This document shows positions 1-64,000 of a DNA stretch of 64,000 nt, one piece after another; within the stretch, counting starts at the first letter, position 1, and the number at the start of each line of letters is the position of its first letter. This DNA comes from Campylobacter concisus (GTDB taxonomy: Bacteria > Campylobacterota > Campylobacteria > Campylobacterales > Campylobacteraceae). The notes under the pieces are model-generated. The model did not search any database, was not told the origin of the DNA, and was given only the letters and a program-made list of their open reading frames with translations. A program made the position numbers and the translations under genes. The stretch covers positions 1,556,527-1,620,526 of the forward strand of contig NZ_CP021642.1 in the NCBI RefSeq assembly GCF_003048375.1, given 5' to 3'.

Positions 1-831
1 CGCGCTTAATGGACCTTCAAGTGTTGGTGATGTGATATGGTGTGCATCTCCGCTCTCACCAAATCCAACTACTTCAGCGTAAATTTTAGCACCTCTTGCA
101 ACAGCTGACTCATACTCTTCAAGCACAAGTGCGCCAGCGCCTTCGCCCATTACAAAACCATCGCGGTTTGCATCAAATGGCCTTGATGCCTTACTTGGTT
201 CATCATTTCTAGTTGATAGCGCTTTCATCGCCGCAAAACCGCCTATGCCAACGCCACAGATAGTTGACTCAGCGCCGATAACTAGCATATTTGTAGCTTG
301 ACCAATCATTATGCATTTTGCAGCTTGTGATATCGCATGAGTGCTTGCTGCACAAGCTGTTACGCTTGATAAATTTGGACCTTTTAGTCCGTGGTTTATT
401 GAAACTATGCCACCTAGCATATTTACAAGTGCAGATGGGATGAAAAATGGTGAAATTCTCTTTACGCCTTTTTCAAAATATGTGATTGAGTTTTTCTCAA
501 TATTTGGCAAACCGCCTATACCAGCAGCTGAACTAACGCCAAATTTGTGAGCGTCAAACTCCTTAAAATTTGCATCAGCCATAGCTTCGTTAGATGCTTT
601 TATGCCAAGCTGTATGAAACGATCTACTTTTTTCACCTCTTTGCCGTCTAAAATGCTATTTGGATCAAAATCAGTTATCTCGGCAGCAATTTTAACAGGG
701 AATTCGCTTACATCAAAGCTCGTGATCTCTTTCACACCTGTTTTACCCTCGCAAATAGCCTTAAAAGAGCTCTCTTTATCAAGACCAAGTGCGTTTATCA
801 TGCCAATACCAGTTACAACGACTCGTTTCAA
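1..831 (-). CDS. fabF: 3-oxoacyl-ACP synthase II, partial: N-terminal part in window, TTG start at 829-831
   Basis: Reverse translation from 831 gives LKRVVVTGIGMINALGLDKESSFKAICEGKTGVKE, a classic FabF N-terminus. GGAG lies upstream of the start. It sits immediately downstream of acpP, as in the fab cluster. Confidence 0.85.
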   Translation of the reverse strand, partial: MKRVVVTGIGMINALGLDKESSFKAICEGKTGVKEITSFDVSEFPVKIAAEITDFDPNSILDGKEVKKVDRFIQLGIKASNEAMADANFKEFDAHKFGVSSAAGIGGLPNIEKNSITYFEKGVKRISPFFIPSALVNMLGGIVSINHGLKGPNLSSVTACAASTHAISQAAKCIMIGQATNMLVIGAESTICGVGIGGFAAMKALSTRNDEPSKASRPFDANRDGFVMGEGAGALVLEEYESAVARGAKIYAEVVGFGESGDAHHITSPTLEGPLSA

Positions 832-865
832 TACATCTCCTTAAATCAAACTATGCAAATTTAAA

Positions 866-1099
866 TTATTTGCCTAGTTTTTCTATATAATTTACAACGT
901 CTTGAATGCTTACTAATTTCTCTGCTTCGCTATCAGGAATTTCTACTTCAAATTTCTCTTCTAAAGCCATAACTAGCTCTACAACGTCAAGTGAATCAGC
1001 GCCTAAATCTTCGATGATTTTAGACTCTAGTTTTACCGCTTGTGGATCTACGCTTAGTTGCTCTACAACTACGTCTCTTACGTCTTCAAATACTGCCAT
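866..1099 (-). CDS. acpP: acyl carrier protein
   Basis: 77 aa with the DSLD phosphopantetheine-attachment motif ([17 protein letters not shown]). It lies between fabG and fabF. Confidence 0.95.
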
Positions 1100-1185
1100 T
1101 TAAGGTCTCCTTATAAAAAATGTCTGTTATCTTATAATATTTACGCTTTTATTTATTTTAAATTTCAAAACTTGTTGAAATTTCA

Positions 1186-1929
1186 TTACATATAAAGTCC
1201 GCCGTTTATTTTTAGCGTCTCGCCAGTCACGTAGCTAGCATGATCACTTAGTAAAAATGCAACCGCCTCGGCCACCTCGCTAGCACTGCCAAAGCGTTTT
1301 AGTGGGATATTATCGCTATAAGTTTTTTTCACCTCATCACTTAGTCCATGCGTCATATCAGTCTCGATAAAGCCCGGAGTTACGCTGTTAAAGCGGATAT
1401 TTCTACTTGCGCCCTCTTTTGCAAAGCTCTTACTCATGGCGATTAGTCCGCCCTTGCTGGCTGAATAATTCACCTGCCCTGCATTTCCCATCTCACCAAC
1501 GATAGATGCGACGTTTACGACCGCTCCAAAGCGCTTTTTACTCATCACTTTTAAAGCCTCTCTACATCCTATGAAAGCTGAAGTTAAATTTGCATTTATC
1601 ACATCTGTAAATTCGCTAGTTTTCATGCGAAGCGCTAGCTTGTCATTTGTGATGCCAGCGTTATTTACGAGGTAGCTTAGCTCACCGTCGCTATCAACTA
1701 TCAAATTTATACCTTTTATAAACTCATCTTCGTCTGTTGCGTCAAATTTTATCACCGCAGCCTTGCCGCCATTTTGCTCGATCTCAGCTTGCAAAGCGTC
1801 TGCTATCTCAGGCTTTGAGCGGTAGTTTATCCACACTTTTAAGCCCATATTTGCAAGCGTCTTTGCGATCTGTGCGCCGATACCTCTACTTGCACCTGTT
1901 ATTAGCACGTTTTTTCCGCTAAATTTCAT
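1186..1929 (-). CDS. fabG: 3-oxoacyl-ACP reductase (short-chain dehydrogenase/reductase family)
   Basis: 247 aa with TGASRGIG Rossmann motif and NAG..SASKGG active-site region. Located in the fab cluster. Confidence 0.9.
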   Translation of the reverse strand: MKFSGKNVLITGASRGIGAQIAKTLANMGLKVWINYRSKPEIADALQAEIEQNGGKAAVIKFDATDEDEFIKGINLIVDSDGELSYLVNNAGITNDKLALRMKTSEFTDVINANLTSAFIGCREALKVMSKKRFGAVVNVASIVGEMGNAGQVNYSASKGGLIAMSKSFAKEGASRNIRFNSVTPGFIETDMTHGLSDEVKKTYSDNIPLKRFGSASEVAEAVAFLLSDHASYVTGETLKINGGLYM

Positions 1930-1965
1930 AGATTCTCCTTATAAATTTTGCTTATATTATCAAAT

Positions 1966-3429
1966 TTAAAATAACGCCTCGTCCATTTCAGCTGGGATCT
2001 CAAGCCCCATGAGCTTTAAAACGCTAGGCGCAATGTTGTTTAGACCGCCATTTTTTAGCTCTTTTACACCTTCAGCCATCACAAAGCAAAAGACGTCATA
2101 GGTCGTGTGGTTTGTCAGTAGCTCGCCGCTGCTATCACGCATCTCTTCGCAGTTTCCGTGATCGCTCGTGATGATCATCGCGTAGTTTTTCTCTTTTGCC
2201 TTGGTGTAAATTTCTCCAAGAGCCCTATCCACTGCCTCAACCGCCTTTATAGCGGCCTCGTAGTTGCCAGTATGCCCCACCATATCGCCATTTGCGAAAT
2301 TTACCACTATAAAGTCTTGCTCGTCATCCATGCCCTTTAGCACGGCTTTGCAAACATCAGCAGCACTCATCTCTGGCTTTTCGTCGTAGGTTTTGACCTT
2401 TGGACTGGGGATTAGCACCCTAGTTTCGTTGCTAGCTAGCTCCTCGACGCCACCATTAAAGAAAAATGTTACGTGGGCGTATTTTTCAGTCTCAGCCGTG
2501 TGAAGCTGCCTTAGTCCAGCAGCTGCTATGACCTCGCTTAGAGTGTTTTTTATCTTTTCATTTTTAAAGAGCACTTCAAATTTAAAATTTGCGTCGTATT
2601 CGGTCATGGTGATTAGATTTTTGATAGCAAAAGGTCGCTCAAACTCGCTAAATTTCTCCTCGCCTAGAGCCTGGCAAATCTCTCTTGCTCTATCATTTCT
2701 AAAATTTATTACGATCACGCCGTCATCTTTGCCTATGCCCTTAAAGCCATTAAAGCTTGCTGGCTTTACAAACTCGTCTGTCACGCCCTCATCATAGCTT
2801 TTTTGTAGATACTCGCTTGGTGCCAGATCGCTTAAATTTGCCCCATTTACTAGGCTGTCATAGGCCTCTTTTACGCGCTCCCAACGTTTGTCTCTATCCA
2901 TCGCGTAAAATCTCCCACAAACGGTCGCTACCTTAAATTTAGCCTCCAAGCTTTTTATGAAATTTAAACCGCTATTTGGGCTAACGTCGCGTCCGTCGGT
3001 GATAGCGTGGGCAAAAACTTCGCAGCCATTTTTACTAGCAAGCTCGCACATACCATCAAAATGCTCCATATGAGAGTGCACGCCGCCGTCGCTATAAAGC
3101 CCTATGACGTGGATCTTTTTGCACTTTTTAAAAAGAACTTTTAGCGCTTCATTTTCTGCTATTGAGCCGTCATTAAAGCCGCGTGAAATTTTGACCAAAT
3201 TTTGATACAAAACTCGACCGCTTCCTATGCACATGTGCCCTACTTCGCTATTTCCCATCTGCCCTTTGGGTAGTCCCACGGCGTTTCCAGAAGTTTTTAT
3301 GAGCGAGTTTGGAATTTCTTTAAAAAATTTATCGTAGTTTGGCTTTTTGGCCGCCTCAAATGCATTAAATTTGCCATTTTTGTTTGATCCGATGCCATCA
3401 GTTATTATAAGTATAGTTTTTTGAGCCAT
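1966..3429 (-). CDS. gpmI: 2,3-bisphosphoglycerate-independent phosphoglycerate mutase
   Basis: 487 aa with iPGM hallmarks (ITDGRDVSP, SDHGNCEEM metal-binding region). Confidence 0.9.
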   Translation of the reverse strand: MAQKTILIITDGIGSNKNGKFNAFEAAKKPNYDKFFKEIPNSLIKTSGNAVGLPKGQMGNSEVGHMCIGSGRVLYQNLVKISRGFNDGSIAENEALKVLFKKCKKIHVIGLYSDGGVHSHMEHFDGMCELASKNGCEVFAHAITDGRDVSPNSGLNFIKSLEAKFKVATVCGRFYAMDRDKRWERVKEAYDSLVNGANLSDLAPSEYLQKSYDEGVTDEFVKPASFNGFKGIGKDDGVIVINFRNDRAREICQALGEEKFSEFERPFAIKNLITMTEYDANFKFEVLFKNEKIKNTLSEVIAAAGLRQLHTAETEKYAHVTFFFNGGVEELASNETRVLIPSPKVKTYDEKPEMSAADVCKAVLKGMDDEQDFIVVNFANGDMVGHTGNYEAAIKAVEAVDRALGEIYTKAKEKNYAMIITSDHGNCEEMRDSSGELLTNHTTYDVFCFVMAEGVKELKNGGLNNIAPSVLKLMGLEIPAEMDEALF

Positions 3430-3481
3430 TTTTAAATTTTATCCTTAAATTTAGATAATTTTTAAGGCCATTATACTAAAA

Positions 3482-4573
3482 TTGCTTTTTTTTAAAATAA
3501 AGGCCCCTATGTTTTACTATATCTACGAAATTTTAAATTTTAATATCTTTCAGTATATCACCGTTCGCGCTGGCATCGCGTTTTTCATAGCATTTATCTT
3601 GACAGCTTATCTGATGCCTAAATTTATCGCTTGGGCAAAGGCAAAAAACGCCGCCCAGCCTATCTACGAGCTCGCGCCACAAACTCACCAAAAAAAGGCT
3701 AAAACGCCAACCATGGGCGGACTTGTCTTTGTCTTTACAGCCGTGATCGCCACGATCATCTGCGCTAGGCTTGATAACGCCTTTGTGCTAGCCTCGCTCT
3801 TTTGCCTAGTTTGCTTCACTTTGCTTGGCTACAAGGATGACTACAGCAAAATTTTAGGTGCGAAAAACCACGCTGGTCTAAGCCCAAAGGCAAAGCTCTT
3901 TTTTCAATTTTTAATCGCCTTTTTACTCGCAGCCTTTTTATACATCAGTAAAGAGCTAAACACCGAGTTTTACCTGCCATTTTACAAGCAGCCGATCTTT
4001 GACATGAAAATTTTTGCCATTTTCTTTTGGACGCTTGTCATCGTCGCGGCTTCAAATGCGGTAAATTTAACAGACGGACTTGACGGACTTGCCGCCGTGC
4101 CATCGATATTTTCGCTTCTAACTCTTGGCGTTTTTGCCTACATCTGCGGTCACGCTGTCTTTAGCTCGTACCTACTTTTACCAAAGATCGCAGGCGTTGG
4201 CGAGAGCGTCGTCGTAGCCTCTGCGCTAATTGGCTCACTCATGGGCTTTTTGTGGTTTAACTGCCATCCGGCTGAAGTCTTTATGGGCGATAGCGGCAGC
4301 CTAAGCGTTGGCGCATATATCGGCTTTATGGGCGTTGCGACCAAAAACGAAATTTTGCTCATTATCATCGGCCTCATCTTTGTCGTTGAGACCCTAAGCG
4401 TCATCTTGCAGGTGGGTAGCTTTAAAATTTTTAAACGCAGAATTTTTCTCATGGCGCCTATACATCACCATTTTGAGATAAAGGGCTGGGCAGAAAATAA
4501 GATCATCGTGCGCTTTTGGATCATCGCACTTTTGGCAAATTTGATCGCACTAACGGCGCTAAAGATCAGGTAG
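3482..4573 (+). CDS. mraY: phospho-N-acetylmuramoyl-pentapeptide transferase (alternative start at 3509, MFYYIY)
   Basis: Polytopic membrane protein with MraY motifs ([18 protein letters not shown]). Confidence 0.9.
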
Positions 4574-4576
4574 ATC

Positions 4577-5092
4577 ATGCGAGCGCAGATAGAGCCTGAC
4601 TTTGAGAGTGCTAGAAAAAAGTATGATGAAATTTTGGAGCAAATTTTAGCCTACACCGACTATTGCGACGAATTTGGCGATGAGGACGGCGAAGAGTACC
4701 GCAAAGTAGAGCAGCGTCTAGCCAAGATAAGCGGCAAAGATATGAGTAAATTTAGCCTGCACGAGTGGTGGGAGGCCGAGGGCGCTGAAAATCTCGCCTT
4801 TGACATCGCTTTGCCAGAGCCAAAAGTGGTGGCTGACATAACAAAAGACGAGCTTAGCGAGATTGTGGAGCGCATGTTGGCGCCTACGCCTGAATTTGAA
4901 GATGATTTTTTAGAGGCATTTTACGCAAGAGTGACATTTGCTTGCAAGGGTGCTTATTTTGCAGAGTTTTTGAAGCTAAATTTTGCCAAAACCTTTAGCT
5001 TTGAGCTCTTTGAGCGCCGCGAGATAGAGGGCGTGATGCGTGAGCTAAGTGCTAACGAGATAGTAGAAATTTTATGGGGCAAAAGAGGATAA
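4577..5092 (+). CDS. acidic hypothetical protein (171 aa) packed between mraY and murD
   Basis: ORF with core-like codon usage. There are 4-nt gaps to the flanking genes. No family recognised. Confidence 0.55.
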   Translation: MRAQIEPDFESARKKYDEILEQILAYTDYCDEFGDEDGEEYRKVEQRLAKISGKDMSKFSLHEWWEAEGAENLAFDIALPEPKVVADITKDELSEIVERMLAPTPEFEDDFLEAFYARVTFACKGAYFAEFLKLNFAKTFSFELFERREIEGVMRELSANEIVEILWGKRG

Positions 5093-5096
5093 AAGT

Positions 5097-6314
5097 ATGA
5101 GAAAATCACTATTTGGCTATGGTGGCACGACAAAGGCGATCGCTAAAAACTTCGTAAATGACGGACTTTGGGATATCTATGACGATAAATTTAGCGAAAT
5201 TTCTAAGGATGAGTTTGGCAATGCTCTTTTGCCAGTTAGCAAATTTGACCCAGCAAAAAGCGGCCTAGAGATACCAAGCCCTGGCATCCCACCTCACCAC
5301 GAGCTTATCAAAAAAGCTAAAAATTTAATCAGCGAATATGACTATTTTTATGAAATTTACAAGGCGCATCTGCCATTTAACATCTGGATAAGCGGCACAA
5401 ACGGCAAGACGACGACCACAAAGATGATGCAGCACCTGCTAGAGAGCAAAGGCTCAGTAATGGGCGGAAACGTCGGCATCGCGCTAGCAAATTTAAACCC
5501 GCACGCTAAAATTTGGATACTTGAGACTAGCTCATTTACGCTGCACTACACAAACCGCGCAACGCCTGGCATCTACGTGCTTTTGCCGATCACTCCAGAT
5601 CATCTAAGCTGGCATGGAAACATGAGCGAGTACGAAAAGGCAAAGCTTAAGCCGCTTGCTAGCATGAGTGAAACGAGCGTGGCGATCGTGCCTGAAATTT
5701 ACGCTAAAACGCCTACAAAGGCAAAAGTGATCGCATATAAGGATGAGAGCGACTTGGCTAAATTTTGCGGCGTAAATTTGGGCGATATAGCCTTTAAAAC
5801 GCCGTTTTTACTTGATGCACTGCTAGCACTTGCGGTGGAGAAAATTTTATTTGACCGCTGTGACGTTGAGCTTTTAAACACATTTGTTATCGAAGCAAAC
5901 AAGCTTGAAGAATTTACTGATAACAATGGTCGAACCTGGGTAAATGACACAAAAGCGACCAACATAGATGCGAGCATTCAAGCCGTAAAACGCTACAAAG
6001 ATCACTTCATGCACCTAATCTTAGGTGGCGATGACAAGGGCGTTAGCATGGATGAGCTATTTGAGATTTTAAAGGGCCTTAAGGTCAAAATTTACGCCAT
6101 CGGCTCAAACAGCGACAAACTTATGAATTTAGCTGCTAAATTTAGTGTGCCAGCCCTAAAATGCGACTTTTTACAAAACGCCGTAAATGAGATAAGCAAA
6201 GAGCTTAAAAGTGGCGAGATAGCGCTTCTAAGCCCAGCAGCTGCGAGCCTTGATCAGTTTAAGAGCTACGCCGAACGAGGAGATAAATTTAAAGAGTTTA
6301 TAAGGGCTCTTTGA
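5097..6314 (+). CDS. murD: UDP-N-acetylmuramoylalanine--D-glutamate ligase
   Basis: Mur ligase ATP motif GTNGKTTTTKM. RBS AGAGGA upstream. Confidence 0.9.
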   Translation: MRKSLFGYGGTTKAIAKNFVNDGLWDIYDDKFSEISKDEFGNALLPVSKFDPAKSGLEIPSPGIPPHHELIKKAKNLISEYDYFYEIYKAHLPFNIWISGTNGKTTTTKMMQHLLESKGSVMGGNVGIALANLNPHAKIWILETSSFTLHYTNRATPGIYVLLPITPDHLSWHGNMSEYEKAKLKPLASMSETSVAIVPEIYAKTPTKAKVIAYKDESDLAKFCGVNLGDIAFKTPFLLDALLALAVEKILFDRCDVELLNTFVIEANKLEEFTDNNGRTWVNDTKATNIDASIQAVKRYKDHFMHLILGGDDKGVSMDELFEILKGLKVKIYAIGSNSDKLMNLAAKFSVPALKCDFLQNAVNEISKELKSGEIALLSPAAASLDQFKSYAERGDKFKEFIRAL

Positions 6315-6427
6315 TTTTAAGCTATTTTTTAGATATTAGCGTTTTGTCTAAATTTTGCTACCAAAATTTAAAGAAAAAGCAAAAATTTTCTCTATAAGAG
6401 TTTTTTATTGAATACTTTTTAAGTTTA

Positions 6428-6436
6428 TGCTAATAT
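6428..6436 (+). promoter_or_regulatory. candidate extended -10 element (TGcTAATAT) for the island's first gene
   Basis: TG-n-TAATAT lies about 27 nt upstream of the ATG at 6464. RBS AAGGAAG is at 6451-6457. The intergenic region is AT-rich. Confidence 0.35.
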
Positions 6437-6463
6437 TTAGCGAAAAAATTAAGGAAGAATTTT

Positions 6464-9400
6464 ATGCCAATCACCCCTAGAAATGATGCAAATTTTAAAG
6501 AAAACTTAATAGATATCATCAAACTATCATATAGCGCCGACATCAATAAGCCTTTCATCTCTGGTGACAAGCTACTTATGGGCTATAGCTTTAGTCTAAA
6601 AGACGATCTAGACACGATATGCACTCAAATTTATGGTGCTAGCAAAGCAAAAGTGATCGAGGCTATTAGAAAAACCATAACCAACACTACAACAAAAACC
6701 GTGGTTTCAAAGATAGATGCAGAAAAGCTTTTTAACGATATAAATAATGCTGCAAGGGTTGCTTACGCAAAGGCATCTGGCAGCGCTGGCGCAGAGTTGC
6801 CTGAGTTTAAATTTAGCCAAGATGAGCAGTTAAATGCCATTTTAGAGTCAAAGCTAAAGCCACTAGCGGCTGATATAAAAGAGAAGCTAAGAGGCTCGTC
6901 GCTGGCAATTTTAGAAGAGGTCAAGCTCACTTCATATGTGGCGTCTAATGTTTCAAAAGAGCACGTCGCACTCCTAGCCCTGCTTCACATAAGTAGCAAG
7001 AAAAATATCGACCCAGCTTTAGCAAGCTATATCAAGAGCAAAAGTCGCTTTAAAGCGTGGTTTTGGCTTGCTTTCGAGAGCTTTAGCGGCGATAATCCAC
7101 ATAACCTTAAACTTTTAAGAAAAAAGATCTCAGCTCAGTTTGGCCTTTATGAGTCAGACGAAAACAACAAAGCTCTAAACGACACGTCTAGCGCGGCTAG
7201 CATGGAGCGCGTCAGCTTTGGTGAGTGCATAGATATCTTTACTCACCTAAATATCTCTAAAGCTATGTATGTAACAAAAGACAAAAACGGCAAAGAGCAC
7301 AAAGAAGACGTCACACACTTAGAATTTATGCAAAAAGACAAAGAGAGATCAAACAGCACCGATTCAAAGTGTGAGGGGCTGTTTAAGCCATTTGCTGATA
7401 AGCTAAATTCTCTTTTAGCCTCTCAAACATCAAAGAAATTTAGCACTGAAAATATCTACTGCGTAAATTTAACCTCCTCTTCTACGTCTAACGCTTCAAG
7501 GATAAATAAGCTCTTAAAAAGAAGAGAAGAAGAGCTTTATAAACAAGAGGATATGCTCATACTCTGCCCTATAAAGACTGCTACTCCTATTAGGATATTT
7601 CAGCCTAAAAAGAGCAACTTTACCATCGTGCTAGCCAGCCAAAGCGAATTTGACTGCAGCGAGCTAAACCCAAAAGAGCTAAATCCTAGCAGACCAAACT
7701 ATGGCAAGCTAAATTTATGCGAGCTAATACTCACTGACTTTAAATTTGACTCTTATGAGAAAGAGAACAAAGGCGCTTCAGCTGATAGAGATATCAAATT
7801 TAAAAACGCAAAGACAAAGTCAGATAGTGTGATCCTTTATAAAGAAAACGATGATGGCAAAGATGATAAAAACAAGACAAAGGGCGCTTGCTTTACTAGC
7901 ATAAGACAAAGTAGCGATGAGATAGAGTACAAGCTAGAAGATGGTGTCGTAAAGATGAGCCACTTCCCCCTCCCCTCATCTAAAGACGAATATCTAAATT
8001 TCAACCTTCTAAATTTCGCTAAGGAGAATAACTTTACCCTTAGAGATGATAAAGACTCAGCTATGTTTGATATGAAGCTTCGTCTAGCTCTTGGTAATAA
8101 TGCAGAACCTACATCAACATCTAGCTCAAGCCTTGCTCTAACACTAAATAATCTCATCATTGAAAACGAAAAAGGTGAAGCTAGTGATATAGATAAGATA
8201 TATCTTCACCACTGCGGTGATAAAAATATATATGAGAGTACATCTTTAGTTAAAAATAAAGACTCTGATATCAAAAACTCATATACAGCTACATTTAATA
8301 TCCCTATAGATAGAAATGACAAGAAAGATACTAAGCTTATAGTCTATTCAAGTGATCTAAGCAAAATTTATGATACCAAAGGGATACATGCCTACACTGG
8401 TACAGCTATCATATCTATAGGATATAAAGATAAAAGTGGTGGTAGCTTTAGCTATACAAACAAGGTATCTTTAAGAGATATAACAGATCATATAGTAAAT
8501 GTAGTCTCTGATAGTGAGTATCCATTTAAGACAAATGAAGAGATAAGTTTAAAGGCTATATATAAACAAGAAAAAGGTAGTAAGAGGTATAAAGAGGTAC
8601 TTTGGGGATATAAGGTCATAAAAACCATAGAGTATAACGAAGTATCTAAATCAAATCCTAAAGATGTGGTAGAGCTAAAAGATAAAAAGGGTAAAGAGAT
8701 AAGATTTAAAATTTCAGATCTTATAAAAAAAGATGATCTAGAGAGGCTAAAGCAAGGTGGTCATACTATAGTATTTTTTGCATATCTTGAAGGTGAGAGT
8801 GATAAATTTAAATATCAAAGCGTATATGGTAAAAACCATATAAGGATAGATATAAAGATACCTTTATATATTAAATTTAAAGATGATAAGCTCATCATAT
8901 ATGAGTTTGAGCATGCTATAAAAGAGAAGAGCTTTAAAGCTAGTCTAAATCATGATGATGCCTTAGTAAATAAAAGTGGCTACTTATATATAAATAAAGA
9001 TATGTCAGCACAGGATATAAATATCTATGAAGATGACAAACTTACTAAAGAGCTAAAGAGTGAAGATAGTACAAATAAGAGATATCAAATTTACATAGAT
9101 GAAGCAAATTCCACAAACAATCAAAACCCAAGCAACACAAACCAAACAGGTCAAACAAAGATAAACCAAGATACCAAGTATGGTATCAATCTACTAAGCA
9201 AAGATAATATGAATAGCTTTATCAACTCTTTTAATGAGTCAAAGAGCATAACAAGAGTAGATAAGGGTATGTGGGTGGATGGGGATAGAGAAGCAAATGT
9301 TTTAATAGAGATCAAAGACTATCCTTTTACGCTAAGTATGCTAAAGCAGGTATTTACCAATATAAAAACAAATCAAGAATATATCTTGCAAGAGATGGTG

Positions 9401-10099
9401 GATGAGTTAAATAGAAGAGATGATGAAGATGGAATTCAAATGTATGTAAAATATAAGCTTGATACTAGAAATAGATTGGAGCATTTTTTTGGGCAATGCT
9501 TTGTAGAGGCAAAGACAACAAAAGGTGATTTTACTTTAGAAGAAGAACTGGGGAAATTTACAGAGAATAATATAATTAGCCATAGAGGCAAAGCCAGATT
9601 AGAAGAAGCCAAAAAACTATATCCGCAATATTATGACAAGACAGATCCTTCAAAATGGGCAAAATTTGTTGGTAACGCTATGTACTCTGATCGTGGAAAG
9701 GGTTATTTGGGTAATGATGGTGGCGATGATGGATTTAATTTTAGAGGTAGAGGAATTAAGCAACTTACTGGAAAATTTAACTATAAAGATTTCAACAAAT
9801 ATGCGCATAATAATTATTGGCTAGATGAAGAAGTAAATTTTGTAAATTCACCAGATTTATTAATTTCAGATGGAAAATATGCTCTAGTCTCTGCTGCATA
9901 TTTTTGGACTATAGAAAGACCAAAGCCTAAAAAATATCGTCTTTATGAAATAGCTGATGAAAGTAAAGCAGATTCGGACAATAGCGATATAGTAGAACGT
10001 ATAACTGCTGTTATAAATCCACAAAAACTTAGTCTTGAGCAGAGAAAAGAAGCCTATAAACGCATAAAAACAGCAAATGTGTTTAAAATATTTCAGTAA
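6464..10099 (+). CDS. giant (1211 aa) protein with no signal peptide and a C-terminal GH19 family (chitinase/endolysin-type lysozyme) catalytic domain; putative secreted cell-wall hydrolase effector
   Basis: Long uninterrupted ORF with RBS. C-terminal residues match GH19 signatures from memory: HFFGQCFVEAK vs FLAQTSHETTG; RGRGIKQLTGKFNYKDF vs YGRGPIQLSWNYNYG; NSPDLLISDGKYALVSAAYFWTIERPKP vs [29 protein letters not shown]. The N-terminal ~960 aa are K/D/N-rich with no recognisable domain. Confidence 0.75.
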   Translation: MPITPRNDANFKENLIDIIKLSYSADINKPFISGDKLLMGYSFSLKDDLDTICTQIYGASKAKVIEAIRKTITNTTTKTVVSKIDAEKLFNDINNAARVAYAKASGSAGAELPEFKFSQDEQLNAILESKLKPLAADIKEKLRGSSLAILEEVKLTSYVASNVSKEHVALLALLHISSKKNIDPALASYIKSKSRFKAWFWLAFESFSGDNPHNLKLLRKKISAQFGLYESDENNKALNDTSSAASMERVSFGECIDIFTHLNISKAMYVTKDKNGKEHKEDVTHLEFMQKDKERSNSTDSKCEGLFKPFADKLNSLLASQTSKKFSTENIYCVNLTSSSTSNASRINKLLKRREEELYKQEDMLILCPIKTATPIRIFQPKKSNFTIVLASQSEFDCSELNPKELNPSRPNYGKLNLCELILTDFKFDSYEKENKGASADRDIKFKNAKTKSDSVILYKENDDGKDDKNKTKGACFTSIRQSSDEIEYKLEDGVVKMSHFPLPSSKDEYLNFNLLNFAKENNFTLRDDKDSAMFDMKLRLALGNNAEPTSTSSSSLALTLNNLIIENEKGEASDIDKIYLHHCGDKNIYESTSLVKNKDSDIKNSYTATFNIPIDRNDKKDTKLIVYSSDLSKIYDTKGIHAYTGTAIISIGYKDKSGGSFSYTNKVSLRDITDHIVNVVSDSEYPFKTNEEISLKAIYKQEKGSKRYKEVLWGYKVIKTIEYNEVSKSNPKDVVELKDKKGKEIRFKISDLIKKDDLERLKQGGHTIVFFAYLEGESDKFKYQSVYGKNHIRIDIKIPLYIKFKDDKLIIYEFEHAIKEKSFKASLNHDDALVNKSGYLYINKDMSAQDINIYEDDKLTKELKSEDSTNKRYQIYIDEANSTNNQNPSNTNQTGQTKINQDTKYGINLLSKDNMNSFINSFNESKSITRVDKGMWVDGDREANVLIEIKDYPFTLSMLKQVFTNIKTNQEYILQEMVDELNRRDDEDGIQMYVKYKLDTRNRLEHFFGQCFVEAKTTKGDFTLEEELGKFTENNIISHRGKARLEEAKKLYPQYYDKTDPSKWAKFVGNAMYSDRGKGYLGNDGGDDGFNFRGRGIKQLTGKFNYKDFNKYAHNNYWLDEEVNFVNSPDLLISDGKYALVSAAYFWTIERPKPKKYRLYEIADESKADSDNSDIVERITAVINPQKLSLEQRKEAYKRIKTANVFKIFQ

Positions 10100-10108
10100 G
10101 GGAATAGA

Positions 10109-10900
10109 ATGAAATTTAAAATTATATTGTTAGCCCTAATTGCTAGTTTAAATTTAAGCGCTTTTGAGCCTTTAACCCCTGAAAATGCTATCAATAAATT
10201 TAGTAATGATTTTTACCAACTAAATGATTATGATTCAAGCCCTTGGAGAGACTACGGTACAAAGAGTAAACCAAGCTTTGCTTGCTATGACACCAAAGGA
10301 AAGTATAAATTTAAAAAATACTCTTTAGAAGACTTTATATGCCAGTCAGACTATAACTCTTTTAGGGATAACTATTTTGCTGATATTTATAATCTAATAA
10401 TAAAAGAAGCTCCAAATTTAAAAGAAAAAGCTCAAAAGATAGCTAGAGATAGGATAGCTAAAACTCAAAAAGAGTGTATCAGATACTCCAAAAAAGAGTA
10501 TGACTATAGCTTTGTTGCTAAATCAGCATTTTTTGTATCTGAAAGTATCTACTGCATAAAGAATTTCTATAGAGAGTATACTGCTAAGCTATCTTTAATG
10601 CTTTACGAGAACGATAAAGAGCTATTTAGTAGAATTTACGGTGAAGATTACCACAAATTTAAAGAGGTATTTGAAGATACTTTAAAATATGTACCGATAG
10701 AAAATGGTAGCATGCCAAGAGATGTAAAAAGAACTGAAATAAACAATGACTTTTTACAAAAATACAAAAGTTACCACTATGATGACGACTACCCACAGAT
10801 AGATGACATGTTATATATCATGCTCGTGCAATACTCACTCATTGATAAAAATGGCCATTTAGTTTTACCTGAAAATAGAAAAAACGATGTCAAAAACTAG
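10109..10900 (+). CDS. exported hypothetical protein (263 aa), Cys-containing
   Basis: N-terminal signal-like segment MKFKIILLALIASLNLSAF. Starts 9 nt after the giant ORF's stop. Confidence 0.6.
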   Translation: MKFKIILLALIASLNLSAFEPLTPENAINKFSNDFYQLNDYDSSPWRDYGTKSKPSFACYDTKGKYKFKKYSLEDFICQSDYNSFRDNYFADIYNLIIKEAPNLKEKAQKIARDRIAKTQKECIRYSKKEYDYSFVAKSAFFVSESIYCIKNFYREYTAKLSLMLYENDKELFSRIYGEDYHKFKEVFEDTLKYVPIENGSMPRDVKRTEINNDFLQKYKSYHYDDDYPQIDDMLYIMLVQYSLIDKNGHLVLPENRKNDVKN

Positions 10901-11363
10901 ATTTTTATACTTATTGCTACTTTTAGCTATATTTTCTAATGCTCAAAACTTAAATATAGAAACATATAGCAAGGATAACAAATGCTCCATAAGCATAAAT
11001 GATGAAGAGATATATAGCAGAGAGTGCGAGTATGAGCTTGAACCAAATTTAATATTTTATACCAAAGTTAATAGCAGCGAAGTGTGGATATTTCAAGACA
11101 TACAAAACTATGCTGCTTGCAATGGACACGGGCCTTTGAGAATTTTTGAAAAGAAAGATGACGACAAGATAAAATTTCAAGGCGAGATAGATTGGTGCGC
11201 GGGTGTGCCATTTTTTGAAGTCAGTGATAGAGGCATCTTGATAATAGACAAACCACACAAAAATGCACTAACCAACAACGGCGACCCAAATTTTAAAGGT
11301 AGCGGGAAACTATCTGACGAAAGCAAATATAAATTTGAGAATGGAAAGATCAAAAAGATATAG
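10887..11363 (+). CDS. exported hypothetical protein (158 aa)
   Basis: Signal-like N-terminus MSKTRFLYLLLLLAIFSNAQN. Overlaps the upstream ORF by 14 nt. Confidence 0.55.
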   Translation: MSKTRFLYLLLLLAIFSNAQNLNIETYSKDNKCSISINDEEIYSRECEYELEPNLIFYTKVNSSEVWIFQDIQNYAACNGHGPLRIFEKKDDDKIKFQGEIDWCAGVPFFEVSDRGILIIDKPHKNALTNNGDPNFKGSGKLSDESKYKFENGKIKKI

Positions 11364-11415
11364 TTTTGCCTTTGTTAAATAGATATAATGCGGTTAAAAA
11401 AGCACGGACATAGGT

Positions 11416-11781
11416 ATGACAAACAAGATAGTTGTTTTTTATTTTATAGCACTAGGCTTTATAGCGCATAACGCCTACGCAAAAAATATAAATTTAACGG
11501 GGATTTACAAGAATGAGTCTTGTAATATTTCAATAGAAATAACGAAAAATACCAATAAAGCGAAGTATTTTTACAAGATAGTGGAGAATAATCAGACAAA
11601 ATCACAAGGCTATATATCAAGCATAAAAAGCAACGGCGAAGGTGGATTTTATATAAAATTAAAAAAGATTGACGGGATGTATGAAAATGGTAGCATAGTC
11701 ATACAAAACTACGGAAACTCTATGAGCAAGTATATTTATTTTGAAGATTGCGATAGTAAATACTTAAAATTTGATAAATGA
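11416..11781 (+). CDS. exported hypothetical protein (121 aa)
   Basis: Signal-like N-terminus MTNKIVVFYFIALGFIAHNAYA. Confidence 0.55.
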   Translation: MTNKIVVFYFIALGFIAHNAYAKNINLTGIYKNESCNISIEITKNTNKAKYFYKIVENNQTKSQGYISSIKSNGEGGFYIKLKKIDGMYENGSIVIQNYGNSMSKYIYFEDCDSKYLKFDK

Positions 11782-11836
11782 CCCAGTGTGTGATTTTGTA
11801 ATTACTATTTCGCAGTAAATTTTAAAAGAAAGAACT

Positions 11837-12319
11837 ATGGTAGTTTTTAGATTTTTTATTTTAATCAATTTATTCTTTGCATTTATCAAGGCTGATGAGT
11901 TCGGGTATTACTATGAAAATGAAAAATTTTTAATAGCTATTCTGATGTTCGAATGTGAGGGTGACATACATTGTACAAATGGTGGTTATTTTGGGGTAAA
12001 TAAAAGAAATAGCAAAAGTTTAGAAATTTTATCAAAACCAACACCAATAAAAAATAGTATAAATGAGCGCTTGATGGGGTATAAATTTAGAAATTCAAAC
12101 TACATGTATGAAATTTATGGCGACATAATGTCTGGTGGAAAAATGTATTTGAACGTTTTTAAGCAAGGAAAAACTATTTTTAAAAGCGATGATTTACAAC
12201 AGATAGAACAAGAAGAATTCCTATCCAAACTTAAAGAAATAGATAAAAGGCTACCTGTGAGCTTTGAAAAATTTTATAAGAAGCTACAAAACAAATACAA
12301 AAATGAAAACCATCAATAA
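11837..12319 (+). CDS. exported hypothetical protein (160 aa)
   Basis: Hydrophobic N-terminus MVVFRFFILINLFFAFIKA. Confidence 0.5.
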   Translation: MVVFRFFILINLFFAFIKADEFGYYYENEKFLIAILMFECEGDIHCTNGGYFGVNKRNSKSLEILSKPTPIKNSINERLMGYKFRNSNYMYEIYGDIMSGGKMYLNVFKQGKTIFKSDDLQQIEQEEFLSKLKEIDKRLPVSFEKFYKKLQNKYKNENHQ

Positions 12320-13010
12320 AATAATTCTTTTTTATCTAGTGCTATTTATGTCGCTAGCTCTTTTTGCAGAGCAAACCACCAAGCAGTGCTTTAGTAGATA
12401 TTTAGATAGCAAGGCTCATTTTATCAACGATGACAAATTTGATAAATTTGATTTTTATGGCATTATAGCTGACACTCGTACAAAATTTTTGGGCTATATC
12501 GGAGCTGATTATCACAGGCTACATATAAATTTTAACAGCGTCAAAAAGGTCTCAAAGACAAAATATATAGTATCTGGTGAATATAAAATAACCGCAGAGG
12601 CTCGCCCATTTAACGGCGAAATTCAAATAACCAAAATAAAAAAGTATATAAATTTAAACTACAGCGTTGATGACTTTATAAAAGGCAAGATCAAAGCCCA
12701 AGGCATAGCCTTAGCGAGCTATATCTTAAAAGGCGATGGAGGTTTTCAAGCCAAAGGTCAAATGCTCATAAAATGGTACATTAATAGCGATCAAAGACTA
12801 GCGTATGACGATATATCAGAAGATGAGGATATGTACGCAAATGATCTATTTTGTGGAGAGTGCAAGGTGGGCAAGGCGCAAGCAAAACCATGCGCATGGG
12901 GGCATTACAGGATACCAAACAGCGGCGATCTTGATGTGGGAGTTGGGGAATTTAGCCCCAATACAAAATATCTTAACAACGGCTGGAGCGACTTTAACAA
13001 GGATGAATAA
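12303..13010 (+). CDS. exported hypothetical protein (236 aa; start revised from 12264 to MKTINK)
   Basis: Signal-like ILFYLVLFMSLALFA. Overlaps the upstream ORF by 17 nt. Confidence 0.55.
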   Translation: MKTINKIILFYLVLFMSLALFAEQTTKQCFSRYLDSKAHFINDDKFDKFDFYGIIADTRTKFLGYIGADYHRLHINFNSVKKVSKTKYIVSGEYKITAEARPFNGEIQITKIKKYINLNYSVDDFIKGKIKAQGIALASYILKGDGGFQAKGQMLIKWYINSDQRLAYDDISEDEDMYANDLFCGECKVGKAQAKPCAWGHYRIPNSGDLDVGVGEFSPNTKYLNNGWSDFNKDE

Positions 13011-13542
13011 ATTTTCTATAAAAAGCTTTTTAATGCTATCTATAATTTTAGGCTTTCTAAATTTAGCTGCTAGCGAAAATTTACCACGCATAACGAGTGT
13101 AGATAATATCAAGGTTGGTAAAAAACTAGCTTTACATAACGTCAAATACTTCTTAGATGGCGAAAAGGCAAGCTTTATAAATTTAGACAAAACGCAAATA
13201 ATGACGCTTGATTTTTGCTGTGGAGGTAACGGCGAAATTCAAAGGATAAACGTCAAATTTTATGATAAAAATTTGACTAAAGATTATATAAATTTCAGCA
13301 AGATAAAAGAATTTACTACAAATTCTGGTATCAAGCTTGGCGACAAACAAGAGCAAATTTTAAATAAGCTAGGCAAGCCAAACGACCTACTAGAGGAAAA
13401 TGACACAACTACTGTTACCTATACCACCAAGCAAAGTAAGAGCCGCCTCTTGCAAGAATTTGACATGCCGCTCTACTATGAGAAATTTATCTTTTATGGC
13501 GATGTTTTAAAAGAGTATGAATTTGGCTTTGAGTATCCGTGA
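13003..13542 (+). CDS. exported hypothetical protein (179 aa; start revised to MNKFSIK)
   Basis: Signal-like SFLMLSIILGFLNLAAS. Overlaps the upstream ORF by 8 nt. The 12805 start in the ORF track overlaps the previous gene out of frame. Confidence 0.55.
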   Translation: MNKFSIKSFLMLSIILGFLNLAASENLPRITSVDNIKVGKKLALHNVKYFLDGEKASFINLDKTQIMTLDFCCGGNGEIQRINVKFYDKNLTKDYINFSKIKEFTTNSGIKLGDKQEQILNKLGKPNDLLEENDTTTVTYTTKQSKSRLLQEFDMPLYYEKFIFYGDVLKEYEFGFEYP

Positions 13543-13711
13543 TATAAAAAATAAATAGCAAAATAAGTTTAAGAAATATGCCTATTTTGCATATCAAATT
13601 TTAATTACAGTAACGTTTATTTCGTATCAAAATGCGTTTAAGCTTTTTGCTTTGTTTAAGCAAATTTTTACTACAATCCAAAATTAAATTTAGCTTTTTG
13701 GGCTATCATTT

Positions 13712-14515
13712 GTGAAAACTTCAAGGAGCAAGATGGAACCGATTTACAAAACGCAGATCATCAAATATAAAGGCGAGCAAAAAGCGCAAGTTGATGATAT
13801 CTTGGTGCGTGAGATCAAGCTTGAAATTTACATAAATGATAAAAAATTTGGTGCCGTTATGGCAACGCCAACTGATCAAAAGGCGCTTGCTGTAGGCTAT
13901 TTGATCAGCGAAAACGTCATCACAAAGCCAGAGGACATAACAGAAGTTAGGCTCTCAAGCGATGAGCTAAGCGTCTATGTAAGCGCCAAAGTGAACGAAA
14001 AGCGCCTAGAGCAGTTTGACGAAGAAAAGGTCATAATAAGTGGCTGCGGTAGAAGCTCAACGGCAAATATCGACCCACAGGCGATGGCAGCAAGAGCCGT
14101 AAAAAGCGGGGCTAAATTTAACAAAGATATGATCCTTGCTCAAATGAAGGAGTTTTACACGCAGTGCGAGCTTTACGAGATGACTGGCTGCGTGCATACG
14201 GCAAAGCTTTTTGTGAGCGAAGATAAATTTTACATAGGCGAGGATATAGCTCAGCACAACACGATCGATAAAGCCGTTGGCAAGGCTGTTTTAGACGGAG
14301 CTAACTTAGCAAATTCATTTTTAATGGTGAGTGGCAGGCTGAGTTCAGAGATGGTCGCAAAGGCTGTTATGCACGGCGTCCCAGCGCTTATCTCAAGGAC
14401 AGCGCCAACTAGCCTTGGCGTAGTGATCGCTCGTAAATTTGAGCTTACACTTTGTGGCTTTGCAAGGGGCGAAAATATCAACGTTTATAGCGGCGAAGAG
14501 AGAATTTATGAGTAA
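13712..14515 (+). CDS. fdhD: formate dehydrogenase accessory sulfurtransferase FdhD-like
   Basis: About 260 aa with the SGCGRSS Cys loop and overall FdhD-like layout. Confidence 0.6.
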   Translation: MKTSRSKMEPIYKTQIIKYKGEQKAQVDDILVREIKLEIYINDKKFGAVMATPTDQKALAVGYLISENVITKPEDITEVRLSSDELSVYVSAKVNEKRLEQFDEEKVIISGCGRSSTANIDPQAMAARAVKSGAKFNKDMILAQMKEFYTQCELYEMTGCVHTAKLFVSEDKFYIGEDIAQHNTIDKAVGKAVLDGANLANSFLMVSGRLSSEMVAKAVMHGVPALISRTAPTSLGVVIARKFELTLCGFARGENINVYSGEERIYE

Positions 14516-15251
14516 AAATTTAGAAGAGCTAATAAAACAAACGCTAAATAAAAGCGGCAAACTTGACTGCGGCACGGCTTTTAAGATCGCAAGCAAGCTT
14601 GGCATAGAAGTCGGCGAGGTAAGCGACGAGGCAACTAGGCTTGGTATAAAGATAGACAACTGCGAGCTTGGACAGTTTGGCGCCCTAGATAAAGACCGCG
14701 GTAAATTTACATTGTCACTAAAACTAAAAGAAGTGTGCGACGAAAAGGGCAGAGTTTTTTGCAAAGATGCAAGAGAGATGGCGGCGGCTAACGGCGGGCT
14801 AAAGACCATGCGCTCGACGCTTAGAGACTACGGCTTTGACGTGAAGTACTGTCAGCTAGGCTGTTTTAAGGAAAAGAAAGGCAAAAAGATGAGAGTAAAG
14901 ACAAAGACTTGGATAGAAAACGACGAGGGCGAGCTTATATTTGGCAAGGGCAAAACCGAAGTTTTAGACGTTATAGCCGAGGTTGGCTCTATATCAAAGG
15001 CAGCTGAAATTTTAGGTATGAACTATAAAAAATGCTGGTCGCATCTGCAAATTTTGCAAAAAAATTTAAAAGAAGATCTCTTTACGACCAAGCAAGGCGG
15101 CGGAGATAGCGCTGGCACCACGCTAAATGATAGGGCCCATGAGCTTATAAACGCCTATAAGCAGCTTCAAAACGACATCGAAGACTATGCAAACAAGCGC
15201 TTTAAAGAGCTATTTTTAAAACAAGACGAGAATAAAAACGATAAAAAATAA
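14508..15251 (+). CDS. ModE-family HTH transcriptional regulator with an N-terminal Cys-rich domain
   Basis: The C-terminal half (from MRVKTKTW) matches the ModE N-terminal HTH (GSISKAAEILGMNYKKCWSHLQ ... GGGDSAGTTL). The start overlaps the fdhD stop by 8 nt. Confidence 0.55.
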   Translation: MSKNLEELIKQTLNKSGKLDCGTAFKIASKLGIEVGEVSDEATRLGIKIDNCELGQFGALDKDRGKFTLSLKLKEVCDEKGRVFCKDAREMAAANGGLKTMRSTLRDYGFDVKYCQLGCFKEKKGKKMRVKTKTWIENDEGELIFGKGKTEVLDVIAEVGSISKAAEILGMNYKKCWSHLQILQKNLKEDLFTTKQGGGDSAGTTLNDRAHELINAYKQLQNDIEDYANKRFKELFLKQDENKNDKK

Positions 15252-15276
15252 ACCAAATTTTTAAAAGGAGAAAAAC

Positions 15277-15465
15277 ATGTATGTAAAACTAAACGACAGG
15301 ACTTATCTAAACAAAGATAAGATCACTAGAATCAAGATCGATAGCGTTCAAGACGGCATTCGTATCCGTTTCTACGAGGGTGCAAACCAAGTTGCTAAGA
15401 GCCAAAGATTTGAGAGTGAAGCAAAAGCTAACGAGTGGTTAGAAAAAAACTTCTTAAACAAATAA
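15277..15465 (+). CDS. small hypothetical protein (62 aa)
   Basis: Strong RBS AGGAG 7 nt upstream of the ATG. Confidence 0.4.
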   Translation: MYVKLNDRTYLNKDKITRIKIDSVQDGIRIRFYEGANQVAKSQRFESEAKANEWLEKNFLNK

Positions 15466-15552
15466 ACACACGCGAGTGGGCGCCCTGCCCGCTTGTAACC
15501 TCACTTTATACAAAATTTCATTATAATCGCGCTTTTAACCAAAAGGAAAATC

Positions 15553-16878
15553 GTGCCAACTATAGATGAAGTAAGAAAAAATATCATTTTAAAAGATGGA
15601 ATTTACTATTTTGACTACACGGCCTCAGGCCTTGCCTATGCGCCTATCGAAGATGAAATTTCAAAATTTTTAAAAACCTACGCAAACACTCACTCAGACA
15701 GTAGTTCAAACGCTGTGCTAACGCAAAAACGCTACGAAAACGCAAGAGCCGAGCTAAAGGAGCTTTTGGGGCTTGATGATAGCTTTTATCTAATAGCAAC
15801 AGGTCAAGGCGCAACGGCTGCGATAAAGAAATTTCAGGAGATTATGGGAATTTATCTGCCACCAATCACAAGAGCTTTGATCGGCGAAGCAAATTTAAGA
15901 AGCGTAAATTTACCACTCGTGCTGGTTGGGCCCTATGAGCACCACTCAAACGAGATCAGCTTTCGCGAAGGACTTTGTGACTGCGAGCGCACCTTGCTTG
16001 ATGAAAACGGCGAGATAGACTACGTGATGCTTGAGAGGACGCTAAAACTAAACGCAAAAAGAAAGATCATAGCCTGCTTTAGCGCCGCCTCAAACGTCAC
16101 AGGCGTGAAAACCGACTACAAGAGAATTTACTCGCTCGTTAAGAAATTTGGCGGAGTGGTGGCATTTGACTGCGCGGCGACCAGCTCGCATGAAAATTTA
16201 GACGCCGCCTACTTTGACGCAGCCTTTTTTTCGCCCCACAAGCTACTTGGTGGAGTTGGGAGTTGCGGGCTTTTGGCGATCAAAAAAGAGCTTTATACAA
16301 GCGACATACCAAGCTTTGCAGGTGGCGGCACCATCGCTCTTGCGACGCCGTCAAAGCACCTTTTTATAAAAAATGCCGAGCAGCTTGAAGAGGCTGGTAC
16401 GCCATCTATCTTGGGGCTGGTGCGAGCAAGCCTAGCCTACAACTTGCAAGCAAGTGTCGGAGTAGAAAATATCAAAGCACGCGAAGATGAGCTGGCAAAT
16501 TTCTTTGAAAAAGAGCTTAGCAGCATCGAAGATATCACCATTTATGGTCCTAAAAATGCAGAAAAACTGCCTATTTTTTCATTTAATGTGCGTGACATTT
16601 CGCCTTATGACTTTGCCGCAACTCTTAGCAACAACTACGGCATACAAAGCCGCGCTGGCGTGATGTGCGCTGGGCCTTATGCTTTTGATCTGCTAGGGCT
16701 TAAAGAAAATAAGATCTTAGAGAAAAAGCCAGGTTTTGTAAGGGTGAGCATGCACTACACGCACACAAAAGAGGACGTGCTCTATCTCATAAACGCTATC
16801 AAATCATCTATCAAAAAGCACCGCGAGCTTTGGGGCGAAGAGAAGGCGATGTATGAGATGTTTGGCGGGAAAATTTAG
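15553..16878 (+). CDS. class V aminotransferase / cysteine desulfurase-like PLP enzyme (GTG start)
   Basis: 441 aa with PLP-fold features (SPHKLLGGVGSCGLL lysine region). Confidence 0.7.
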   Translation: MPTIDEVRKNIILKDGIYYFDYTASGLAYAPIEDEISKFLKTYANTHSDSSSNAVLTQKRYENARAELKELLGLDDSFYLIATGQGATAAIKKFQEIMGIYLPPITRALIGEANLRSVNLPLVLVGPYEHHSNEISFREGLCDCERTLLDENGEIDYVMLERTLKLNAKRKIIACFSAASNVTGVKTDYKRIYSLVKKFGGVVAFDCAATSSHENLDAAYFDAAFFSPHKLLGGVGSCGLLAIKKELYTSDIPSFAGGGTIALATPSKHLFIKNAEQLEEAGTPSILGLVRASLAYNLQASVGVENIKAREDELANFFEKELSSIEDITIYGPKNAEKLPIFSFNVRDISPYDFAATLSNNYGIQSRAGVMCAGPYAFDLLGLKENKILEKKPGFVRVSMHYTHTKEDVLYLINAIKSSIKKHRELWGEEKAMYEMFGGKI

Positions 16879-17287
16879 GCTAAATTTGTTGTTTTGGGTT
16901 GAATTTAACTATCAAGAAAAGTTAAAAATTTAAATTTAGATTGCCATTTTAAAATGTAAAAACAATTATATTTTTTGATCTGAATTTGCTCATTCTTCCC
17001 ATTTAAATTTTAACTGTATCAAATAAAATTTACCATCTTGGATCAAATTTTGCCAGCAGAATTTAAAGCAAATTTGCTGTTTTTATACAAAGTTATATCT
17101 GCTCGGTCTTAAAAAATCTAACAAAACACACCGCCATTCTGAGTGGAGAAAAAAATATTAAGTATTTTATCTTGCTTTTACATCTAATTAAATAGAAATT
17201 TCTAAAGATTTTTTATGTGATAGCCGTTTAAAATTGGCAACAACTAGTTTTTATGTTGATTAAAAAGAGTTAAAAAATAATTTTCAA

Positions 17288-17599
17288 TCACTTCTTCAAC
17301 CACCAACCATAATTTAAATATACTTTAGGAATTTCATCATTATCAATATCTATTCCTAATTTTTCCATTTTATCAAACCATTTATCTCGTTTTGATTTTG
17401 GTAATTTTGTACCACAAAAAGGGCAAAATTTGATTGAAATACTGCTTGTGCCACCATCGTGAATGATAATTCCATATTCATCAAATTTAGGATAATACGA
17501 AATAAGCACGTCTGGGCAATCATAAATATTGTTATGAAACTTACAATTTAATTTCGTTGCCTCTTTCATTTGGAAGCAACAGTGTTTTACCTTAACCAT
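17288..17599 (-). CDS. Cys-rich hypothetical protein (103 aa), zinc-ribbon-like CPFCG
   Basis: ORF inside an AT-rich low-density region. Cys pairs HCC...C...C and CPFC. Confidence 0.4.
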   Translation of the reverse strand: MVKVKHCCFQMKEATKLNCKFHNNIYDCPDVLISYYPKFDEYGIIIHDGGTSSISIKFCPFCGTKLPKSKRDKWFDKMEKLGIDIDNDEIPKVYLNYGWWLKK

Positions 17600-17634
17600 T
17601 TTTCTTTATTTGTGCTATTTACATTTTTCAAATT

Positions 17635-18249
17635 TTACTTTGAAATTTCCTCTTTTATCTTTTGATAAAGCTCCAAAATTTCATCTTTTTTGATGATAAA
17701 ACTATTTTTATTTGCGATCAAGTAAGCTGAGCTTTGCATGATGTCACCAGCCACTTTTAGCCCATTTTGTTTCATGGTTGAACCAGTCTCGACCACATCG
17801 ACGATCGCGTCGCTTAGTCCGACAAGTGGCGCTAGCTCGATCGAGCCATAAAGCTTGATGATCTTGACGCCAACGGCAAGCTTAGCAAAGTAGTTTCTGG
17901 TGATATTTGGCATCTTGGTAGCGATCTTTAGCTCAGACCTTGAAAAATCAAGCTCATCTTCGTTTTTTATGCCGATGCAGACCTTGCACTTGCCTATTTG
18001 TAGATCAAGTAGCCTCACTACATTTGGCTTATGCTCTTCAAGCACGTCAAGGCCGACCACACCGATATCTGCAGCTCCTTCAGTGACGTATGTTGGGATA
18101 TCTTGGTTGCGAACCATTAAAAATCTAAAATTTCCCTCTTCAAGGATGAGTTTTCTATCCTCAAACATAAAGCTCGAACCAAAAATTTTTCTAAAAATTT
18201 CAAGTGTATCTTCTGCGATCCTGCCCTTTGGCAAGGCTACTGTTATCAT
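17635..18249 (-). CDS. hisG: ATP phosphoribosyltransferase (short form)
   Basis: 204 aa. Its N-terminus MITVALPKGRIAEDTLEIF is typical of HisG. Confidence 0.9.
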   Translation of the reverse strand: MITVALPKGRIAEDTLEIFRKIFGSSFMFEDRKLILEEGNFRFLMVRNQDIPTYVTEGAADIGVVGLDVLEEHKPNVVRLLDLQIGKCKVCIGIKNEDELDFSRSELKIATKMPNITRNYFAKLAVGVKIIKLYGSIELAPLVGLSDAIVDVVETGSTMKQNGLKVAGDIMQSSAYLIANKNSFIIKKDEILELYQKIKEEISK

Positions 18250-18875
18250 TTTAAAATTTCCTTTTTCTCATCGATTATTTTTTGCATGGCACGAAAGATC
18301 AGCATCTTGTCGCAAATGGCATTTTTAAAAAATTTAGATAAAAAGTCACCATCTCCGCCAGTAAAATAGACCTTTTTGCTGCCTGCTAACTTTGAAATAA
18401 GCGTTATAATGGGCTTTATGATGCCATAACTCACAGCATCGCTCGTCTTTTGAGGCAACGCATCGATGTCTATTTGCGAATTTAGTGTCACATCAAGGCG
18501 TGGCGAGATGCTTTTATAGGCATTTAACATAGTTGCGATGCCTGGCAAGATGTAGCCGCCAAGATGAAGTGAGTTTGCCATTATATCAACGGTTATGGCA
18601 CTTCCAGCATCTACTATAACGCCATCATTTATCATATAACAACCCGCTTTTCTATCTACTCCAAGACCTTGATAGATCGTGTCTATCTCAAAGTATGGCT
18701 CTAAATTTACAAACATTTCGTCCTTATCTATCATCCGCAAAATTTCTTCATTTACGCAGATAAAATAGACCTTTTCGTCTGGCTTGTAGTTTTTAAATTC
18801 GCTAACTTTTATATGTGTGATCTTGCCATTTTGCAAAAAAGAGGCGTTGGTGTTGCCGATATCACACAAAATCAT
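18246..18875 (-). CDS. coaX: type III pantothenate kinase
   Basis: MILCDIGNTNASF, the DxGNT motif. Confidence 0.85.
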   Translation of the reverse strand: MILCDIGNTNASFLQNGKITHIKVSEFKNYKPDEKVYFICVNEEILRMIDKDEMFVNLEPYFEIDTIYQGLGVDRKAGCYMINDGVIVDAGSAITVDIMANSLHLGGYILPGIATMLNAYKSISPRLDVTLNSQIDIDALPQKTSDAVSYGIIKPIITLISKLAGSKKVYFTGGDGDFLSKFFKNAICDKMLIFRAMQKIIDEKKEILK

Positions 18876-19194
18876 AACAGCTCCAGCCTTCTTCTTTGAA
18901 GTAGTTTAGGGATTTTGAGCAAATTTGAGAGTTGTAAAAGATCACACGTTTTTTGATCTTGGTTTGAAATTTCTCTTCAAATTTAGTGCAAATTTCATTT
19001 ATCTCGCTGGCTTCTTTAAGCAAAAGCCTGCTCTTTGCACTTCTTAAAAAAACGATCTCGTAGAAATTTTTTGTATCGACACCAAAAAACGCCTCAAGCG
19101 AGCGTTTCTTGGTAAATTCGCTAAGATCAAGCCTTTTTATATCCCTTAGCAAGATCTTTTTAGCTTCGAAAAGCTCCCAAATTTTCTGGCTCAT
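18862..19194 (-). CDS. hypothetical protein (110 aa)
   Basis: ORF translationally coupled in the operon. No family recognised. Confidence 0.45.
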   Translation of the reverse strand: MSQKIWELFEAKKILLRDIKRLDLSEFTKKRSLEAFFGVDTKNFYEIVFLRSAKSRLLLKEASEINEICTKFEEKFQTKIKKRVIFYNSQICSKSLNYFKEEGWSCYDFV

Positions 19195-20198
19195 TGTCCT
19201 AGATTAACATACTCGTTATCGTAGTAAAATGTGCCATTTCCCATGAAGCTCTTATCTTTTATCTCGTCGCTAAACTCATAAATTTCAGCTCCGCTAAGAT
19301 CTAAATTTGTCTTTATAACATAGCCTGTTTTTTCGATGACATAGAGCTTATTATTGATGATAGTAGCCGCTGAAAAGATAGCAAATTTGAAATTTACCTT
19401 ATTTTGCTCTTTTAGCATGAGGTCTGTTCTTACTATCGTGCCATCTTTTTTAAAGATGTAAATTTCATCGTTATGAACTAGCACGTCTTTGATCTCACCG
19501 TCATAATAGACTGTTTGGCTTGGGTTGATGACGATTAGTTTTTTGGCTGTTGCTGCGATTAGGTTATCGCCCTCAACGCCTAAAAATATGATGTTGTTAA
19601 AGAAATTTTCAGAGCTTACGACAACGTCGCGTAAAATTCTACCAGTCTCTTTTTGCACGATGTAAATTTTACCATCGAGTGCTGGATAGACGATGAGTGA
19701 GCTCATAAAGTAAGGTGCCACAACTCTTGAGTCAACCGCTGCGATTTCAGATGAGCTATACTCCATTAGTGTCGTAGCTGTGTTGATGTCGATTAGATAG
19801 ATGTGGTTTGATGCGCTGATAGCTGCAAGCTGGTTTTGATCAAGTGAGGCTGCTACGATCGCAGTTGGAAATTTACCACTATAAACGCTATGACCGCTAG
19901 GATCAGTCACGTTTAGATCGCCATTTATACTAGCTGAGATAACAAAGCCGTTGTTTTCGTTTAAGAAGTTGAAATTTTCAGGCAAGGTAATGCTTTTATT
20001 TAGCCCATTTTTAGTGATGATGTTGCCATTATCCAGCGTTGCGCCATTTGCATTTGCTGATTTGATGTAAGAAGGAAGATCTTTTGATAAAGATATCTCG
20101 CCAGAAGTTTGCGCAGGCTCAAAATATTGTCTTTTTGTGCCGCATCCGCTTAGAACTAAAGCCAAGGCAAAAGCCAAGAATAGTGTAAGTTTTTTCAT
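19191..20198 (-). CDS. lipoprotein, PQQ-like beta-propeller (BamB-like)
   Basis: Lipobox LVLSGC. Repetitive beta-rich sequence. Paired with an upstream YfgM-like gene. Confidence 0.5.
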   Translation of the reverse strand: MKKLTLFLAFALALVLSGCGTKRQYFEPAQTSGEISLSKDLPSYIKSANANGATLDNGNIITKNGLNKSITLPENFNFLNENNGFVISASINGDLNVTDPSGHSVYSGKFPTAIVAASLDQNQLAAISASNHIYLIDINTATTLMEYSSSEIAAVDSRVVAPYFMSSLIVYPALDGKIYIVQKETGRILRDVVVSSENFFNNIIFLGVEGDNLIAATAKKLIVINPSQTVYYDGEIKDVLVHNDEIYIFKKDGTIVRTDLMLKEQNKVNFKFAIFSAATIINNKLYVIEKTGYVIKTNLDLSGAEIYEFSDEIKDKSFMGNGTFYYDNEYVNLGQ

Positions 20199-20761
20199 TA
20201 TTTTATTCCCTGATAGTGTTTTAAATTTTTAACTAAAGTTTGTAGTTGTGAGTCAAGTGCGATCTTGTCAAATTCCACATTTGCCTCTTTGATTTTATTT
20301 TGTTTTAAAAGCTCAAAACCTTTTAAAAGTGTGTTATATTCGCTTAAAATTTGAGTATTTGCATCGCCAGTTTGTGAAAGGATGATATCTTTTACGATCG
20401 GATTTACTTTTAAATTTGCAAGCTCGCTAATGCCTTTTGTATCGTTTTTATCAAGCATTTGCCCAAGTGAAAAAAGTGCATATAAGCTTGGCTCTTTCTC
20501 CTTTAAAACATTTAAAGCGCTTGCGTCATTTGGATTTAAAATAAGCTTTGAATAGGCTAAATTTGCCTCCTCAACTCTGTTGTCGTTTAAAACCTTACTA
20601 GCGTAAAATCCGATGAGTGCGACGATAGCTGCCACGCATAGCACGATCAGCAAAGTTTTGTATTTCCTAAAAAAACGCTCTCCCTTGATCATACTCTCAA
20701 GAAACTGCTCCTGGGCGTCGATCTCTTTTTTTATCTCGGTTAAATCTTCTTTTATAGCCAA
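20198..20761 (-). CDS. YfgM-like membrane-anchored TPR-type protein
   Basis: N-terminal TM segment followed by a helical domain. Arranged upstream of a BamB-like gene, as in yfgM-bamB. Confidence 0.45.
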   Translation of the reverse strand: MAIKEDLTEIKKEIDAQEQFLESMIKGERFFRKYKTLLIVLCVAAIVALIGFYASKVLNDNRVEEANLAYSKLILNPNDASALNVLKEKEPSLYALFSLGQMLDKNDTKGISELANLKVNPIVKDIILSQTGDANTQILSEYNTLLKGFELLKQNKIKEANVEFDKIALDSQLQTLVKNLKHYQGIK

Positions 20762-20885
20762 CGTTTTTCCTTGCTTTTGAAAAATTTTAATTCGCAGATT
20801 TTAGCATAATTAAATTAAAAGTAGCCCAAAATTAAAGCTTGAATGTGATATAATGCCTCAAAATCAATTAAAAGGTTGCTTAATA

Positions 20886-21173
20886 ATGCAAATAGACGAC
20901 ACTCTCTTAAATAAACTAGAAAAACTCTCCGCATTACAAATTAATGATGAAAAAAGAGAAGAGATCAAGAAGCAATTAAGTGAAATCGTATCTTTTGTCG
21001 ATGTTTTAAATGAGCTTGATCTAAGTAGCGATGAGGCCGTAGTTAGCTCTATAAAAGGTGGCACTCCATTAAGAGAAGATGAGCCACATTTAAGTGACGT
21101 TGTCAATGAAATTTTAAAGCACGCCCCTTCACGCGAAGGGCACTTTTTCGCTGTGCCAAAGATCATAGAGTAA
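20886..21173 (+). CDS. gatC: Asp/Glu-tRNA amidotransferase subunit C
   Basis: About 95 aa from MQIDDTLLNKLEKLSALQI, typical of GatC. Confidence 0.8.
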   Translation: MQIDDTLLNKLEKLSALQINDEKREEIKKQLSEIVSFVDVLNELDLSSDEAVVSSIKGGTPLREDEPHLSDVVNEILKHAPSREGHFFAVPKIIE

Positions 21174-21176
21174 AAT

Positions 21177-22310
21177 ATGGATCTAATCGAACAACTAAGA
21201 GCGCAAAGCTCGGACGCTCAAGCCAAAGCATCAGAGAGTAATCTCTCTGGTGACATCCAAACGCTTCTAAAAACCGTTGTTTTCAATAAAGCTAGTGACC
21301 TCCACCTAGTCTCAAGGTCTGAGCCTCAGATAAGGATAGATGGCACTTTAAGACCGCTTGAATTTGGCGTTCTAAGTGGCAAAGATATAGAAAATTTATG
21401 CTACGCTCTAATCACAGACGCCCAAAAGAGCGAACTTGAGAACAACAAAGAGCTTGACTTTGCCATAGAACTTCCAAATATCGGCCGCTTCCGTGGTAAC
21501 TACTACTACACGATGAATGGCGATCTAGCCGCAGCTTTTCGTATCATACCTATCGACATCCCTTCGCTTGATGATCTAAATGCACCACAAATTTTTAAAT
21601 ATATCATCAAACGAGAAAAAGGTCTTATCCTGGTTACTGGACCAACAGGTAGCGGTAAGTCAACGACGCTTGCAGCGATGCTTAATGAGATAAATTTAAA
21701 TTATAGAAAGCACATCATCACCGTTGAAGACCCAGTTGAGTTTGTGCACAACAACAAAAAAGCCCTATTTTCACATAGAAACATAGGCACTGACACGCAC
21801 TCTTACTCAAAAGCACTAAAATTTGCACTTCGCGAGGACCCAGACATCATACTTGTAGGCGAGATGAGAGATAGAGAGACGATCTCTACGGCCATTACAG
21901 CGGCTGAGACTGGACACCTAGTCTTTGGCACTCTTCACACAAACTCAGCCATACAAACTATAAATAGGATCGTTGATAGCTTCGATGGAAGCGAGCAGCT
22001 TCAAGTAAGAAATATGCTTAGTGTTTCGCTAACTGCTGTCATCTCACAAAGTCTGATCCCAAAAATAGGCGGCGGAAGATGCGCTGTGCATGAAATTTTG
22101 ATAAATAATATGGCGATATCAAACTTGATACGTGAAAACAAAGTGCATCAAATTTACTCTCAAATGCAGCTAAATCAGCAACAAACTGGCATGAGCACGC
22201 AGACTCAAGCACTGATGAAAGCACTAAAAGAGGGCATGATCACAAAAGAAAACGCGCTAGCCTACTCAACTAGCCAACAAGAACTTCAAAATTTAATAGG
22301 AACTGTATGA
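21177..22310 (+). CDS. pilT: PilT-family type IV pilus retraction / secretion ATPase
   Basis: Walker A GPTGSGKSTT. Asp box and His box (TGHLVFGTLHT). Confidence 0.8.
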   Translation: MDLIEQLRAQSSDAQAKASESNLSGDIQTLLKTVVFNKASDLHLVSRSEPQIRIDGTLRPLEFGVLSGKDIENLCYALITDAQKSELENNKELDFAIELPNIGRFRGNYYYTMNGDLAAAFRIIPIDIPSLDDLNAPQIFKYIIKREKGLILVTGPTGSGKSTTLAAMLNEINLNYRKHIITVEDPVEFVHNNKKALFSHRNIGTDTHSYSKALKFALREDPDIILVGEMRDRETISTAITAAETGHLVFGTLHTNSAIQTINRIVDSFDGSEQLQVRNMLSVSLTAVISQSLIPKIGGGRCAVHEILINNMAISNLIRENKVHQIYSQMQLNQQQTGMSTQTQALMKALKEGMITKENALAYSTSQQELQNLIGTV

Positions 22311-22927
22311 TGGATTTAGTAACTTGGTTTGACATTATCGTCATCGCCCTTGTCCTGATACTTGGCGTAAAAGGCATAATAAACGGGCTTATAAAAGAGG
22401 CATTTGGGCTTATCGGGCTAATAGGTGGTCTAGTTGTCGCTAGTAGATTTTCAGATGTAGCTGAGAGCTTCATAAGCAAAAATATCTATAAATTTGAAAA
22501 TCCTTCATTTTTACAATTTGTCGCATTTATCGGACTTTGGCTAGTTTTTTGGCTAGTTTGTCTACTAGTTGGCAAATTTTTATCAAAGATAGTTTCAGTA
22601 AGCGGCCTTGGCTTCTTAGACAGGTTTGGTGGATTTGTCATGGGAAGTGGCAAAATTTTCCTCACATTTTCAGCAGTCGTTGCCGTAATGTCAGGCACTT
22701 CGCTAAATAAAATGATCGAGCCATACTTCACAAATAGCAAGGTCTATCCGCTCCTGCTTGAAACTGGTAGATGGATAACAAATATCGATGTGAAAAACAT
22801 CAAAAATGAGCTAGATGAGATGGTAGTAAGACCAAAGGATACAAACAAGAGTGATGCATTTATTTCAATGGATGCAAATGCAAGCACAAACACCGACACA
22901 AACGTCACTAAAGGGGAAGAGAAATGA
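22307..22927 (+). CDS. cvpA: CvpA family membrane protein
   Basis: N-terminal TM helices characteristic of CvpA. Confidence 0.7.
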
Positions 22928-23391
22928 TAGAAAATTTAGAATATGATGCCTTGCTTGAGAAATTTAAAAGAGTTCTTCGTGATAATGGTTTAAAATATAC
23001 AAAACAGCGTGAAATTTTACTAAAAACGCTTTATAACAATGACGAACACTTTACGCCAGAGAGGCTATATCTTTTTATAAAAGAGACCTATCCTGAGCTA
23101 AATATCGGCATCGCAACTGTTTATAGGACGCTAAATTTACTAGAAGAATCAGAGATGGTAACATCTATCAGCTTTGGTTCACAAGGCAAGAAATTTGAGC
23201 TTGCCACAAAGCCACACCATGACCACATGATATGTAGAAAGTGCGGTCTTATCATAGAATTTGAAGATCCTATGATAGAAAAAAGGCAAATAAGCATCGC
23301 AAAAGAGCATGGCTTTAAACTAACTGGTCACATGATGCAGCTTTATGGAATTTGCGAAAAATGTTCAAAAAATAATATAAAGGGAAAGTAA
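22924..23391 (+). CDS. fur: ferric uptake regulator
   Basis: Closely resembles C. jejuni Fur ([11 protein letters not shown] ... [13 protein letters not shown]). Lies upstream of lysS-glyA, as in C. jejuni. Confidence 0.85.
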
Positions 23392-23392
23392 G

Positions 23393-24904
23393 GTGATATT
23401 TGACAACCAACATGAAATTCAAAGATTAGAAAGTATAGATGAGCTTAGAAATTTAGGCATAAATCCATATCCACATTTTCTTAGAAGAGATATGAATATC
23501 TCTAAATTTAGACTTAAATTTAACTATATAAAAGATACAGAAGAGAAAAAAGCAGAGGGGCAGCTAGTTGGCCTTGCAGGCAGGATAAAGCTGATCCGTG
23601 ACGCTGGTAAAGCGGTCTTTGCAAACATTGAAGACGAAAATGGAAATTTACAAATTTACTTTAGCAACAAGACGCTTGATCCAGAGTGGTTTAAAATCGT
23701 TAAAAAATATGTAGAAATAGGCGACATCGTCTATGTTAGAGGCTACGCTTTTATAACAAAAACTGGCGAATTTTCAATGCACGTAAATGAGCTTAGTTTG
23801 GCTACAAAATCGATAAGTCCGCTTCCAGAGAAGTACCACGGGCTAGTTGATGTTGAGACAAGATACCGCCAAAGATACCTTGATATGATAATGAACCCTG
23901 AAGTTAGGGCTGATTTTAAAAAGCGCTCAGTTATCATTAGCACGATTAGAAGATTTTTTGAAGAAAAGGGCTTTTTAGAGGTTGAAACTCCGATGCTTCA
24001 CCCAATAGCTGGTGGCGCAAATGCAAAACCATTTGTGACATTTCACAACGCGCTTGGAGTTGAGAGATACCTAAGAATCGCTCCCGAGCTATATCTAAAA
24101 CGCCTTGTAGTTGGCGGTTTTGAAGCTGTTTATGAGATGAATAGAAACTTCAGAAACGAGGGCATGGATCTAACCCATAACCCTGAATTTACAAGCATAG
24201 AGTTTTACTGGGCATATCACAACTACCACGATCTAATGGGCATCACAGAGGATTTATTTAATGTCATTTTAGAAAAACTTGGCATGGAGAAAGTGATAAA
24301 TTTTGATGGCATGGAGATTGATTTTAGTAAGCCATTTAAACGCATAAGCTATAAAAAAGCCTTAGTTGAGATCGGCGGACTTGCTGAAGATATCGTAAGC
24401 GATAAAGCTAAAATTTTAGCAAAACTAAGAGCAGATGGTTTTGAAGCAAACGAGAAGCTCGACCTTGGCCACTTGCAGGCTGAACTCTTTGACAACTACG
24501 TAGAGAGCAAGCTCATCCACCCAACTTTTGTCATCGACTATCCGATCTCTATAAGCCCACTTTCAAGAAGAAGCGACACAAATCCTGATGTGGCAGAGAG
24601 ATTTGAGCTATTTATCGCTGGTCGTGAGCTAGCAAATGGCTTTAACGAGCTAAATGATCCAATCGATCAATACAACCGCTTTAAAGCGCAGATCGACGCT
24701 AAAAATGCAGGCGATGACGAGGCACATGAGATGGACGAGGACTATGTAAAAGCCCTAGGATACGGCATGCCGCCAGTTGCAGGCGAAGGCATAGGCATAG
24801 ACAGACTTGTTATGCTTTTAACAGATAAAAAATCAATACGCGACGTTGTCCTCTTCCCAGCGATGAGGCCACTAAAAACTGAGACAAAGGAAAATGAAAA
24901 ATGA
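23393..24904 (+). CDS. lysS: lysyl-tRNA synthetase (class II)
   Basis: 503 aa. Class II aaRS motifs. Confidence 0.95.
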
Positions 24905-26145
24905 GTTTGCAAAGCTATGATAAAGAAATTTTTGATCTAGTAAATTTAGAGTTAAAACGCCAGTGTGATCACCTAGAAATGATCGCTAGTGAAAATTTCA
25001 CTTATCCAGATGTTATGGAGGTGATGGGCTCAATCCTAACAAACAAATACGCTGAAGGCTACCCTGGCAAGAGATATTATGGTGGTTGCGAATTTGTCGA
25101 TGAGATCGAGCAAATCGCGATCGATAGATGTAAAGAGCTTTTTGGATGCGAATTTGCAAATGTTCAGCCAAACTCAGGCTCTCAGGCAAACCAAGGCGTT
25201 TATGGAGCTTTGCTTAATCCAGGCGATAAAATTTTAGGTATGGATCTAAGCCACGGCGGACACCTAACTCACGGTGCAAAGGTAAGCAGCTCTGGCAAGA
25301 TGTATGAGAGCTTTTTTTATGGCGTCGAGCTTGATGGTCGCATAAACTACGATAGAGTTATGGATATCGCAAAGATAGTAAAACCAAAAATGATCGTTTG
25401 TGGCGCAAGCGCATACACAAGAGAGATCGAGTTTAAGAAATTTAGAGAGATAGCTGACGCTGTTGGTGCGATACTCTTTGCAGACGTTGCTCACATTGCT
25501 GGCCTAGTCGTAGCTGGCGAACATCAAAGTCCTTTCCCACACTGCGACGTCGTAAGCTCAACTACGCATAAAACTCTAAGAGGCCCAAGAGGCGGCATCA
25601 TCATGACAAACAACGAAGAGTACGCTAAAAAGATAAACTCCTCTATCTTCCCAGGCATCCAAGGCGGCCCACTAGTTCATGTCATCGCTGCAAAGGCAGT
25701 TGGCTTTAAGCACAACCTTAGCCCTGAGTGGAAAATTTACGCTAAACAAGTAAAAGCAAACGCTAAAAAACTTGGCGAAGTGCTAATAAGCAGAGGCTTT
25801 GATCTAGTAAGTGGCGGCACTGATAACCACCTAATCCTAATGAGCTTTTTAAACCGCGAATTTAGTGGAAAAGACGCAGATATCGCTCTTGGCAACGCTG
25901 GCATAACAGTAAATAAAAATACAGTTCCAGGCGAGACAAGAAGTCCGTTTATCACAAGCGGCATACGTGTAGGTAGCCCAGCTCTTACAGCGCGCGGCAT
26001 GAAAGAGGCCGAATTTGAGCTAATAGCAAACAAGATCGCTGACGTGCTAAGCGATATCAACAACACATCTTTACAAGAGAAGATCAAGGGCGAGCTAAAA
26101 GAGTTAGCTCATAAATTTATAATCTACGATAAAGCGACATTTTAA
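24901..26145 (+). CDS. glyA: serine hydroxymethyltransferase
   Basis: 414 aa. The PLP-lysine region [16 protein letters not shown] is classic SHMT. Confidence 0.95.
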
Positions 26146-26687
26146 TGCAAAGTATCGACACGTCTCTTATAAAAATTATCACGACACACTACTACATCAA
26201 GCGTGATACGATAGTAAATAAGATAGAGTATAAGGGCAAAATTTTCTTTGATAAATTTGAAAAGATCAATGAGCCCCTAACGTATAGCGTCATGAAGGAC
26301 CACGAGGATGGCAAGTCTATCATCGCCCACTCGCTGATTAATGCAAGTGATAAGGTCGAAAATATAGTTTTTGACTACAACGGTAGAACTCCAGATAGGT
26401 TTTGGCATAGAGCGCAGCTTCTTTTAAGAGAAGAAGGCTTTATAAATTTCACAGCCTACGAGACCAAGACGCCAGGACATTTGCACCTTTATGTGCATAA
26501 AGGTCACACTACGCTAAATGAAGCTTGCACGCTTGCAAATATGCTAAGCGCAAAGCTCTCGCAAAAGCTAGCCAAAGAGTGGAGAATGTTTCCTAATCAA
26601 GATATGCCAAAAGAATTTAACATCCTAACTTTGCCATATAACCTCTATCAAAAAGAGCGTGGGGCAAGTTGGTCAAAATATATGTAA
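26145..26687 (+). CDS. conserved hypothetical protein (180 aa) downstream of glyA
   Basis: ORF coupled to the glyA stop. Confidence 0.55.
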   Translation: MQSIDTSLIKIITTHYYIKRDTIVNKIEYKGKIFFDKFEKINEPLTYSVMKDHEDGKSIIAHSLINASDKVENIVFDYNGRTPDRFWHRAQLLLREEGFINFTAYETKTPGHLHLYVHKGHTTLNEACTLANMLSAKLSQKLAKEWRMFPNQDMPKEFNILTLPYNLYQKERGASWSKYM

Positions 26688-26696
26688 GGAGAAATA

Positions 26697-27590
26697 ATGG
26701 AAAACGAAGAGTTAAAAGATATACTTTTAGAAAAAGATGATGAGGCAAAGGGCGCGAAACTAAAGAAACTTCTTATGTTTATAGCAGCTCTTGTTATACT
26801 TTTTTTAATCATCATCGTAGCCATGAAGCTTATAAATTCAAGCGACTCGACACAAGCACAAAATGAAGCCGACTCAAGACTAGTTCTGCCTCCAGTACCA
26901 GCAGAGCAGCCAGTCGATACGCAGGTGCCTGCACAAGATACAAATTCAGATGTTAAAAAAGGCGATACACAACTTTTTGAGCAAGTGCCTATCGTGCCTG
27001 AAAACAAGCAACAAGATGATTTTGAAGATATGATCAAAAAGCTAAAAGATAAAGAAGGCGCAAAATCAGCTCCTAAAACTGAAGAGCCAAAAGAGGTAGT
27101 AAAAGCTGTCGAGCATCCAACTGAAGCACCTAAAAAAGCTGAGGCAAAGGTAGAGGCTCCAGCTAAAAAAGCTGAAACAAAAAGCGAAGCTAAAGCAGAG
27201 AAAAAAGCTGAAGCAAAGCCAGCCAAAACTGAGGCAAAAGCCGAGAAGAAAGCTGAAACTAAAGCTGAGAAAAAACCTGAAACAAAGGTAGAAAAAAAGG
27301 CTGAAGCTCCTGCAAAAGCAGAAAAAGTAGAGAAAAAAGCTGAAGCTCCAGCAAAAGCTGAGAGTGTCGCAAAAGGCTCTTATGTTCAAGTATTTGCAAC
27401 TAGTAAATTTAACCCAAATGCCGACTATATGAAAAAAATAGCAGCCAAAGGCTATAGCTACAAAACTATAAAAGCTGGCGAGCTAACTAAAATTTTAGTT
27501 GGTCCATTTGATGAAAAAGGGCTACAAAAAGCCGTAAATGATATAAGAAAAGATGTCAATAAAGACGCTTTTGTCTTTAGAGCAAAATGA
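26697..27590 (+). CDS. SPOR-domain membrane protein with a Lys/Ala/Glu-rich repetitive linker
   Basis: N-terminal TM segment. AEAK/KKAE imperfect repeats. The C-terminus is SPOR-like (KILVGPFDEKGLQKAVNDIRKD). Confidence 0.7.
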   Translation: MENEELKDILLEKDDEAKGAKLKKLLMFIAALVILFLIIIVAMKLINSSDSTQAQNEADSRLVLPPVPAEQPVDTQVPAQDTNSDVKKGDTQLFEQVPIVPENKQQDDFEDMIKKLKDKEGAKSAPKTEEPKEVVKAVEHPTEAPKKAEAKVEAPAKKAETKSEAKAEKKAEAKPAKTEAKAEKKAETKAEKKPETKVEKKAEAPAKAEKVEKKAEAPAKAESVAKGSYVQVFATSKFNPNADYMKKIAAKGYSYKTIKAGELTKILVGPFDEKGLQKAVNDIRKDVNKDAFVFRAK

Positions 27591-28375
27591 AAACCTTCGC
27601 AGTTTTTGGAGATCCGATAGCTCACTCGGTATCTCCAAGACTACACAACAAAGCCATTGCCGATCTAGCTCTTGATGCCCTATATACTAGGGTTTTGCTA
27701 AAAGATGGCAATGAGCTAATCAATAAATTTAAATCCTTAAAACTAAACGGCGCAAATGTCACACTCCCGCATAAAGAATTTGCTCTAAATTTAGCCGACG
27801 ACGCCTCAGAGGCAGCCCAAAAAATAGGCTCTGCAAACACTTTGGTGCTAAAAAATGAAAAAATTTATGCCTACAACACTGACGCACCTGGCTTTTTAAA
27901 AGCGATAGCAAATTTCAAAGAGGCAAAAAGCGTCATCATTCTTGGAGCTGGAGGCACTGCAAACGCCATAGCATACGCACTTAGATCGCAAAACATAGAT
28001 GTTTGCATACTAAATAGAAGCAAGGCAAGACTTGATAAATTTAAAGATCACTATGAGTGTTTTAGCTGGGATGACTATAAAGAGCACAAGTTTGATCTAG
28101 TGGTAAATTCGACCTCAGCAGGGCTAAAAGATGACCTTTTGCCAGCACCAAAAGAGATTTTAGATGGCATTTTAAAAAGCGCTAAATTTGCATTTGATGT
28201 TATTTACGGCAAGCAAACGCCATTTTTAAAAGAGGCTAAAAGCCAAAATTTAGCATGCAAAGACGGAGCTGATATGCTCTTGTACCAAGCGGTTTTAGCG
28301 TTAAATTTATTTTATAACAGCAGCCTCGATGAGAAAAAGATAGAAATTTCTATGCGAGAGGCTCTTAGTTTATAG
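27587..28375 (+). CDS. aroE: shikimate dehydrogenase
   Basis: 262 aa. Typical AroE N-terminus FAVFGDPIAHSVSP. Confidence 0.85.
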   Translation: MKTFAVFGDPIAHSVSPRLHNKAIADLALDALYTRVLLKDGNELINKFKSLKLNGANVTLPHKEFALNLADDASEAAQKIGSANTLVLKNEKIYAYNTDAPGFLKAIANFKEAKSVIILGAGGTANAIAYALRSQNIDVCILNRSKARLDKFKDHYECFSWDDYKEHKFDLVVNSTSAGLKDDLLPAPKEILDGILKSAKFAFDVIYGKQTPFLKEAKSQNLACKDGADMLLYQAVLALNLFYNSSLDEKKIEISMREALSL

Positions 28376-28402
28376 AGCTCTTGCAAGAGTGCATTAAACA
28401 AA

Positions 28403-28999
28403 ATGAAAAAATTATCAAGCTTAATAAATAATGTTCTAAAGCTTAGCGATATAAATTTTAACTCCTTTAGTTACTCTAAAAACTGGATAGGCTTTTTTGA
28501 GATAGAGGATGAAAACTGGGCTTCTGGCGTAGATACCGCACTAAAGCTATTTGATAAATATTTTTATAAATTTAAAAAAGAGGTATTTGTCATAAGCGCC
28601 TTAAACTACGACGATACTAACTTGAGCGATGAAACGCTTGAAGTAAAAACTTTGCACGATAAATTTAAAAAGTTAGGCATCTTGCAAGAGCCAAATGAGC
28701 ACTTTGATCTTGGTTTAGATGGTGAGATTTTGCTACCTGCCATCTGCCTTAGGATAGATGCTTTAAAATTTAATGAGATCAAAGATCTAGCTAAACTACT
28801 TATGCTCTATACATACTCCTTAAACGAGTGGTGCTTTTTTATCTTTCCAAGCCTAAATTTAGCGCTTTATCCACATGATGAGAGAGGTTTTGGCTGCATC
28901 GGACTAAATGACGATATAAAAAATGGATTAAATTTTTTAGAGTTTTGTAAAAGAGAGAAAAATGCAAAGGTTGTTTTAAAAGAGCAAAATAGCAACTAA
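28403..28999 (+). CDS. hypothetical protein (198 aa)
   Basis: ORF only. Confidence 0.45.
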   Translation: MKKLSSLINNVLKLSDINFNSFSYSKNWIGFFEIEDENWASGVDTALKLFDKYFYKFKKEVFVISALNYDDTNLSDETLEVKTLHDKFKKLGILQEPNEHFDLGLDGEILLPAICLRIDALKFNEIKDLAKLLMLYTYSLNEWCFFIFPSLNLALYPHDERGFGCIGLNDDIKNGLNFLEFCKREKNAKVVLKEQNSN

Positions 29000-29055
29000 A
29001 TTTTAAGATCACACAAAACTAAAAGCCCCCTTGCCAAAGCAAAGGAGGAAAATTT

Positions 29056-30977
29056 TTACTTCTCAAACGCTTTTTGCAAGCTAAATGGAAACGCTTGATA
29101 GCCCATAGCATTTGTCATTTTTATCTCGATGCTAGGCTCTTTTGCACCCCACTCAAACTCATCGATGTGCGGGCTAGGAAGTCCTACTGGGCGACCTTTT
29201 GCGATGTCAAACTGCATACCAGCAACAGCTGAATAGACCATCACGCTATCAAGGTCATCTTGATACTGCGTAAGGCTAGTAACTGAGCTATACCACTCTT
29301 TGCCACGCTCTTTGCCGTACTCCCAGATCTGCTCAACGGTCTTTTTGTTCTCATCGATCTTATAAACGACCGCACGAGAGTACTTCATGCCAGCGATGGC
29401 TGGTTGCTCCATGCCCCTTGTGTCGCCGTTGTCAAAGACGCTTAAATAAATTTCGCCCTTTTTAGACTTGCTGTCTATCCTAAATGCCGTATGTTGCGTC
29501 CATTGCCAGTCAAAGCCACCTTTGTCGCTCTCGTATCCTGGGCATTTTGAGTACTCATCTTCGCAGACGATCTTGTTGCCTTTGCTATCGACTGGCTGAA
29601 GCAGCTTATCTTTAAATTTATCGCTCCAACCCTTGTGAGCGCCCATGATCCATTTTACTTGTTTATCACGGCCGATCTTTATAACTGCGTCTTGATGGCG
29701 GCTTGAGATGATGATGCTATCATCGCTTGGGTCGTAATCCACACTATTTACGTGTGCCCAGTTGCGTCCAGGACCAGCGCCAACTATGTCGCCCCATTTA
29801 TCGTGTGTATCCATAGACTGAAGCTCATCAGAGCTTGCTGTGTGGCCTGCTTTTTTAGCGTCTATGTTTAAGCAAACTGCGCCTTGATCAAGTGTTTTTA
29901 GCACGATGTCGCGGTAAGGATCAAGGATTTCATATAGTCTAAAGTCATCAACTACGTTGCCGTCGCGGTCAAGCTCAACGATGACATCGCGCACTGTTCT
30001 TACGTTTTTGCCATCAGCCCTTTTGTAGTCGGCATTTGCCACGCGCAAGAAGTAGTGTCCGTTTTGTGCTACGTCCATACTGTTCTTACGTTTTTGCCAT
30101 CAGCCCTTTTGTAGTCGGCATTTGCCACGCGCAAGAAGTAGTGTCCGTTTTGTGCTACGTCCATTGAGTGAGAGAAGTCGTTGTAGCTAGCTGGTAGCTC
30201 GCGGTTGAAAATTTCTCTACCCATGATGTCGTATTTTGCGTATCTTTGGCCATATCCCCAAGTCATAGCGCCGTCGTCATTTTGCTTAAAGCCCATCATA
30301 ACGCCAGCATGAAATGGCTGTTTTAGGTCGTAAATTTTACTTGGCTCAAGATACCATCTAACCTCGCCTTTTGTATCAAGGATGAAGTTATTTGGGCTGT
30401 AGTTCCACTCGATCGCACCGCCAGCTGGGTTATTCCAAACGACTTTTGTGCCCTTGCCTGTTTTATTTACAAAGTTATTTACATAGTAGAGGCGGTTTGC
30501 AAATTTAGCACTCGCAGGCTTAGTAACCTCGATCTTGTCAAATAGCGCGCCCTTTTGATTTGGTGTGCCAGCGCTCTCTAGGTAGATAGCTGGAGCGTAA
30601 ATTTTATAGCTCTCTTTTATATGCTCAGTCTTGCCCTTGTAACTCTTGTCGTACTCGACTTCAACGGTGTTTTGATAGTCAGCATACATACCAAAAACTG
30701 GGATGCCACCATGTGTGCGAAGATGCTTGTCAGCCACTTTGTAGCTTATCACCTGACCACCTTGTTTTGGCACGATAGTGACCTTAGCGTTGCTTAGTGT
30801 GTAGCCGCCATTTTTGATGACTGCTGTAAGTGGGGCAGTATCGTATGGATTTACCACTACTTCGCCGATAGCTCCTGTTATAGCGTAGTCAAGTTTAGCT
30901 CCGCTTGGACCGCCTATCGCAAAAGCAGCCGTACAAAGTGCAGAAGCAAGCGCAACAGAACACAAAGTTTTTCTCAT
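29056..30977 (-). pseudogene. periplasmic arylsulfate sulfotransferase-like beta-propeller protein, split into two ORFs by an 86-bp tandem duplication
   Basis: The 5' ORF (30069-30977) has a signal peptide. The 3' ORF (29056-30078) restarts with the same residues MDVAQNGHYFLRVANADYKRADGKNVRTV. Removing one 86-bp copy gives a continuous ~611-aa protein. Confidence 0.6.
29993..30164. repeat. perfect 2 x 86-bp direct tandem duplication inside a CDS
   Basis: 29993-30078 is identical to 30079-30164 (ACTGTTCTTACGTTTTTGCCATCAGCCC...GCTACGTCCAT). 86 is not a multiple of 3. Confidence 0.9.
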
Positions 30978-31288
30978 AACATCTCCTTTAGATAAATTTT
31001 ATAAACTCTACTCATAAAGCTTATAAAATTTAGAAAAAGCCTCGGCAAAAACCAAGGCCTCAATCAGTAAAAGGAATAACAAAAATGATTTGCTTTGTGT
31101 GTAATTGTAGTAAATCTTTATAACATAAATTTCACGCTAAAGTTAATACTAGCTTAAAATTTAAAAATAATTTAAATTTTTACAAATTTAGGTAAAAGTG
31201 GAGTTCGATTTTAATTTTTGTATCTATTAGGATTTGTCAAATTTAATGCAGTTAAATTTACAATTTAGGGGATCTCTCCCCTAAAAAG

Positions 31289-32713
31289 TTATTTCTTAGG
31301 CGAGTCGCTATTTGGTTTTATAAATTTATCGATTAGTCCTTTGCCTATCTCACTTTGGTTTAAGCCTTCAAGCATTGAAGCTAAATTTGTGCCACCTTTT
31401 GAGCTTAGCACGTCACTTATTTTAGATAGGCCGTTTGATACGCTGCCCTCATTTGCGATGATCTTTAGATCAGCTGCACTTAGCGCTTTAGCCTGCTCTA
31501 AGCCCACATCTCTATTTGCCTCGATCTGTTTAATAGAGATAAGATAGGTCTGGTAGCCCTCGTTTTCGCCGATCTCTCTAGCAAGCTCAATCTGTGCATT
31601 TACAGGTGCAAGCTCTTTTAGTCTTAGTGCCTCAGCCTCAGCAGAGCCGATTTTTTGTATACCTTGTGACTCTTTATCTTTAGTCTCCAGTAAAGCAGCA
31701 GCCTCCAAAAATGCCTTCTCTTTCTCACCCTCAGCTGTTAAAATTTGATTTTGTTTGTGTGCTTCAGCGTCTTTGATCTTTGCATTTTTCCTAGCTTCAG
31801 CGTCGATCTCTATCTTTCTTTGCTCTTGCTCAGCTTTAACGATCTCTACTTGTTTTGAAATTTCAGCTTGCTTAACATCAGTAACTCTGATAACTTCCAT
31901 CTCTTTTTCTTTAGTGACCTTCTCTTGGTCAGCCACTTGTTGGCAAGCTTGCTGACGAGAAATAGCAACCTCTCTTTCGTTTTCAACTGTTTTTAGACCT
32001 ACTGCCTTTTCAGCCTCTTGTTTTTTAACATCAGTCTCTTGTTTTGCATTTACTTCAGCGATCTCGGCAATCTTTTTATTCTCAGCCACAGTCATACGAG
32101 ACTCTTTTTCGATTTCTGATTTTTTCTTCTCCATGATATTAAAGATGACCTTGCTATCTCTGCTATCGCGGATGTCCATTAACTCGATATTTTTGACAGG
32201 CTCTATGCCCCAGTTTTGAAGCTGCTCTTTGACTGCAGTTGTAAATTCTAAGCCAAATTCACTTCTTTGCTGCAAAATTTCCTCTAGCTGCTTGCTAGCT
32301 AAGATAGAACGGATCGAGCCTTGAATGATGTCAGTTAGCTGAAGCTCCATATCTTTAAGGTTTATGACGCGTTGCGCTGCTAGGTTGCTATCTTTTATCC
32401 TAAAAAATGCAGTGATATCGACCATAAATGGCAAACGACCGACATCATATGCCTCATAGCCATCTATCTTTATACTAAAAACAGAAACTGGCAAAACTAT
32501 CTTTGTTACACCGATTATTGGTATCCAGCTTGGAAATTCATAGTAGCTATTTCCGTTGGCTGTATCTTTGCCGTAAGATGTGGTGCTTTTTGATGTTTGA
32601 ACGATATGCACCTCATTTGTTGCAACAACGCGCCTAAATAAAAGCGGTATTAAAATGATAAACAGTATAACCACTGCGCCTACAATCATTGGAACTGAAT
32701 ATGCAAATTCCAT
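31289..32713 (-). CDS. flotillin-like SPFH/band-7 domain membrane protein with a long coiled coil
   Basis: N-terminal TM segment. SPFH region. E/K/A-rich coiled-coil segment. Confidence 0.7.
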   Translation of the reverse strand: MEFAYSVPMIVGAVVILFIILIPLLFRRVVATNEVHIVQTSKSTTSYGKDTANGNSYYEFPSWIPIIGVTKIVLPVSVFSIKIDGYEAYDVGRLPFMVDITAFFRIKDSNLAAQRVINLKDMELQLTDIIQGSIRSILASKQLEEILQQRSEFGLEFTTAVKEQLQNWGIEPVKNIELMDIRDSRDSKVIFNIMEKKKSEIEKESRMTVAENKKIAEIAEVNAKQETDVKKQEAEKAVGLKTVENEREVAISRQQACQQVADQEKVTKEKEMEVIRVTDVKQAEISKQVEIVKAEQEQRKIEIDAEARKNAKIKDAEAHKQNQILTAEGEKEKAFLEAAALLETKDKESQGIQKIGSAEAEALRLKELAPVNAQIELAREIGENEGYQTYLISIKQIEANRDVGLEQAKALSAADLKIIANEGSVSNGLSKISDVLSSKGGTNLASMLEGLNQSEIGKGLIDKFIKPNSDSPKK

Positions 32714-32990
32714 TTATTCTCCTTTTTATAATTTTTATAAAATATTAATAACCTACATATTTATGCTAGGTTATACACTTTAGACTTTACTTTAAAATGA
32801 ATTATTTTGCCAAATATGGCATGTTTGAATTAATTTTATATCTACCTCCTTTTAAATACTTTAGTTTTATAAACAAGAATTTTTTGGCTATTATAGTCAG
32901 TAATCCTTAAAATATAATGTAAATGTATTTTTATATTATAAAAAATTATATTGAAACCTTAATCTAAAAACAAAACCACTATGCATAGCA

Positions 32991-33671
32991 TTAGACTTTT
33001 ATTGCCTCTCTTAAAAACCTATATTCTTTAAAAAATTTGCGGAGTGATTTTTGCTCTTTTGGGCCGATCTTGTAGCTTATAAATTTAAGATACCACTTGA
33101 TATCTTGCTCGCTTATGTCGCGGCTTTTGGCATACTGGGCTAATATATAATTTGGAATTTTTACATTTTTTTGCAAAAATTTTGCGACCAGCCTTTTGTA
33201 AAACGAGCCATTTTTTACATAAGAAAATCTACCAAAAACAAAGGGCAAATTTGTCTTTTCATGCCAAATTTGACCAAGGTCGTAAAAGCACTCTTTGCCC
33301 TCGCTTAAGTATGCCTTTAGCGCCCTGTCGCCTATGATCACCTCGCCATTTAGTTTAAGCACCTTGGCTAGGGCGTTTGAGCTAGCTGAGGCAGGATCTG
33401 GCTTTGGGGCTGAGTTTTTGCGCACAAGCACGCTTTTGACATCTTTTTTGGCGACTATTCCAAAATTTAGCTTCTTTAAATTTGCCTTTTTGCTTGCTAT
33501 GCTTGAGATCACCGCAGCGTCGATCTTTCTAGCGTTTAGGGCTCTGTTTAGCTTGCTTGGCACGCCCTTTTTAAACTCGATCGCCTTTTTTATCTGAGAG
33601 CTTAGTGGGGCTGATTTTAAAAATACGTGAAATGGGAGTAAATTTAAATAATCAATCTTTCCAAATATCAT
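32991..33671 (-). CDS. mqnA: MqnA/MqnD-family menaquinone (futalosine pathway) protein, likely chorismate dehydratase
   Basis: N-terminus MIFGKIDYLNLLPF is typical of MqnA. In C. jejuni the homologue lies next to upp. Confidence 0.55.
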   Translation of the reverse strand: MIFGKIDYLNLLPFHVFLKSAPLSSQIKKAIEFKKGVPSKLNRALNARKIDAAVISSIASKKANLKKLNFGIVAKKDVKSVLVRKNSAPKPDPASASSNALAKVLKLNGEVIIGDRALKAYLSEGKECFYDLGQIWHEKTNLPFVFGRFSYVKNGSFYKRLVAKFLQKNVKIPNYILAQYAKSRDISEQDIKWYLKFISYKIGPKEQKSLRKFFKEYRFLREAIKV

Positions 33672-33940
33672 TTTTCATCTTTTACAAGCTCAAATTTAAC
33701 CATCTCATTTTCGTTGCAAACGTCGCGAAATAGCTGGGTTAAGCTCACTTTTGTGGCACTATCCAAAGCATTTTCGTTTTTTAGCTTTATAAGCGTTGGC
33801 TCATTTATCTCGCAAAGGCAGTCAAAGAGCGCGTCTAAATTTTTGCCGTAGTACTCTGGCAGGTCAAATTTCTTCGCTAAATACTCATGCATCTTCTCTT
33901 TTTCGACCATCTTTTTGGCATCTAAGATCACGCTTTTCAT
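33668..33940 (-). CDS. barstar-family ribonuclease inhibitor
   Basis: LPEYYGKNLDALFDCL matches barstar LPEYYGENLDALWDCL. 90 aa. Confidence 0.8.
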   Translation of the reverse strand: MKSVILDAKKMVEKEKMHEYLAKKFDLPEYYGKNLDALFDCLCEINEPTLIKLKNENALDSATKVSLTQLFRDVCNENEMVKFELVKDEK

Positions 33941-34443
33941 TGCATCCTCTTCTCATAAAGCAGATAAAAATGCTCGTAGTGATCGGGCGTGTAGTAGATA
34001 AGCCCGTCGTTTGAGTATAAAATTCTCTCAGCGCCGCGTCTGCCACCATTATAATTTACATCGCACTCAAACCACTTTCTACCATCAGCCTCAGGCAGCC
34101 TCTTTTCTCTGTTTGAAAATCTATCCCCGCCGATACTTTTGCCACCACTTACCTGCCATAAATTTCCGCTTTTTGCGTCCCAGCCAAGTTCAAGTGCCTC
34201 TTTTTTGGTTATGAAATTCTTTGGTAGCTTGTTAAATTTATAGATATAAAGCGCGACCTCATCTTTTGAGGTGTATGAGCCGTTTTCTGCGAGACTCTGG
34301 CTCTTTTGCCCCTCTTTGTTTAGCTGCTCAAGTAAAATTTGAGCGTTTTTGTTTGCCTCGCCGCCCTCTTTTGAAAAAAAGAAGGTGCCAACGATGATGG
34401 CAATGACAAAGGCGACTAGAGCTGGCAAAAGTCTTTTGTTCAA
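33937..34443 (-). CDS. barnase-family secreted guanyl-specific ribonuclease with N-terminal signal/anchor
   Basis: KLPKNFITKKEALELGW...GKSIGGDRFSNREKRLP...ERILYSNDGLIYYTPDHYEHF aligns with barnase (KLPDNYITKSEAQALGW...GKSIGGDIFSNREGKLP...DRILYSSDWLIYKTTDHYQTF). Confidence 0.8.
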   Translation of the reverse strand: MNKRLLPALVAFVIAIIVGTFFFSKEGGEANKNAQILLEQLNKEGQKSQSLAENGSYTSKDEVALYIYKFNKLPKNFITKKEALELGWDAKSGNLWQVSGGKSIGGDRFSNREKRLPEADGRKWFECDVNYNGGRRGAERILYSNDGLIYYTPDHYEHFYLLYEKRMQ

Positions 34444-34452
34444 ATTTAGCCC

Positions 34453-35079
34453 TTAAAGAGTGTTAAAAACTCTATCGCCAGCGTCACCAAGGCCTGGAAC
34501 GATGTAGTTTTTCTCGTTTAGTTTCTCATCGATCGATGCCGTATAGACCTCGACGTCTGGGTAAATTTCGCTAAATCTCTTTAGCCCCTCAGGTGCAGCG
34601 ATGATAGAGATAAATTTGATCTCTTTAACGCCCTTTTCACGCAAGAACTTAACCGCGTCTATCGCCGTGCCGCCAGTCGCAAACATAGGGTCGATGATGA
34701 TCGCCATGCGCTCTTTTGCGTCTTTTGGAAGCTTTGCGTAGAAAAACTCAGCCTGCGCTGTCTCTTCGTTTCGCTGAAAGCCCAAAAAGCCAACGCTAGC
34801 ATCTGGGATGATGGTAAAGACGCTATCAAGCATGCCAAGAGCAGCCCTTAAGATAGGGCATATCATCACCTTTGTAGTGAGCCTTTTTGCGTCTGCCACC
34901 GCAACTGGTGTTTGGATTTTGACATCTTTTACCTTTAAATTTCTAGTCGCCTCAAAGATCATAAGGTAGCTGATCTCATCAACTAGCATGCGAAACTGAA
35001 AAGGCTGGGTGTTTTTATCACGTAAGATTGTTAATTTATGCTCGATCAATGGGTGTGAGATGAGCTTCACGTTTTGCAT
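34453..35079 (-). CDS. upp: uracil phosphoribosyltransferase
   Basis: 208 aa. Typical UPRTase sequence. Confidence 0.95.
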   Translation of the reverse strand: MQNVKLISHPLIEHKLTILRDKNTQPFQFRMLVDEISYLMIFEATRNLKVKDVKIQTPVAVADAKRLTTKVMICPILRAALGMLDSVFTIIPDASVGFLGFQRNEETAQAEFFYAKLPKDAKERMAIIIDPMFATGGTAIDAVKFLREKGVKEIKFISIIAAPEGLKRFSEIYPDVEVYTASIDEKLNEKNYIVPGLGDAGDRVFNTL

Positions 35080-35168
35080 TTTTTGTCCTTAAATTTACTG
35101 TTTTTACAAGGTTTGTCTTTTACAAAATGCCAAGAGGAGAATTTAGCCCAAATTTGGGCTAAATTTGA

Positions 35169-36422
35169 TTAAAAACCTTTTGCAAGTTTGGCTTTGTAAG
35201 CCTCAACATCAAAATCTTTTACTCTCGCTACGCCATCTTCAACCGCAGCTTTTGCAACTGCTGGAGCGACCGCTGTTAGCACGCGCTTGTCAAATGGTTT
35301 TGGGATGATGTACTCTTTGCCAAATTTTAGCTCGCTAACGCCACTTGCTTTTAAAACTTCAGCTGGCACTGGCTCTTTTGCAAGCTGCGCAAGCGCTTTA
35401 GCTGCTGCCATTTTCATATTTTCAGTGATCTTTTTAGCTCTAACATCAAGCGCGCCTCTAAAGATAAATGGAAAGCCCAAAACGTTATTTACTTGGTTAG
35501 GATAGTCGCTTCTGCCTGTGCCCATCATAACGTCATCTCTTACAGCTACGACGTCCTCTGGGAAGATTTCAGGCACTGGGTTTGCCAAAGCGAAGATGAT
35601 AGGCTCTTTGTTCATCGACGCAACCATCTCTTTTGTCACAACGCCAGGCTTAGAAAGGCCTAAAAACATATCAGCGCCCTTCATCGCATCAGCTAAAGTC
35701 CTATCCTCGGTCTCAAGCGCAAATTCAACCTTTTCTGGAGTTAGGTCTGTTCTTTTTGAGTGGATGACGCCTTTGCTGTCTATCATCACGATGTGTTTTG
35801 CGCCAAGTGCTTTATACATCTTTGCGCAAGCGATGCCAGCTGCACCTGCGCCGCTAACTACGATCTTTATCTTAGATATATCTTTACCAGAAATTTCCAT
35901 CGCATTTATAATGCCAGCGCTTGTTATCATCGCTGTGCCGTGCTGATCATCGTGCATTACAGGGATATCGACTGCTTCTTGAAGCTTTCTTTCTATCTCA
36001 AAGCACTTTGGAGCACGGATATCTTCTAAATTTATACCGCCAAATGTCGGAGCAAGAGCCTTGCAAATCTCAACGATCTTATCAGGATCATGCTCATCTA
36101 GCTCGATGTCAAAGGCATCAACGTTTGCAAATTTCTTAAATAGCACCGCCTTGCCCTCCATAACTGGCTTGCCAGCAACAGCGCCGATGTCGCCAAGTCC
36201 AAGAACAGCCGTGCCATCAGTGATGACAGCTACTAAATTTGCTTTATTTGTATATTTATAAGCTAGTTCAGTGTCTGCATTTATCTCACGGCATGGCTCA
36301 GCAACGCCTGGTGTATAGGCCATTGAAAGGTCTCTTGAAGTCTCGCAAGGTGTCTTTACCCTGATCTCGATCTTACCGCCGATGTGGTAGTTTAGTGCCT
36401 CTTCTTTAGTTACATGTGTCAT
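35169..36422 (-). CDS. NAD(P)-dependent malic enzyme (short form)
   Basis: 417 aa with malic enzyme Rossmann region [11 protein letters not shown]. Confidence 0.85.
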
Positions 36423-37798
36423 TTCTCTTCCTTTAATAAATTTTGTATTCTTTTTTTGATCTCGTTGCTACCTACTACTTCAAGCACTTCAAAGATACTT
36501 GGGCTCACGCTTGAGCCAGTTAGCGCTATCCTTAGGGCCTGAGCTAGGTCTTTTAGTTTTAAGCCATTTTGCTCTAAAAATTTATTAGTTAGCTCCTCAT
36601 AGCCTTTAGCATCAAGGTCACGGTCTAAAATTTGAGCAAATTTCGCCAAAATTTCTTTGCTATTTTCATTTATAAATTTAGCCCAAGCTTTCTCGTCGTA
36701 GCTTTTTGGAGCGTTGATGATAGCATTTGCGCTGTTTGCCATTTCGATTAGCGTCTTTGATCTCTCACGGAGCGAATTTAGCAGTAGTTCACCCTTTACC
36801 AAAGCCTTAAAATCCACGCCAAATTCAAGCATATCATGCGCTAGCCTCTCATAAGGCAAAGTTTTTATATAGTGAGAATTTAGCCAGTCAAGCTTTTGAG
36901 CGTTGTAGGTGCTTGAGCTTTTGTTGATATCGTTTGGATTGAAGTATTTAAGCATATCCTCGATAGTAAAAATCTCATCATCGCCGTGGCTCCAGCCAAG
37001 ACGAACGAGAAAATTTAAGAGCGCTTCAGGCAAGTAGCCCATCTTTTTATACTCCATAACGTCGGTCGCGCCGTGCCTTTTGCTAAGCTTTTTGCCGTCC
37101 TCGCCGTTTATCATAGCGACGTGATAAAATTTTGGCACCTTAAAGCCAAGCGCCTCGTAAAGAACGATCTGTTTTGGGGTATTTGAGAGGTGATCATCGC
37201 CGCGGATAACGTCTGTTACGCCCATTAGCGCATCGTCTATCACAACTGTGAAGTTATATGTTGGCGTGCCGTCGCTTCTTGCGATGATGAAGTCGTCTAA
37301 GATATCTTCAACCTTAAATTTAACCTCGCCCTTTATGCCATCATGTATGACGATCTCACCACTAAGTGGGGCTTTTATACGGATGACTGGCTCGATGCCA
37401 GCTGGAGGCGTGCCTTTAAAACCTCTATATCTATTATCATATTTTGGGCGTTCTTTTCTAGCCTCTTGGCTAGCTCTAAGCTCCTCAAGCTCCTCTTTGC
37501 TCATATAGCATTTGTAGGCTTTGCCCTCATCAAGCAGCTTTTTAACGTACTCTTTGTAAAGATCAAACCTCTTTGACTGATAGGTCACTTCGCCGTCGTG
37601 ATCTAGCTTGCACCAAGCAAATGCCTCTTTTATAGCTTGTGTGGCTTCTTCTGAGTTTCGTTTTAAGTCAGTATCTTCGATGCGGAGCAGAAATTTTCCA
37701 TTGTTAGCTCTTGCGTATAAATAATTATAAAGAGCTGTCCTAAGTCCGCCTATGTGTAGGTATCCAGTAGGCGACGGAGCAAATCTAGTAACTATCAT
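36419..37798 (-). CDS. gltX: glutamyl-tRNA synthetase (start taken at [18 protein letters not shown])
   Basis: HIGG and KLSKRHG (KMSKS-type) motifs. Confidence 0.9.
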
Positions 37799-37868
37799 TT
37801 TGTGCCTTATTTTTATGTTATAATTGCCCAAAATTATATTTACTAAATACTTAAACAAAGGTTTCATT

Positions 37869-38699
37869 ATGAAAAAATTGCTCTTTTTGGCTGCTGGCGT
37901 GTTAAGTGCCTTAAATTTATATTCAGCTCAGATGATAAACGGCATCGCAGCTATCGTGGAGAACGAGCCTATCACGCTTTACGAGGTTTATAGCTTGAAG
38001 GAACAGCTAAAGACAACAGAGCAGGATGCTTTAAATTTGCTTATCAGAGATAGGCTTGAAGATGCACAGATAAAAAACTTAAATTTAAGCGTGACACCTT
38101 TTGAGCTAAACGACAGGATCGAGGCGATCGCAAAGCAAAATGGCATGACAAATTCGCAGTTTAGAAGCTCTATCCAAGCTCAAGGCATGGACTTTTTGGA
38201 CTTCAAAAACAACTTAGAGCACAAGATGCTTCAAGAAAAACTTTATAAAAGCATAGCTGCTGAGGCTGGCAAAAACATAAACGAGCAAAAAGCAAAGGCA
38301 TATTTTGACGCTAATCCTGATAAATTTAAGGTCTTTAGCACCGCTAGAGTCGTAGTTTATAGGGCAAAAGACCCTGATCTACTTGAAGCTCAAAAAACAA
38401 GTCCAAAGCTACTAGACGGCGTGCAAACGCAAGAGGTCAGTTTGGACTACCAAAGCATAGACCCAAGACTTGCTGCAATCATCTCAAGCACAAATAACGG
38501 CGACTACACACAGCCTTTGCAAGGACCTGATAGCTTTGATATGTTTTTAGTAAAAGAGAAGATCGGTTCATACACACCAAGCTTTGCTGATGTAAAAGAT
38601 AACGTTATAAACGAGCTTTACCAAGGCGAGCAAGAAAAATTAATGAGTGATTACTTCGAAAAACTCCGCGCAAAAGCAAAAATTCAAATCCTAAGATAA
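37869..38699 (+). CDS. SurA-like periplasmic chaperone
   Basis: Signal peptide MKKLLFLAAGVLSALNLYSA. SurA N-domain-like sequence. Confidence 0.65.
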   Translation: MKKLLFLAAGVLSALNLYSAQMINGIAAIVENEPITLYEVYSLKEQLKTTEQDALNLLIRDRLEDAQIKNLNLSVTPFELNDRIEAIAKQNGMTNSQFRSSIQAQGMDFLDFKNNLEHKMLQEKLYKSIAAEAGKNINEQKAKAYFDANPDKFKVFSTARVVVYRAKDPDLLEAQKTSPKLLDGVQTQEVSLDYQSIDPRLAAIISSTNNGDYTQPLQGPDSFDMFLVKEKIGSYTPSFADVKDNVINELYQGEQEKLMSDYFEKLRAKAKIQILR

Positions 38700-38703
38700 C
38701 TTC

Positions 38704-38733
38704 AAATTTAGCCACTTTGGTGGCTAAATTTCT
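38704..38733 (+). terminator. rho-independent terminator after the surA-like gene
   Basis: Perfect 10-bp stem ATTTAGCCAC / GTGGCTAAAT with TTTG loop, followed by TT. Confidence 0.6.
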
Positions 38734-38937
38734 CCAAAATTTAACTTCAAACTTTTCAAACTTTATAAGCAAAAACCTGCAAAAGCAGTCAAATTTAATT
38801 ACGATTTTTAGTGAAAAACCAACGCAGATAGCGTAGATGTAAGGGCTACTACAGCTTAAGGAGCAAAAAGTGTGATGCCAGCTCTCCTGAGCTTGCAAGC
38901 ACGAAATTATGACTTATCGCAGCACCTGCGCCCATGC

Positions 38938-39309
38938 CTAAAACAAAAGGAGCTGAGCTTCAAAGCCAAATTTGTATTGATTTAGCACTAAATTTGTGAT
39001 GCTTGCAAAAAGAACGATAGAGATGACACCATAAAACATCGAGAAGTCACGCTCAAAAATTTTACTGATAGCTCCCACTGAGCAAAATTTACTTCTTTGC
39101 ATAAATGCGCCGATGATGATGGCACAAATAAGCGAGATAAATAAATTTGCATGCTGTGAGCCTGGACCTTTTTCTGAGCTAAATAATGCGCCATTTTCGC
39201 CAAGTTTTAGACCAAAGATAAGTGCTATCAAAAGTAAAATAGCGATGATCAGCGGCAAAAATCCTATCGCCTTTGCAGTGTCTTTGCTACTTTTTGGGCA
39301 TGATATCAT
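38938..39309 (-). pseudogene. possible remnant of a polytopic membrane protein gene
   Basis: 123-aa hydrophobic ORF with no RBS. It lies in a decayed stretch next to a second fragment ORF. Confidence 0.3.
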
Positions 39310-39393
39310 CTAAAATATGGCAAATTTATAGGTATAACTCGCGCCTTATCCCTGAAATTCGTAGTATATCAGCTGCCAGCTGGGCTTGCTAAG

Positions 39394-39606
39394 ATGAATA
39401 TTTTTAGTTCTTGCCTATTTACCACGCTTAATGCTAGGGCTTGGTGTGCTGTTTTGCTTGGAGCTGGCTATTTTCTAGGCTCAAACCCTGACAAACAGAC
39501 GCTTCCAATAATAACGATCACCATTTTAGCGGTGGTTGCGGTAATAAGCGCGGTCTATATAGTGAAGCAGTTTTGCTCTCAGGCAAAATGTAGCCATTTT
39601 TCTTAA
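39394..39606 (+). pseudogene. possible C-terminal fragment of a DedA-family membrane protein gene
   Basis: 70 aa. LLGAGYFLGSN resembles a conserved DedA C-terminal motif. Too short to be a full DedA. Confidence 0.3.
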
Positions 39607-39690
39607 AAACTTGTCCTACAAAGACACCAGCAAATAAGCCAACAACACCAGCGATAGCGACTAAATTTAACTATTTGATAACAAAAGAGA

Positions 39691-40782
39691 TTAGTGAAAA
39701 TTTTCTATAAGGTCTTTAAAAACTTCATAAAGTTTATTTATTTCATCAGCGCTAACTCGTTCGTTTTTGGCGTGTATGCGGTCATTTATGACGCCAAATT
39801 CTATCGCATCTACGCCAAATTCAGCAAAATGCCTTGCATCGCTCGTGCCGCCTTTTGTGTTTAAAAGTGGCGTAACGCCGGTGATCTTTGTGACAGATGC
39901 CATTAAATTTCTTACGATCTTGCTATCTTTGTTGGTTAAAAATCTCTTTGAGCTTTGCTTTATACTAAGCTCGTAACTAAGCCCATCTAAAACGCTTCTA
40001 AGATAGCTCTCAACGTCATTTGCGTCAGTTAAATTTGAGTTTCTAACGTTAAACATTATGCTAAGCTCGCTTGGCGTGACGTTGCAAACCTGCATGCCAC
40101 CACGAATGTCCGTCACCACGATCTTGCTTGGGCTAAAAAACTCGCTCCCCCCGTCCATATCGTGATCAGCTATCTTACTTAAAAGTGGAGCTATCAAATT
40201 TACTGGATTTACGCATTTTTCTGGGTATGCCACGTGACCTTGAACGCCCTTTATCACGATCTTACCATTTATCGAGCCACGTCTGCCGACCTTTATGCTA
40301 TCGCCAAATTTCTTATCACAAGTTGGCTCAGCCACGACGCAAAATTTGGGCAGATCCCCTATCTCACGCAGATATTCAAGTGCCAAAGGCGTGCCATAAG
40401 TGCCGTCGCCCTCTTCGTCACTTGTTAAAATAAGACTTAACTTGCCATCAAATTTGGCCTCTTTGCACGCACAAACAAAGGCAGCCACGCCACTTTTCAT
40501 ATCCTGCGCGCCCCTTGCGTAGATGTAGCCATCTTTTTCTAGTGGTGTAAATGGCTCGCTCTCCCAGCCATCACCTGGCGGCACGACATCAACGTGTCCT
40601 GCAAAGGCTAGATGCTCCCCGTCTCCATAAATTTTAGAAAGTATGAGATTTTTTGTGCCGTTTTTTTCTATAAATTTAGCCTCAAAATCAGGCAAAAATT
40701 TAGCGATGAACTCCAAACTACCAGCATCATCTGGCGTGATAGAGCGAAATTTTAAAAGCTCTTTTAAAAAGCTAACTACCAC
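39691..40782 (-). CDS. dapE: succinyl-diaminopimelate desuccinylase / M20 peptidase
   Basis: [13 protein letters not shown] and the metal-binding residues of the M20 family. Confidence 0.8.
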
Positions 40783-42692
40783 TAAAACGCCTTTTTAGAA
40801 GGAAGTCCCAAGTAAAATCCCTGGAATTCGTCGATGCCTATCTCCTTACAGACGTTAAAGATTTCTTTAGAATGAACATACTCTGCGATCGTTTTTATGC
40901 CAAGATCCTTTGCAAATGCCACGATCGCGCTTGCGATGGCGTATGAGTCTTTATTGATATCAATGTCTTTGATGATAGAGCCATCGATCTTCACGTAGTC
41001 TGGCTTGATTTTTATGATGTAAGAGAAATTTGAGTAGCCAGAGCCAAAGTCGTCGATCGCTATCATAGCACCCATGCTCTTTGCTCGCTCGATAAAGACT
41101 GAGACGCGCTCAGCACTCTTTAGCTCCTCGTCTTCAACTATCTCAAAAACTATCCTGCCAGCGACATTGTGCTTGTTTAGTAAATTTAAAACCAGCGCAG
41201 AGACGTCGCCATCTATCATATCTCGGCTGCTTAAATTTATAGAAAGAACCAAATTTGGATCTTCAGTGAGGTGCTCAAAGCACTTTTTAATCAGCTGTTT
41301 TTCAAGGTCTGCGTAACGCTTGATACGCTTTGAGATATCCAAAAATACGCTTGGTGAGATGACGTCGTCGCGGTCTAAAATTCTTATTAAACATTCATAT
41401 TTTATAGGGATCTTTTTCTCGTCAAATATCGGCTGAAAATACGGCACGATGTTGTCATTTATCGTAGCGTTTTGGATAAGCTTTGAGCGCTCGATCTGAT
41501 TTGCGTATTCATCTTTTTGACTTAGCCCTTTAAAGTAGCAAACATAGTCTTTATCGAGTGATTTGGCTGATTTTAACGCGATGGTTGCCTTTCTTAAAGT
41601 CTGATCGCTATCAAGAGCAAAGCCTATGGTGTTGTGAATTTCTATATCATCGACCTCTACGCCATTTTCATCTTTTATGCTAAGCATCCTGCCTTTAAAG
41701 ATATCTAGTAAATTTTCAGCTAGCTCCTCGTATCTGTCGATAAAGTCGTTATTATCTTCGACCAAAGCAAATCTGTCTGCCTCGATACAATAAGCCTTCA
41801 TATTCTCATTTTTGGCAAATTCTTTGATGAGATTTGCCATCTGTTTTAGTATCTGGTCGCACACGTATTTGCCGTAGTAGTCGTTCATCTTGCCAAAATC
41901 ATCGATATCCATAAGTATCACTTTTGGATATTTATACTCGCTCACATCTTTTATGAGTGCTGCCTTGTTAAAAAGCCCAGTCATCGGATCGATATATAGC
42001 TTCTCTTGTAGCTGGGCGATCTTAGTAGTGCTCTCTTCTTTTACTTTTAGATAGTCAAATTTGATGTTTAGATACTTAAATACAAACCAAAGACAGACCG
42101 CAAGCCCTAAAAATAGACCAATCGAGCTTAAGATCAAAGTGACAGTCATGTTTTTCATCAGCCACTGAAAATAAAATGGGTCGCTAGTGCCAGTTATCCT
42201 TTGATCGATATGCGCTTTAAAGCCTAAAATATAGTCGTTAACGGCGACAAACATACATACTTTGGCGCTGTTTTCTGGCAAAATTTCAGCCTTGAAATAA
42301 TCCTTTTGAAAATCATGCGAGTAGATGTCGCCACAGCTCTTGTCTTCGTAGTCTTTATTTACGAGGCTTTTGTCTGAAGAGGCCTCTATCTTAAAGCCGT
42401 TTTTGCCATTTTCTTTTAGCAAAAAGACATCGCCAACAGCGTTGTCAGTTATATGATTTTGAAAATCTATAATATTAAATTTACTTATATTTTTAAGATA
42501 ATTTACATATTGATATGTTAGATACTCGGTCTTTTTTTTGAGATCAAAGTTGTTTGTAGAAAGTGCGTTATTGTATTTATACGAGTAGATAGTTAAATTT
42601 TCAGTTACAAAAAACGCAAGAAGCAAAACCACGACCAAAGTGACGGTTTTAACCATACTAAAGTGCTTTTTTTGCGATTCGTCACCTGGCAT
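40782..42692 (-). CDS. membrane sensor protein with degenerate GGDEF and EAL (c-di-GMP phosphodiesterase) domains
   Basis: N-terminal TM, periplasmic region, then TM. The GGDEF position reads EADRF. EAL domain shows [13 protein letters not shown] and EIVEDE. Confidence 0.75.
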
Positions 42693-42788
42693 AAAGTTTA
42701 AACTTCCTTTCTTAAATTTAAATTTTTCTACTGGATTATATCCAAGCTAAATAAAAAATTTCTTTCATTTTTTAATTAAAAATTTAGC

Positions 42789-44993
42789 TCAAAGCTTAAC
42801 GATCTTTGCACCGTATCCGCCTTGATTTGCCGGTGCATCGTGAAATTCTTTCACGCTTGGATGCTCTTTTAAGAAATTTTTAACAGCAAAGGCGAGCTTG
42901 CCAGTGCCGATACCGTGAAATACGCTAACCTCATCAAATCCCATAACAAGACTATCTGAGATAAATTTATCAAGCTTTGCTATCGCCTCGTCAGCTCTCA
43001 TACCGTGCAGATCAAGCGAGAGCGAGGCCGTTTTTGGCTTATCGACACTTAAACTTACACCGCCTTTTTTAGGTAAGACTAGCTCGTTGCCATTTTTTCT
43101 TAAAAGCTCGAGTGGCACACGTAAATTTATGCCATTTGACTCGATCATCGCGTCATTTTTAGAGATGCTTAAAACCGTGCCTTTTATATTTTCATACTTC
43201 ACTCTATCGCCTACTTTTAGGCTCTCACGCTCAGTTTTTTTAGGCTTAACGATGGCGGCTTTTTTCTCATTTGCCACATTTAGCGCCCTTTGCTTGTCTT
43301 TTATATCTTTGAAATTTATAACAGCTTTTGCCGCATTTATTGCTTCAAAATACTCTTTTTCTAGGCGCGCAATAGTCGCATTTAGCTTGATCTCATTTTT
43401 CTCTTTTAGCTCTTTTTGCTCCTCAAGCAAGCGCTCCAGCCGCTCCTCTTTTGCCGTGACCTCTTTTATGCCCTCATCAAGCTTGGTTTGTAAATTTAGT
43501 GTCTTTGTGATGATCTCATTTAAATTCTCTTTATCTTCGCCGTAAATTTTCTTTGCCTGCGCCACTAAATTTTGAGATATGCCATATCTTACCGCCGTTT
43601 CAAAGGCATAAGACTTGCCGATCGTGCCCTTTAAAAACTCAAATTTAGGCCTTTGAGCCGCCTCGTCGTAAAGTGCCGCCACTAGCTCAACCTCTGGATT
43701 CTTAGCTAGCAACATCGCAAGGCGCTTGTGGTGGGTCGTGATGATCATTTTGATATCTTGAGTGATGAGGCGCTCTATCATGACGCCATACAAGCTCGCA
43801 GCCTCCTCAAAGTCGGTGCCAAGCTCGATCTCGTCGATACCGATGATGATCGATTTTTTAGTAAAAAGCCTTGCAAAATGCACCATCCTGCCAGCAAAGG
43901 TCGAGATGTCGTTTTTCACGCTTTGCGGATCTTCTATGATCGCGTCAAATTCTTTAAAAGAGCCGATCGTTGAGCGGTTTGCGTCGATACGCATAGGCAG
44001 TAGATACTTTGCAAGCAGCGTGGCTGAGATGATCGATTTTAAAAGCATCGACTTACCGCCAGCATTTACGCCGGTTATTAAAAGCACCTTTTTGCTAAAA
44101 TCCACACTCACGCTCTTTGGGTTTTTTAGCGCTGGGTGGGCAAATTTCTCAAGCTTGATAACATGCGAGCTGTTTGGCAAAACAAACTCATAGTCACGTG
44201 ACCTAGCCAAATTTACACGCGCTTGATACGCATCAAACTGATCAAAAGCATTATTTATAAATTTCAAAAAGAGCAGGCTCTTGCTCATCTGCAAGCTAAA
44301 TTTCTTGCAGTGCTCAAAAATGATCTCCTCTTTTCTATCAAGTAGCTCGCTTTGCTCCTTTTTTAGGCGCTCGGTGCTTGCAGGTGCGACGTAAAAGTAG
44401 CCGCCTGAGCTTCTAGCGATCACGGTGCCTTTTAGGGCGTGATTAAAGCCGCCACGCACCAAAAGTGCCTCTTGCGAGTTGATGTAGTGCGTCTGGGTAT
44501 CTACAAGATAGGGCGTGATGTGCTTTGAGTAGATGAGCTTTTTAAGCTCAGTGTCGATCTGGCGCTTTTTCTCGCTAAAAGCCTGCTTTATCGCAGCAAA
44601 TCTCTCATCCACGCTGTCGATAAACTCGCCATTTTCATCAAAGCTGTTTGCCATCTGACTCATCAATTCTGGGATTTCAACCTTTGCGATCCACTCGCCA
44701 AGCCTGCCTTCAAATTTTTGCTTTTTTAGATATGAAAAATACTTAATGATCTTTGCAAACTCGTAAATTTCGCTGATGTGAAGCACTGCTTGCTTGCTAA
44801 GTCTCATAAGCGCGTCATCAAGCTCTTTTATCTCGTCAGGTGCCTTGAAATCATACTTTGAAAGCTCGCTAATGTTTTCAAAGTGGATTTTGCTGTCGCC
44901 TTGTAAAAATAGCGGTTTTTGCCTTGCTAAAAATGAGTTAAATTTCTCTAAATACTCGTTCAGATCGAGCTTTAAAAATATCTCTTCAGTCAT
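42789..44993 (-). CDS. mutS2: endonuclease MutS2 (C-terminal Smr domain)
   Basis: Walker A GVNAGGKS. Smr C-terminus LDLHGMRADEA. Confidence 0.9.
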   Translation of the reverse strand: MTEEIFLKLDLNEYLEKFNSFLARQKPLFLQGDSKIHFENISELSKYDFKAPDEIKELDDALMRLSKQAVLHISEIYEFAKIIKYFSYLKKQKFEGRLGEWIAKVEIPELMSQMANSFDENGEFIDSVDERFAAIKQAFSEKKRQIDTELKKLIYSKHITPYLVDTQTHYINSQEALLVRGGFNHALKGTVIARSSGGYFYVAPASTERLKKEQSELLDRKEEIIFEHCKKFSLQMSKSLLFLKFINNAFDQFDAYQARVNLARSRDYEFVLPNSSHVIKLEKFAHPALKNPKSVSVDFSKKVLLITGVNAGGKSMLLKSIISATLLAKYLLPMRIDANRSTIGSFKEFDAIIEDPQSVKNDISTFAGRMVHFARLFTKKSIIIGIDEIELGTDFEEAASLYGVMIERLITQDIKMIITTHHKRLAMLLAKNPEVELVAALYDEAAQRPKFEFLKGTIGKSYAFETAVRYGISQNLVAQAKKIYGEDKENLNEIITKTLNLQTKLDEGIKEVTAKEERLERLLEEQKELKEKNEIKLNATIARLEKEYFEAINAAKAVINFKDIKDKQRALNVANEKKAAIVKPKKTERESLKVGDRVKYENIKGTVLSISKNDAMIESNGINLRVPLELLRKNGNELVLPKKGGVSLSVDKPKTASLSLDLHGMRADEAIAKLDKFISDSLVMGFDEVSVFHGIGTGKLAFAVKNFLKEHPSVKEFHDAPANQGGYGAKIVKL

Positions 44994-45334
44994 TGCTCGC
45001 AGCTTTTTATAGGCACGATGACGCCTGAAAGTTCGCTAAATTCTCGTTTTGGCAAAAATGACGCAGTGCCAAATTCGTAGTTAAATTTCTCAGCGCTTAC
45101 GTTGTATTCGCCACATTTTAGCACTTTGCCCTGTTTAAAATCGCTAACTAGCTTTGAGATGGCATCCTCATTTTTTGATAAATTCTCTTCGTAAAAATAG
45201 ACGCAAACAAGGATCGCTACAAGCACCGCGCTAACAAGCGCTTTTATGCTTTTGCTGATCTTTTCATCTTTTATCGCCCAGATCGCTCCAAAAAGTAGCA
45301 TCACGCCGGCGATTATTATCAAATTTCTTACCAT
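44990..45334 (-). CDS. hypothetical membrane protein (114 aa)
   Basis: ORF with a TM helix. Confidence 0.45.
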   Translation of the reverse strand: MVRNLIIIAGVMLLFGAIWAIKDEKISKSIKALVSAVLVAILVCVYFYEENLSKNEDAISKLVSDFKQGKVLKCGEYNVSAEKFNYEFGTASFLPKREFSELSGVIVPIKSCEQ

Positions 45335-45645
45335 TTCACGCCTTTATACTTTGCAATGAGCTCTTTGTAAAGCTCAGCATGAGGCTTGATCTTTTCTAAA
45401 ATTTCAGCCCTAACCTCGCTGATATCTTGCTTTTCAACCAGCAAGCAAACGGCAAGATAGGGGGCATTTGGCAACATATCTTTTATCTGGGTGCTACTTA
45501 GCTTTTGCGACCTTGTAAGCGCGATCAAGATATCTTTTTTACCTAAATTTATAAGGCTTGAAATTTCTTCTTCGCTAAGCTCTTTTTCTTTTATCTCTTT
45601 TAAAATTTCATTTTCATCTTGAGGCTTGAAAGTGCTTAGATCCAT
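45328..45645 (-). CDS. hypothetical protein (105 aa)
   Basis: ORF coupled to the murC stop. Confidence 0.45.
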   Translation of the reverse strand: MDLSTFKPQDENEILKEIKEKELSEEEISSLINLGKKDILIALTRSQKLSSTQIKDMLPNAPYLAVCLLVEKQDISEVRAEILEKIKPHAELYKELIAKYKGVKW

Positions 45646-46973
45646 TAATATCCGCCTCTTAGTTGCACGCTGATATCGCCCGCTCCAAAGCCAACTACTA
45701 TGCCGTCACTTAGGCGGTTTTTCACGCCAAATTCATCTGTAAATTCTATCCCCTCTTCAACCCTCTCGACCTTGTCGGTAAAGATCGGATTATACTCGCT
45801 AAATTCGCTCTTCATATCAACTTCGATCGGATTTTCTCCAGCTGCATAAACTGGCAAAATGACAAGCTCATCAACGCCCTTAAAGCACTCTTTAAAGCCG
45901 GGTAAATTTGTGCTAAGTCTTGTGTAGCGGTGTGGCTGAAATATCGCTGTGACGCTCTTTATACCTAAAATTTTGGCGTATTCAAAGACTGATTTTAGTG
46001 TCGCTTTTATCTCGGTTGGATGGTGCGCATAGTCATCTATTAGGACGAAATTTTTGTTTGCGCTAAGTATGTCAAAACGCTTTTTGATGCCTTTAAAATT
46101 TAATAAATTTTCTCTGATATCTTTTAGTGGTGTCTCGTGCATCGCAGCTAAAATAGCCAAAGATGCGTCTATGGCGATGTGCTCGCCCATACCAAAGGCT
46201 TCAAATTTGCCTAAATTTTTAAGGTTAAAGCTAGTGTATGGCTGATAGTCTCTTACCACCATCGTAAGCTCAGTGATATCGGTGCTTGGATAAAGTCTGA
46301 TCGCATCAAGCTTAAGAGTGCTCAAAAACTCGTCTTCAGCGTTTATCACTCTAACTTTTGCACGCTCCAAAAAGCCCTTGTAGGCTGCGTAAAATTTAGC
46401 TAGATCGTAGTCGTAGTGCTCCATATGCTCTGGCTCTGCGTTTGTGACGATAGCTAGATATGGGTTTGAGTTTAGAAAGCTTGAGTCGCTCTCATCAGCC
46501 TCAAATACGACGTTGTCGCTTTTGGCGTAGCGCATATTTGAGCCAAACTGCTTTGAGATGGCGCCGATGATGACTGAGCCCTCGATGAGGCTTGCTAGCA
46601 TCGCTGAAGTCGTGCTCTTGCCGTGCGCGCCAGCTACTGCAAAAACGCACTTATCTTCAAGTACATAAGGCAAAATTTCTTTTCTTGAAAAGCACTTTAT
46701 GCCCTTTCTTCTAGCCTCCACTAGCTCGATGTTGTCCTCTTTTATCGCAGCTGAATAGACCACAAAATCTTGGTCTTTTATCGCCTCTTTGCAGTGCGGT
46801 GTGATGACCTCAATGCCTTCATTTTGAAGTTCAAGCGTCGTCTTGCTCTCTTTGATGTCGCTACCGCTTATCTTGTGGCCTTTTTCGTGTAAAAATCTAG
46901 CGATGGCTGAGATGCCGATGCCACCGATGCCTATGAAATGGACTTTTCTGATCTCGTTGTTTAGCTCTTGCAA
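45645..46973 (-). CDS. murC: UDP-N-acetylmuramate--L-alanine ligase
   Basis: GAHGKSTTSAML Mur ligase motif. Confidence 0.9.
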   Translation of the reverse strand: MQELNNEIRKVHFIGIGGIGISAIARFLHEKGHKISGSDIKESKTTLELQNEGIEVITPHCKEAIKDQDFVVYSAAIKEDNIELVEARRKGIKCFSRKEILPYVLEDKCVFAVAGAHGKSTTSAMLASLIEGSVIIGAISKQFGSNMRYAKSDNVVFEADESDSSFLNSNPYLAIVTNAEPEHMEHYDYDLAKFYAAYKGFLERAKVRVINAEDEFLSTLKLDAIRLYPSTDITELTMVVRDYQPYTSFNLKNLGKFEAFGMGEHIAIDASLAILAAMHETPLKDIRENLLNFKGIKKRFDILSANKNFVLIDDYAHHPTEIKATLKSVFEYAKILGIKSVTAIFQPHRYTRLSTNLPGFKECFKGVDELVILPVYAAGENPIEVDMKSEFSEYNPIFTDKVERVEEGIEFTDEFGVKNRLSDGIVVGFGAGDISVQLRGGY

Positions 46974-47037
46974 ATTTTATCCTTAAGTTTTTCGTGATTT
47001 TAACAAAAACTACTAAATTTAAGGCTGAAAATGGCTT

Positions 47038-47391
47038 TTATTTGCTTAAGACAAAGCTTTCATATATCAGGTCAAAAACTGTTTTTTGTGAGATTTTGGA
47101 GTTTAAATTTACGCTTATCCAGTGCTTTTTATTCATGTGATATGCTTTAAAAATTTGCCTCTCATCAACTAGCACCATGGCTAGATCAGGGCTACATTTT
47201 AGATTTAAAACCTCTATCATCTCGTCACTTTCAAGACCAAGCTTACTAGCGCTTAGCTGCATAAGTAGCGCAAACCACTTCTTATTTTTCTTGTGACGAA
47301 ATACACTAAATTTTGGATATTTTGGGAAAATTTGCTCACCTAAAATGTCAAATTTCTCTTTTATATATTTTTCAATCTCACTTCGTTTCAA
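47038..47391 (-). CDS. MmcQ/YjbR family DNA-binding protein
   Basis: 117 aa. YjbR-like sequence. Confidence 0.6.
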   Translation of the reverse strand: MKRSEIEKYIKEKFDILGEQIFPKYPKFSVFRHKKNKKWFALLMQLSASKLGLESDEMIEVLNLKCSPDLAMVLVDERQIFKAYHMNKKHWISVNLNSKISQKTVFDLIYESFVLSK

Positions 47392-47394
47392 ATT

Positions 47395-47955
47395 TCACTC
47401 CGAAATTCCTTTGCAAAAACACTCATTTTCGTGATCATCGATGACGCCAACACCTTGCAAAAATGAGTAGATGATCACAGCGCCTACAAATTTAAAGCCA
47501 CGCTTTTTCATATCTTTTGAGATGCGCTCTGAGAGCTCACTACTTGCTGGCATGTCCTTAGAGCTTTTTATGTCGTTTATCACGCGCTTACCATTTGTAA
47601 ATTTATAGATGTAGTTATAAAACGAGCCAAACTCGGCGCAAAGCTCTAAAAAAGCCTTGGCATTTTTTGACAGGGAGTAAATTTTAAGGCGGTTTTTGAT
47701 CGCTCTATCATCGCTTAAAAGGCTTTGAAGCTTATTTTCATCATAAAGTGCGATCTTTTTTGCGTCAAAGCCATCTAAAATTTGAGCAAGCCCAGCTCTT
47801 TTTCGTAGCACATAGTCCCAGCTAAGGCCTGCTTGAAAGCCCTCTAAAATGAGCATCTCAAAGAATTTCTTATCATCTTTGACCGTCCTGCCCCACTCAT
47901 AGTCGTGATAGCTCTTGCTAAACTCGCTCTTATCCGCCCAGGCGCAGCGTTTCAT
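47395..47955 (-). CDS. tag: DNA-3-methyladenine glycosylase I
   Basis: CAWADKSEFSKSYHDYEWG is a typical Tag N-terminus. Confidence 0.8.
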   Translation of the reverse strand: MKRCAWADKSEFSKSYHDYEWGRTVKDDKKFFEMLILEGFQAGLSWDYVLRKRAGLAQILDGFDAKKIALYDENKLQSLLSDDRAIKNRLKIYSLSKNAKAFLELCAEFGSFYNYIYKFTNGKRVINDIKSSKDMPASSELSERISKDMKKRGFKFVGAVIIYSFLQGVGVIDDHENECFCKGISE

Positions 47956-48749
47956 CTTTTAAATTTAGCCTCTATCTGCATAAAGCCCCAGGTGCTTCTA
48001 GCCTCGCTAAGCTCCTTTTTGCTAAGCTCATCGATCATCATCTCTTCATTTTTGCCAAGCCTGTTCTTGACCTCGCCAAATGGGCTAATAAGCATCGAGT
48101 CGCCGTAAAAACTCCACTGCTCATCCTCACTTTTGTGGCTTCCCACGCGATTTACGCGAAGCACGTAGAGGTTGTTTGTAAAGGCTCTAACCTTTAAAAG
48201 CTCCTCCCAGCGTGCCTGCGAGAAAAAAGTGCAAGCCGTTGGCACAAGCACGATATCGACCTTTTTAGCACTCATATATGCCCAACACACATCAAAGTGC
48301 GCCTCGAAGCCAAACATAACTCCAACCTTAAATTTATCGTATGTAAAGATAGGTAAATTTAGCTCCTCGCTTGCGTTGCTAAAAAACTTCGCCTCGTTCC
48401 AGTGCGCGTAAGGCATGAGGATCTGCTGATCGTATAGCTTTACTTGCGTTTGGCTAAATTTAGCTAGGCTCTTAAATATCTCCTTGCCTTTTAAATTTAT
48501 GATAGGTGCGATGATGTTTAGATCATACTTTTTTGCCATCGCAAATAGCGCCTCTTTTTTGCGCTCGCTCTGCTCTTTTATGAGGCTTTTTGGCATGCTA
48601 GCAAGCTCTTTAAAAAAGCTATTTAGCACGTATTCGCCAAGGACAACCAGCCTTGCGTTTTCATCCGCGCAAATTTTAAGGTAATAATCAAGCCTCGCCT
48701 CGCTTAAGGGCTGCGTTGGTAGCTGAAGGGCGCAAATTTTACTCATCAT
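47952..48749 (-). CDS. carbon-nitrogen hydrolase family protein
   Basis: 265 aa with nitrilase-superfamily features. Confidence 0.7.
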   Translation of the reverse strand: MMSKICALQLPTQPLSEARLDYYLKICADENARLVVLGEYVLNSFFKELASMPKSLIKEQSERKKEALFAMAKKYDLNIIAPIINLKGKEIFKSLAKFSQTQVKLYDQQILMPYAHWNEAKFFSNASEELNLPIFTYDKFKVGVMFGFEAHFDVCWAYMSAKKVDIVLVPTACTFFSQARWEELLKVRAFTNNLYVLRVNRVGSHKSEDEQWSFYGDSMLISPFGEVKNRLGKNEEMMIDELSKKELSEARSTWGFMQIEAKFKR

Positions 48750-48930
48750 CCACCTGCTTTATGCTAAGTTTTGCGTTTTCTAAAATTTCTCTTGCCTCAT
48801 TTAAGAGCTTTTTGCCCTGCTCGTGCAGCTTTATGCTATTTTCTAAGCTCACATCATCTTTGTTTAGATCGTTTAAAATTTTATCAGCAAGGGCTAATTT
48901 CTCTTCAAAACTTTGCTCTTTTTGCTCCAT
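48739..48930 (-). CDS. xseB: exodeoxyribonuclease VII small subunit
   Basis: 63 aa. Helical XseB-like FEEKLALADKILNDL. Confidence 0.75.
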   Translation of the reverse strand: MEQKEQSFEEKLALADKILNDLNKDDVSLENSIKLHEQGKKLLNEAREILENAKLSIKQVDDE

Positions 48931-48933
48931 TTT

Positions 48934-50039
48934 CTATCCTTTTAATATATTTTTTATATATCCATCAAATTTTTCTATCTCAACCAAAAAGGCGTCGTGG
49001 CCGTAGTTGCTATCTATCTCTATAAAATTTGTCTTTGCCTCCCGCCCCATCTCGCAAAGTGCGTCATAAATTTCTCTCATGCAACTTGGCGGAAAGAGTA
49101 GATCGCCTTTAAATGCGATAAGGTGCAAATTTGCTTTGATCGGCGCAAGAGCGTCTTTTAGGCTATCGTAGTGCCTTGTACAGTCAAAGATATTCATCAT
49201 CTTTACGATGTATAGATAGCTTAGCGGGTCAAACCTCTTTGGGAAGTTGTAGCCGTTATACTCCATGTAGCGATCGACCTGAAAATGCCCAAAAAGATCG
49301 TAAAGGCCGTCGGTTTCGACGTAATTTCGTCCAAATTTTTTATCCATGCTATCAGGGCTTAAAAAGCTGATGTGCCCTGCCATTCTGCCGTAGGCCATGC
49401 CTTTTAGTCCATTTTTTCTTATAAATTCTGCGTCATATTCGCCGTTTTTAAAATTTTCATCGTTTAAAATGGCTTCGATGGCGATTTTATTAAACGCTAT
49501 CGCCCAGGGCTTCGTCTGATAGGTGCTTGCAAGCATTATGATATCTTGCGCAAATTCTGGAAACTCGATAGCGTAGCAAAGTGCCTGCATGCCGCCAAGA
49601 CTACCGCCTATCACGGCTCTTGCCCTTGTGATGCCAAGCTCGCCAAATAGCCTCATCTGCGCCTTTACCACGTCGCTTATGGCAAGGACTGGGAAATTTA
49701 GCCTATACTCTTTGCCGCTACTTCGATCAACGCTTAGCGGCGAAGTCGAGCCAAAGCATGAGCCTAAGATATTTACGCAAATAACATAAAATTTATCCGT
49801 ATCAACCGCCTTTTTACTGCCTATTAGCCCGTCCCACCAGCCAGCTTTCTCATCGCCTGCGTAGGTGCCAGCAGCGTGGTGCGAGCCAGTTAGGGCGTGA
49901 CAGATCACGATAACGTTGCTTTTATCAGCATTTAGCGTGCCGTAAGTCTCATAAATAAGCTTGAAATTTGATAGCATACGGCCACTCTCAAGATAGAGTG
50001 GCTCGTTAAATTTAATAGTTCTAGTTTGCAGGTCTAACA

Positions 50040-50040
<1 letters not shown>
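48934..50040 (-). CDS. metX: homoserine O-acetyltransferase
   Basis: 368 aa alpha/beta hydrolase with GGSLGGMQAL nucleophile elbow. Confidence 0.85.
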
Positions 50041-52851
<2,811 letters not shown>

Positions 52852-52950
52852 TATTTTTATCCTTTAAATTTATTAACCAAAAATATGCCAAACAAGCTAA
52901 CAACGACCACTGCAGCGATCGTTGCTATTATGATAGTTGCGCTTACTGGC

Positions 52951-63115: not shown

Positions 63116-64000
63116 GCACTTCTAGCGCCATTACAAAATATCTCAAAGTAAATCTTCTCATCTCTTTGCGAAATTTCTATACAAAGCTCGTCATTTGGCC
63201 TTACAAATTTTAAAAATTTCAAATTCTCCACCACGCATTGATCGCCTATTTCTGCGCCAATCTCTCTTGCAAATTTAAATACAAAATCAAGCTGCACAAA
63301 GCCAGGCAAAAGCGGTAAATTTGGAAAATGCTCCATAAAAATGCCAAGTGCTGGGCTAAGCTTTGTCTTAAATTTATAAACGCCCTCTTCGCTACTTTTC
63401 TCCCAAGAAAGCTCCTCGTTTTTTTCTAAAAGAGCTTTAAAATTTGCCTTTAAAAACTTGCCCTGAGCGTTTTTGCAAAGCGAGCTAACGATCTTAAAAT
63501 ATCTAACACTATTTTTAAACTCAGGCCTTAAAAGCTCATTTAGCCTTGCTACAACGCCTTTTTTGCCGCTATCTCTAAAGAGCTTCACGCCATCTTCGCT
63601 AAGCTCCAAAAGCGCAGCTAGACGCTTAAATTTAGGATGCGTGTCGCAGTAGCAGTCTTTTAAAAGACCGCTTTCAAACATCTTATTTTCGATACTTATC
63701 AGATTGACCCTTTTGTCATTTAGCTTAACGATCCTATCGATCCTGCCTTTTAGCGTGAGCCTGCTACCATCTATCTGCGCCCAGTCGCTAGTTTGGAAAA
63801 ACTCGCACCAAGGCGAGCTCACATTTAGCGCCTCGTCCTCGCTAAGACCAGCCTTTACCTTGCTAAAAAGCAAAAGCTCATCGCCTAAATTTCTAGCAAC
63901 TATGCCAGTTTCGGTGCTACCATAAATTTCAATTATCCTAGCGCTACTTAAGCTTTCTATCTTTGCTCTTAGCTCGCTCTTTAGCGCTGAGCCTGCACAG
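63088..64000 (-). CDS. AMP-dependent ligase C-terminal region fused to a hotdog (dehydratase-like) domain; partial, runs off the window
   Basis: The reading frame stays open to the window edge. It contains EIYGSTETG (the adenylate-forming YGxTE motif) and a hotdog-like C-terminus. Confidence 0.5.
   Translation of the reverse strand, partial: CAGSALKSELRAKIESLSSARIIEIYGSTETGIVARNLGDELLLFSKVKAGLSEDEALNVSSPWCEFFQTSDWAQIDGSRLTLKGRIDRIVKLNDKRVNLISIENKMFESGLLKDCYCDTHPKFKRLAALLELSEDGVKLFRDSGKKGVVARLNELLRPEFKNSVRYFKIVSSLCKNAQGKFLKANFKALLEKNEELSWEKSSEEGVYKFKTKLSPALGIFMEHFPNLPLLPGFVQLDFVFKFAREIGAEIGDQCVVENLKFLKFVRPNDELCIEISQRDEKIYFEIFCNGARSACGRIKLGL

What the first reader, a model, noticed from the sequence alone, without database searches (positions are those of the whole stretch)
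6315..13711. ~7.3-kb AT-rich accessory island between murD and an fdhD-like gene: giant GH19-domain protein plus six exported small proteins
The flanking genes are core genes with higher-GC codon usage. The 7 ORFs in this interval are strikingly AT-rich, with K/N/I/Y-rich proteins and AAA/AAT/ATA codons, which suggests horizontal acquisition. The first ORF encodes a 1211-aa protein without a signal peptide and with a C-terminal GH19 lysozyme/chitinase domain. Six small ORFs follow, each with a Sec-type N-terminus, and several have overlapping stop/start junctions. This layout matches interbacterial effector/immunity loci: a cell-wall-degrading toxin followed by periplasmic immunity proteins or orphan immunity cassettes. 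However, no T6SS, T7SS, Rhs, PAAR or CDI marker is visible, so the delivery route is unknown. I know of no described GH19-based effector/immunity system in Campylobacter-like genomes.
Basis: partly seen in the sequence, partly recalled or inferred. Interest (0 to 1): 0.9.

Follow-up and report, generated by a model that had tools for sequence, protein, structure and literature searches.

The report
Swappable cell-wall toxin with immunity genes
This Campylobacter concisus locus encodes a large toxin that carries one of at least seven interchangeable cell-wall-cutting tips, followed by a row of exported antidote genes. [quoted passage not shown]

Summary
A 1211-aa ORF (6464-10099) without a signal peptide, ending in a GH19-type domain, is followed by six small ORFs with Sec-type N-termini. 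All lie in a low-GC stretch (0.33 vs 0.41) between murD and fdhD.

The organism is Campylobacter concisus. In every C. concisus lineage sampled, a homologue sits directly after murD. Residues 1-941 are conserved and end in the motif GMWVDGD. After that motif the C-terminus is one of at least seven peptidoglycan hydrolases: GH19, M23, CHAP, GH24, DUF5675, YkuD-like or lytic transglycosylase. Each tip type is followed by its own exported ORF family (GH19 -> o2 in 14/14 cases). Other strains also carry 5'-truncated orphan toxin copies. In the window, o2 is therefore the likely cognate immunity gene, and o3, o6 and o7 are orphan immunity genes for toxins this strain lacks.

The N-terminus has a GH24 lysozyme fold with its catalytic triad lost, followed by beta-sandwich domains. 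Distant homologues that keep the triad sit right after vgrG in T6SS clusters and are flanked by LprI-like immunity genes.

Best reading: a polymorphic T6SS cargo effector with an immunity array. It is analogous to WHIX "double-blade" effectors but lacks their motif. Delivery is inferred, not shown.

The parts
6464..10099 (+). Polymorphic toxin gene (1211 aa, no signal peptide)
   Evidence: ORF. Homologues are 62-99% identical over aa 1-~941 and have unrelated C-termini. There is no hydrophobic N-terminus.
6464..7243 (+). N-terminal GH24/T4-lysozyme-like domain (aa 1-~260), apparently catalytically dead
7244..8953 (+). Central beta-rich carrier region (aa ~261-830), tandem Ig/FN3-like sandwiches; proposed VgrG-loading module
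   Evidence: AF2 secondary structure. Only generic Ig-like Foldseek matches. This is the part shared with T6SS-island proteins P0145 (E 3e-34) and P0146 (E 3e-37) and with P0129 (aa 240-935, E 3e-91).
8954..9265 (+). Low-confidence linker plus conserved pre-toxin helix (aa 913-930, GINLLSKDNMNSFINSFNESK)
   Evidence: pLDDT below 50 for aa 828-849 and 867-909; helix 913-930. The GINLL...FNE.K element is also present before the C-termini of P0127 and P0129.
9266..9286 (+). Junction motif GMWVDGD (aa 935-941), the boundary between the conserved and variable parts
   Evidence: The alignment breaks sharply after this motif. The motif precedes all 33 C-terminal modules found in the loci, orphans included. 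Coordinates confirmed.
9287..10099 (+). GH19-type peptidoglycan glycosidase toxin domain (aa 942-1211)
   Evidence: PDB 4ok7 endolysin E 1e-9. PHROG endolysin E 3.5e-24. Pfam GH19 E 0.014, below cut-off. NCBI names homologues 'glycoside hydrolase family 19 protein'.
10109..10900 (+). o2: exported 263-aa protein, candidate cognate immunity to the GH19 tip
   Evidence: It follows the GH19 tip in 14 of 14 scorable cases. Its variable segments track GH19 subtype: tip >=93% identical goes with o2 87-88%; tip 45-62% goes with o2 57-61%. Signal peptide, 4 Cys. 814 clusters at 90% identity, none named.
10887..11363 (+). o3: exported 158-aa protein, orphan immunity candidate for the lytic-transglycosylase tip
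   Evidence: It is the first gene after the lytic-transglycosylase-type tip in L015 and L017. That tip matches PDB 9udh at E 1.4e-65. Signal peptide.
11416..11781 (+). o4: exported 121-aa protein, orphan immunity candidate (partner toxin not identified)
   Evidence: It travels with o3 as a block in L003, L011, L012, L015, L017, L025 and L038. Signal peptide. No family hit.
11837..12319 (+). o5: exported 160-aa protein, orphan immunity candidate (partner toxin not identified)
   Evidence: Same block as o3-o4. Signal peptide. No family hit.
12303..13010 (+). o6: exported 235-aa protein, orphan immunity candidate for the DUF5675 tip
   Evidence: It follows the DUF5675 tip (Pfam E 3e-19) in 4 of 4 cases (L006, L009, L015, L017). 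Signal peptide, 4 Cys.
13003..13542 (+). o7: exported 179-aa protein, orphan immunity candidate for the YkuD-like tip
   Evidence: It follows the 160-163-aa tip with a weak YkuD hit (E 0.006) in 3 of 4 cases; the fourth case is a truncated copy. Signal peptide.

Best explanation
The locus is a polymorphic toxin-immunity system of Campylobacter concisus.

The 1211-aa protein has three parts. The first is a conserved carrier (aa 1-941): a dead GH24-like lysozyme domain, tandem beta-sandwich domains, a flexible linker and a pre-toxin helix ending in GMWVDGD. The second is that junction motif. The third is an exchangeable C-terminal warhead, here a GH19-type peptidoglycan glycosidase.

The protein has no Sec signal. 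I infer that it is loaded through its beta-rich core onto a VgrG spike and fired by the species' T6SS into the periplasm of neighbouring Gram-negative cells, where the warhead cleaves the cell wall.

Sister cells would be protected by the exported protein o2, encoded 10 nt downstream, which neutralises this GH19 subtype in the periplasm. The next exported genes are orphan immunity genes. o3, o6 and o7 each pair with a warhead (lytic transglycosylase, DUF5675, YkuD-like) that other C. concisus strains carry at the same locus. o4 and o5 travel with o3 but have no identified partner toxin. These genes would let this strain survive attack by its conspecifics.

Warheads change by recombination between the expressed gene and 5'-truncated orphan copies that share the carrier's 3' part and the junction motif. 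This strain has lost those orphan toxin copies and kept only the immunities.

Shown here: the architecture, the polymorphism, the one-to-one toxin/next-gene pairing, the folds, and the vgrG linkage of homologues. Inferred: toxicity, neutralisation, T6SS dependence, VgrG loading.
For: (1) Polymorphism. Among the 120 homologues listed (313 reach E <= 0.001), aa 1-~941 stay 62-99% identical while the C-termini are GH19, M23, CHAP, GH24, DUF5675 or others. The break falls exactly after GMWVDGD.

(2) Pairing. Each tip cluster is followed by one ORF cluster: GH19->o2 14/14, M23->cl5 5/5, CHAP->cl23 4/4, DUF5675->o6 4/4, YkuD-like->o7 3/4, GH24->cl31 2/2, lytic transglycosylase->o3 1/1. o2 identity tracks GH19 subtype.

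(3) Orphan modules. 5'-truncated copies starting at aa ~271, ~495, ~559 or ~860, each with a different tip and next gene, lie downstream in L001, L003, L005, L012, L013, L034, L038 and L039.

(4) Every identified tip targets peptidoglycan, and every partner has a signal peptide and an even number of Cys. The large protein has no signal peptide.

(5) T6SS link. P0127 is 37% identical over aa 1-930 and sits in TssC-TssB-TssA-TssJ-TssK-TssL-Hcp-VgrG-LprI-P0127-153aa. P0129 and P0169 lie in a C. concisus vgrG island. P0145 lies after TssE/F/G-VgrG in C. coli, and P0146 in an H. cinaedi vgrG island, each with an exported LprI-like gene upstream. P0133 and P0169 carry Tlde1-like tips; Tlde1 is, from my own knowledge, a T6SS effector domain.

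(6) A T6SS is present in 14 of 16 complete C. concisus genomes, and Hcp is secreted (PMC7725323, PMC9676060).

(7) The dead N-terminal lysozyme triad fits with the absence of an upstream LprI gene here.
Against: No vgrG, hcp, PAAR or adaptor gene was found next to the locus or among the ten largest other ORFs of the 64-kb window. The T6SS status of this particular strain is unknown.

The gene is present in every lineage sampled, whereas 2 of 16 complete genomes lack a T6SS. I could not check whether those two keep the gene intact.

The carrier matches no known T6SS loading motif; MIX, PAAR and WHxxxH are all absent. Which part binds VgrG is a guess.

There is therefore no structural evidence for binding. 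o2-like genes also occur after the M23 and GH24 immunity genes; I read these as orphans, but they could mean o2 has a more general role. No experiment was done.
Confidence: 0.72

Rival explanations
1. A T6SS-independent, bacteriocin-like toxin of the pesticin or colicin M type. The protein would be released by lysis or in vesicles, bind an outer-membrane receptor through its beta-sandwich domains, and be imported into the periplasm of related strains. The periplasmic immunity proteins would protect as in the main explanation.
Against: All five homologues found on contigs long enough to judge lie directly downstream of vgrG. No lysis or release gene and no TonB-box-like feature was recognised. 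The pesticin match is simply the shared GH24 fold, and that fold is catalytically dead here.
Confidence: 0.13
2. A housekeeping cell-wall remodelling enzyme of the division/cell-wall gene cluster (it follows mraY-murD), with the exported small proteins acting as its regulators or inhibitors.
For: The position directly after murD is conserved in 29 of 29 genome-contig loci (L003-L034) whose held sequence extends upstream of the gene. The enzymatic tips all act on peptidoglycan.
Against: The protein has no export signal. The catalytic tip is swapped between chemically different activities (glycosidases, endopeptidases, amidases) among close strains. 5'-truncated orphan copies and immunity arrays are hallmarks of conflict systems. 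GC is atypical. Homologues are vgrG-linked.
Confidence: 0.05
3. A remnant of a prophage lysis or virion-associated lysin module: an endolysin fused to a structural protein.
For: The C-terminal domain matches phage endolysin families (PHROG E 3.5e-24; PDB endolysins). The lytic-transglycosylase tip resembles a phage internal protein (9k2v). The central region has Ig-like folds, as some tail proteins do.
Against: The N-terminal 930 residues and all six small ORFs match no PHROG family. No other phage genes, integrase or att-like repeats are at the locus. The BFVD matches are generic, with TM <= 0.1. The locus is fixed at one chromosomal site across the species.
Confidence: 0.03

Closest known systems
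WHIX 'double-blade' polymorphic T6SS cargo effectors (Fridman et al. 2025, PMC12135965)
   Same: Both are large cargo effectors with a central secretion/loading domain and interchangeable C-terminal peptidoglycan-targeting toxins. In WHIX effectors chitinase-like tips (a class that includes GH19) are the commonest, and lambda-lysozyme-like, muramidase, NlpC/P60 and lytic-transglycosylase tips also occur. Some carry a second peptidoglycan-targeting domain at the N-terminus. Their flanking immunity genes have signal peptides and include DUF1311/LprI, and they are loaded on the C-terminus of an adjacent VgrG. The relative P0127 has exactly this layout: VgrG-LprI-[lysozyme-carrier-M23]-immunity.
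   Different: No WHxxxH motif occurs in the window protein or in any family member. The WHIX paper does not mention Campylobacter or Helicobacter. The carrier here is a string of beta-sandwiches, not a module with a deep cavity. In the window protein the N-terminal blade is catalytically dead. The gene lies away from vgrG and has orphan toxin/immunity arrays.
Rhs, CDI (CdiA-CT) and MafB polymorphic toxin loci with orphan cassettes
   Same: Shared features are a conserved N-terminal region, a short conserved junction motif before the variable toxin, an immunity gene immediately downstream, downstream 5'-truncated orphan toxin-immunity modules that can recombine into the expressed gene, and arrays of orphan immunity genes.
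   Different: There are no Rhs/YD repeats, and no PAAR, VENN or DPxGL motifs. There is no TPS or signal domain. The toxins act in the periplasm on peptidoglycan rather than in the cytoplasm, so the immunities are exported.
T6SS peptidoglycan effectors Tae, Tge and Tlde1 with periplasmic Tai, Tgi and Tldi immunities
   Same: The targets are the same (amide, peptide and glycan bonds of murein) and the logic of periplasmic immunity is the same. A Tlde1-like tip occurs in family members P0133 and P0169.
   Different: To my knowledge those are mostly small single-domain effectors (this rests on memory, not on a test here). Here the hydrolase is the tip of a ~940-aa carrier and is swapped among at least seven families at one locus.
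Pesticin (Yersinia pestis) with its Pim immunity
   Different: In pesticin the lysozyme is the active C-terminal warhead and uptake is receptor/TonB dependent. Here the lysozyme fold is N-terminal and lacks the catalytic triad.

Membership tests
Polymorphic toxin system (conserved delivery region plus variable C-terminal toxin plus immunity) | Close homologues share the N-terminal region but carry unrelated C-terminal toxin domains, with a sharp boundary | tested here: met
   aa 1-941 are conserved. At least seven tip families follow the GMWVDGD motif.
Polymorphic toxin system (conserved delivery region plus variable C-terminal toxin plus immunity) | The gene immediately downstream co-varies with the toxin type | tested here: met
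   the table of tip cluster against next-ORF cluster is one-to-one (for example GH19->o2 in 14/14).
Polymorphic toxin system (conserved delivery region plus variable C-terminal toxin plus immunity) | Orphan 5'-truncated toxin-immunity cassettes or orphan immunity genes lie downstream | tested here: met
   Orphan toxin modules occur in L001, L003, L005, L012, L013, L034, L038 and L039. The window has only orphan immunity genes o3-o7.
Polymorphic toxin system (conserved delivery region plus variable C-terminal toxin plus immunity) | The toxin is toxic and is neutralised specifically by its cognate immunity protein | not testable with these tools
   This needs expression and competition experiments.
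T6SS cargo effector | Encoded next to vgrG, hcp, PAAR or an adaptor gene | tested here: not met
   For the window gene, the neighbours are murD and fdhD, and the ten largest other ORFs are housekeeping genes. The feature is met for homologues P0127, P0129, P0169, P0145 and P0146.
T6SS cargo effector | The host genome encodes a T6SS | not testable with these tools
   Only 64 kb of this strain is available. At species level, 14 of 16 complete genomes have one and Hcp is secreted (PMC7725323, PMC9676060).
T6SS cargo effector | T6SS-dependent secretion and killing | not testable with these tools
   Experimental.
WHIX effector class | WHxxxH motif in the first region of the bipartite WHIX domain | tested here: not met
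   A regular-expression scan of the window protein and of all family members held found none.
WHIX effector class | Sequence or profile homology to the WHIX domain | not tested
   No WHIX sequence or profile was available. Pfam and NCBIfam gave no hit to the carrier.
Glycoside hydrolase family 19 (C-terminal domain) | Significant match to GH19 profiles or structures | tested here: met
   The Pfam hit is below cut-off (15.6 vs 25.5 bits). PDB GH19-type endolysin 4ok7 matches at E 1e-9, and PHROG endolysin/chitinase families match at up to E 3.5e-24.
Glycoside hydrolase family 19 (C-terminal domain) | Catalytic glutamates conserved | tested here: inconclusive
   The Glu in GQCxVE (aa 1015) is invariant across GH19 subtypes. 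E1028 aligns to a Glu of 4ok7. I did not map either onto the experimentally defined catalytic residues.
GH24 / T4-lysozyme family (N-terminal domain) | Lysozyme fold | tested here: met
GH24 / T4-lysozyme family (N-terminal domain) | Catalytic Glu/Asp/Thr triad | tested here: not met
   T4L E11/D20/T26 align to Y23/S33/L38 in the window protein.
LprI/DUF1311 lysozyme-inhibitor family (for o2) | Match to the LprI profile | tested here: inconclusive
   Pfam gave no hit. hhalign against the LprI-like genes of L035/L036 aligns a PSFxC...E..IC...D.Y motif, but with a probability of only 4%.
Rhs / CDI / MafB toxins | YD repeats with DPxGL, VENN, or PAAR motifs | tested here: not met
   None of these motifs is present. 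There are no Pfam hits.

The most novel reading that the evidence does not exclude
The ~700-residue beta-sandwich core (aa ~240-935), ending in the GINLL...FNE.K helix, may define a previously undescribed class of T6SS loading ('carrier') domain restricted to Campylobacterota. It would do the same job as MIX, FIX, RIX or WHIX but be unrelated to them in sequence. In C. concisus, one copy would have left the vgrG island, lost its N-terminal lysozyme blade, and become a species-wide recombination platform next to murD that swaps at least seven peptidoglycan-hydrolase warheads at the GMWVDGD junction. Each strain's immunity array would then record which conspecific weapons it can survive.
Probability: 0.5. 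Interest if true: 0.7.

Novelty: new variant of a known kind. Interest (0 to 1): 0.6.

Why it matters
C. concisus is an oral and gut bacterium linked to inflammatory bowel disease. It has a functional T6SS, but I found no paper that assigns this T6SS an antibacterial effector or immunity gene; public annotation calls these genes 'GH19 protein', 'M23 peptidase' or 'hypothetical'.

If the reading is right, this one locus next to murD is the main determinant of strain-against-strain compatibility in the species. It would also provide a typing marker (warhead plus immunity set). It would yield a natural library of at least seven peptidoglycan hydrolases with matched inhibitors. And it would offer a new carrier domain for recognising T6SS effectors in Campylobacter and Helicobacter, where the known effector motifs are absent from this family.

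Tried and rejected
(1) Pfam, NCBIfam and PHROGs on all seven proteins returned only the C-terminal GH19/endolysin signal. The weak hits to the small ORFs (CfaA_B_C, COX16, Ribophorin and others, all below cut-off) were discarded as chance.

(2) An exact-sequence lookup of the 1211-aa protein found nothing on record.

(4) The o2 AF2 model had pLDDT 50, too poor to use for fold search. A profile search of o2 against the PDB returned only spurious ribosomal S3Ae hits.

(5) The LprI-like idea for o2 was not supported statistically.

(6) The afdb50 fold library was unavailable. Foldseek against PDB and BFVD gave only generic Ig-like matches for the central region.

(7) The promoter/terminator scan found no more sites than expected by chance.

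(8) A motif scan for MIX, PAAR, VENN, DPxGL and WHxxxH found none.

(9) I searched the window for the right-flank genes seen in other strains (an apparent LOS/glycosyltransferase cluster, and the 625-aa and 1764-aa proteins). None is present.

(10) Literature searches found no description of this locus and no paper for PDB 9udh.

Full report
**Observation.** A 1211-aa ORF lies at 6464-10099, followed on the same strand by six small ORFs: 10109-10900, 10887-11363, 11416-11781, 11837-12319, 12303-13010 and 13003-13542. The last two coordinates use the likely ATG starts. The flanks are murD (TIGR01087, E 4e-99) and fdhD (E 3e-94). GC is 0.329 in 6315-13711 against 0.41 elsewhere. The other genes of the window average 0.415 +/- 0.034, and the island genes range from 0.275 to 0.37. 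The first 260 codons of the large ORF have normal GC (0.41), so the low-GC stretch starts inside the gene. Each small ORF begins with 1-3 basic residues and a strongly hydrophobic 12-residue window (Kyte-Doolittle 2.5-2.9) and has an even number of cysteines. The large protein has no such N-terminus. The C-terminal GH19 call is below Pfam's cut-off. It is backed by GH19-type endolysin structures (4ok7, E 1e-9) and by phage endolysin families (E 3.5e-24).

**What the large protein is.** A database search shows the organism is Campylobacter concisus. Among the 120 homologues listed (313 reach E <= 0.001), the first ~78% of the protein stays 62-99% identical. The rest is annotated or detected as GH19, M23 peptidase, CHAP, GH24, DUF5675 or nothing. 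An alignment of twelve representatives breaks sharply after ...SITRVDKGMWVDGD (aa 935-941). The motif GMW(V/E)DGD precedes all 33 C-terminal modules found in 35 loci. I classified the modules as follows:
- M23 (Pfam E 1e-9)
- CHAP (E 1e-10)
- DUF5675 (E 3e-19)
- a weak YkuD-like L,D-transpeptidase fold (E 0.006)
- GH24 lambda-type lysozyme (PDB 3d3d/1am7, E 1.5e-13)
- lytic transglycosylase (PDB 9udh, E 1.4e-65)
- GH19

More distant family members add N-acetylmuramidase (PF11860) and Tlde1. Every identifiable warhead cuts peptidoglycan.

**The locus across strains.** A scan of one genome per GTDB species returned 32 loci, all labelled C. concisus or uncultured Campylobacter/Campylobacteraceae. 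The full-length gene lies directly after murD in all 29 loci that have upstream sequence. The position and the carrier are therefore species-wide. The content downstream is not. Many strains carry 5'-truncated copies of the gene, starting near aa 271, 495, 559 or 860. Each keeps the junction motif, a different warhead and its own following small gene. This is the orphan-cassette layout known from Rhs, CDI and MafB loci.

Clustering all warheads and all following ORFs gives a one-to-one table:

| Warhead | Next ORF family | Cases |
|---|---|---|
| GH19 | o2 | 14/14 |
| M23 | 156-aa family, often 2-3 tandem copies | 5/5 |
| CHAP | 142-aa family | 4/4 |
| DUF5675 | o6 | 4/4 |
| YkuD-like | o7 | 3/4 (the fourth is truncated) |
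| GH24 | 183-aa family | 2/2 |
| Lytic transglycosylase | o3 | 1/1 |

Within GH19, the variable segments of o2 follow the GH19 subtype. The o2 family is extremely diverse: 814 clusters at 90% identity, none named. In the window, o2 is therefore the candidate cognate immunity protein. o3, o6 and o7 are immunity genes for warheads this strain does not encode. o4 and o5 travel with o3, and I could not assign them a partner. No fragment of the toxin gene remains downstream in the window.

Aligned with T4 lysozyme, the catalytic E11/D20/T26 positions are E/D/T in the distant homologues P0127, P0128, P0144, P0145 and P0148. In the window protein they are Y23/S33/L38. The N-terminal domain here looks catalytically dead.

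**Delivery route.** The carrier family is tiny: 43 representatives among 1.84 billion proteins. Every distant member on a contig long enough to judge lies directly downstream of vgrG:
- P0127 is 37% identical over aa 1-930, keeps the lysozyme triad and has an M23 tip. It sits in TssC-TssB-TssA-TssJ-TssK-TssL-Hcp-VgrG-[exported LprI-like 475 aa]-P0127-[exported 153 aa].
- P0129 (muramidase tip) and P0169 (Tlde1-like tip) occupy a vgrG island of C. concisus itself.
- P0145 follows TssE-TssF-TssG-VgrG in C. coli, and P0146 lies in a multi-vgrG island of Helicobacter cinaedi. Each has an exported LprI-like gene just upstream.

The pairwise BLASTP E-values to the window protein are 3e-34 and 3e-37, over aa ~186-680. 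Published work reports a T6SS in 14 of 16 complete C. concisus genomes and secreted Hcp (PMC7725323, PMC9676060). I therefore infer that the window protein is an orphan T6SS cargo effector. This is association, not proof. No T6SS gene is near the locus in the window, this strain's T6SS status is unknown, and the carrier has none of the known loading motifs.

**Comparison with known systems.** The closest described system is the WHIX class of polymorphic T6SS effectors (PMC12135965). That class has a central secretion domain and C-terminal peptidoglycan-targeting toxins, most often chitinase-like (a class that includes GH19). Some members carry a second N-terminal toxin ('double-blade'). Their exported immunity genes include DUF1311/LprI, and they load onto a VgrG C-terminus. 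P0127 has exactly that layout. The family here has no WHxxxH motif, and the WHIX paper does not mention Campylobacter or Helicobacter. I did not have a WHIX profile, so remote homology is untested.

The orphan-cassette behaviour resembles Rhs, CDI and MafB loci, but their defining motifs are absent. I found no paper describing this locus. NCBI names the proteins only by their tips.

**Rival readings.** A T6SS-independent, pesticin-like bacteriocin is the main alternative (about 0.13). It would explain the lack of nearby T6SS genes and the species-wide presence, but not the vgrG linkage of every informative homologue. A housekeeping cell-wall enzyme (0.05) does not fit the missing export signal, the swapping of unrelated activities, or the orphan cassettes. 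A prophage remnant (0.03) does not fit because the carrier and the small ORFs match no phage family and there are no other phage genes.

**Verdict.** The 'accessory island' is better described as a hypervariable locus at a fixed site. The likely delivery route is the T6SS. This is a new variant of a known kind: a polymorphic T6SS peptidoglycan-hydrolase effector with an undescribed carrier and an unusually clear cassette-switching locus. Toxicity, neutralisation and secretion all remain to be tested.

Noticed in passing
window 4577-5092 (+): An acidic 171-aa ORF is wedged between mraY and murD. It has no Pfam, NCBIfam or PHROG hit. It is present in the loci whose carrier is ~87-95% identical to the window's, and absent from the loci with the ~62-68% identical carrier type, where mraY runs straight into murD.
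   Followed up: partly
window 13543-14515, compared with L005, L012, L015-L017, L019 and L009, L002, L039: The right edge of the locus is a synteny break. In the window the array ends at fdhD. In other strains it ends either at what look like LOS/glycosyltransferase genes (judged only from their N-terminal sequences) or at a 625-aa plus ~1765-aa gene pair. None of those genes occurs anywhere in the 64-kb window.
   Followed up: partly
L009 14769-22010; L039 14822-19715; L002 13347-19372: Two large proteins without family hits (624-626 aa and ~1764 aa, with similar N-termini 'IKDIQGE.../IKKIKGE...') close the toxin array in several strains. Whether they belong to the system is unknown.
   Followed up: no
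L017 12740-13273 (the lytic-transglycosylase tip of a homologue): PDB entry 9udh ('lytic transglycosidase', 164 aa) matches this tip at E 1.4e-65 over its whole length; the printed alignment looks roughly 70% identical. No paper mentioning 9udh is in the searched library, so someone may already be working on a relative of this system.
   Followed up: partly
L041 526-9157; L044 866-11746: C. concisus has a second polymorphic locus with a paralogous carrier. That carrier has a different N-terminus and no lysozyme-like domain. It lies directly downstream of vgrG and carries either a muramidase or a Tlde1-like tip, followed by 153-aa and 200-aa ORFs.
   Followed up: partly
L036 8477-8929 and 12659-13279: In the C. 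coli T6SS island, C-terminal fragments of vgrG (150 and 206 aa, nearly identical to the end of the full vgrG) flank the effector module. This suggests that vgrG C-termini and their cargo are swapped together.
   Followed up: no
L016 13387-14330; L022 13578-15006; L005 16862-18290: The candidate M23 immunity gene (~156 aa) is usually present as two or three tandem diverged copies, unlike the other candidate immunity genes.
   Followed up: no
window 58316-60544 (-): A 742-aa ORF has no Pfam match at E <= 1e-5, in an otherwise housekeeping neighbourhood.
   Followed up: no

Follow-up and report, generated by a model that had tools for sequence, protein, structure and literature searches.

A 1211-aa open reading frame at 6464..10099 (+) of the 64,000-nt stretch of Campylobacter concisus DNA analysed here (the window) probably encodes a polymorphic antibacterial effector that carries a GH19 warhead, is delivered by the T6SS and is accompanied by an adjacent immunity gene. 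The gene joins a carrier (aa 1-941) to a GH19 toxin domain (aa 942-1211), and the protein has no hydrophobic N-terminal signal, in agreement with an earlier sequence-only reading that had reported no signal peptide. That reading had also recognised the GH19 domain. This call stands, and the gene, rather than being an isolated oddity, turned out to be a single allele within a polymorphic toxin/immunity locus. C. concisus is commonly found in the human mouth and gut and has been linked to inflammatory bowel disease, and we know of no experimentally defined antibacterial effector of its T6SS. A look-up in public assemblies found no record of the exact window protein. Since the NCBI pipeline already names its orthologs 'glycoside hydrolase family 19 protein [Campylobacter concisus]', the GH19 call alone is not new; the polymorphic locus and its carrier, on the other hand, appear to be previously undescribed.

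The C-terminus of the effector (approximately aa 942-1211; 9287..10096, +) was confirmed as a GH19 domain of the phage-endolysin/TseP subtype, a peptidoglycan glycoside-hydrolase type, and not of the plant-chitinase subtype. The endolysin-like family call made from the letters alone is thereby backed by sequence, profile and predicted fold. A PF00182 search, which had been suggested as a check, scored 19.3 bits (E=0.001) over profile positions 104-166 only, formally below the gathering threshold of 25.5; NCBIfam matched neither the whole protein nor the C-terminal domain. Single-sequence phmmer searches of PDB sequences returned SPN1S endolysin (4ok7) at 8.5e-11, mycobacteriophage LysA GH19 domains at about 1e-10 to 4e-9, and TseP-C (8xcl) at 3e-9. 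With a GH19 family profile built from 42 sequences, 4ok7 was matched at 4.9e-39 and 8xcl at 3.5e-32, GH19 endolysins ranged from 1e-39 to 1e-33, and plant and bacterial GH19 chitinases from 1e-8 to 1e-5. The AF2 model of the domain (pLDDT 89.4, pTM 0.87) has the predicted alpha-helical bilobed lysozyme-like GH19 fold, and the structural comparison with GH19 endolysins proposed earlier retrieved GH19 folds, the top 19 Foldseek PDB matches being all GH19 endolysins, TseP-C or GH19 chitinases (probability 0.93-1.00). Despite the sub-threshold Pfam score, the similarity to GH19 is far beyond chance. The start of the domain had been placed at aa 965 (nt 9356) and has to be moved about 23 residues upstream, as the variable domain begins at aa 942 (nt 9287); it is structured from about aa 950.

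The three motifs picked out by the sequence-only reading were all found where it had placed them, with HFFGQCFVEAK starting at nt 9482, RGRGIKQLTGKFNYKDF starting at nt 9743, and the NSPDLL...AAYFW block after the latter. The Glu of VEAK, which had been proposed as catalytic, is E1015 (codon 9506..9508, +); it is the predicted general acid, is kept in at least 90% of 42 homologs, and corresponds in the alignment to the first catalytic Glu of both SPN1S endolysin and TseP. E1027 (9542..9544, +), the predicted second catalytic Glu, and T1102 (9767..9769, +), the Thr of RGRGIKQLTGKFNYKDF within 'KQLTG' at the GH19 Ser/Thr position, where the residue positions the water, are both invariant in the 42 homologs. 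E1027 is aligned with TseP E663, an experimentally essential residue whose mutant is inactive (PMC11893102). The Glu/Glu/Thr catalytic set of GH19 is conserved as E1015, E1027 and T1102. The nearest characterised homologs, SPN1S endolysin and TseP-C, are peptidoglycan hydrolases, and the specificity of the domain, among the beta-1,4 GlcNAc/MurNAc linkages of peptidoglycan or chitin that GH19 enzymes cut, is predicted to be that of a muramidase. The earlier guess of a peptidoglycan-hydrolase effector rather than a chitinase was borne out at this level of prediction.

In the C. concisus complex, the shared carrier of about 940 aa ends sharply at the junction motif GMWVDGD (aa 935-941; 9266..9286, +), which marks the recombination boundary. 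Alleles with a different C-terminal domain are homologous at the DNA level up to nt 9286 or 9294 and no further. Seven C-terminal classes were found on one carrier, namely GH19, M23, CHAP, DUF5675, a 'GH24'-annotated class and two classes without family assignment, so that the warheads interchanged on the shared carrier number at least seven. Between proteins with M23, CHAP, DUF5675, 'GH24' or other C-terminal domains the carrier is 93-95% identical, while the same GH19 and immunity pair (93-96% and 87-88% identical, respectively) was found on carriers merely 67% identical. The conserved N-terminus, sharp boundary and alternative C-terminal domains by which polymorphic toxins are recognised are thus all present. 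So are the orphan toxin/immunity cassettes of such systems, as related strains contain orphan 5'-truncated toxins of 967, 626-636 and 185-215 aa. In the window itself, tblastn detected no orphan toxin C-terminal domains, only orphan immunity genes.

The candidate cognate immunity gene (10109..10900, +) starts 10 nt past the toxin stop codon and encodes a 263-aa protein with a signal peptide. Each of the 14 GH19 modules with an intact downstream ORF is followed by a gene of this family, and pairwise identities of the GH19 domain and of the downstream protein are correlated (Spearman 0.77). Across all classes, the C-terminal class and the class of the next gene matched 1:1 in 44 of 44 scorable modules. 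This adjacent downstream gene co-varies with the toxin domain, as would be expected of cognate immunity. The 263-aa protein matched nothing in Pfam or the PDB, X-Tfi(XAC2610) included. Five further ORFs follow, and signal peptides were found on all six ORFs downstream of the effector. Three of the five are orphan immunity genes for other toxin types: a 158-aa protein (10887..11363, +) is 89-90% identical to the product of the gene after the P0055-type C-terminal domain in other strains, a 235-aa protein (12303..13010, +) is a member of the family encoded after the DUF5675 C-terminal domain in L001, L004, L016, L025 and L029, and a 179-aa protein (13003..13542, +) is one of the family encoded after the P0082-type C-terminal domain. 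The other two members of this putative immunity array are ORFs of 121 aa (11416..11781, +) and 160 aa (11837..12319, +). We infer an immunity function for these signal-peptide genes.

The N-terminal region of the carrier, about 230 aa (6464..7150, +), is with moderate confidence a divergent GH24 (T4-lysozyme-like) domain, as judged by alignment, Pfam PF00959 and profile comparison. PF00959 matched 7 of 11 N-termini (best E 3.3e-6), and four of the five matches of an N-terminal profile to the PDB were endolysins or lysozymes, at E 0.02-0.6. In the alignment, the GH24 catalytic E, D and T are replaced in the C. concisus head by Y/S, I/F and L/M; the E-x8-D-x5-T triad (EG...Y.D...TIGYG signature) is absent from the window protein and the other C. 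concisus alleles, whereas it is kept in the distant homologs P0184, P0221, P0185, P0200, P0201 and P0204. The central carrier region (aa ~230-934; 7151..9265, +) is 33% identical to the vgrG-linked P0184 and 35% identical to a vgrG-linked 1109-aa muramidase effector, and parts of it look beta-sandwich-like. The predicted carrier structure has a pLDDT of 48. Searches of aa 1-941 against Pfam and NCBIfam gave no match, and a carrier profile found nothing among PDB sequences.

The C-terminal domain has its nearest relatives, in structure and in sequence, among phage endolysins, and 198 phage records encode homologs, at less than 35% identity, so the protein could be pictured as a prophage or phage-derived endolysin, or a virion-associated lysin, serving phage lysis or entry. 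We consider this extremely improbable. The carrier was unmatched in 50,697 phage genomes, for which reason a phage tail-lysin origin of the carrier was rejected; the genes flanking the locus are mraY, murD and fdhD, with no phage genes among the neighbours; and the murD-linked site is fixed on the chromosome in both C. concisus genomospecies. Additionally, co-varying signal-peptide partners and alternative C-terminal domains fit toxin and immunity, not an endolysin.

The adjacency of the cell-wall synthesis genes mraY and murD might instead suggest a housekeeping autolysin or cell-wall remodelling enzyme, or, GH19 being classically a chitinase family, a true chitinase. This reading is very improbable too. 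An effector without a signal peptide has no route to its own periplasm, extreme allelic replacement of a catalytic domain together with matched partners is unexpected of a housekeeping enzyme, and chitinases were matched at 1e-8 to 1e-5 against 1e-39 to 1e-32 for peptidoglycan-active GH19. The GC content of the locus, 0.32 compared with 0.41-0.43 in the flanks, is a mark of exchanged DNA. The tRNA and Rfam scans of the 64-kb window were empty, indicating no tRNA-linked island, and counts of promoter-like and terminator-like sites in 6200-13800 (24 against a shuffled mean of 31, and 6 against 3.9 in shuffled sequence, respectively) were within the range of shuffled sequence.

Delivery of the murD-linked antibacterial effector by the T6SS is inferred from its relatives. 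In C. concisus and related campylobacters, paralogs of the carrier are encoded immediately downstream of vgrG. P0184, a homolog along its full length (33% over aa 1-949, E 2e-120), is encoded in the arrangement hcp-vgrG-LprI gene-toxin-immunity. In at least 10 metagenomic contigs a carrier homolog is closely preceded by a full-length vgrG, and 2 further contigs have partial vgrG matches. One such vgrG-linked protein, of 1109 aa, falls in a cluster of 338 members that bears the name C. concisus, and the coordinates of its domains agree with those of the vgrG+2 gene in strain 13826 (PMC9676060). Each of the four locus-bearing complete genomes examined was T6SS-positive, a result of little weight given that T6SS genes occur in about 82% of C. 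concisus genomes (PMC6018663). Linkage to vgrG, hcp, PAAR or adaptor genes was thus found for homologs and paralogs but not for the window gene: tblastn with T6SS proteins detected no T6SS genes anywhere in the 64-kb window, and none within 10 kb of the toxin in more than 30 C. concisus murD-linked loci. Pfam and NCBIfam detected none of the T6SS markers PAAR, MIX, FIX, Rhs or DUF4123-type adaptor, and inspection of the N-terminus by eye gave no convincing match to MIX-type motifs.

A locus that adjoins murD far from any T6SS gene, lacks a T6SS marker domain, and has a large unassigned carrier with beta-sandwich-like central parts could also encode a T6SS-independent bacteriocin of the pesticin/colicin-M type. 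Once released by the producer, its carrier would bind a receptor and cross the target outer membrane, its GH19 domain would act in the periplasm to lyse the cell, and periplasmic immunity would come from the downstream gene. Every family-assigned C-terminal type is a cell-wall hydrolase acting in the periplasm, so that such a bacteriocin would need to cross the outer membrane only. We nevertheless regard it as unlikely, as carrier homologs and paralogs occur repeatedly straight after vgrG, C. concisus included, and the island contains no lysis or release gene.

In the preferred reading, a polymorphic T6SS effector, the C-terminal 270 residues would be the toxic warhead and cut the glycan strands of peptidoglycan, and the carrier would consist of a catalytically dead lysozyme-like head and the central region, ending at GMWVDGD. 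The effector would most likely be loaded onto VgrG and injected by the T6SS into neighbouring Gram-negative cells, in whose periplasm the GH19 domain would degrade the sacculus, while the 263-aa periplasmic protein would protect the producer and its kin. Recombination past GMWVDGD would swap in alternative warheads, each with its own downstream immunity gene, and the five further signal-peptide genes may serve as a spare immunity array against sister alleles. We give about even chances to a wider proposal, that the carrier of about 940 aa is an undescribed, Campylobacter-restricted T6SS scaffold. It would derive from an effector headed by a lysozyme, with the head since turned into a dead module for loading or structure, and would have become a platform polymorphic for peptidoglycan-attacking payloads only, whose warheads, at least seven in number, pass between genomospecies through a 7-residue junction and are encoded in the core genome at a distance from the T6SS. 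Competition between C. concisus strains in the human mouth and gut would then be governed by a single hypervariable locus and its immunity arrays.

The locus offers a concrete candidate effector and immunity set, seven warhead classes each with a putative cognate immunity gene, and the natural orphan-immunity arrays predict which strains may resist which warheads. The new carrier domain could improve T6SS effector prediction in Epsilonproteobacteria, and the GH19 warhead and its inhibitor are candidate enzybiotic and anti-enzybiotic parts. Two features are of evolutionary interest: the apparent retirement of a lysozyme domain to a structural role, and a polymorphic toxin in which every payload that can be recognised is directed against peptidoglycan.

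Compared with known systems, the best match of the C-terminal domain is SPN1S endolysin of a Salmonella phage (4OK7; E 4.9e-39, TM-score 0.67, target-length normalised), which shares its catalytic Glu-Glu spacing class with the window domain, as do other GH19 endolysins (9EOI, 8P8E, 9MS6/7). However, these are stand-alone phage lysis enzymes of about 200 aa released by holins, whereas the window domain is fused to a 940-aa carrier that is absent from phages, in a chromosomal toxin/immunity locus. TseP, a T6SS effector of Aeromonas dhakensis with a C-terminal lysozyme domain (PDB 8XCL; PMC11893102), is likewise a multi-domain protein that ends in a GH19-type domain (profile E 3.5e-32; Foldseek E 7e-6), with E654/E655 and E663 aligned to E1015 and E1027 of the window protein, and a second peptidoglycan-hydrolase-type domain at the N-terminus. 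TseP binds VgrG and is neutralised by a periplasmic immunity protein. Its N-domain is an active Zn amidase, unlike the lysozyme-like N-domain of the window protein with its lost catalytic residues; the window carrier is unrelated to that of TseP and much longer, its C-terminal domain is swapped between alleles, and its gene does not adjoin vgrG. In Xanthomonas citri, X-Tfe(XAC2609) and X-Tfi(XAC2610) are a GH19 peptidoglycan hydrolase used as an interbacterial toxin and the immunity lipoprotein that neutralises it (PMC10933484). X-Tfi resembles the window candidate as an adjacent signal-peptide immunity protein of about 265 aa, but the 263-aa protein has no sequence match to X-Tfi or any other PDB chain, and X-Tfe has an N-terminal GH19 domain and is exported by type IV secretion via a C-terminal XVIPCD signal.

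The organisation of the C. concisus locus is that of Rhs, CdiA-CT and MafB, which likewise join a conserved N-terminal region, through a short and conserved junction motif, to hypervariable toxins at the C-terminus, each of them paired with its cognate immunity gene, and which also have arrays of orphan immunity genes and orphan toxin/immunity cassettes truncated at the 5' end. The window carrier is none of the known polymorphic-toxin scaffolds, its junction is GMWVDGD in place of VENN or DPXGL, and the assignable C. concisus C-terminal types are all cell-wall hydrolases, none matching a nuclease or cytoplasmic-toxin family. A parallel within the species is the vgrG-linked 'N-acetylmuramidase domain-containing protein' CCC13826_RS00805, described as a putative effector (PMC9676060). 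Paralogs of this type are 35% identical over carrier aa 186-935, have a lysozyme-like N-terminus like the window protein, and are flanked by signal-peptide genes. They lie two genes after vgrG and carry a PF11860 muramidase C-terminal domain in which no polymorphism was seen, whereas the window protein occupies the murD site and is highly polymorphic.

The open reading frame at 6464..10099 (+) encodes a protein of 1211 aa, whose N-terminus (MPITPRNDANFKENLIDIIK...) lacks a hydrophobic signal sequence. A sequence-only reading had assigned its C-terminal part to GH19 by recognizing motifs, and these were found where it had placed them: HFFGQCFVEAK starts at nt 9482, with its Glu at E1015 (nt 9506-9508), RGRGIKQLTGKFNYKDF starts at nt 9743, with its Thr at T1102 (nt 9767-9769), and the third motif that it quoted was also in its place. 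The Pfam search that it had proposed did return PF00182 (E=0.001, profile positions 104-166), but its score of 19.3 bits is below the gathering cutoff of 25.5 bits, and NCBIfam gave no match to the whole protein or to its C-terminal domain. The evidence from other sources was decisive. When the last 247 aa were compared with all PDB sequences by phmmer, the Salmonella phage SPN1S endolysin (4ok7) was matched at E 8.5e-11, mycobacteriophage LysA GH19 domains at 1.7e-10 to 3.9e-9, and 8xcl (the C-terminal lysozyme domain of TseP, a T6SS effector of Aeromonas dhakensis; PMC11893102) at 3e-9; classical plant chitinases appeared at E ~0.1-2 only. A profile of 42 GH19-domain homologs matched 4ok7 at 4.9e-39 and 8xcl at 3.5e-32, with GH19 chitinases from plants and bacteria at 1e-8 to 1e-5. 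The structure predicted from the same alignment by AlphaFold2, another check that had been named beforehand, had a pLDDT of 89.4 and a pTM of 0.87, and its best 19 Foldseek matches in the PDB were without exception GH19 endolysins, TseP-C or GH19 chitinases. In profile alignments, E1015 and E1027 were aligned with the Glu pair of the SPN1S endolysin and TseP, E663 of the latter being needed for peptidoglycan hydrolysis (PMC11893102). E1027 and T1102 are invariant in the GH19-domain family, and E1015 is kept in at least 90% of its members. Since phmmer, profile, fold and the conserved Glu/Glu/Thr agree, the GH19 assignment is confirmed, with a corrected boundary: the variable domain begins slightly upstream of the nt 9356 originally proposed, at aa 942 (nt 9287), and its structured part at about aa 950. 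By sequence and model, its subtype is endolysin/TseP-like, i.e. predicted to be active on peptidoglycan, and not chitinase-like.

A whole-protein search matched Campylobacter concisus, where orthologs already bear the NCBI name 'glycoside hydrolase family 19 protein'. Dozens of proteins are 93-95% identical to the window protein over the first ~78% and then continue into different C-terminal ends, comprising M23 peptidase (PF01551), CHAP (PF05257), DUF5675 (PF18925), a type named GH24 by NCBI, two domain classes without family assignment (P0055-type and P0082-type), and two GH19 subtypes that are ~54% identical to each other. The toxin is polymorphic, and the window protein is one of its alleles. 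Its conserved part, the carrier, ends at ...SITRVDKGMWVDGD, in which GMWVDGD occupies aa 935-941 (nt 9266-9286). In DNA, alleles that end in another C-terminal domain match it at ~95% identity exactly as far as nt 9286 or 9294 and no further. GC content is 0.41-0.43 in the flanks, 0.33 in the central carrier and 0.32 in the C-terminal domain and downstream array. When the two GH19 subtypes were compared (window 9287-9509 and 10803-11025 of the related locus L004), DNA identity was ~95% as far as the catalytic-Glu region (nt ~9509); beyond it the subtypes diverged, to ~54% protein identity, a pattern suggestive of a second recombination site within the GH19 domain.

The toxin gene is followed by six ORFs on the same strand (10109-10900, 10887-11363, 11416-11781, 11837-12319, 12303-13010 and 13003-13542), all six with signal-peptide-like N-termini and none with a match in Pfam. 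We gathered 63 related loci and clustered the post-junction C-terminal domains and the next ORFs separately. The two classifications corresponded strictly one-to-one in 44 of the 44 modules with a scorable next gene, which include near-duplicate strains and are thus not 44 independent events: the next ORF was 260-269 aa after GH19 (14 modules), 152-160 aa after M23 (10), 183 aa after 'GH24' (7), 179-180 aa after P0082-type (4), 235-240 aa after DUF5675 (4), 156 aa after P0055-type (3) and 142 aa after CHAP (2). Among the GH19 modules, the divergence of the next gene correlated with that of the toxin domain (Spearman 0.77 over 78 pairs, which are not independent). A GH19 domain and partner, 93-96% and 87-88% identical to those of the window, were also found on carriers only 67% identical, so toxin domain and partner gene move as a unit. 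Class pairing, covariation and joint movement point to the 263-aa ORF (10109-10900) as the cognate immunity candidate, and to the 158-, 235- and 179-aa ORFs as putative orphan immunity genes for the P0055-type, DUF5675 and P0082-type domains, respectively. The assumption of a housekeeping autolysin or chitinase does not fit a protein that is missing a signal peptide, undergoes allelic replacement together with matched partner genes, and resembles chitinases much more weakly than peptidoglycan-active GH19 enzymes.

The remaining 121- and 160-aa ORFs of the array (11416-11781 and 11837-12319, +) matched no partner among the toxin classes compared and no family; in other strains they always accompany the 158-aa orphan immunity gene. 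Orphan toxin copies, truncated at the 5' end and accompanied by immunity genes of their own, occur in other strains as well; no such toxin copy was found in the window. In C. concisus P11CDO-S1 (L008 11341-19336), the toxin gene is followed by at least 16 consecutive small ORFs, including three copies of the GH19-type immunity family, which makes this immunity array very large.

All C. concisus-complex genomes recovered have the toxin gene directly downstream of mraY and murD, whether their carrier belongs to the ~94%-identity or to the ~67%-identity lineage. Between mraY and murD, the window has a strongly acidic 171-aa ORF (4577-5092, +) with no Pfam match. Members of the ~94%-identity C. 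concisus lineage share this ORF at 89-98% conservation; those of the ~67%-identity lineage lack it and have murD directly after mraY. The immunity array of the window is followed by fdhD. Other strains (L002 17863-19468, L003 13347-19372, L004 16377-19621) encode proteins of 620-626 aa and 1757 aa after the toxin/immunity island, with N-termini resembling, by eye, T1SS adhesin retention modules; the window lacks these genes. The rest of the window is housekeeping, and no tRNA, Rfam family, T6SS, phage or plasmid genes were found there. It includes an arylsulfotransferase (PF05935; 29056-30977, -) split over two ORFs with a 10-nt overlap (302-aa N-part, 340-aa C-part), which may reflect a frameshift in a pseudogene or an error in sequencing, and a 742-aa ORF (58316-60544, -) amid housekeeping and glycosyltransferase genes with no Pfam family at E<=1e-5.

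The carrier forms a very small family, with 45 representatives among 1.84 billion proteins. The genomes in which a scan detected it were confined to the C. concisus complex and to Campylobacter/Campylobacteraceae that are uncultured or unclassified. The carrier was absent from 50,697 phage genomes; this absence and the genomic context led us to reject a phage endolysin or virion lysin.

A clue to function comes from more distant carrier homologs that are encoded close to vgrG. One of them, P0184, aligns with aa 1-949 of the window protein at 33% identity (E 2e-120) and lies in the order tssJ-tssK-tssL-hcp-vgrG-[LprI-domain gene]-P0184-[153-aa gene]. On at least 10 metagenome contigs, a carrier homolog lies shortly after a full-length vgrG; on two more, the vgrG match is partial. 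The related contig L073 shows the order hcp...vgrG, 165-aa ORF, 1109-aa toxin, 200-aa ORF. This toxin ends in a PF11860 muramidase, and it aligns with aa 186-935 of the window protein at 35% identity (E 2e-97). It falls into a cluster of 338 members that bears the name 'N-acetylmuramidase domain-containing protein [Campylobacter concisus]', and its domain coordinates match those of CCC13826_RS00805, the second gene after vgrG in C. concisus 13826 and among its putative effectors (PMC9676060). Cluster and domain match indicate that C. concisus encodes a vgrG-linked paralog of the carrier. We infer that the murD-linked protein is a T6SS cargo effector encoded apart from the T6SS cluster. No T6SS genes were found near the murD-linked toxin, and no PAAR, MIX or Rhs markers in the window protein; the alternative of a pesticin-like bacteriocin acting independently of the T6SS seems unlikely to us. 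Of the complete genomes with the locus, the four that were checked were all T6SS-positive, which says little because ~82% of C. concisus genomes are positive (PMC6018663).

Distant carriers start with the T4-lysozyme signature E-x8-D-x5-T (e.g. ...EVEGDKDELYYDGKKLPTIGYG...). Pfam Phage_lysozyme matches 7 of 11 N-termini (best E 3.3e-6), and four of the five PDB matches of an N-terminal profile are endolysins or lysozymes (E 0.02-0.6). All C. concisus murD-linked alleles have the three catalytic positions (E/D/T) replaced. With moderate confidence, the N-terminal ~230 aa of the carrier (6464-7150, +), compared with L005 10001-10700 and L005 8596-10023, can be regarded as a putative dead T4-type lysozyme-like domain. 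In front of homologs with an intact triad, the preceding gene encodes a signal peptide and an LprI lysozyme-inhibitor domain (27.2 bits, cutoff 22), and no LprI gene was found at the C. concisus murD-linked loci. Triad loss and LprI absence in C. concisus fit an ancestral dual-lysin effector whose head turned non-catalytic. By analogy with the TseP N-domain, which has a structural role (PMC11893102), this head may have been retained for loading.

We found no paper in the literature on the murD-linked polymorphic locus, the GMWVDGD junction, the carrier family or the immunity arrays; a survey of Campylobacter T6SS covered only five genes either side of each vgrG (PMC9676060). The murD-linked toxin/immunity locus is readily testable. 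The GH19 label is already in the NCBI annotation, and GH19 interbacterial toxins with periplasmic immunity proteins are already known, with examples in the T6SS-delivered TseP (PMC11893102), the T4SS toxin/immunity pair X-Tfe(XAC2609)/X-Tfi(XAC2610) (PMC10933484) and the interbacterial toxin Glh of A. aphrophilus (PMC12578953).

Follow-up and report, generated by a model that had tools for sequence, protein, structure and literature searches.

A run of putatively exported candidate immunity proteins behind a polymorphic cell-wall toxin gene of Campylobacter concisus

Organization of the murD–fdhD island

The window, i.e. the whole 64-kb stretch of C. concisus DNA that was analysed, carries between murD and fdhD the gene of a 1211-aa protein (6464-10099) followed by six small ORFs, designated o1–o6. 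The features of the island and its borders are the following (CT, C-terminal toxin domain).

5097..6314, + strand: murD, left border of the variable island (Mur_ligase_M in identical loci)
6464..9301, + strand: conserved carrier, aa 1 to ~946 of the 1211-aa toxin; no signal peptide, beta-rich
9302..10099, + strand: CT0, exchangeable C-terminal toxin domain, a GH19-type endolysin-like muramidase by PDB profile, PHROG and motifs
10109-10900, + strand: o1, 263 aa
10887-11363, + strand: o2, 158 aa
11416-11781, + strand: o3, 121 aa
11837-12319, + strand: o4, 160 aa
12303-13010, + strand: o5, 235 aa counted from ATG; TTG at 12264 is likewise open
13003-13542, + strand: o6, 179 aa; some gene callers start it at 13033
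13712..14515, + strand: fdhD, right border of the island in this lineage (FdhD-NarQ Pfam match in identical loci)

Consistent with the preliminary description of this DNA, all six same-strand ORFs are present between 10109 and 13542, and the three junction overlaps that it gave are exact: 14 nt for o1/o2 (ATG 10887, TAG 10898-10900), 17 nt for o4/o5 (ATG 12303, TAA 12317-12319) and 8 nt for o5/o6 (ATG 13003, TAA 13008-13010). The two intergenic gaps, o2–o3 and o3–o4, measure 52 and 55 nt. The overlaps had been taken to imply translational coupling within one transcript, which is plausible from the sequence. No terminator-like site lies between the genes, the sole match on the + strand in a scan of the island (11193-11210) being internal to o2, and Shine-Dalgarno sequences are absent ahead of o2 and o5. 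The 17-nt overlap, however, is a mere property of the first codons of o5, as the TAA within them stops any upstream ORF in that frame. The ORFs had also been described as mutually dissimilar and without a recognised family. Indeed, the best E-value in an all-versus-all BLASTP is 0.086, and searches against Pfam, NCBIfam, PADLOC, PHROGs and PDB sequences returned sub-threshold noise only.

The GC content is 0.31 within the island (8001-12000) versus about 0.40-0.45 in the flanks. In most genome loci, the gene that immediately precedes the toxin is murD. Scans of the island for repeats, promoters and terminators revealed nothing exceeding chance, the window gave no hit in Rfam and tRNA scans, and no integrase or recombinase ORF, meaningful repeat or tRNA adjoins the island.

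A conserved carrier with exchangeable cell-wall hydrolase domains

Homologs of the 1211-aa protein are ~95% identical to it over the first 78-79% of the query, whereupon their C-termini differ; local BLAST places the break between carrier and CT at residues 946-960. A conserved N-terminal region thus precedes sharply variable C-terminal domains among close relatives, the arrangement of polymorphic toxins. The C-termini of homologs are annotated as M23, CHAP, DUF5675, GH24 or GH19, and the variants overall comprise GH19, M23, CHAP, DUF5675, YkuD-like, lytic transglycosylase, GH24-like and muramidase domains, with Pfam and PDB support of 5e-9 for M23, 1e-10 for CHAP, 1e-19 for DUF5675, 6e-18 for GH19 and 1e-65 for lytic transglycosylase. 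The local set, from which one masked sequence was left out, falls into eight CT clusters; further types occur among more distant carrier relatives, which bear a muramidase (PF11860) or a Tlde1-like domain.

The GH19 label originally given to the resident domain is weak in Pfam (E 0.014, below threshold; GH19 CTs overall reach only 0.001-0.014), yet it is confirmed by other searches. In a profile search against the PDB the domain matches GH19-type endolysins at 6e-18 to 1e-10 (8xcl_A, 6e-18; 4ok7_A, 7e-18), and it matches PHROG endolysin families at 3.5e-24. GH19 CTs display the motifs HFFGQ..VE, FRGRGxxQLTG and SAAYFW in alignment A2, where HFxxQ..E and GRGxxQ(L/I)TG, conserved in endolysin-type GH19, are invariant. 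A prophage lysis cassette as the origin of the gene was rejected: neither the window nor related loci contain phage genes, the protein has 1211 aa, and its C-terminus is polymorphic.

The carrier is rare, with 45 relatives among 1.84 billion representative proteins, and in its ~950-aa form is seen in Campylobacter and Helicobacter only. An AF2 model of residues 271-950 (pLDDT 77) displays tandem beta-sandwich domains. The toxin has no N-terminal hydrophobic segment or signal peptide, and a Pfam search of the carrier found no PAAR, MIX, FIX, Rhs, DUF4150 or other recognised T6SS marker.

Each toxin domain is followed by its own putatively exported ORF

In ~100 related loci, each hydrolase type is directly trailed by one specific exported ORF family, and domain and ORF are exchanged together as a module. 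The order is GH19–o1, lytic transglycosylase–o2, GH19b (a second, canonical GH19 type)–o3 (and then o4), DUF5675–o5 and YkuD-like–o6; further pairs are M23 with family f2 (11/11), CHAP with f54, GH24-like with f36 and a 303-aa CT with f42. Gaps between CT and ORF range from -29 to +11 nt and are larger in a few degraded copies.

The pairing is best resolved for o1. The gap between GH19 CT and o1 is 9-11 nt in all loci with that CT, except for one divergent subtype in which f25 lies between them, and o1 stands directly behind a GH19 CT in 13 of its 27 copies in a one-genome-per-species set. The identities of CT and o1 co-vary (Mantel r 0.887, 0/2000 permutations). Moreover, in two loci (L033, L039) the CT+o1 module is 92-93%/87% identical to that of the window, while the carrier is just 73-80% identical. 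The o1 family comprises 814 clusters at 90% identity, all from Campylobacter where the source names the organism. An AF2 model of o1, built on a 36-sequence alignment, is mostly helical (pLDDT 54) and too poor for a fold search or interface analysis.

The partners of o2, o3, o5 and o6 are found in other strains. o2 lies 4 nt behind full-length toxins with a lytic-transglycosylase-type CT in L042 and L043, the same CT precedes it in L082, and orphan fragments of this CT precede it in L080, L081 and L083; the domain shares ~70% identity with PDB 9udh_A, ‘lytic transglycosidase’ (E 1e-65). The toxin ORF of L078, which is continuous, has the GH19b CT at its end (motifs HFLAQ..ES, GRGLIQITG and INGGFNGFNDR) and is followed after 8 nt by an o3 of 87% identity; the order is the same in L086, and a 126-aa paralog of o3 (54% identity) stands behind GH19b fragments in L005-L007, L022 and L029. 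In L025, the first 17 nt of o5 are shared with the end of the gene for a full-length 1113-aa toxin that has a DUF5675-type CT (Pfam DUF5675, 1.3e-19), and orphan fragments of that CT overlap o5 likewise in L042, L043 and L066. Finally, o6 begins 1 nt past a full-length 1078-aa toxin with a YkuD-like CT in L050 and follows an orphan fragment of this CT in L040; the domain carries an HPDG...GTLGCIGV motif and matches Pfam YkuD weakly (E 0.006).

The pairing, together with the co-variation of GH19 and o1 subtypes, makes o1 the cognate immunity candidate for the resident GH19 domain, and o2, o3, o5 and o6 orphan immunity candidates against the lytic-transglycosylase-type, GH19b, DUF5675-type and YkuD-like CTs, respectively. 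The preliminary description had proposed an immunity or orphan-immunity array, and each family but o4 is indeed found directly downstream of one particular peptidoglycan-hydrolase domain in some strain. The proposal can now be refined: o1 alone matches the resident toxin, o2, o3, o5 and o6 match domains absent here, and no partner was found for o4.

Instead, the six ORFs might encode exported proteins that are unrelated (for the surface, adhesion or nutrient binding, or inhibiting lysozymes in general), gathered in a recombination hot spot and not serving as specific antitoxins. Consistent with this, o1–o6 have no homology to known immunity or inhibitor families, many copies have no adjoining toxin domain, and o4 has no toxin partner and shifts with o2 and o3 as a block. 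By contrast, the relationship between toxin-domain type and next gene is one-to-one in all loci that were examined, with gaps of a few nucleotides or overlaps, and CT and o1 co-vary beyond the carrier backbone. Furthermore, toxin-less copies are what is expected of orphan immunity genes, and other strains still have orphan toxin fragments ahead of these copies. We regard such a gathering of unrelated proteins as improbable.

Predicted export signals and cellular compartment

The N-termini of o1–o6 each have K/R residues followed by a strongly hydrophobic stretch, as had been noted before, with a best 12-residue Kyte-Doolittle mean of 2.5-2.85; a search for a later TM-like segment found none. 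Signal peptides were judged by a heuristic and by reading of the sequences, not by SignalP or LipoP. By the heuristic, all six have the charged n-region, the h-region of 10-15 residues and the small residues at -1 and -3 of Sec substrates processed by signal peptidase I. Plausible cleavage sites with Ala at -1 can be read in each (LSA|F, SNA|Q, AYA|K, IKA|D, LFA|E and LAA|S), and no lipobox Cys was seen. One crude rule classifies 6/6 array ORFs as exported-looking, versus 7/49 other ORFs of the window. Overall, o1–o6 are predicted to be exported and to have their signal peptides cleaved.

This bears on the other possibility raised in the preliminary description, namely, that o1–o6 assist the loading or secretion of the toxin as accessory chaperones or adaptors. 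In favour of it, adaptor genes often lie beside those of T6SS cargo effectors, and o4 is conserved without toxin-specific pairing. However, all six ORFs carry export signals and the toxin carries none, so that before secretion the two would reside in different compartments, the signal-less toxin in the cytoplasm, which argues against chaperoning. In addition, the known T6SS adaptors (DUF4123, DUF1795, DUF2169) are cytoplasmic, and a Pfam search detected none near the toxin; moreover, the genes track the variable toxin domain and not the conserved carrier. The chaperone explanation is thus unsupported, and we assign it a very low probability.

Strain variation and orphan genes

The strain-to-strain comparison of cassette presence and absence that had been suggested as a check reveals that gene content varies widely at the same murD–fdhD site: the count is 6 ORFs in the window and at least 21 in L022, and L006 and L047 have sets of their own. 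Decay is visible as well, o5 being split in L001 and L018. Relatives contain orphan toxin-immunity cassettes with homology to the main gene; in the orphan toxin modules, the carrier sequence resumes at a fixed set of internal positions (aa 271, 364, 498, 534, 565, 843 and 916), which we interpret as homology handles for recombination.

Of such cassettes, the window keeps the candidate immunity genes alone. The lytic-transglycosylase, DUF5675 and YkuD-like CTs have no BLASTP match to the window toxin, the canonical GH19b CT, the partner of o3, differs from the resident GH19, and the intergenic gaps of the array are too short to leave room for toxin fragments. Accordingly, o2, o3, o5 and o6 are immunity-candidate genes lacking cognate toxins at this site.

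o4 differs from its neighbours. It lies directly behind o3 in 6/6 genome loci and also follows o3 in metagenome loci, at times with the CHAP-partner gene f54 between them. A metagenome scan, homolog search and context look-ups found no toxin partner for o4, which is never directly downstream of a toxin CT. Its family is small (20 clusters, 66-97% identity), all from C. concisus where the source names the organism. o4 belongs to the GH19b-o3 module. o2, o3 and o4 frequently travel as a block, so that part of the pairing could reflect linkage and not function.

Link to type VI secretion

Proteins of C. coli and Helicobacter cinaedi that are encoded in vgrG/tssEFG islands have homology to carrier residues 305-700 (E 1e-23, 29-35% identity). 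Moreover, in L094-L099, L059 and L068 the toxin with its array, including relatives of o1–o6, abuts a convergent vgrG-hcp pair. From these sequence contexts, delivery of the toxin by type VI secretion appears likely. T6SS genes have been reported in 82-83% of C. concisus genomes (PMC6018663); none occurs within the 64-kb window. Genes downstream of the arrays elsewhere (f29, f30, f35, f37 and f44) were considered as T6SS genes and rejected, as by sequence they look like LOS/LPS core glycosyl- or acyltransferases.

The immunity roles would be the same if the toxin were a released colicin- or pesticin-like bacteriocin, or cargo of some other route, entering through an outer-membrane receptor and not through a T6SS. 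In the window, the locus is placed between murD and fdhD with no T6SS gene anywhere near, the island is flanked in most genomes by housekeeping or LOS genes, and the carrier is a string of beta-sandwiches without a T6SS marker domain. There is also a precedent: pesticin is a muramidase bacteriocin with a periplasmic immunity protein. The locus has no homology to pesticin and Pim, its relatives are linked to vgrG, and there is no sign of a receptor or of TonB-dependent import. We consider delivery by such a route other than T6SS unlikely.

Proposed function and significance

Collectively, the data suggest, with a probability of roughly three in four, that the region forms the immunity portion of a locus encoding a polymorphic cell-wall toxin: an antibacterial effector, most probably T6SS-delivered, together with exported immunity proteins. 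The carrier of the 1211-aa effector would bring a peptidoglycan hydrolase into the periplasm of neighbouring cells, while the Sec pathway would take o1–o6 to the periplasm of the producer itself. In that compartment, o1 would inhibit, by binding, the GH19 domain that sister cells deliver, and o2, o3, o5 and o6 would block the hydrolase domains that other C. concisus strains bear on the same carrier. The orphan genes may have been left behind or acquired during recombinational swaps of toxin-immunity modules, the toxin fragments once paired with them having been deleted in this strain. A more novel possibility, which we hold to be doubtful, is that the Campylobacter/Helicobacter carrier represents an unrecognised polymorphic effector class, dedicated to cell-wall enzymes and having an internal YkuD-like fold of its own, which is loaded on VgrG in a new manner or is T6SS-independent, and that o4, unusually conserved and following no toxin domain, is a new accessory or broad-spectrum protective factor and not an immunity protein of the classical type.

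C. concisus, a species of the human mouth and gut with a link to inflammatory bowel disease, has strains that co-exist and replace one another. If the immunity reading is correct, competition between strains of this species would depend to a major degree on the locus, each strain having one swappable toxin and a strain-specific set of shields against the toxins of others. It would also provide at least nine unannotated candidate inhibitor families, directed against GH19, M23, CHAP, lytic transglycosylase, DUF5675 and YkuD-like enzymes, each with a defined and directly testable partner. For polymorphic toxins or immunity proteins of C. concisus, our literature search found only a genus-wide T6SS survey (PMC9676060), whose scope was vgrG ±5 genes and in which this locus is not described; the searchable literature holds no mention of the murD–fdhD locus. 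It appears to be a familiar kind of bacterial-warfare system not previously described in C. concisus.

Comparison with known systems

Ivy, MliC/PliC, PliG and LprI are, as proposed for o1–o6, exported blockers of periplasmic muramidases, but they are general inhibitors usually unlinked to a toxin gene. Pesticin and Pim resemble the present locus in combining a lysozyme-like toxin domain and an N-terminal delivery part with an immunity protein that is periplasmic, as is predicted here.

Bacteroidales AID clusters and the orphan immunity genes of Vibrio cholerae are runs of dissimilar immunity genes without cognate toxins. The array of candidate genes shares this feature, and in both cases content varies between strains of the same species in a shared habitat. 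It differs from them in that no recombinase, integrase or repeat structure accompanies it in the window, and in adjoining a toxin gene that looks active and keeps a constant place on the chromosome.

As in Rhs, CdiA-CT/CdiI and MafB systems, a conserved N-terminal part is joined to a variable C-terminal toxin with its own downstream immunity gene, here a candidate; in the relatives, as in those systems, an orphan module starts from a stretch of conserved sequence that recombination can use. However, the carrier is not Rhs/YD, haemagglutinin repeat or Maf, and the window has no orphan toxin pieces, candidate immunity genes alone being left. Furthermore, all toxin domains with significant support target peptidoglycan and not nucleic acids, and hence all immunity proteins are predicted to be periplasmic.

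Compared with the T6SS pairs Tae-Tai and Tge-Tgi, such as Tse1-Tsi1 and Tse3-Tsi3, and Tlde1-Tldi1, the effector is large and polymorphic with a ~950-aa carrier, and the window locus is not beside T6SS genes. In Pfam, NCBIfam, PADLOC, PHROGs and the PDB, o1–o6 match no Tai, Tgi, Tsi or Tldi family, nor Ivy, MliC/PliC, PliG or LprI. As in those pairs, a signal-less effector bears a cell-wall hydrolase domain, the kinds common to both being amidase/CHAP, M23, muramidase and L,D-peptidase-like, and an immunity gene, here a candidate, with a Sec signal lies immediately downstream on the same strand, with links to vgrG-hcp in the relatives of the present locus.

A putative polymorphic toxin gene precedes six ORFs with export-type N-termini

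Six small ORFs with signal-peptide-like N-termini, mutually dissimilar and of no recognised family, had been claimed downstream of the gene for the GH19 protein (the putative 1211-aa toxin, 6464-10099, +), and all were recovered on the plus strand:

Array ORFs, as called
10109-10900, + strand, o1
10887-11363, + strand, o2
11416-11781, + strand, o3
11837-12319, + strand, o4
12303-13010, + strand, o5
13003-13542, + strand, o6

Every product starts with Lys or Arg followed by a hydrophobic stretch (Kyte-Doolittle 2.5-2.85 over a 12-residue span) and has a plausible signal-peptidase I site with Ala at -1; neither a later membrane segment nor a lipobox cysteine was found in any of the six. One crude sequence rule, together with reading of the N-termini, predicts export: it picks out 6 of 6 array ORFs versus 7 of the 49 other ORFs in the window. 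The six proteins show no similarity among themselves and no significant match in Pfam, NCBIfam, PADLOC, PHROGs or PDB sequences, as the preliminary description had held. The island lies between murD and fdhD and has a GC content of 0.31, its flanks ~0.40-0.45.

Two other places in the window deserve mention. The 742-aa protein encoded at 58316-60544 (- strand) has an export-type N-terminus and lacks a Pfam match at E 1e-5 or better; a 172-aa ORF, also predicted to be exported, comes after it. At 29056-30977 (- strand), adjacent ORFs of 302 and 340 aa, which share 10 nt, correspond to the N-terminal (PF17425 and PF05935 positions 2-124) and then the C-terminal part (PF05935 positions 99-373) of an arylsulfotransferase; the pair looks like one gene broken by a frameshift, or a pseudogene.

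The toxin is polymorphic. A homolog search identifies the organism as Campylobacter concisus. In that search, relatives keep ~95% identity through the first 78-79% and diverge beyond it, their C-termini being annotated as M23, CHAP, DUF5675, GH24 or GH19; local comparison places the break between carrier and C-terminal domain at residues 946-960. The resident GH19 domain is sub-threshold in Pfam (E 0.014). A profile built from the 265 C-terminal residues matches GH19-type endolysins in PDB (6e-18 to 1e-10), PHROG endolysin families match at 3.5e-24, and the GH19 motifs do not vary among relatives. Distant relatives carry an N-acetylmuramidase or Tlde1-like domain. All toxin domains identified with significant support are predicted to act on peptidoglycan.

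Each type of toxin C-terminus is paired with its own next gene

Related loci, ~100 in number, were collected by exact-protein look-ups, from one genome per GTDB species and by a metagenome scan; their ORFs were called and clustered into families (f numbers), and the gene after each toxin C-terminus was tabulated. Across these loci, the correspondence between C-terminus type and next gene is one-to-one.

Toxin C-termini, support (from domain search unless stated) and following gene
GH19 (resident type): o1, gap 9-11 nt, in every locus with this type; in one divergent subtype the exported ORF f25 precedes o1
Lytic transglycosylase (~70% identical to PDB 9udh_A, E 1e-65): o2, gap 4 nt, full-length toxins in L042, L043 and L082
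GH19b (second, canonical GH19 type): o3, then o4, gap 8 nt in L078
DUF5675 (1e-19): o5, 17-nt overlap, full-length toxin in L025
YkuD-like (weak, E 0.006): o6, gap 1 nt, full-length toxin in L050
M23 (5e-9): f2, 11 of 11
CHAP (1e-10): f54
GH24-like: f36
Type unassigned, 303 aa: f42

Most copies of f2, f25, f36, f42 and f54 carry export signals. In L042 and L043, the identity to 9udh_A, a 'lytic transglycosidase', spans 165 residues; no literature citing this entry was found, and PDB holds no o2-like chain. The divergent GH19 subtype (L035, L060, L061) has a shorter C-terminal domain of 247-256 aa, and the first gene after it is f25 (186 aa, 29-nt overlap), with o1 next in L035 and L061. Judging from this order, f25 may represent another GH19 immunity family, specific to this subtype.

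Toxin domains and downstream genes co-vary and move together

Toxin-domain identity correlates with o1 identity across 13 different GH19-o1 pairs (Mantel r 0.887, reached in 0 of 2000 permutations). Moreover, comparison shows a GH19 domain and o1 exchanged as a unit, since in L033 and L039 this module matches that of the window at 92-93% / 87% identity, whereas the carrier that bears it shares only 73-80%. Partial toxin genes further downstream begin again at set positions within the carrier (aa 271, 364, 498, 534, 565, 843 and 916), which is the pattern of putative orphan cassettes with recombination handles. The proposed comparison of cassette presence and absence between strains revealed variable content at the murD-fdhD site: the window has six ORFs there and L022 at least 21, and L006 and L047 each carry different sets. 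In the otherwise near-identical loci L001 (12195-12903) and L018 (10467-11175), o5 is split into ORFs of 160 and 82 aa, which suggests that an orphan immunity gene is decaying in some strains.

The claimed overlaps of 14, 17 and 8 nt can be read straight from the sequence, and only 52 and 55 nt separate o2 from o3 and o3 from o4. Co-transcription and translational coupling of the array are plausible, because a scan found no terminator-like site between its genes (the only plus-strand match, 11193-11210, is within o2) and neither o2 nor o5 has a Shine-Dalgarno sequence. The 17-nt overlap is itself a by-product of module junctions, as it is set by the first codons of o5 (ATGAA.AC.ATCAATAA) and toxin genes 5' of o5 in other strains stop at the same TAA.

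Thus, the reading of the array as immunity and orphan-immunity genes gains comparative support. Given the pairing, co-variation, module exchange, orphan cassettes and variable site content, we read o1 as the candidate cognate immunity gene for the resident GH19 domain and o2, o3, o5 and o6 as candidate orphan immunity genes, whose matching toxin pieces would have been deleted in this strain. For o4, the gene was always behind o3 in genome and metagenome loci and never directly behind a toxin domain in the loci compared; its family is small and conserved (20 clusters versus 814 for o1). We infer export, binding and protection for the array, and a secretion route for the toxin.

Neighbouring islands in related loci

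Beyond vgrG-hcp in L098 (16290-19265) and L099 (12362-15267), a lipoprotein-like ORF (VKFILSILALLAI.FLVGC...) and a small ORF starting MSDQISTKDLISKF form repeated pairs, with a phage-type integrase 3' of them in L099; they could represent additional effector-immunity pairs carried by a mobile T6SS island. In the H. cinaedi / C. coli vgrG islands (L087 7982-10001, L088 8950-9987), exported proteins sharing the motif AKPSFDC.KATTKVEK.IC precede a carrier homolog with a weak N-terminal phage-lysozyme signature, and the order of enzyme and inhibitor may be reversed. Two large proteins (~627 and ~1760 aa) rather than fdhD follow the array in L005/L007 (4485-11713), L025, L028, L056 and L066; their N-termini are alike (MKDKKLIIKDIQGEIYVISQDGSIKMLKDGDEIY...) and look like the prefix at the start of giant type I secreted adhesins.

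Comparison with known systems

By sequence, o1-o6 fall into no named immunity or inhibitor family, and the searchable literature holds no description of the carrier family, its all-peptidoglycan repertoire, the ~9 partner families or the variable murD-fdhD array. The kind of system, a toxin with immunity and orphan-immunity genes, is already well known. The closest functional parallel would be the pairs of T6SS cell-wall effector and periplasmic immunity protein (Tae-Tai, Tge-Tgi, Tlde1-Tldi1). The layout of the locus appears similar to that of polymorphic toxin loci that carry orphan cassettes (Rhs, CdiA-CT/CdiI, MafB), and o1-o6 to the orphan-immunity arrays of Bacteroidales (AID) and Vibrio cholerae, although AID islands have mobile-element features that the window locus lacks.

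What the first reader, a model, noticed from the sequence alone, without database searches (positions are those of the whole stretch)
29993..30164. Perfect 86-bp tandem duplication that frameshifts a periplasmic ASST-like gene
The duplication gives two identical head-to-tail 86-bp copies, with no flanking repeat extension. Because 86 is not a multiple of 3, it breaks a ~611-codon minus-strand gene. That gene has a signal peptide and a beta-propeller-like sequence, and I tentatively assign it to the arylsulfate sulfotransferase family, where Campylobacter AstA belongs. The break yields ORFs 30069-30977 and 29056-30078. The downstream ORF restarts with the duplicated peptide MDVAQNGHYFLRVANADYKRADGKNVRTV. 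A perfect, mutation-free copy implies a very recent event. It could also be a reversible recA-independent duplication/deletion switch, or an assembly artefact.
Basis: seen in the sequence. Interest (0 to 1): 0.65.

Follow-up and report, generated by a model that had tools for sequence, protein, structure and literature searches.

The report
Recent 86-bp duplication breaks sulfotransferase gene
One strain of the oral and gut bacterium Campylobacter concisus carries a very recent, strain-private 86-base tandem duplication that frameshifts its otherwise well-conserved periplasmic arylsulfate sulfotransferase gene; this is a real but ordinary loss-of-function mutation, not a new kind of system.

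Summary
Window 29993-30164 is two identical head-to-tail 86-bp copies with no homology at the junction. Removing one copy restores a 611-codon minus-strand gene (29056-30977). That gene is clearly an arylsulfate sulfotransferase: Pfam E 4e-141, E. coli AssT structure E 2e-121, and all active-site residues and the Cys pair are conserved.

The organism is Campylobacter concisus. Of 103 full-length orthologous loci, 101 are intact and none has two copies. One single-copy allele is 100% identical in nucleotides. The gene is under strong purifying selection (median dN/dS 0.03). The duplication junction is absent from both contig collections scanned.

An assembly artefact is unlikely. An independent k=31 assembly of run SRR4434314 is 100% identical to the window on both sides, and it breaks exactly k-1 bases inside each end of the unit. 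That is the signature of a real repeat in the reads.

Nothing supports a programmed switch: no recurrence, no simple-sequence tract, no microhomology. Reversion by deletion of one copy is expected in principle. Verdict: a real, recent, private pseudogenising duplication of low novelty.

The parts
29056..30977 (-). Disrupted arylsulfate sulfotransferase gene (astA/assT orthologue of Campylobacter concisus). It is 1922 nt including the extra 86 nt and the stop codon, and 1836 nt (611 codons) once one copy is removed.
   Evidence: ORFs and reconstruction. Pfam PF17425 at residues 40-129 and PF05935 at 149-598, E 4e-141. E. coli AssT 3ELQ, E 2e-121; 96-100% aa identity to intact C. concisus orthologues.
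30079..30164 (-). First 86-bp copy in gene orientation. It encodes M272-T299 plus 2 nt of codon 300.
29993..30078 (-). Second 86-bp copy in gene orientation, the extra copy. It is read out of frame by the upstream ORF, and its ATG (30076-30078) starts the downstream ORF.
30067..30090 (-). Novel junction sequence GTAAGAACAGT|ATGGACGTAGCAC (unit end joined to unit start, junction between 30079 and 30078), with no microhomology. It is unique to this genome in the collections searched.
   Evidence: flanking bases differ. (0 exact matches in genome contigs and metagenome contigs).
30069..30977 (-). N-terminal fragment ORF of 302 aa: signal peptide, Ig-like N domain and the first part of the beta-propeller including His270 (equivalent to E. 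coli His252). It ends in 2 out-of-frame residues (WT) and TAG.
29056..30078 (-). C-terminal fragment ORF of 340 aa with no signal peptide. It carries His380, Asn382, Arg398, Cys443/Cys450, the catalytic His467 (codon 29491-29493) and Thr538.
   Evidence: Residue roles come from PMC13426309.
30918..30977 (-). Predicted Sec signal peptide MRKTLCSVALASALCTAAFA, followed by IGGPSG. This was read by eye; no predictor was run. An AAGGAG ribosome-binding site lies 5 nt upstream of the ATG.
   Evidence: the alignment to mature E. coli AssT starts at query residue 34.
29026..29047 (-). Terminator-like hairpin 9 nt after the stop codon. The gene is therefore probably monocistronic and no polar effect is expected.
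   Evidence: a consensus scan only.

Best explanation
This is a real, very recent, strain-private spontaneous tandem duplication of 86 bp inside the single-copy arylsulfate sulfotransferase gene (astA/assT orthologue) of a Campylobacter concisus strain. Because 86 is not a multiple of 3, translation shifts frame after residue 300 and stops two codons later. The exported product is a 302-aa stub: signal peptide, N-terminal Ig-like domain and about a third of the six-bladed propeller. The remaining 340 residues carry the catalytic histidine (His467, equivalent to E. coli His436) and most sulfuryl-binding residues. They could only be made from an internal ATG without a signal peptide, and so would stay in the cytoplasm. 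The enzyme is therefore lost, which is a simple loss of function. Shown here: the duplication, the frame break, the family membership, the intactness and conservation of the gene in the rest of the species, the privacy of the junction, and read-level support for the repeat. Inferred: loss of activity, separate compartments for the two fragments, the origin of the duplication as an illegitimate (homology-independent) replication or repair error, and the expectation that precise loss of one copy would restore the wild-type gene at an appreciable rate.
For: Perfect 2 x 86 bp repeat with no flanking homology. The reconstructed 611-aa protein has PF17425 plus PF05935 at E 4e-141. It aligns end to end with E. 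coli AssT 3ELQ at E 2e-121. E. coli residues His252, His356, Asn358, Arg374, His436, Thr501 and the Cys418-Cys424 pair are all conserved (roles from PMC13426309). The organism is C. concisus, and 101 of 103 full-length orthologous loci have an intact 611- or 615-codon gene (the other two, L023 and L034, could not be confirmed intact and were not examined further); none has two copies. Median dN/dS is 0.032 at median dS 0.22 over 64 orthologues, so the gene is normally maintained. L013 (GCA_977870405.1) carries a single-copy allele identical at 1836 of 1836 nt, so the pseudogene has no further decay. 18 of the 86 unit positions vary in the species, yet the two copies are identical. The junction has 0 matches in genome contigs and metagenome contigs. 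Read-level support comes from two contigs of the k=31 Logan assembly of run SRR4434314, which match the window at 7579/7579 and 6967/6967 nt. One ends exactly 30 nt into the unit and the other starts exactly 30 nt before its end. I predicted the second break point before looking it up. The window holds no paralogue.
Against: I could not inspect reads, so the copy number in the culture (pure two-copy, or a mix of one and two) is unknown. The k=31 break points show that the unit has a second predecessor and a second successor in the reads, but they do not by themselves prove tandem rather than dispersed arrangement; that rests on the window assembly. If the window was assembled from the same run, the two assemblies are not independent data, only independent algorithms. 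Loss of enzyme activity is inferred, and a paralogue outside the 64-kb window cannot be excluded.
Confidence: 0.85

Rival explanations
1. Assembly artefact: the genome really has one copy and the assembler wrote the 86 bp twice.
For: Perfect, mutation-free tandem copies are what collapse or expansion errors look like. The junction is found in no other contig of two large collections. No gene product spanning the junction is on record.
Against: An independent de Bruijn (k=31) assembly of run SRR4434314 is 100% identical to the window over 14.5 kb. It breaks exactly k-1 = 30 nt inside each end of the unit. A single-copy sequence has no branch there and would be assembled straight through. The contigs on either side are 8.9 and 55.8 kb long, so this is not a strain mixture breaking at ordinary SNPs.
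Confidence: 0.04
2. Evolved or selected reversible ON/OFF switch: a phase-variation-like mechanism in which spontaneous duplication and precise excision toggle sulfotransferase expression, as described for pneumococcal capsule genes.
For: A perfect 86-bp direct repeat is intrinsically unstable, and its precise deletion restores the wild-type gene exactly (established knowledge of repeat-mediated deletion). The pseudogene has accumulated no other damage. Spontaneous reversible duplications that control capsule expression are documented in Streptococcus pneumoniae serotypes 3, 8 and 37 (Waite et al. 2001 and 2003, cited in PMC4243769).
Against: There is no recurrence. None of the >100 orthologous loci from isolates, MAGs and metagenomes has two copies of this unit, and the junction is absent from both collections. 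Two further low-coverage or long-read contigs do show broken frames elsewhere, plausibly sequencing errors. There is no simple-sequence tract, no microhomology and no flanking structure that would make this site a hot spot. Known Campylobacter phase variation works through homopolymeric G/C tracts (PMC8355987, abstract). The gene is under strong purifying selection in the species.
Confidence: 0.06
3. The duplication is real but present in only part of the sequenced culture, for example a laboratory-passage variant. In that case the strain as a whole is not sulfotransferase-negative.
For: The k=31 graph breaks are equally expected from a pure two-copy population and from a one-copy/two-copy mixture (reasoning). 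Such duplications arise and revert quickly.
Against: The assembler of the window chose the two-copy path, which suggests it was not a rare variant. There is no direct evidence either way.
Confidence: 0.15

Closest known systems
E. coli CFT073 arylsulfate sulfotransferase AssT (PDB 3ELQ/3ETS/3ETT) and Campylobacter jejuni AstA
   Same: Same Pfam architecture (PF17425 Ig-like N domain plus PF05935 propeller). Full-length alignment at E 2e-121. The catalytic His (E. coli His436) and His252, His356, Asn358, Arg374 and Thr501 are conserved, as is the Cys pair. It has an N-terminal export signal.
   Different: The allele here is frameshifted and cannot make the full protein. The gene stands alone between a Band_7/flotillin gene and a variable slot. 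It is not in an operon with dsbL/dsbI as in E. coli, nor with dsbA2-dsbB as in C. jejuni 81-176 (PMC3167755). The Cys-Cys spacing is 6 residues here against 5 in E. coli.
Spontaneous intragenic sequence duplications in pneumococcal capsule genes cap3A, cap8E and tts (Waite et al. 2001, 2003; cited in PMC4243769)
   Same: A perfect tandem duplication inside an ORF inactivates the gene, and precise loss of one copy can reverse it.
   Different: In pneumococcus many independent duplications recur in the same gene at high frequency, and the switching was shown experimentally. Here there is a single event in one strain, no recurrence in more than 100 loci, and no phenotype or reversion data.
Simple-sequence-repeat phase variation in Campylobacter (poly-G/C tracts)
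   Same: Frameshift-based ON/OFF change of a gene for an envelope or periplasmic protein.
   Different: There is no homopolymeric or short-unit tract. The repeated unit is 86 bp and exists as a repeat only in this strain.
Ordinary strain-specific pseudogenes caused by small insertions or duplications
   Same: It is a private frameshift in a gene that is intact and conserved in the rest of the species.
   Different: Nothing substantive. The only unusual detail is the complete lack of microhomology at the duplication end points.

Membership tests
Arylsulfate sulfotransferase (ASST; PAPS-independent, E. coli AssT type) | Domain architecture: N-terminal Ig-like/beta-sandwich domain plus C-terminal ASST beta-propeller domain | tested here: met
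   PF17425 at residues 40-129 (E 2.5e-29) and PF05935 at residues 149-598 (E 4.1e-141) in the reconstructed protein.
Arylsulfate sulfotransferase (ASST; PAPS-independent, E. coli AssT type) | Full-length sequence homology to the structurally solved enzyme | tested here: met
   3ELQ_A at E 2e-121, query 34-593 against chain 9-550.
Arylsulfate sulfotransferase (ASST; PAPS-independent, E. coli AssT type) | Catalytic histidine that is transiently sulfurylated (E. coli His436), plus the sulfuryl-binding residues His252, His356, Asn358, Arg374 and Thr501 | tested here: met
   Searches give H467, H270, H380, N382, R398 and T538. The residue list is from PMC13426309.
Arylsulfate sulfotransferase (ASST; PAPS-independent, E. 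coli AssT type) | Disulfide-forming Cys pair near the active site (E. coli Cys418-Cys424) | tested here: met
   C443 and C450 align with the E. coli pair. Spacing is one residue longer. Actual disulfide formation was not testable.
Arylsulfate sulfotransferase (ASST; PAPS-independent, E. coli AssT type) | Export to the periplasm through a signal peptide | not testable with these tools
   The N-terminus MRKTLCSVALASALCTAAFA|IGG looks like a Sec signal, but no signal-peptide predictor was available.
Arylsulfate sulfotransferase (ASST; PAPS-independent, E. coli AssT type) | Uninterrupted reading frame giving a functional enzyme | tested here: not met
   the extra 86 nt split the gene into 302-aa and 340-aa ORFs. 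This allele is a pseudogene of the family.
Arylsulfate sulfotransferase (ASST; PAPS-independent, E. coli AssT type) | Sulfuryl transfer or arylsulfatase activity | not testable with these tools
   Needs an enzyme assay. C. concisus is tabulated as 95-100% arylsulfatase-positive in PMC3417403.
Duplication-based phase variation (pneumococcal cap3A type) | Perfect intragenic tandem duplication that inactivates the gene | tested here: met
Duplication-based phase variation (pneumococcal cap3A type) | Recurrent, independent duplications in the same gene across strains or populations | tested here: not met
   every orthologous locus has one copy; the junction is absent from both collections.
Duplication-based phase variation (pneumococcal cap3A type) | High-frequency reversion with restoration of the phenotype | not testable with these tools
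   Needs culture work or read-level data.
Simple-sequence-repeat contingency locus (Campylobacter poly-G type) | Homopolymeric or short-unit repeat tract in the ORF or promoter, conserved among strains | tested here: not met
   the only repeat in the gene is the 86-bp pair, and it is absent in all relatives.
Slipped-strand, microhomology-mediated duplication | Short direct repeat at the two end points of the duplicated segment | tested here: not met
   0 nt of shared sequence at either boundary; no relevant short direct repeats.

The most novel reading that the evidence does not exclude
The duplication is one state of a reversible, selectable ON/OFF toggle of periplasmic sulfotransferase activity in C. 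concisus. This would be duplication and excision bet-hedging of the pneumococcal capsule type, seen here in the OFF state, perhaps selected in a host niche where sulfating or desulfating phenolic compounds is costly.
Probability: 0.05. Interest if true: 0.45.

Novelty: new member of a known kind. Interest (0 to 1): 0.15.

Why it matters
It matters little beyond this strain. In practice, the strain is predicted to be arylsulfatase/sulfotransferase-negative in a species tabulated as nearly always positive (PMC3417403), which could confuse phenotypic identification. Annotation pipelines will call the locus a pseudogene. The perfect 86-bp repeat also offers a convenient natural reporter: revertants should regain a chromogenic phenotype, so repeat-mediated deletion rates in C. 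concisus could be measured. If the switch reading were true, it would add a non-SSR mode of phase variation to Campylobacter, but nothing found here points that way.

Tried and rejected
1. I looked up the 302-aa junction-spanning product in the assembly index; nothing is on record.

2. I looked up the 340-aa product and first suspected other duplicated alleles or population heterogeneity, because two scaffolds showed a two-ORF layout and seven contigs started exactly at the unit boundary. I rejected this. The two scaffolds (L001, L008) have runs of N upstream and only one copy. The contig starts are explained by a common synonymous SNP (A 33, G 29, T 2) at the base just before the unit in multi-strain metagenomes, together with selection by exact-product look-up.

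3. I searched for the exact junction in genome contigs and metagenome contigs and found 0 hits.

4. I asked whether the SRR4434314 break points could come from two SNPs flanking the unit in a strain mixture. I rejected this because the flanking contigs run unbroken for 8.9 and 55.8 kb at 100% identity to the window.

5. I looked for microhomology or a hairpin that would explain the end points. The only feature is a weak 10-nt inverted repeat (29901-29910 / 29983-29992, 72-nt loop) that ends at the left boundary, probably by coincidence.

6. I searched for a paralogue in the window and found none.

7. NCBIfam has no model matching the protein.

8. A literature search for the run accession found nothing.

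Full report
**Observation.** Window 29993-30164 consists of two identical 86-nt copies placed head to tail (29993-30078 and 30079-30164). Direct reading, Tandem Repeats Finder (period 86, 2.0 copies, 100% matches, score 344), a repeat search and a string comparison all agree. The bases next to the repeat differ on both sides, so the repeat does not extend and the junction has no microhomology. No other perfect tandem repeat occurs in the 64-kb window. Removing one copy gives one ORF of 1836 nt, or 611 codons.

**What the gene is.** The reconstructed protein matches Pfam Arylsulfotran_N (residues 40-129, E 2.5e-29) and Arylsulfotrans (residues 149-598, E 4.1e-141). It aligns over nearly its whole length with the solved E. 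coli arylsulfate sulfotransferase AssT (3ELQ, E 2e-121).
- A 2026 review (PMC13426309) lists the residues that make up the E. coli active site: His436, which is transiently sulfurylated, and His252, His356, Asn358, Arg374 and Thr501.
- All of these are conserved here as H467, H270, H380, N382, R398 and T538. The Cys418-Cys424 pair is conserved as C443/C450.
- The N-terminus looks like a Sec signal peptide (MRKTLCSVALASALCTAAFA|IGG). An AAGGAG ribosome-binding site precedes the start codon.
- A terminator-like hairpin follows the stop codon, so the gene is probably monocistronic.
- Its neighbours are a Band_7/flotillin gene upstream and a convergent 198-aa ORF downstream. There are no dsb genes nearby, unlike E. 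coli (assT-dsbL-dsbI) or C. jejuni 81-176 (dsbA2-dsbB-astA; PMC3167755).

**Whose genome, and what the relatives look like.** A scan of one genome per GTDB species returned about 40 Campylobacter concisus-named genomes and MAGs with a 611-codon orthologue at 96-100% amino-acid identity. It also returned about 40 C. showae-like MAGs with a 615-codon orthologue at about 89-90% identity. Syntenic metagenome contigs from human oral and gut samples also carry the intact 611-aa gene.
- Across 126 loci, every one that covers this part of the gene at species-level similarity has exactly one copy of the unit.
- 101 of 103 full-length orthologues have an intact frame. Two further loci, from low-coverage or long-read metagenome assemblies (L046, L038), show broken frames elsewhere in the gene and are probably sequencing errors.
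- L013 (GCA_977870405.1) carries a single-copy allele identical to the de-duplicated window gene at 1836 of 1836 nt, although its upstream flank differs at 35 of 7635 positions. It is therefore a different strain with the same ancestral allele.
- Pairwise Nei-Gojobori estimates against 64 C. concisus orthologues give median dN/dS of 0.032 at median dS of 0.22. The gene is under strong purifying selection in the species.
- 18 of the 86 unit positions are polymorphic among these orthologues, yet the two copies in the window are identical.
- The novel junction (24-mer GTAAGAACAGTATGGACGTAGCAC) has no exact match in the genome collection or the metagenome collection.

Together these results show a single, recent, strain-private event in a gene that the species otherwise keeps.

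**Is it an artefact?** One locus returned when I looked up the neighbouring flotillin gene came from the Logan assembly (k=31 de Bruijn graph) of run SRR4434314. It matches the window at 7579 of 7579 nt and ends exactly 30 nt into the 86-bp unit.
- In a k=31 graph, a contig entering a repeated segment must stop k-1 = 30 nt inside it, because the first 31-mer lying wholly within the unit has two predecessors.
- If the cause is a repeat of this unit, the downstream contig should begin exactly 30 nt before the unit's end. Its first complete codon would then give a 321-aa partial product.
- I looked up that predicted product. Contig SRR4434314_4 (55.8 kb) starts at precisely that base and matches the window at 6967 of 6967 nt.
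- A single-copy sequence would have been assembled straight through.
- A strain mixture breaking at SNPs would not give contigs of 8.9 and 55.8 kb that are 100% identical to the window.

The reads of that run therefore contain a second predecessor of the unit's start and a second successor of its end, which is what the tandem junction provides. This makes an assembler artefact unlikely. It does not show whether the culture is purely two-copy or a mixture, and I do not know whether the window was assembled from this same run.

**A false lead, resolved.** Looking up the 340-aa product returned 17 contigs. Two scaffolds with a two-ORF layout turned out to have runs of N upstream and only one copy. 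Seven contigs start at, or 1 nt before, the unit boundary. The base immediately before the unit is a common synonymous polymorphism (A 33, G 29, T 2 among 64 orthologues). Multi-strain metagenome assemblies break there, and the exact-product look-up selects just those contigs. None of this is evidence for the duplication elsewhere.

**Consequence and mechanism.** Shown: translation from the native start reads through the first copy (M272 to V300), shifts frame at the junction, adds W-T and stops at TAG. The 302-aa product keeps the signal peptide, the Ig-like domain and the first third of the propeller with H270. The catalytic H467 and four of the five other active-site residues lie in the 340-aa downstream ORF, which has no signal peptide.

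Inferred:
- The exported stub cannot fold into a six-bladed propeller.
- Any C-terminal fragment made from the internal ATG stays in the cytoplasm, so activity is lost.
- The lack of any end-point homology points to a homology-independent replication or repair error rather than slippage between short repeats. A weak 10-nt inverted repeat ends at the left boundary, but I would not build on it.
- From established knowledge of repeat-mediated deletion, a perfect 86-bp direct repeat is unstable. Precise loss of one copy would restore the wild-type gene, so the mutation is reversible in principle.

**Comparison with known systems.**
- By family, this is a frameshifted allele of a textbook ASST/AstA enzyme. 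Every sequence-level defining feature I could test is met except an intact frame.
- By behaviour, the closest described phenomenon is the spontaneous, reversible intragenic duplication that switches capsule genes off in Streptococcus pneumoniae serotypes 3, 8 and 37 (Waite et al. 2001 and 2003, cited in PMC4243769). There the duplications recur at high frequency. Here I find one event in more than 100 loci.
- Campylobacter phase variation as currently described depends on G/C homopolymeric tracts (PMC8355987, abstract), and none is involved here.
- C. concisus is tabulated as 95-100% arylsulfatase-positive (PMC3417403), so this strain is predicted to be an atypical negative, unless a paralogue lies outside the window. 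There is none inside it.

**Verdict.** The artefact alternative is unlikely (about 0.04) and the evolved-switch alternative is unsupported (about 0.06). This is a real but ordinary, recent, private pseudogenising duplication in a well-known enzyme family. Interest is 0.15.

Noticed in passing
window 6464-13542 (+): A low-GC stretch (about 0.31 at 8-12 kb against about 0.40 elsewhere) holds a 1211-aa ORF followed by five ORFs of 121-263 aa. None has any hit in Pfam, NCBIfam or PADLOC. It may be a horizontally acquired island of unknown function.
   Followed up: partly
window 28403-28999 (+), and the same slot in L002-L007 and L128-L131: The slot between the sulfotransferase stop codon and the shikimate dehydrogenase gene is hypervariable among C. 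concisus contigs. Here it holds a 198-aa ORF with no family hit. Elsewhere it holds unrelated ORFs of 132, 304+366, 602 or 656 aa, or arrays of small ORFs including two Imm41 immunity-protein domains. This suggests a toxin/immunity-type variable cassette site.
   Followed up: partly
window 33668-34443 (-): A barnase-like secreted ribonuclease (PF00545, 168 aa) lies immediately upstream of, and overlaps, a barstar inhibitor gene (PF01337, 90 aa). The pair is conserved in all syntenic C. concisus loci.
   Followed up: no
window 27168-27358 (+), inside ORF 26697-27590: Imperfect 24- and 39-nt tandem repeats encode a Lys/Ala/Glu-rich low-complexity linker in a SPOR-domain protein. Length variation between strains is likely.
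   Followed up: no
window 30165 (the base before the unit in gene orientation; gene position 813): A common synonymous polymorphism (A 33, G 29, T 2 among 64 orthologues) lies exactly at the duplication boundary. It makes many metagenome contigs begin at the unit's first base, which mimics evidence for a structural break.
   Followed up: yes
L095:762-2351: In a C. showae-like MAG, a second ASST paralogue (about 47% identical) lies directly upstream of the orthologue. ASST copy number therefore differs among oral Campylobacter species.
   Followed up: no

Follow-up and report, generated by a model that had tools for sequence, protein, structure and literature searches.

In Campylobacter concisus, a barnase-family ribonuclease (RNase) and a barstar-family inhibitor are encoded side by side between upp and mqnA, in a window of 64,000 nucleotides, which is the whole stretch of DNA that was analysed. 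The explanation we favour, to which we give a probability of roughly 70%, is that the RNase is exported by the Sec pathway while the barstar stays in the cytoplasm, that the pair serves RNA salvage and that it goes back to a single old acquisition, probably from a Firmicute. The pair as such is already known. It is a textbook barnase/barstar module within reach of standard profiles, and RefSeq names both proteins: the 90-aa protein as 'barstar family protein', the RNase as 'ribonuclease domain-containing protein' (WP_103577214.1, the same 168-aa gene model). A literature search on barnase, barstar and secretome ribonuclease in C. concisus or Campylobacter returned no study of the RNase.

The pair is a clear case of an old gene acquisition setting the oral C. 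concisus/C. showae group apart from other Campylobacter. In C. concisus, which has been considered a pathobiont of the mouth and gut, RNA scavenging, turnover of the biofilm matrix or damage to host cells would be candidate functions for an exported RNase. Beyond correct annotation the pair is otherwise of little importance.

Gene order and junctions

The genes upp, RNase, barstar and mqnA form a tightly packed, co-directional string (Table 1), and the housekeeping genes around the pair are gltX, the malic enzyme gene, upp and mqnA. The list of open reading frames (ORFs) contains both the RNase and the barstar frame on the minus strand where they had been placed at first, and the position of the pair between upp and mqnA in one string agrees with the coordinates. 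The corresponding MqnA2 of C. jejuni is Cj1285c (PMC4178425). The first-pass annotation had described 4-nt overlaps at every junction. This is correct for RNase/barstar and barstar/mqnA, both of which are ATGA junctions, and incorrect for upp/RNase, where the upp stop codon (34453-34455) and the RNase TTG codon (34441-34443) have zero overlap and are separated by a 9-nt spacer with the AAGGG site. ORFs of 54-72 aa on the plus strand and in alternative frames within 33796-34214 were set aside as shadows of the RNase and barstar genes.

Table 1. Features of the upp-mqnA region in positions of the window
Feature	Position	Strand	Remarks
upp (uracil phosphoribosyltransferase), next gene upstream in the string	34453..35079	-	TIGR01091 E 3.4e-83; PF14681 E 4e-71
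AAGGG Shine-Dalgarno-like site of the RNase gene	34450..34454	-	overlaps the upp stop codon; read from sequence
Barnase-family ribonuclease CDS	33937..34443	-	168 aa, TTG start, stop codon included; ORF list, PF00545
MNKR plus a hydrophobic segment of 19 residues (signal-anchor or export signal), codons 1-24	34372..34443	-	
Polar linker or pro-region, low confidence, codons 25-58	34270..34371	-	pLDDT 50-55, one predicted helix at 30-45
Barnase-fold catalytic domain, codons 59-168	33940..34269	-	AF2 pLDDT ~90 or higher
AGAGGA Shine-Dalgarno site of the barstar gene, within the 3' end of the RNase gene	33945..33950	-	conserved
ATGA overlap of RNase stop and barstar start codons	33937..33940	-	sequence
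Barstar-family inhibitor CDS	33668..33940	-	90 aa, ATG start, stop codon included; PF01337
ATGA overlap of barstar stop and mqnA start codons	33668..33671	-	sequence
mqnA/mqnA2-type menaquinone (futalosine pathway) gene, downstream neighbour	32991..33671	-	PF02621 (VitK2_biosynth) E 7.2e-26

The translation starts are well conserved. The RNase begins with TTG in 46 of 47 C. concisus loci and in all 25 C. showae-group loci, and in the C. concisus loci a conserved TTTAAGGGC(T/A)AAAT precedes this codon. At the barstar start, GA(G/A)AAGAGGATGCA followed by ATGA is conserved in 46/46 C. concisus loci, and the ATGA junctions together with the AGAGGA site are kept in all C. concisus-complex copies examined. 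With a weak TTG start for the enzyme as against ATG, a strong AGAGGA site and ATGA coupling for the inhibitor, expression would be expected to favour the inhibitor. The layout, an enzyme gene with a TTG start overlapping an inhibitor gene which begins with ATG and has a strong ribosome-binding site, may be a natural example of dosage control of a dangerous enzyme.

An Rfam search of 32500-35400 at the gathering threshold gave zero matches, i.e. no known riboswitch or leader. A consensus scan returned 16 promoter-like and 10 terminator-like sites, compared with 10.7 and 5.6 in shuffled sequences, which we do not count as evidence; on the minus strand between upp and mqnA it revealed no convincing terminator. 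The sole minus-strand hairpin inside the pair (34402-34386) is weak and lies within the signal-peptide codons.

The RNase and its inhibitor

The initial description of a barnase-family RNase with a hydrophobic N-terminal export segment, followed by a barstar, is borne out. Both families proposed for checking were matched far above their cut-offs, PF00545 by the RNase (E 3.2e-19, 69.7 bits, cut-off 24) and PF01337 by the barstar (E 2.7e-17, 63 bits, cut-off 23.4, residues 1-85 of 90). NCBIfam holds no model for either protein, which is uninformative since both are covered by Pfam. All three motifs quoted earlier, GKSIGGDRFSNREKRLP and DHYEHF in the RNase and LPEYYGKNLDALFDCL in the barstar, are present. 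In phmmer searches against PDB sequences, RNase residues 60-160 matched barnase and binase with E ~4e-33 and ~55% identity over 101 aa, and the barstar matched PDB barstar with E ~2e-8. The AF2 model of the RNase domain was superimposed by Foldseek on PDB barnase and binase with a TM-score of 0.93-0.97 and an rmsd of 0.7-1.1 Å.

Residues K80, E126, R136, R140, H155 and Y156 correspond to barnase K27, E73, R83, R87, H102 and Y103. In barnase, E73 acts as general base and H102 as general acid, and K27, R83, R87 and Y103 bind the phosphate. These catalytic residues are invariant in a 19-sequence alignment and in all three Campylobacter lineages. The guanine loop S110-N111-R112-E113 is identical to Ser57-Asn58-Arg59-Glu60 of barnase; the orthologue of one more distant Campylobacter metagenome-assembled genome (MAG; L075) has GNKE where SNRE stands. 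Judged by sequence and model, the 168-aa protein is a barnase-family RNase with a complete catalytic set, for which activity and guanine preference are predicted.

In the barstar, the equivalents of Tyr29, Asp35 and Asp39 are kept within LPEYYGKNLDALFDCL, Glu80 is likewise Glu and Glu76 is replaced by Asp. Further substitutions relative to the Bacillus protein are Trp38 to Phe and Thr42-Gly43-Trp44 to Cys-Glu-Ile. The stretch NLD.L.D.L, D and EN are invariant across Campylobacter copies, and the C. showae-group barstars are devoid of the Tyr-Tyr-Gly stretch. By its residues the 90-aa protein is a barstar which keeps the acidic, barnase-binding helix (helix 2, bearing Asp35 and Asp39), the element that blocks the active site of barnase, and tight 1:1 inhibition is predicted.

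The closest characterised relatives are barnase and barstar of Bacillus amyloliquefaciens (PDB 1a2p, 1brs, 1b27) and binase of Bacillus pumilus (1buj, 1gou), with which the RNase shares the fold (TM ~0.95). The catalytic Lys, Glu, Arg, Arg, His and Tyr and the guanine loop are identical to those of barnase at ~55% domain identity, the precursor has a similar layout (signal, pro or linker region, domain of ~110 aa), and the inhibitor of ~90 aa keeps the LPEYYGxNLDALxDCL helix. The systems also differ. C. concisus is a Gram-negative epsilon-proteobacterium, so that Sec export reaches the periplasm only; its hydrophobic segment is long and has no clear cleavage site; and its RNase and barstar genes overlap and are embedded among housekeeping genes, whereas the Bacillus barnase and barstar genes are separate transcription units.

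Putative export and role in RNA salvage

The hydrophobic segment of the RNase follows a basic N-terminus and has a mean Kyte-Doolittle value of 2.71 (residues 5-23), and the AF2 model places a helix at residues 6-22. On inspection the segment contains no AXA site and no Cys or lipobox. For this reason an uncleaved membrane anchor is as plausible as a cleaved export signal. The N-terminal architecture is common to the RNase orthologues of the C. showae group and of L075, and the linker varies in length and sequence between clades. The designation of the RNase as secreted goes further than the hydrophobic N-terminal segment allows; release from the cell is unproven, because the segment offers no clear signal-peptidase site. 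To our knowledge, there is no obvious path for folded proteins through the outer membrane of Campylobacter.

The following mechanism would account for these features. The RNase precursor would leave the cytoplasm by Sec export and would then either stay attached to the inner membrane on its periplasmic side or be released. Outside the cytoplasm it would cut single-stranded RNA after guanines, yielding 2',3'-cyclic and then 3'-phosphate ends. Barstar, remaining in the cytoplasm, would bind 1:1 any RNase that folds before export and in this way protect the cell's own RNA. By analogy with what has been proposed for the Bacillus enzymes, extracellular or periplasmic RNA breakdown for nutrient salvage is the most likely role. 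E. coli RNase I, which is located outside the cytoplasm, produces 2',3'-cyclic ends and is thought to scavenge RNA, is a functional analogue only: this periplasmic enzyme (rna, T2 family) belongs to an unrelated fold and family and, unlike the C. concisus RNase, has no dedicated inhibitor gene alongside. The adjacency to the uracil-salvage gene upp fits a salvage role without proving it, and it may simply reflect where the pair happened to be inserted, as upp also lies next to mqnA in relatives which do not carry the pair.

A variant which we consider quite unlikely holds that the RNase is never released and acts, anchored in the inner membrane, as a periplasmic RNA gate fixed in a housekeeping operon, where it either feeds salvage through upp or destroys incoming RNA (RNA phages, transforming nucleic acid). 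If true, this would give a classic secreted enzyme a new cellular setting and a new role. A reading of the pair as anti-phage defence was dropped, as neither RNase nor barstar matched PADLOC-DB at E <= 0.01.

Release, for example in outer-membrane vesicles, is what a host-directed role would demand. According to this proposal the RNase is a cytotoxin or virulence factor damaging epithelial or immune cells, which would agree with its putative export signal, with the restriction of the pair to the host-associated oral and gut C. concisus-C. showae clade and with the cytotoxicity of Bacillus binase; binase and barnase damage mammalian cells in vitro. We hold it to be improbable, given that it needs a crossing of the outer membrane which is unsupported here, that the pair is universal in the clade and not tied to pathotypes, and that no secretome or virulence paper mentioning the RNase was found. 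RNA salvage remains the role we prefer.

Distribution, selection and origin of the pair

All 47 species representatives of the C. concisus complex have the order upp-RNase-barstar-mqnA, as do L075 and 26 of the 27 C. showae-like genomes that were informative. The pair is absent from C. ureolyticus (L080), from two Campylobacteraceae MAGs (L078 and L079) and from one C. showae-like genome (L068). The last of these represents a clean loss of both genes; in the other three, upp and mqnA are near each other with an ORF of ~100 aa between them. The first-pass annotation had called the pair unusual for the lineage, which is contradicted by its presence at the same place in 47 C. concisus-complex and 26 C. 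showae-like genomes and in L075, as well as by its RefSeq annotation in both C. concisus and C. showae. It had also named conservation at this position across the whole genus as an argument against an insertion; the conservation observed is clade-wide at the locus and stops short of the genus.

The GC content of the pair (0.37-0.44) is like that of its flanks, and its dS of ~0.3 is the same as that of upp, the malic enzyme gene and mqnA. The RNase had a dN/dS of 0.059, the barstar one of 0.209 and mqnA one of 0.100 across 45-47 representatives at species level. RNase and barstar are both under purifying selection. No repeats, integrase or plasmid or phage copies tied to the pair were found. 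The implied recent arrival of a lineage-atypical mobile module in the upp-mqnA operon of the source strain is at odds with these data. It could appeal to the near-neighbour position of upp and mqnA in C. ureolyticus and the two MAGs devoid of the pair and to Firmicutes as the closest relatives outside Campylobacter; yet place and junctions are shared by all representatives of the C. concisus complex and by the C. showae group, composition is not anomalous, marks of mobility are lacking and dS equals that of the neighbours, so that we give this reading hardly any credence. Shared locus, flank-like composition and purifying selection together argue that the pair was acquired long ago, at the level of the clade, by the common ancestor of C. 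concisus and C. showae and is no recent insertion.

The same data bear on the proposal of a selfish addiction module, in which loss of barstar is lethal while the RNase is intact and the cell draws no benefit. Coray et al. are said to have described in 2017 that barnase and barstar, on expression in E. coli, can serve for post-segregational killing, and a clean deletion would be hard, since the pair is wedged with overlapping codons into a string of essential genes. Such a clean loss of both genes has nevertheless occurred in L068. Moreover, mutations inactivating the toxin would be expected to be neutral and common, whereas the ~73 copies showed a single possible frameshift (L037) and a single in-frame stop (L077). 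Purifying selection on the RNase is stronger than on mqnA, and its catalytic residues are invariant over a dS of ~0.3 and across clades. Retention by addiction is therefore very improbable in our view.

Barnase and barstar also occur among polymorphic toxins. The survey of Zhang et al. (2012) classes them with toxin-immunity systems and lists epsilon-proteobacteria among the carriers (PMC3482391). An interbacterial role, in which the RNase kills oral or gut competitors and barstar is the immunity protein, would agree with this, with the toxin-then-immunity gene order, which the pair shares with Tox-Barnase/Imm-Barstar along with the domain families (PMC3482391), and with a barstar far more variable than the RNase in C. 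concisus (more than 120 versus three clusters at 90% identity, in line with the dN/dS values). Variation in the barstar, however, spares the barnase-binding helix, outside which the variable columns fall, and overall dN/dS is well below 1; an arms-race reading of this variability was rejected on both grounds. The RNase is strongly conserved and not polymorphic. Beyond signal or anchor and linker it lacks any delivery domain of the receptor-binding, translocation, RHS, T6SS, CDI or T7SS kind, no route is known by which a barnase domain on its own would enter target bacteria, and neither spare toxin cassettes nor orphan immunity genes lie nearby. Compared with polymorphic toxin systems, the C. 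concisus pair is of the 'simple pair' type, devoid of an N-terminal delivery or repeat domain, a cassette array and toxin polymorphism. From the missing delivery domains, the missing PADLOC match and the little polymorphism of the RNase we conclude that it does not belong to a larger toxin system, and we regard an interbacterial role as unlikely.

As to the origin of the pair, the nearest RNase relatives outside Campylobacter are found in Clostridia and Bacilli, with 54-61% domain identity. Searches of plasmids with tblastn detected homologues in Firmicutes and two Proteus only, all below 60% identity, and no RNase homologue on Campylobacter plasmids; on this basis we reject an origin from a mobile plasmid within Campylobacter. 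By identity ranking, which does not amount to a rooted and broadly sampled tree, the donor was probably a Firmicute. The pair would have been gained once, long ago, would have landed in the variable upp-mqnA slot and would have been maintained there by purifying selection. Tandem RNases of ~280 aa from Clostridia MAGs (P0007, P0016, P0028) are the sequences closest to the RNase outside Campylobacter, with 56-61% domain identity. They share the motif GRKW.ECD..Y.GG.RGAERIVFSNDGLIYYT with the Campylobacter RNase, have an N-terminal signal peptide and contain two RNase domains per chain as compared to one in Campylobacter.

Identity of the RNase and its inhibitor

The 168-aa ORF and the 90-aa ORF next to it, taken by the first-pass annotation for a barnase-family RNase and its barstar, matched PF00545 (69.7 bits, cut-off 24) and, over the full length, PF01337 (63 bits, cut-off 23.4), and the three motifs quoted in that annotation are present. 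Barnase and binase in the PDB match the RNase at E ~4e-33, sharing about 55% of 101 aligned residues, and PDB barstar matches the 90-aa protein at E ~2e-8. In the PDB alignment, barnase K27, D54, E73, R83, R87, H102 and Y103 correspond to RNase K80, D107, E126, R136, R140, H155 and Y156, all identical, as are barnase S57-N58-R59-E60 and RNase S110-E113. The catalytic residues are invariant across a 19-sequence alignment, Clostridial homologues included. The AlphaFold2 model of the RNase (pLDDT about 90 or more for residues 56-168) superimposes on barnase and binase structures with a TM score of 0.93-0.97 and an rmsd of 0.7-1.1 A. By the Pfam and PDB matches, the retained residues and the modelled fold, the identification is fully confirmed and a chance match is impossible. 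The barstar retains, as LPEYYGKNLDALFDCL, the helix that enters the active site of barnase; equivalents of Tyr29, Asp35 and Asp39 are there, Phe stands in place of Trp38 and Asp in place of Glu76, and Glu80 is unchanged. The acidic interface positions are invariant in all Campylobacter copies examined.

The pair is a known, ordinary kind of system for which public records already carry an annotation. The RNase shares 97% identity with a cluster of 268 members named 'ribonuclease domain-containing protein [Campylobacter concisus]' (WP_103577214.1, whose gene model likewise has 168 aa and a TTG start), the barstar falls in clusters labelled 'barstar family protein [Campylobacter concisus]', and the C. 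showae copies bear the same names. Tox-Barnase and Imm-Barstar have been recorded in epsilon-proteobacteria, and simple barnase-barstar pairs are widely distributed (Zhang et al. 2012, PMC3482391). Our literature search found no study of a Campylobacter barnase.

Features of the upp-mqnA region in the window and in upp-anchored loci of species-representative genomes (L handles); dN/dS by Nei-Gojobori, 45-47 representatives
Feature	Sequence	Coordinates	Strand	Assignment	dN/dS
gltX	window	36419-37867	-	Pfam/NCBIfam	
malic enzyme gene	window	35169-36422	-	Pfam/NCBIfam	0.031
upp	window	34453-35079	-	Pfam/NCBIfam	0.010
RNase ORF, 168 aa, TTG start	window	33937-34443	-	Pfam (PF00545)	0.059
barstar ORF, 90 aa, ATG start	window	33668-33940	-	Pfam (PF01337)	0.209
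MqnA-type gene (mqnA)	window	32991-33671	-	Pfam/NCBIfam	0.100
SPFH/Band-7 gene, downstream of mqnA	window	31289-32713			
Flavodoxin_2 gene	L062, C. showae-like	5923-6573		PF02525	
Flavodoxin_2 gene	L050, C. showae-like	7002-7550		PF02525	
Flavodoxin_2 gene	L068, C. showae-like	4241-4777		PF02525	
two adjacent ORFs, 122 + 113 aa	L050	4963-5676		no Pfam match	
103-aa ORF	L080, C. ureolyticus	4632-4943		no Pfam match	
barstar with 2-residue deletion	L062	5380-5646			
RNase with 1-nt deletion	L037, C. concisus RMIT-O23 (CP147773.1)	4637-5140			
RNase with in-frame stop	L077, C. showae-like	5504-5968			

The six genes from gltX to mqnA form a co-directional string, in which gltX shares 4 nt (36419-36422) with the malic enzyme gene and the sole sizeable gap, of 89 nt (35080-35168), lies upstream of upp. 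The 4-nt overlaps reported in the first pass hold, as ATGA, for RNase/barstar and barstar/mqnA; they do not hold for upp/RNase, where a spacer of 9 nt lies between the upp stop and the TTG, and an AAGGG site spans the upp stop codon. The intergenic stretch between mqnA and the SPFH/Band-7 gene (32714-32990) is very AT-rich (GC about 0.21-0.24) and carries, on both strands, several pairs of promoter-like hexamers. An Rfam search of 32500-35400 gave no match.

Distribution and likely source of the pair

We searched 80 upp-anchored loci by tblastn for the malic enzyme gene, upp, RNase, barstar and mqnA. The order upp-RNase-barstar-mqnA is present with identical spacing in 47/47 loci of the C. concisus complex (upp 97-100% identical), one of which is truncated by the end of its contig beyond the RNase start. 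Of 30 C. showae-like loci (upp 84-88%), 26 carry an RNase (68-79% identical) with a barstar (44-52%) directly behind it; another three are too short for a judgement, and from L068 the pair is truly absent. A more distant Campylobacter MAG (L075) has a compact upp/RNase/barstar/mqnA arrangement with an RNase of 151 aa, ATG start and 61% identity. The pair is absent from C. ureolyticus and from two Campylobacteraceae MAGs (L078, L079), where mqnA starts about 320-350 nt past upp; in C. ureolyticus this gap holds the 103-aa ORF, which has a lipoprotein-like N-terminus (FIGCAS).

The interval between upp and mqnA behaves as a variable slot. In the C. showae group a Flavodoxin_2 gene (NAD(P)H oxidoreductase-like, PF02525 E 5e-37) lies between barstar and mqnA, and in L068 it is present without RNase and barstar. 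Some members of the group carry two small ORFs between upp and RNase, as in L050, and longer upp-to-RNase gaps suggest that L065 and L076 may have them too. With a GC content of 0.37-0.44 the pair does not differ from its flanks, each of the five genes has a pairwise dS of about 0.3 within the C. concisus complex, and no repeats, integrase or plasmid copies tied to the pair were seen. Together with the clade-wide conservation of the locus, this places the insertion in an ancestor shared by the whole C. concisus/C. showae clade; the pair is not a recent arrival, it is typical of this lineage, and it is not genus-wide. Of the earlier description of the pair as unusual and inserted, an old clade-level acquisition thus stands and a recent or unusual one does not.

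The best matches outside Campylobacter are Clostridial proteins with two tandem barnase domains (56-61% domain identity), such as the secreted Clostridia MAG proteins P0007, P0016 and P0028 (~273-288 aa), which have the long motif GRKW.ECD...GAERIVFSNDGLIYYT in common with the Campylobacter RNases. In the domain alignment the three Campylobacter copies share 50-54% identity with barnase itself, and nearly all homologues on plasmids come from Bacillus and Clostridium. A Firmicute donor would be the simplest reading of this similarity ranking, which is not a rooted tree. More than 100 clusters with tandem barnase domains occur in gut and digester metagenomes.

Probable export and use of the RNase, and its constraint

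RNase residues 1-24 consist of MNKR and a 19-residue hydrophobic stretch (Kyte-Doolittle mean 2.71, residues 5-23), in which neither a cysteine nor a small-x-small cleavage motif was found. In the model, residues 6-22 form a helix and residues 30-45 another, of low confidence, and a flexible linker extends to residue ~58. Orthologues have the same layout of basic N-terminus, hydrophobic segment and variable polar linker, from which we infer, on sound grounds, that the RNase is exported from the cytoplasm; that it is cleaved and released is no more likely than that the segment stays on as an uncleaved signal-anchor. The best-supported account is that a Sec-exported barnase-type endoribonuclease would act outside the cytoplasm, probably in RNA breakdown for salvage, with cytoplasmic barstar neutralising molecules that fold too early. 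The position beside upp fits salvage; equally, it may be an accident of the landing site, because upp already had mqnA as its neighbour. A role as a host cytotoxin is possible but improbable. One possible reading alone would be mildly novel, in which the enzyme is a periplasmic barnase tethered to the membrane and fixed within a housekeeping operon.

Constraint is stronger on the RNase than on mqnA, an argument that the activity of the enzyme is of use rather than just tolerated. Among about 73 copies, one possible frameshift and one in-frame stop were seen. In L037, an A-run has lost 1 nt (GAGAAAAGAGG -> GAG-AAAGAGG), which shifts the RNase frame after codon ~113 and leaves the barstar intact, and is either a natural knockout or a homopolymer assembly error; the stop in L077 (GGRR*AQR), near a contig end, may mark a pseudogene or a sequencing error. 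Such rare disruption, and the strong purifying selection that acts on the RNase, fit poorly with a purely selfish addiction module.

The RNase starts with TTG in 46/47 C. concisus loci, with GTG in one, and with TTG in 25/25 C. showae-group loci. The barstar ATG is preceded by AGAGGA and its start overlaps the RNase stop, an arrangement kept in all C. concisus-complex copies. From this layout we infer that the inhibitor would be kept at least equimolar with the RNase.

Variation of the barstar

Among the matches listed, the barstar is far more polymorphic within C. concisus than the RNase (>120 vs three 90%-identity clusters). The barnase-binding helix is invariant, and variation is concentrated at residues ~12-13 and ~56-75; with the variable columns outside this helix, there is no sign of an arms race at the barstar. 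An antibacterial role of the pair is weakened, as neither a delivery domain nor cassettes nor toxin polymorphism were found; PADLOC gave no match for the pair. C. showae-group barstars have lost the Tyr29-Tyr30 equivalents by a 2-residue deletion (LDPDVKNLD vs LPEYYGKNLD), and since the active site of the cognate RNase is unchanged, the interface must be partly rebuilt in this group.
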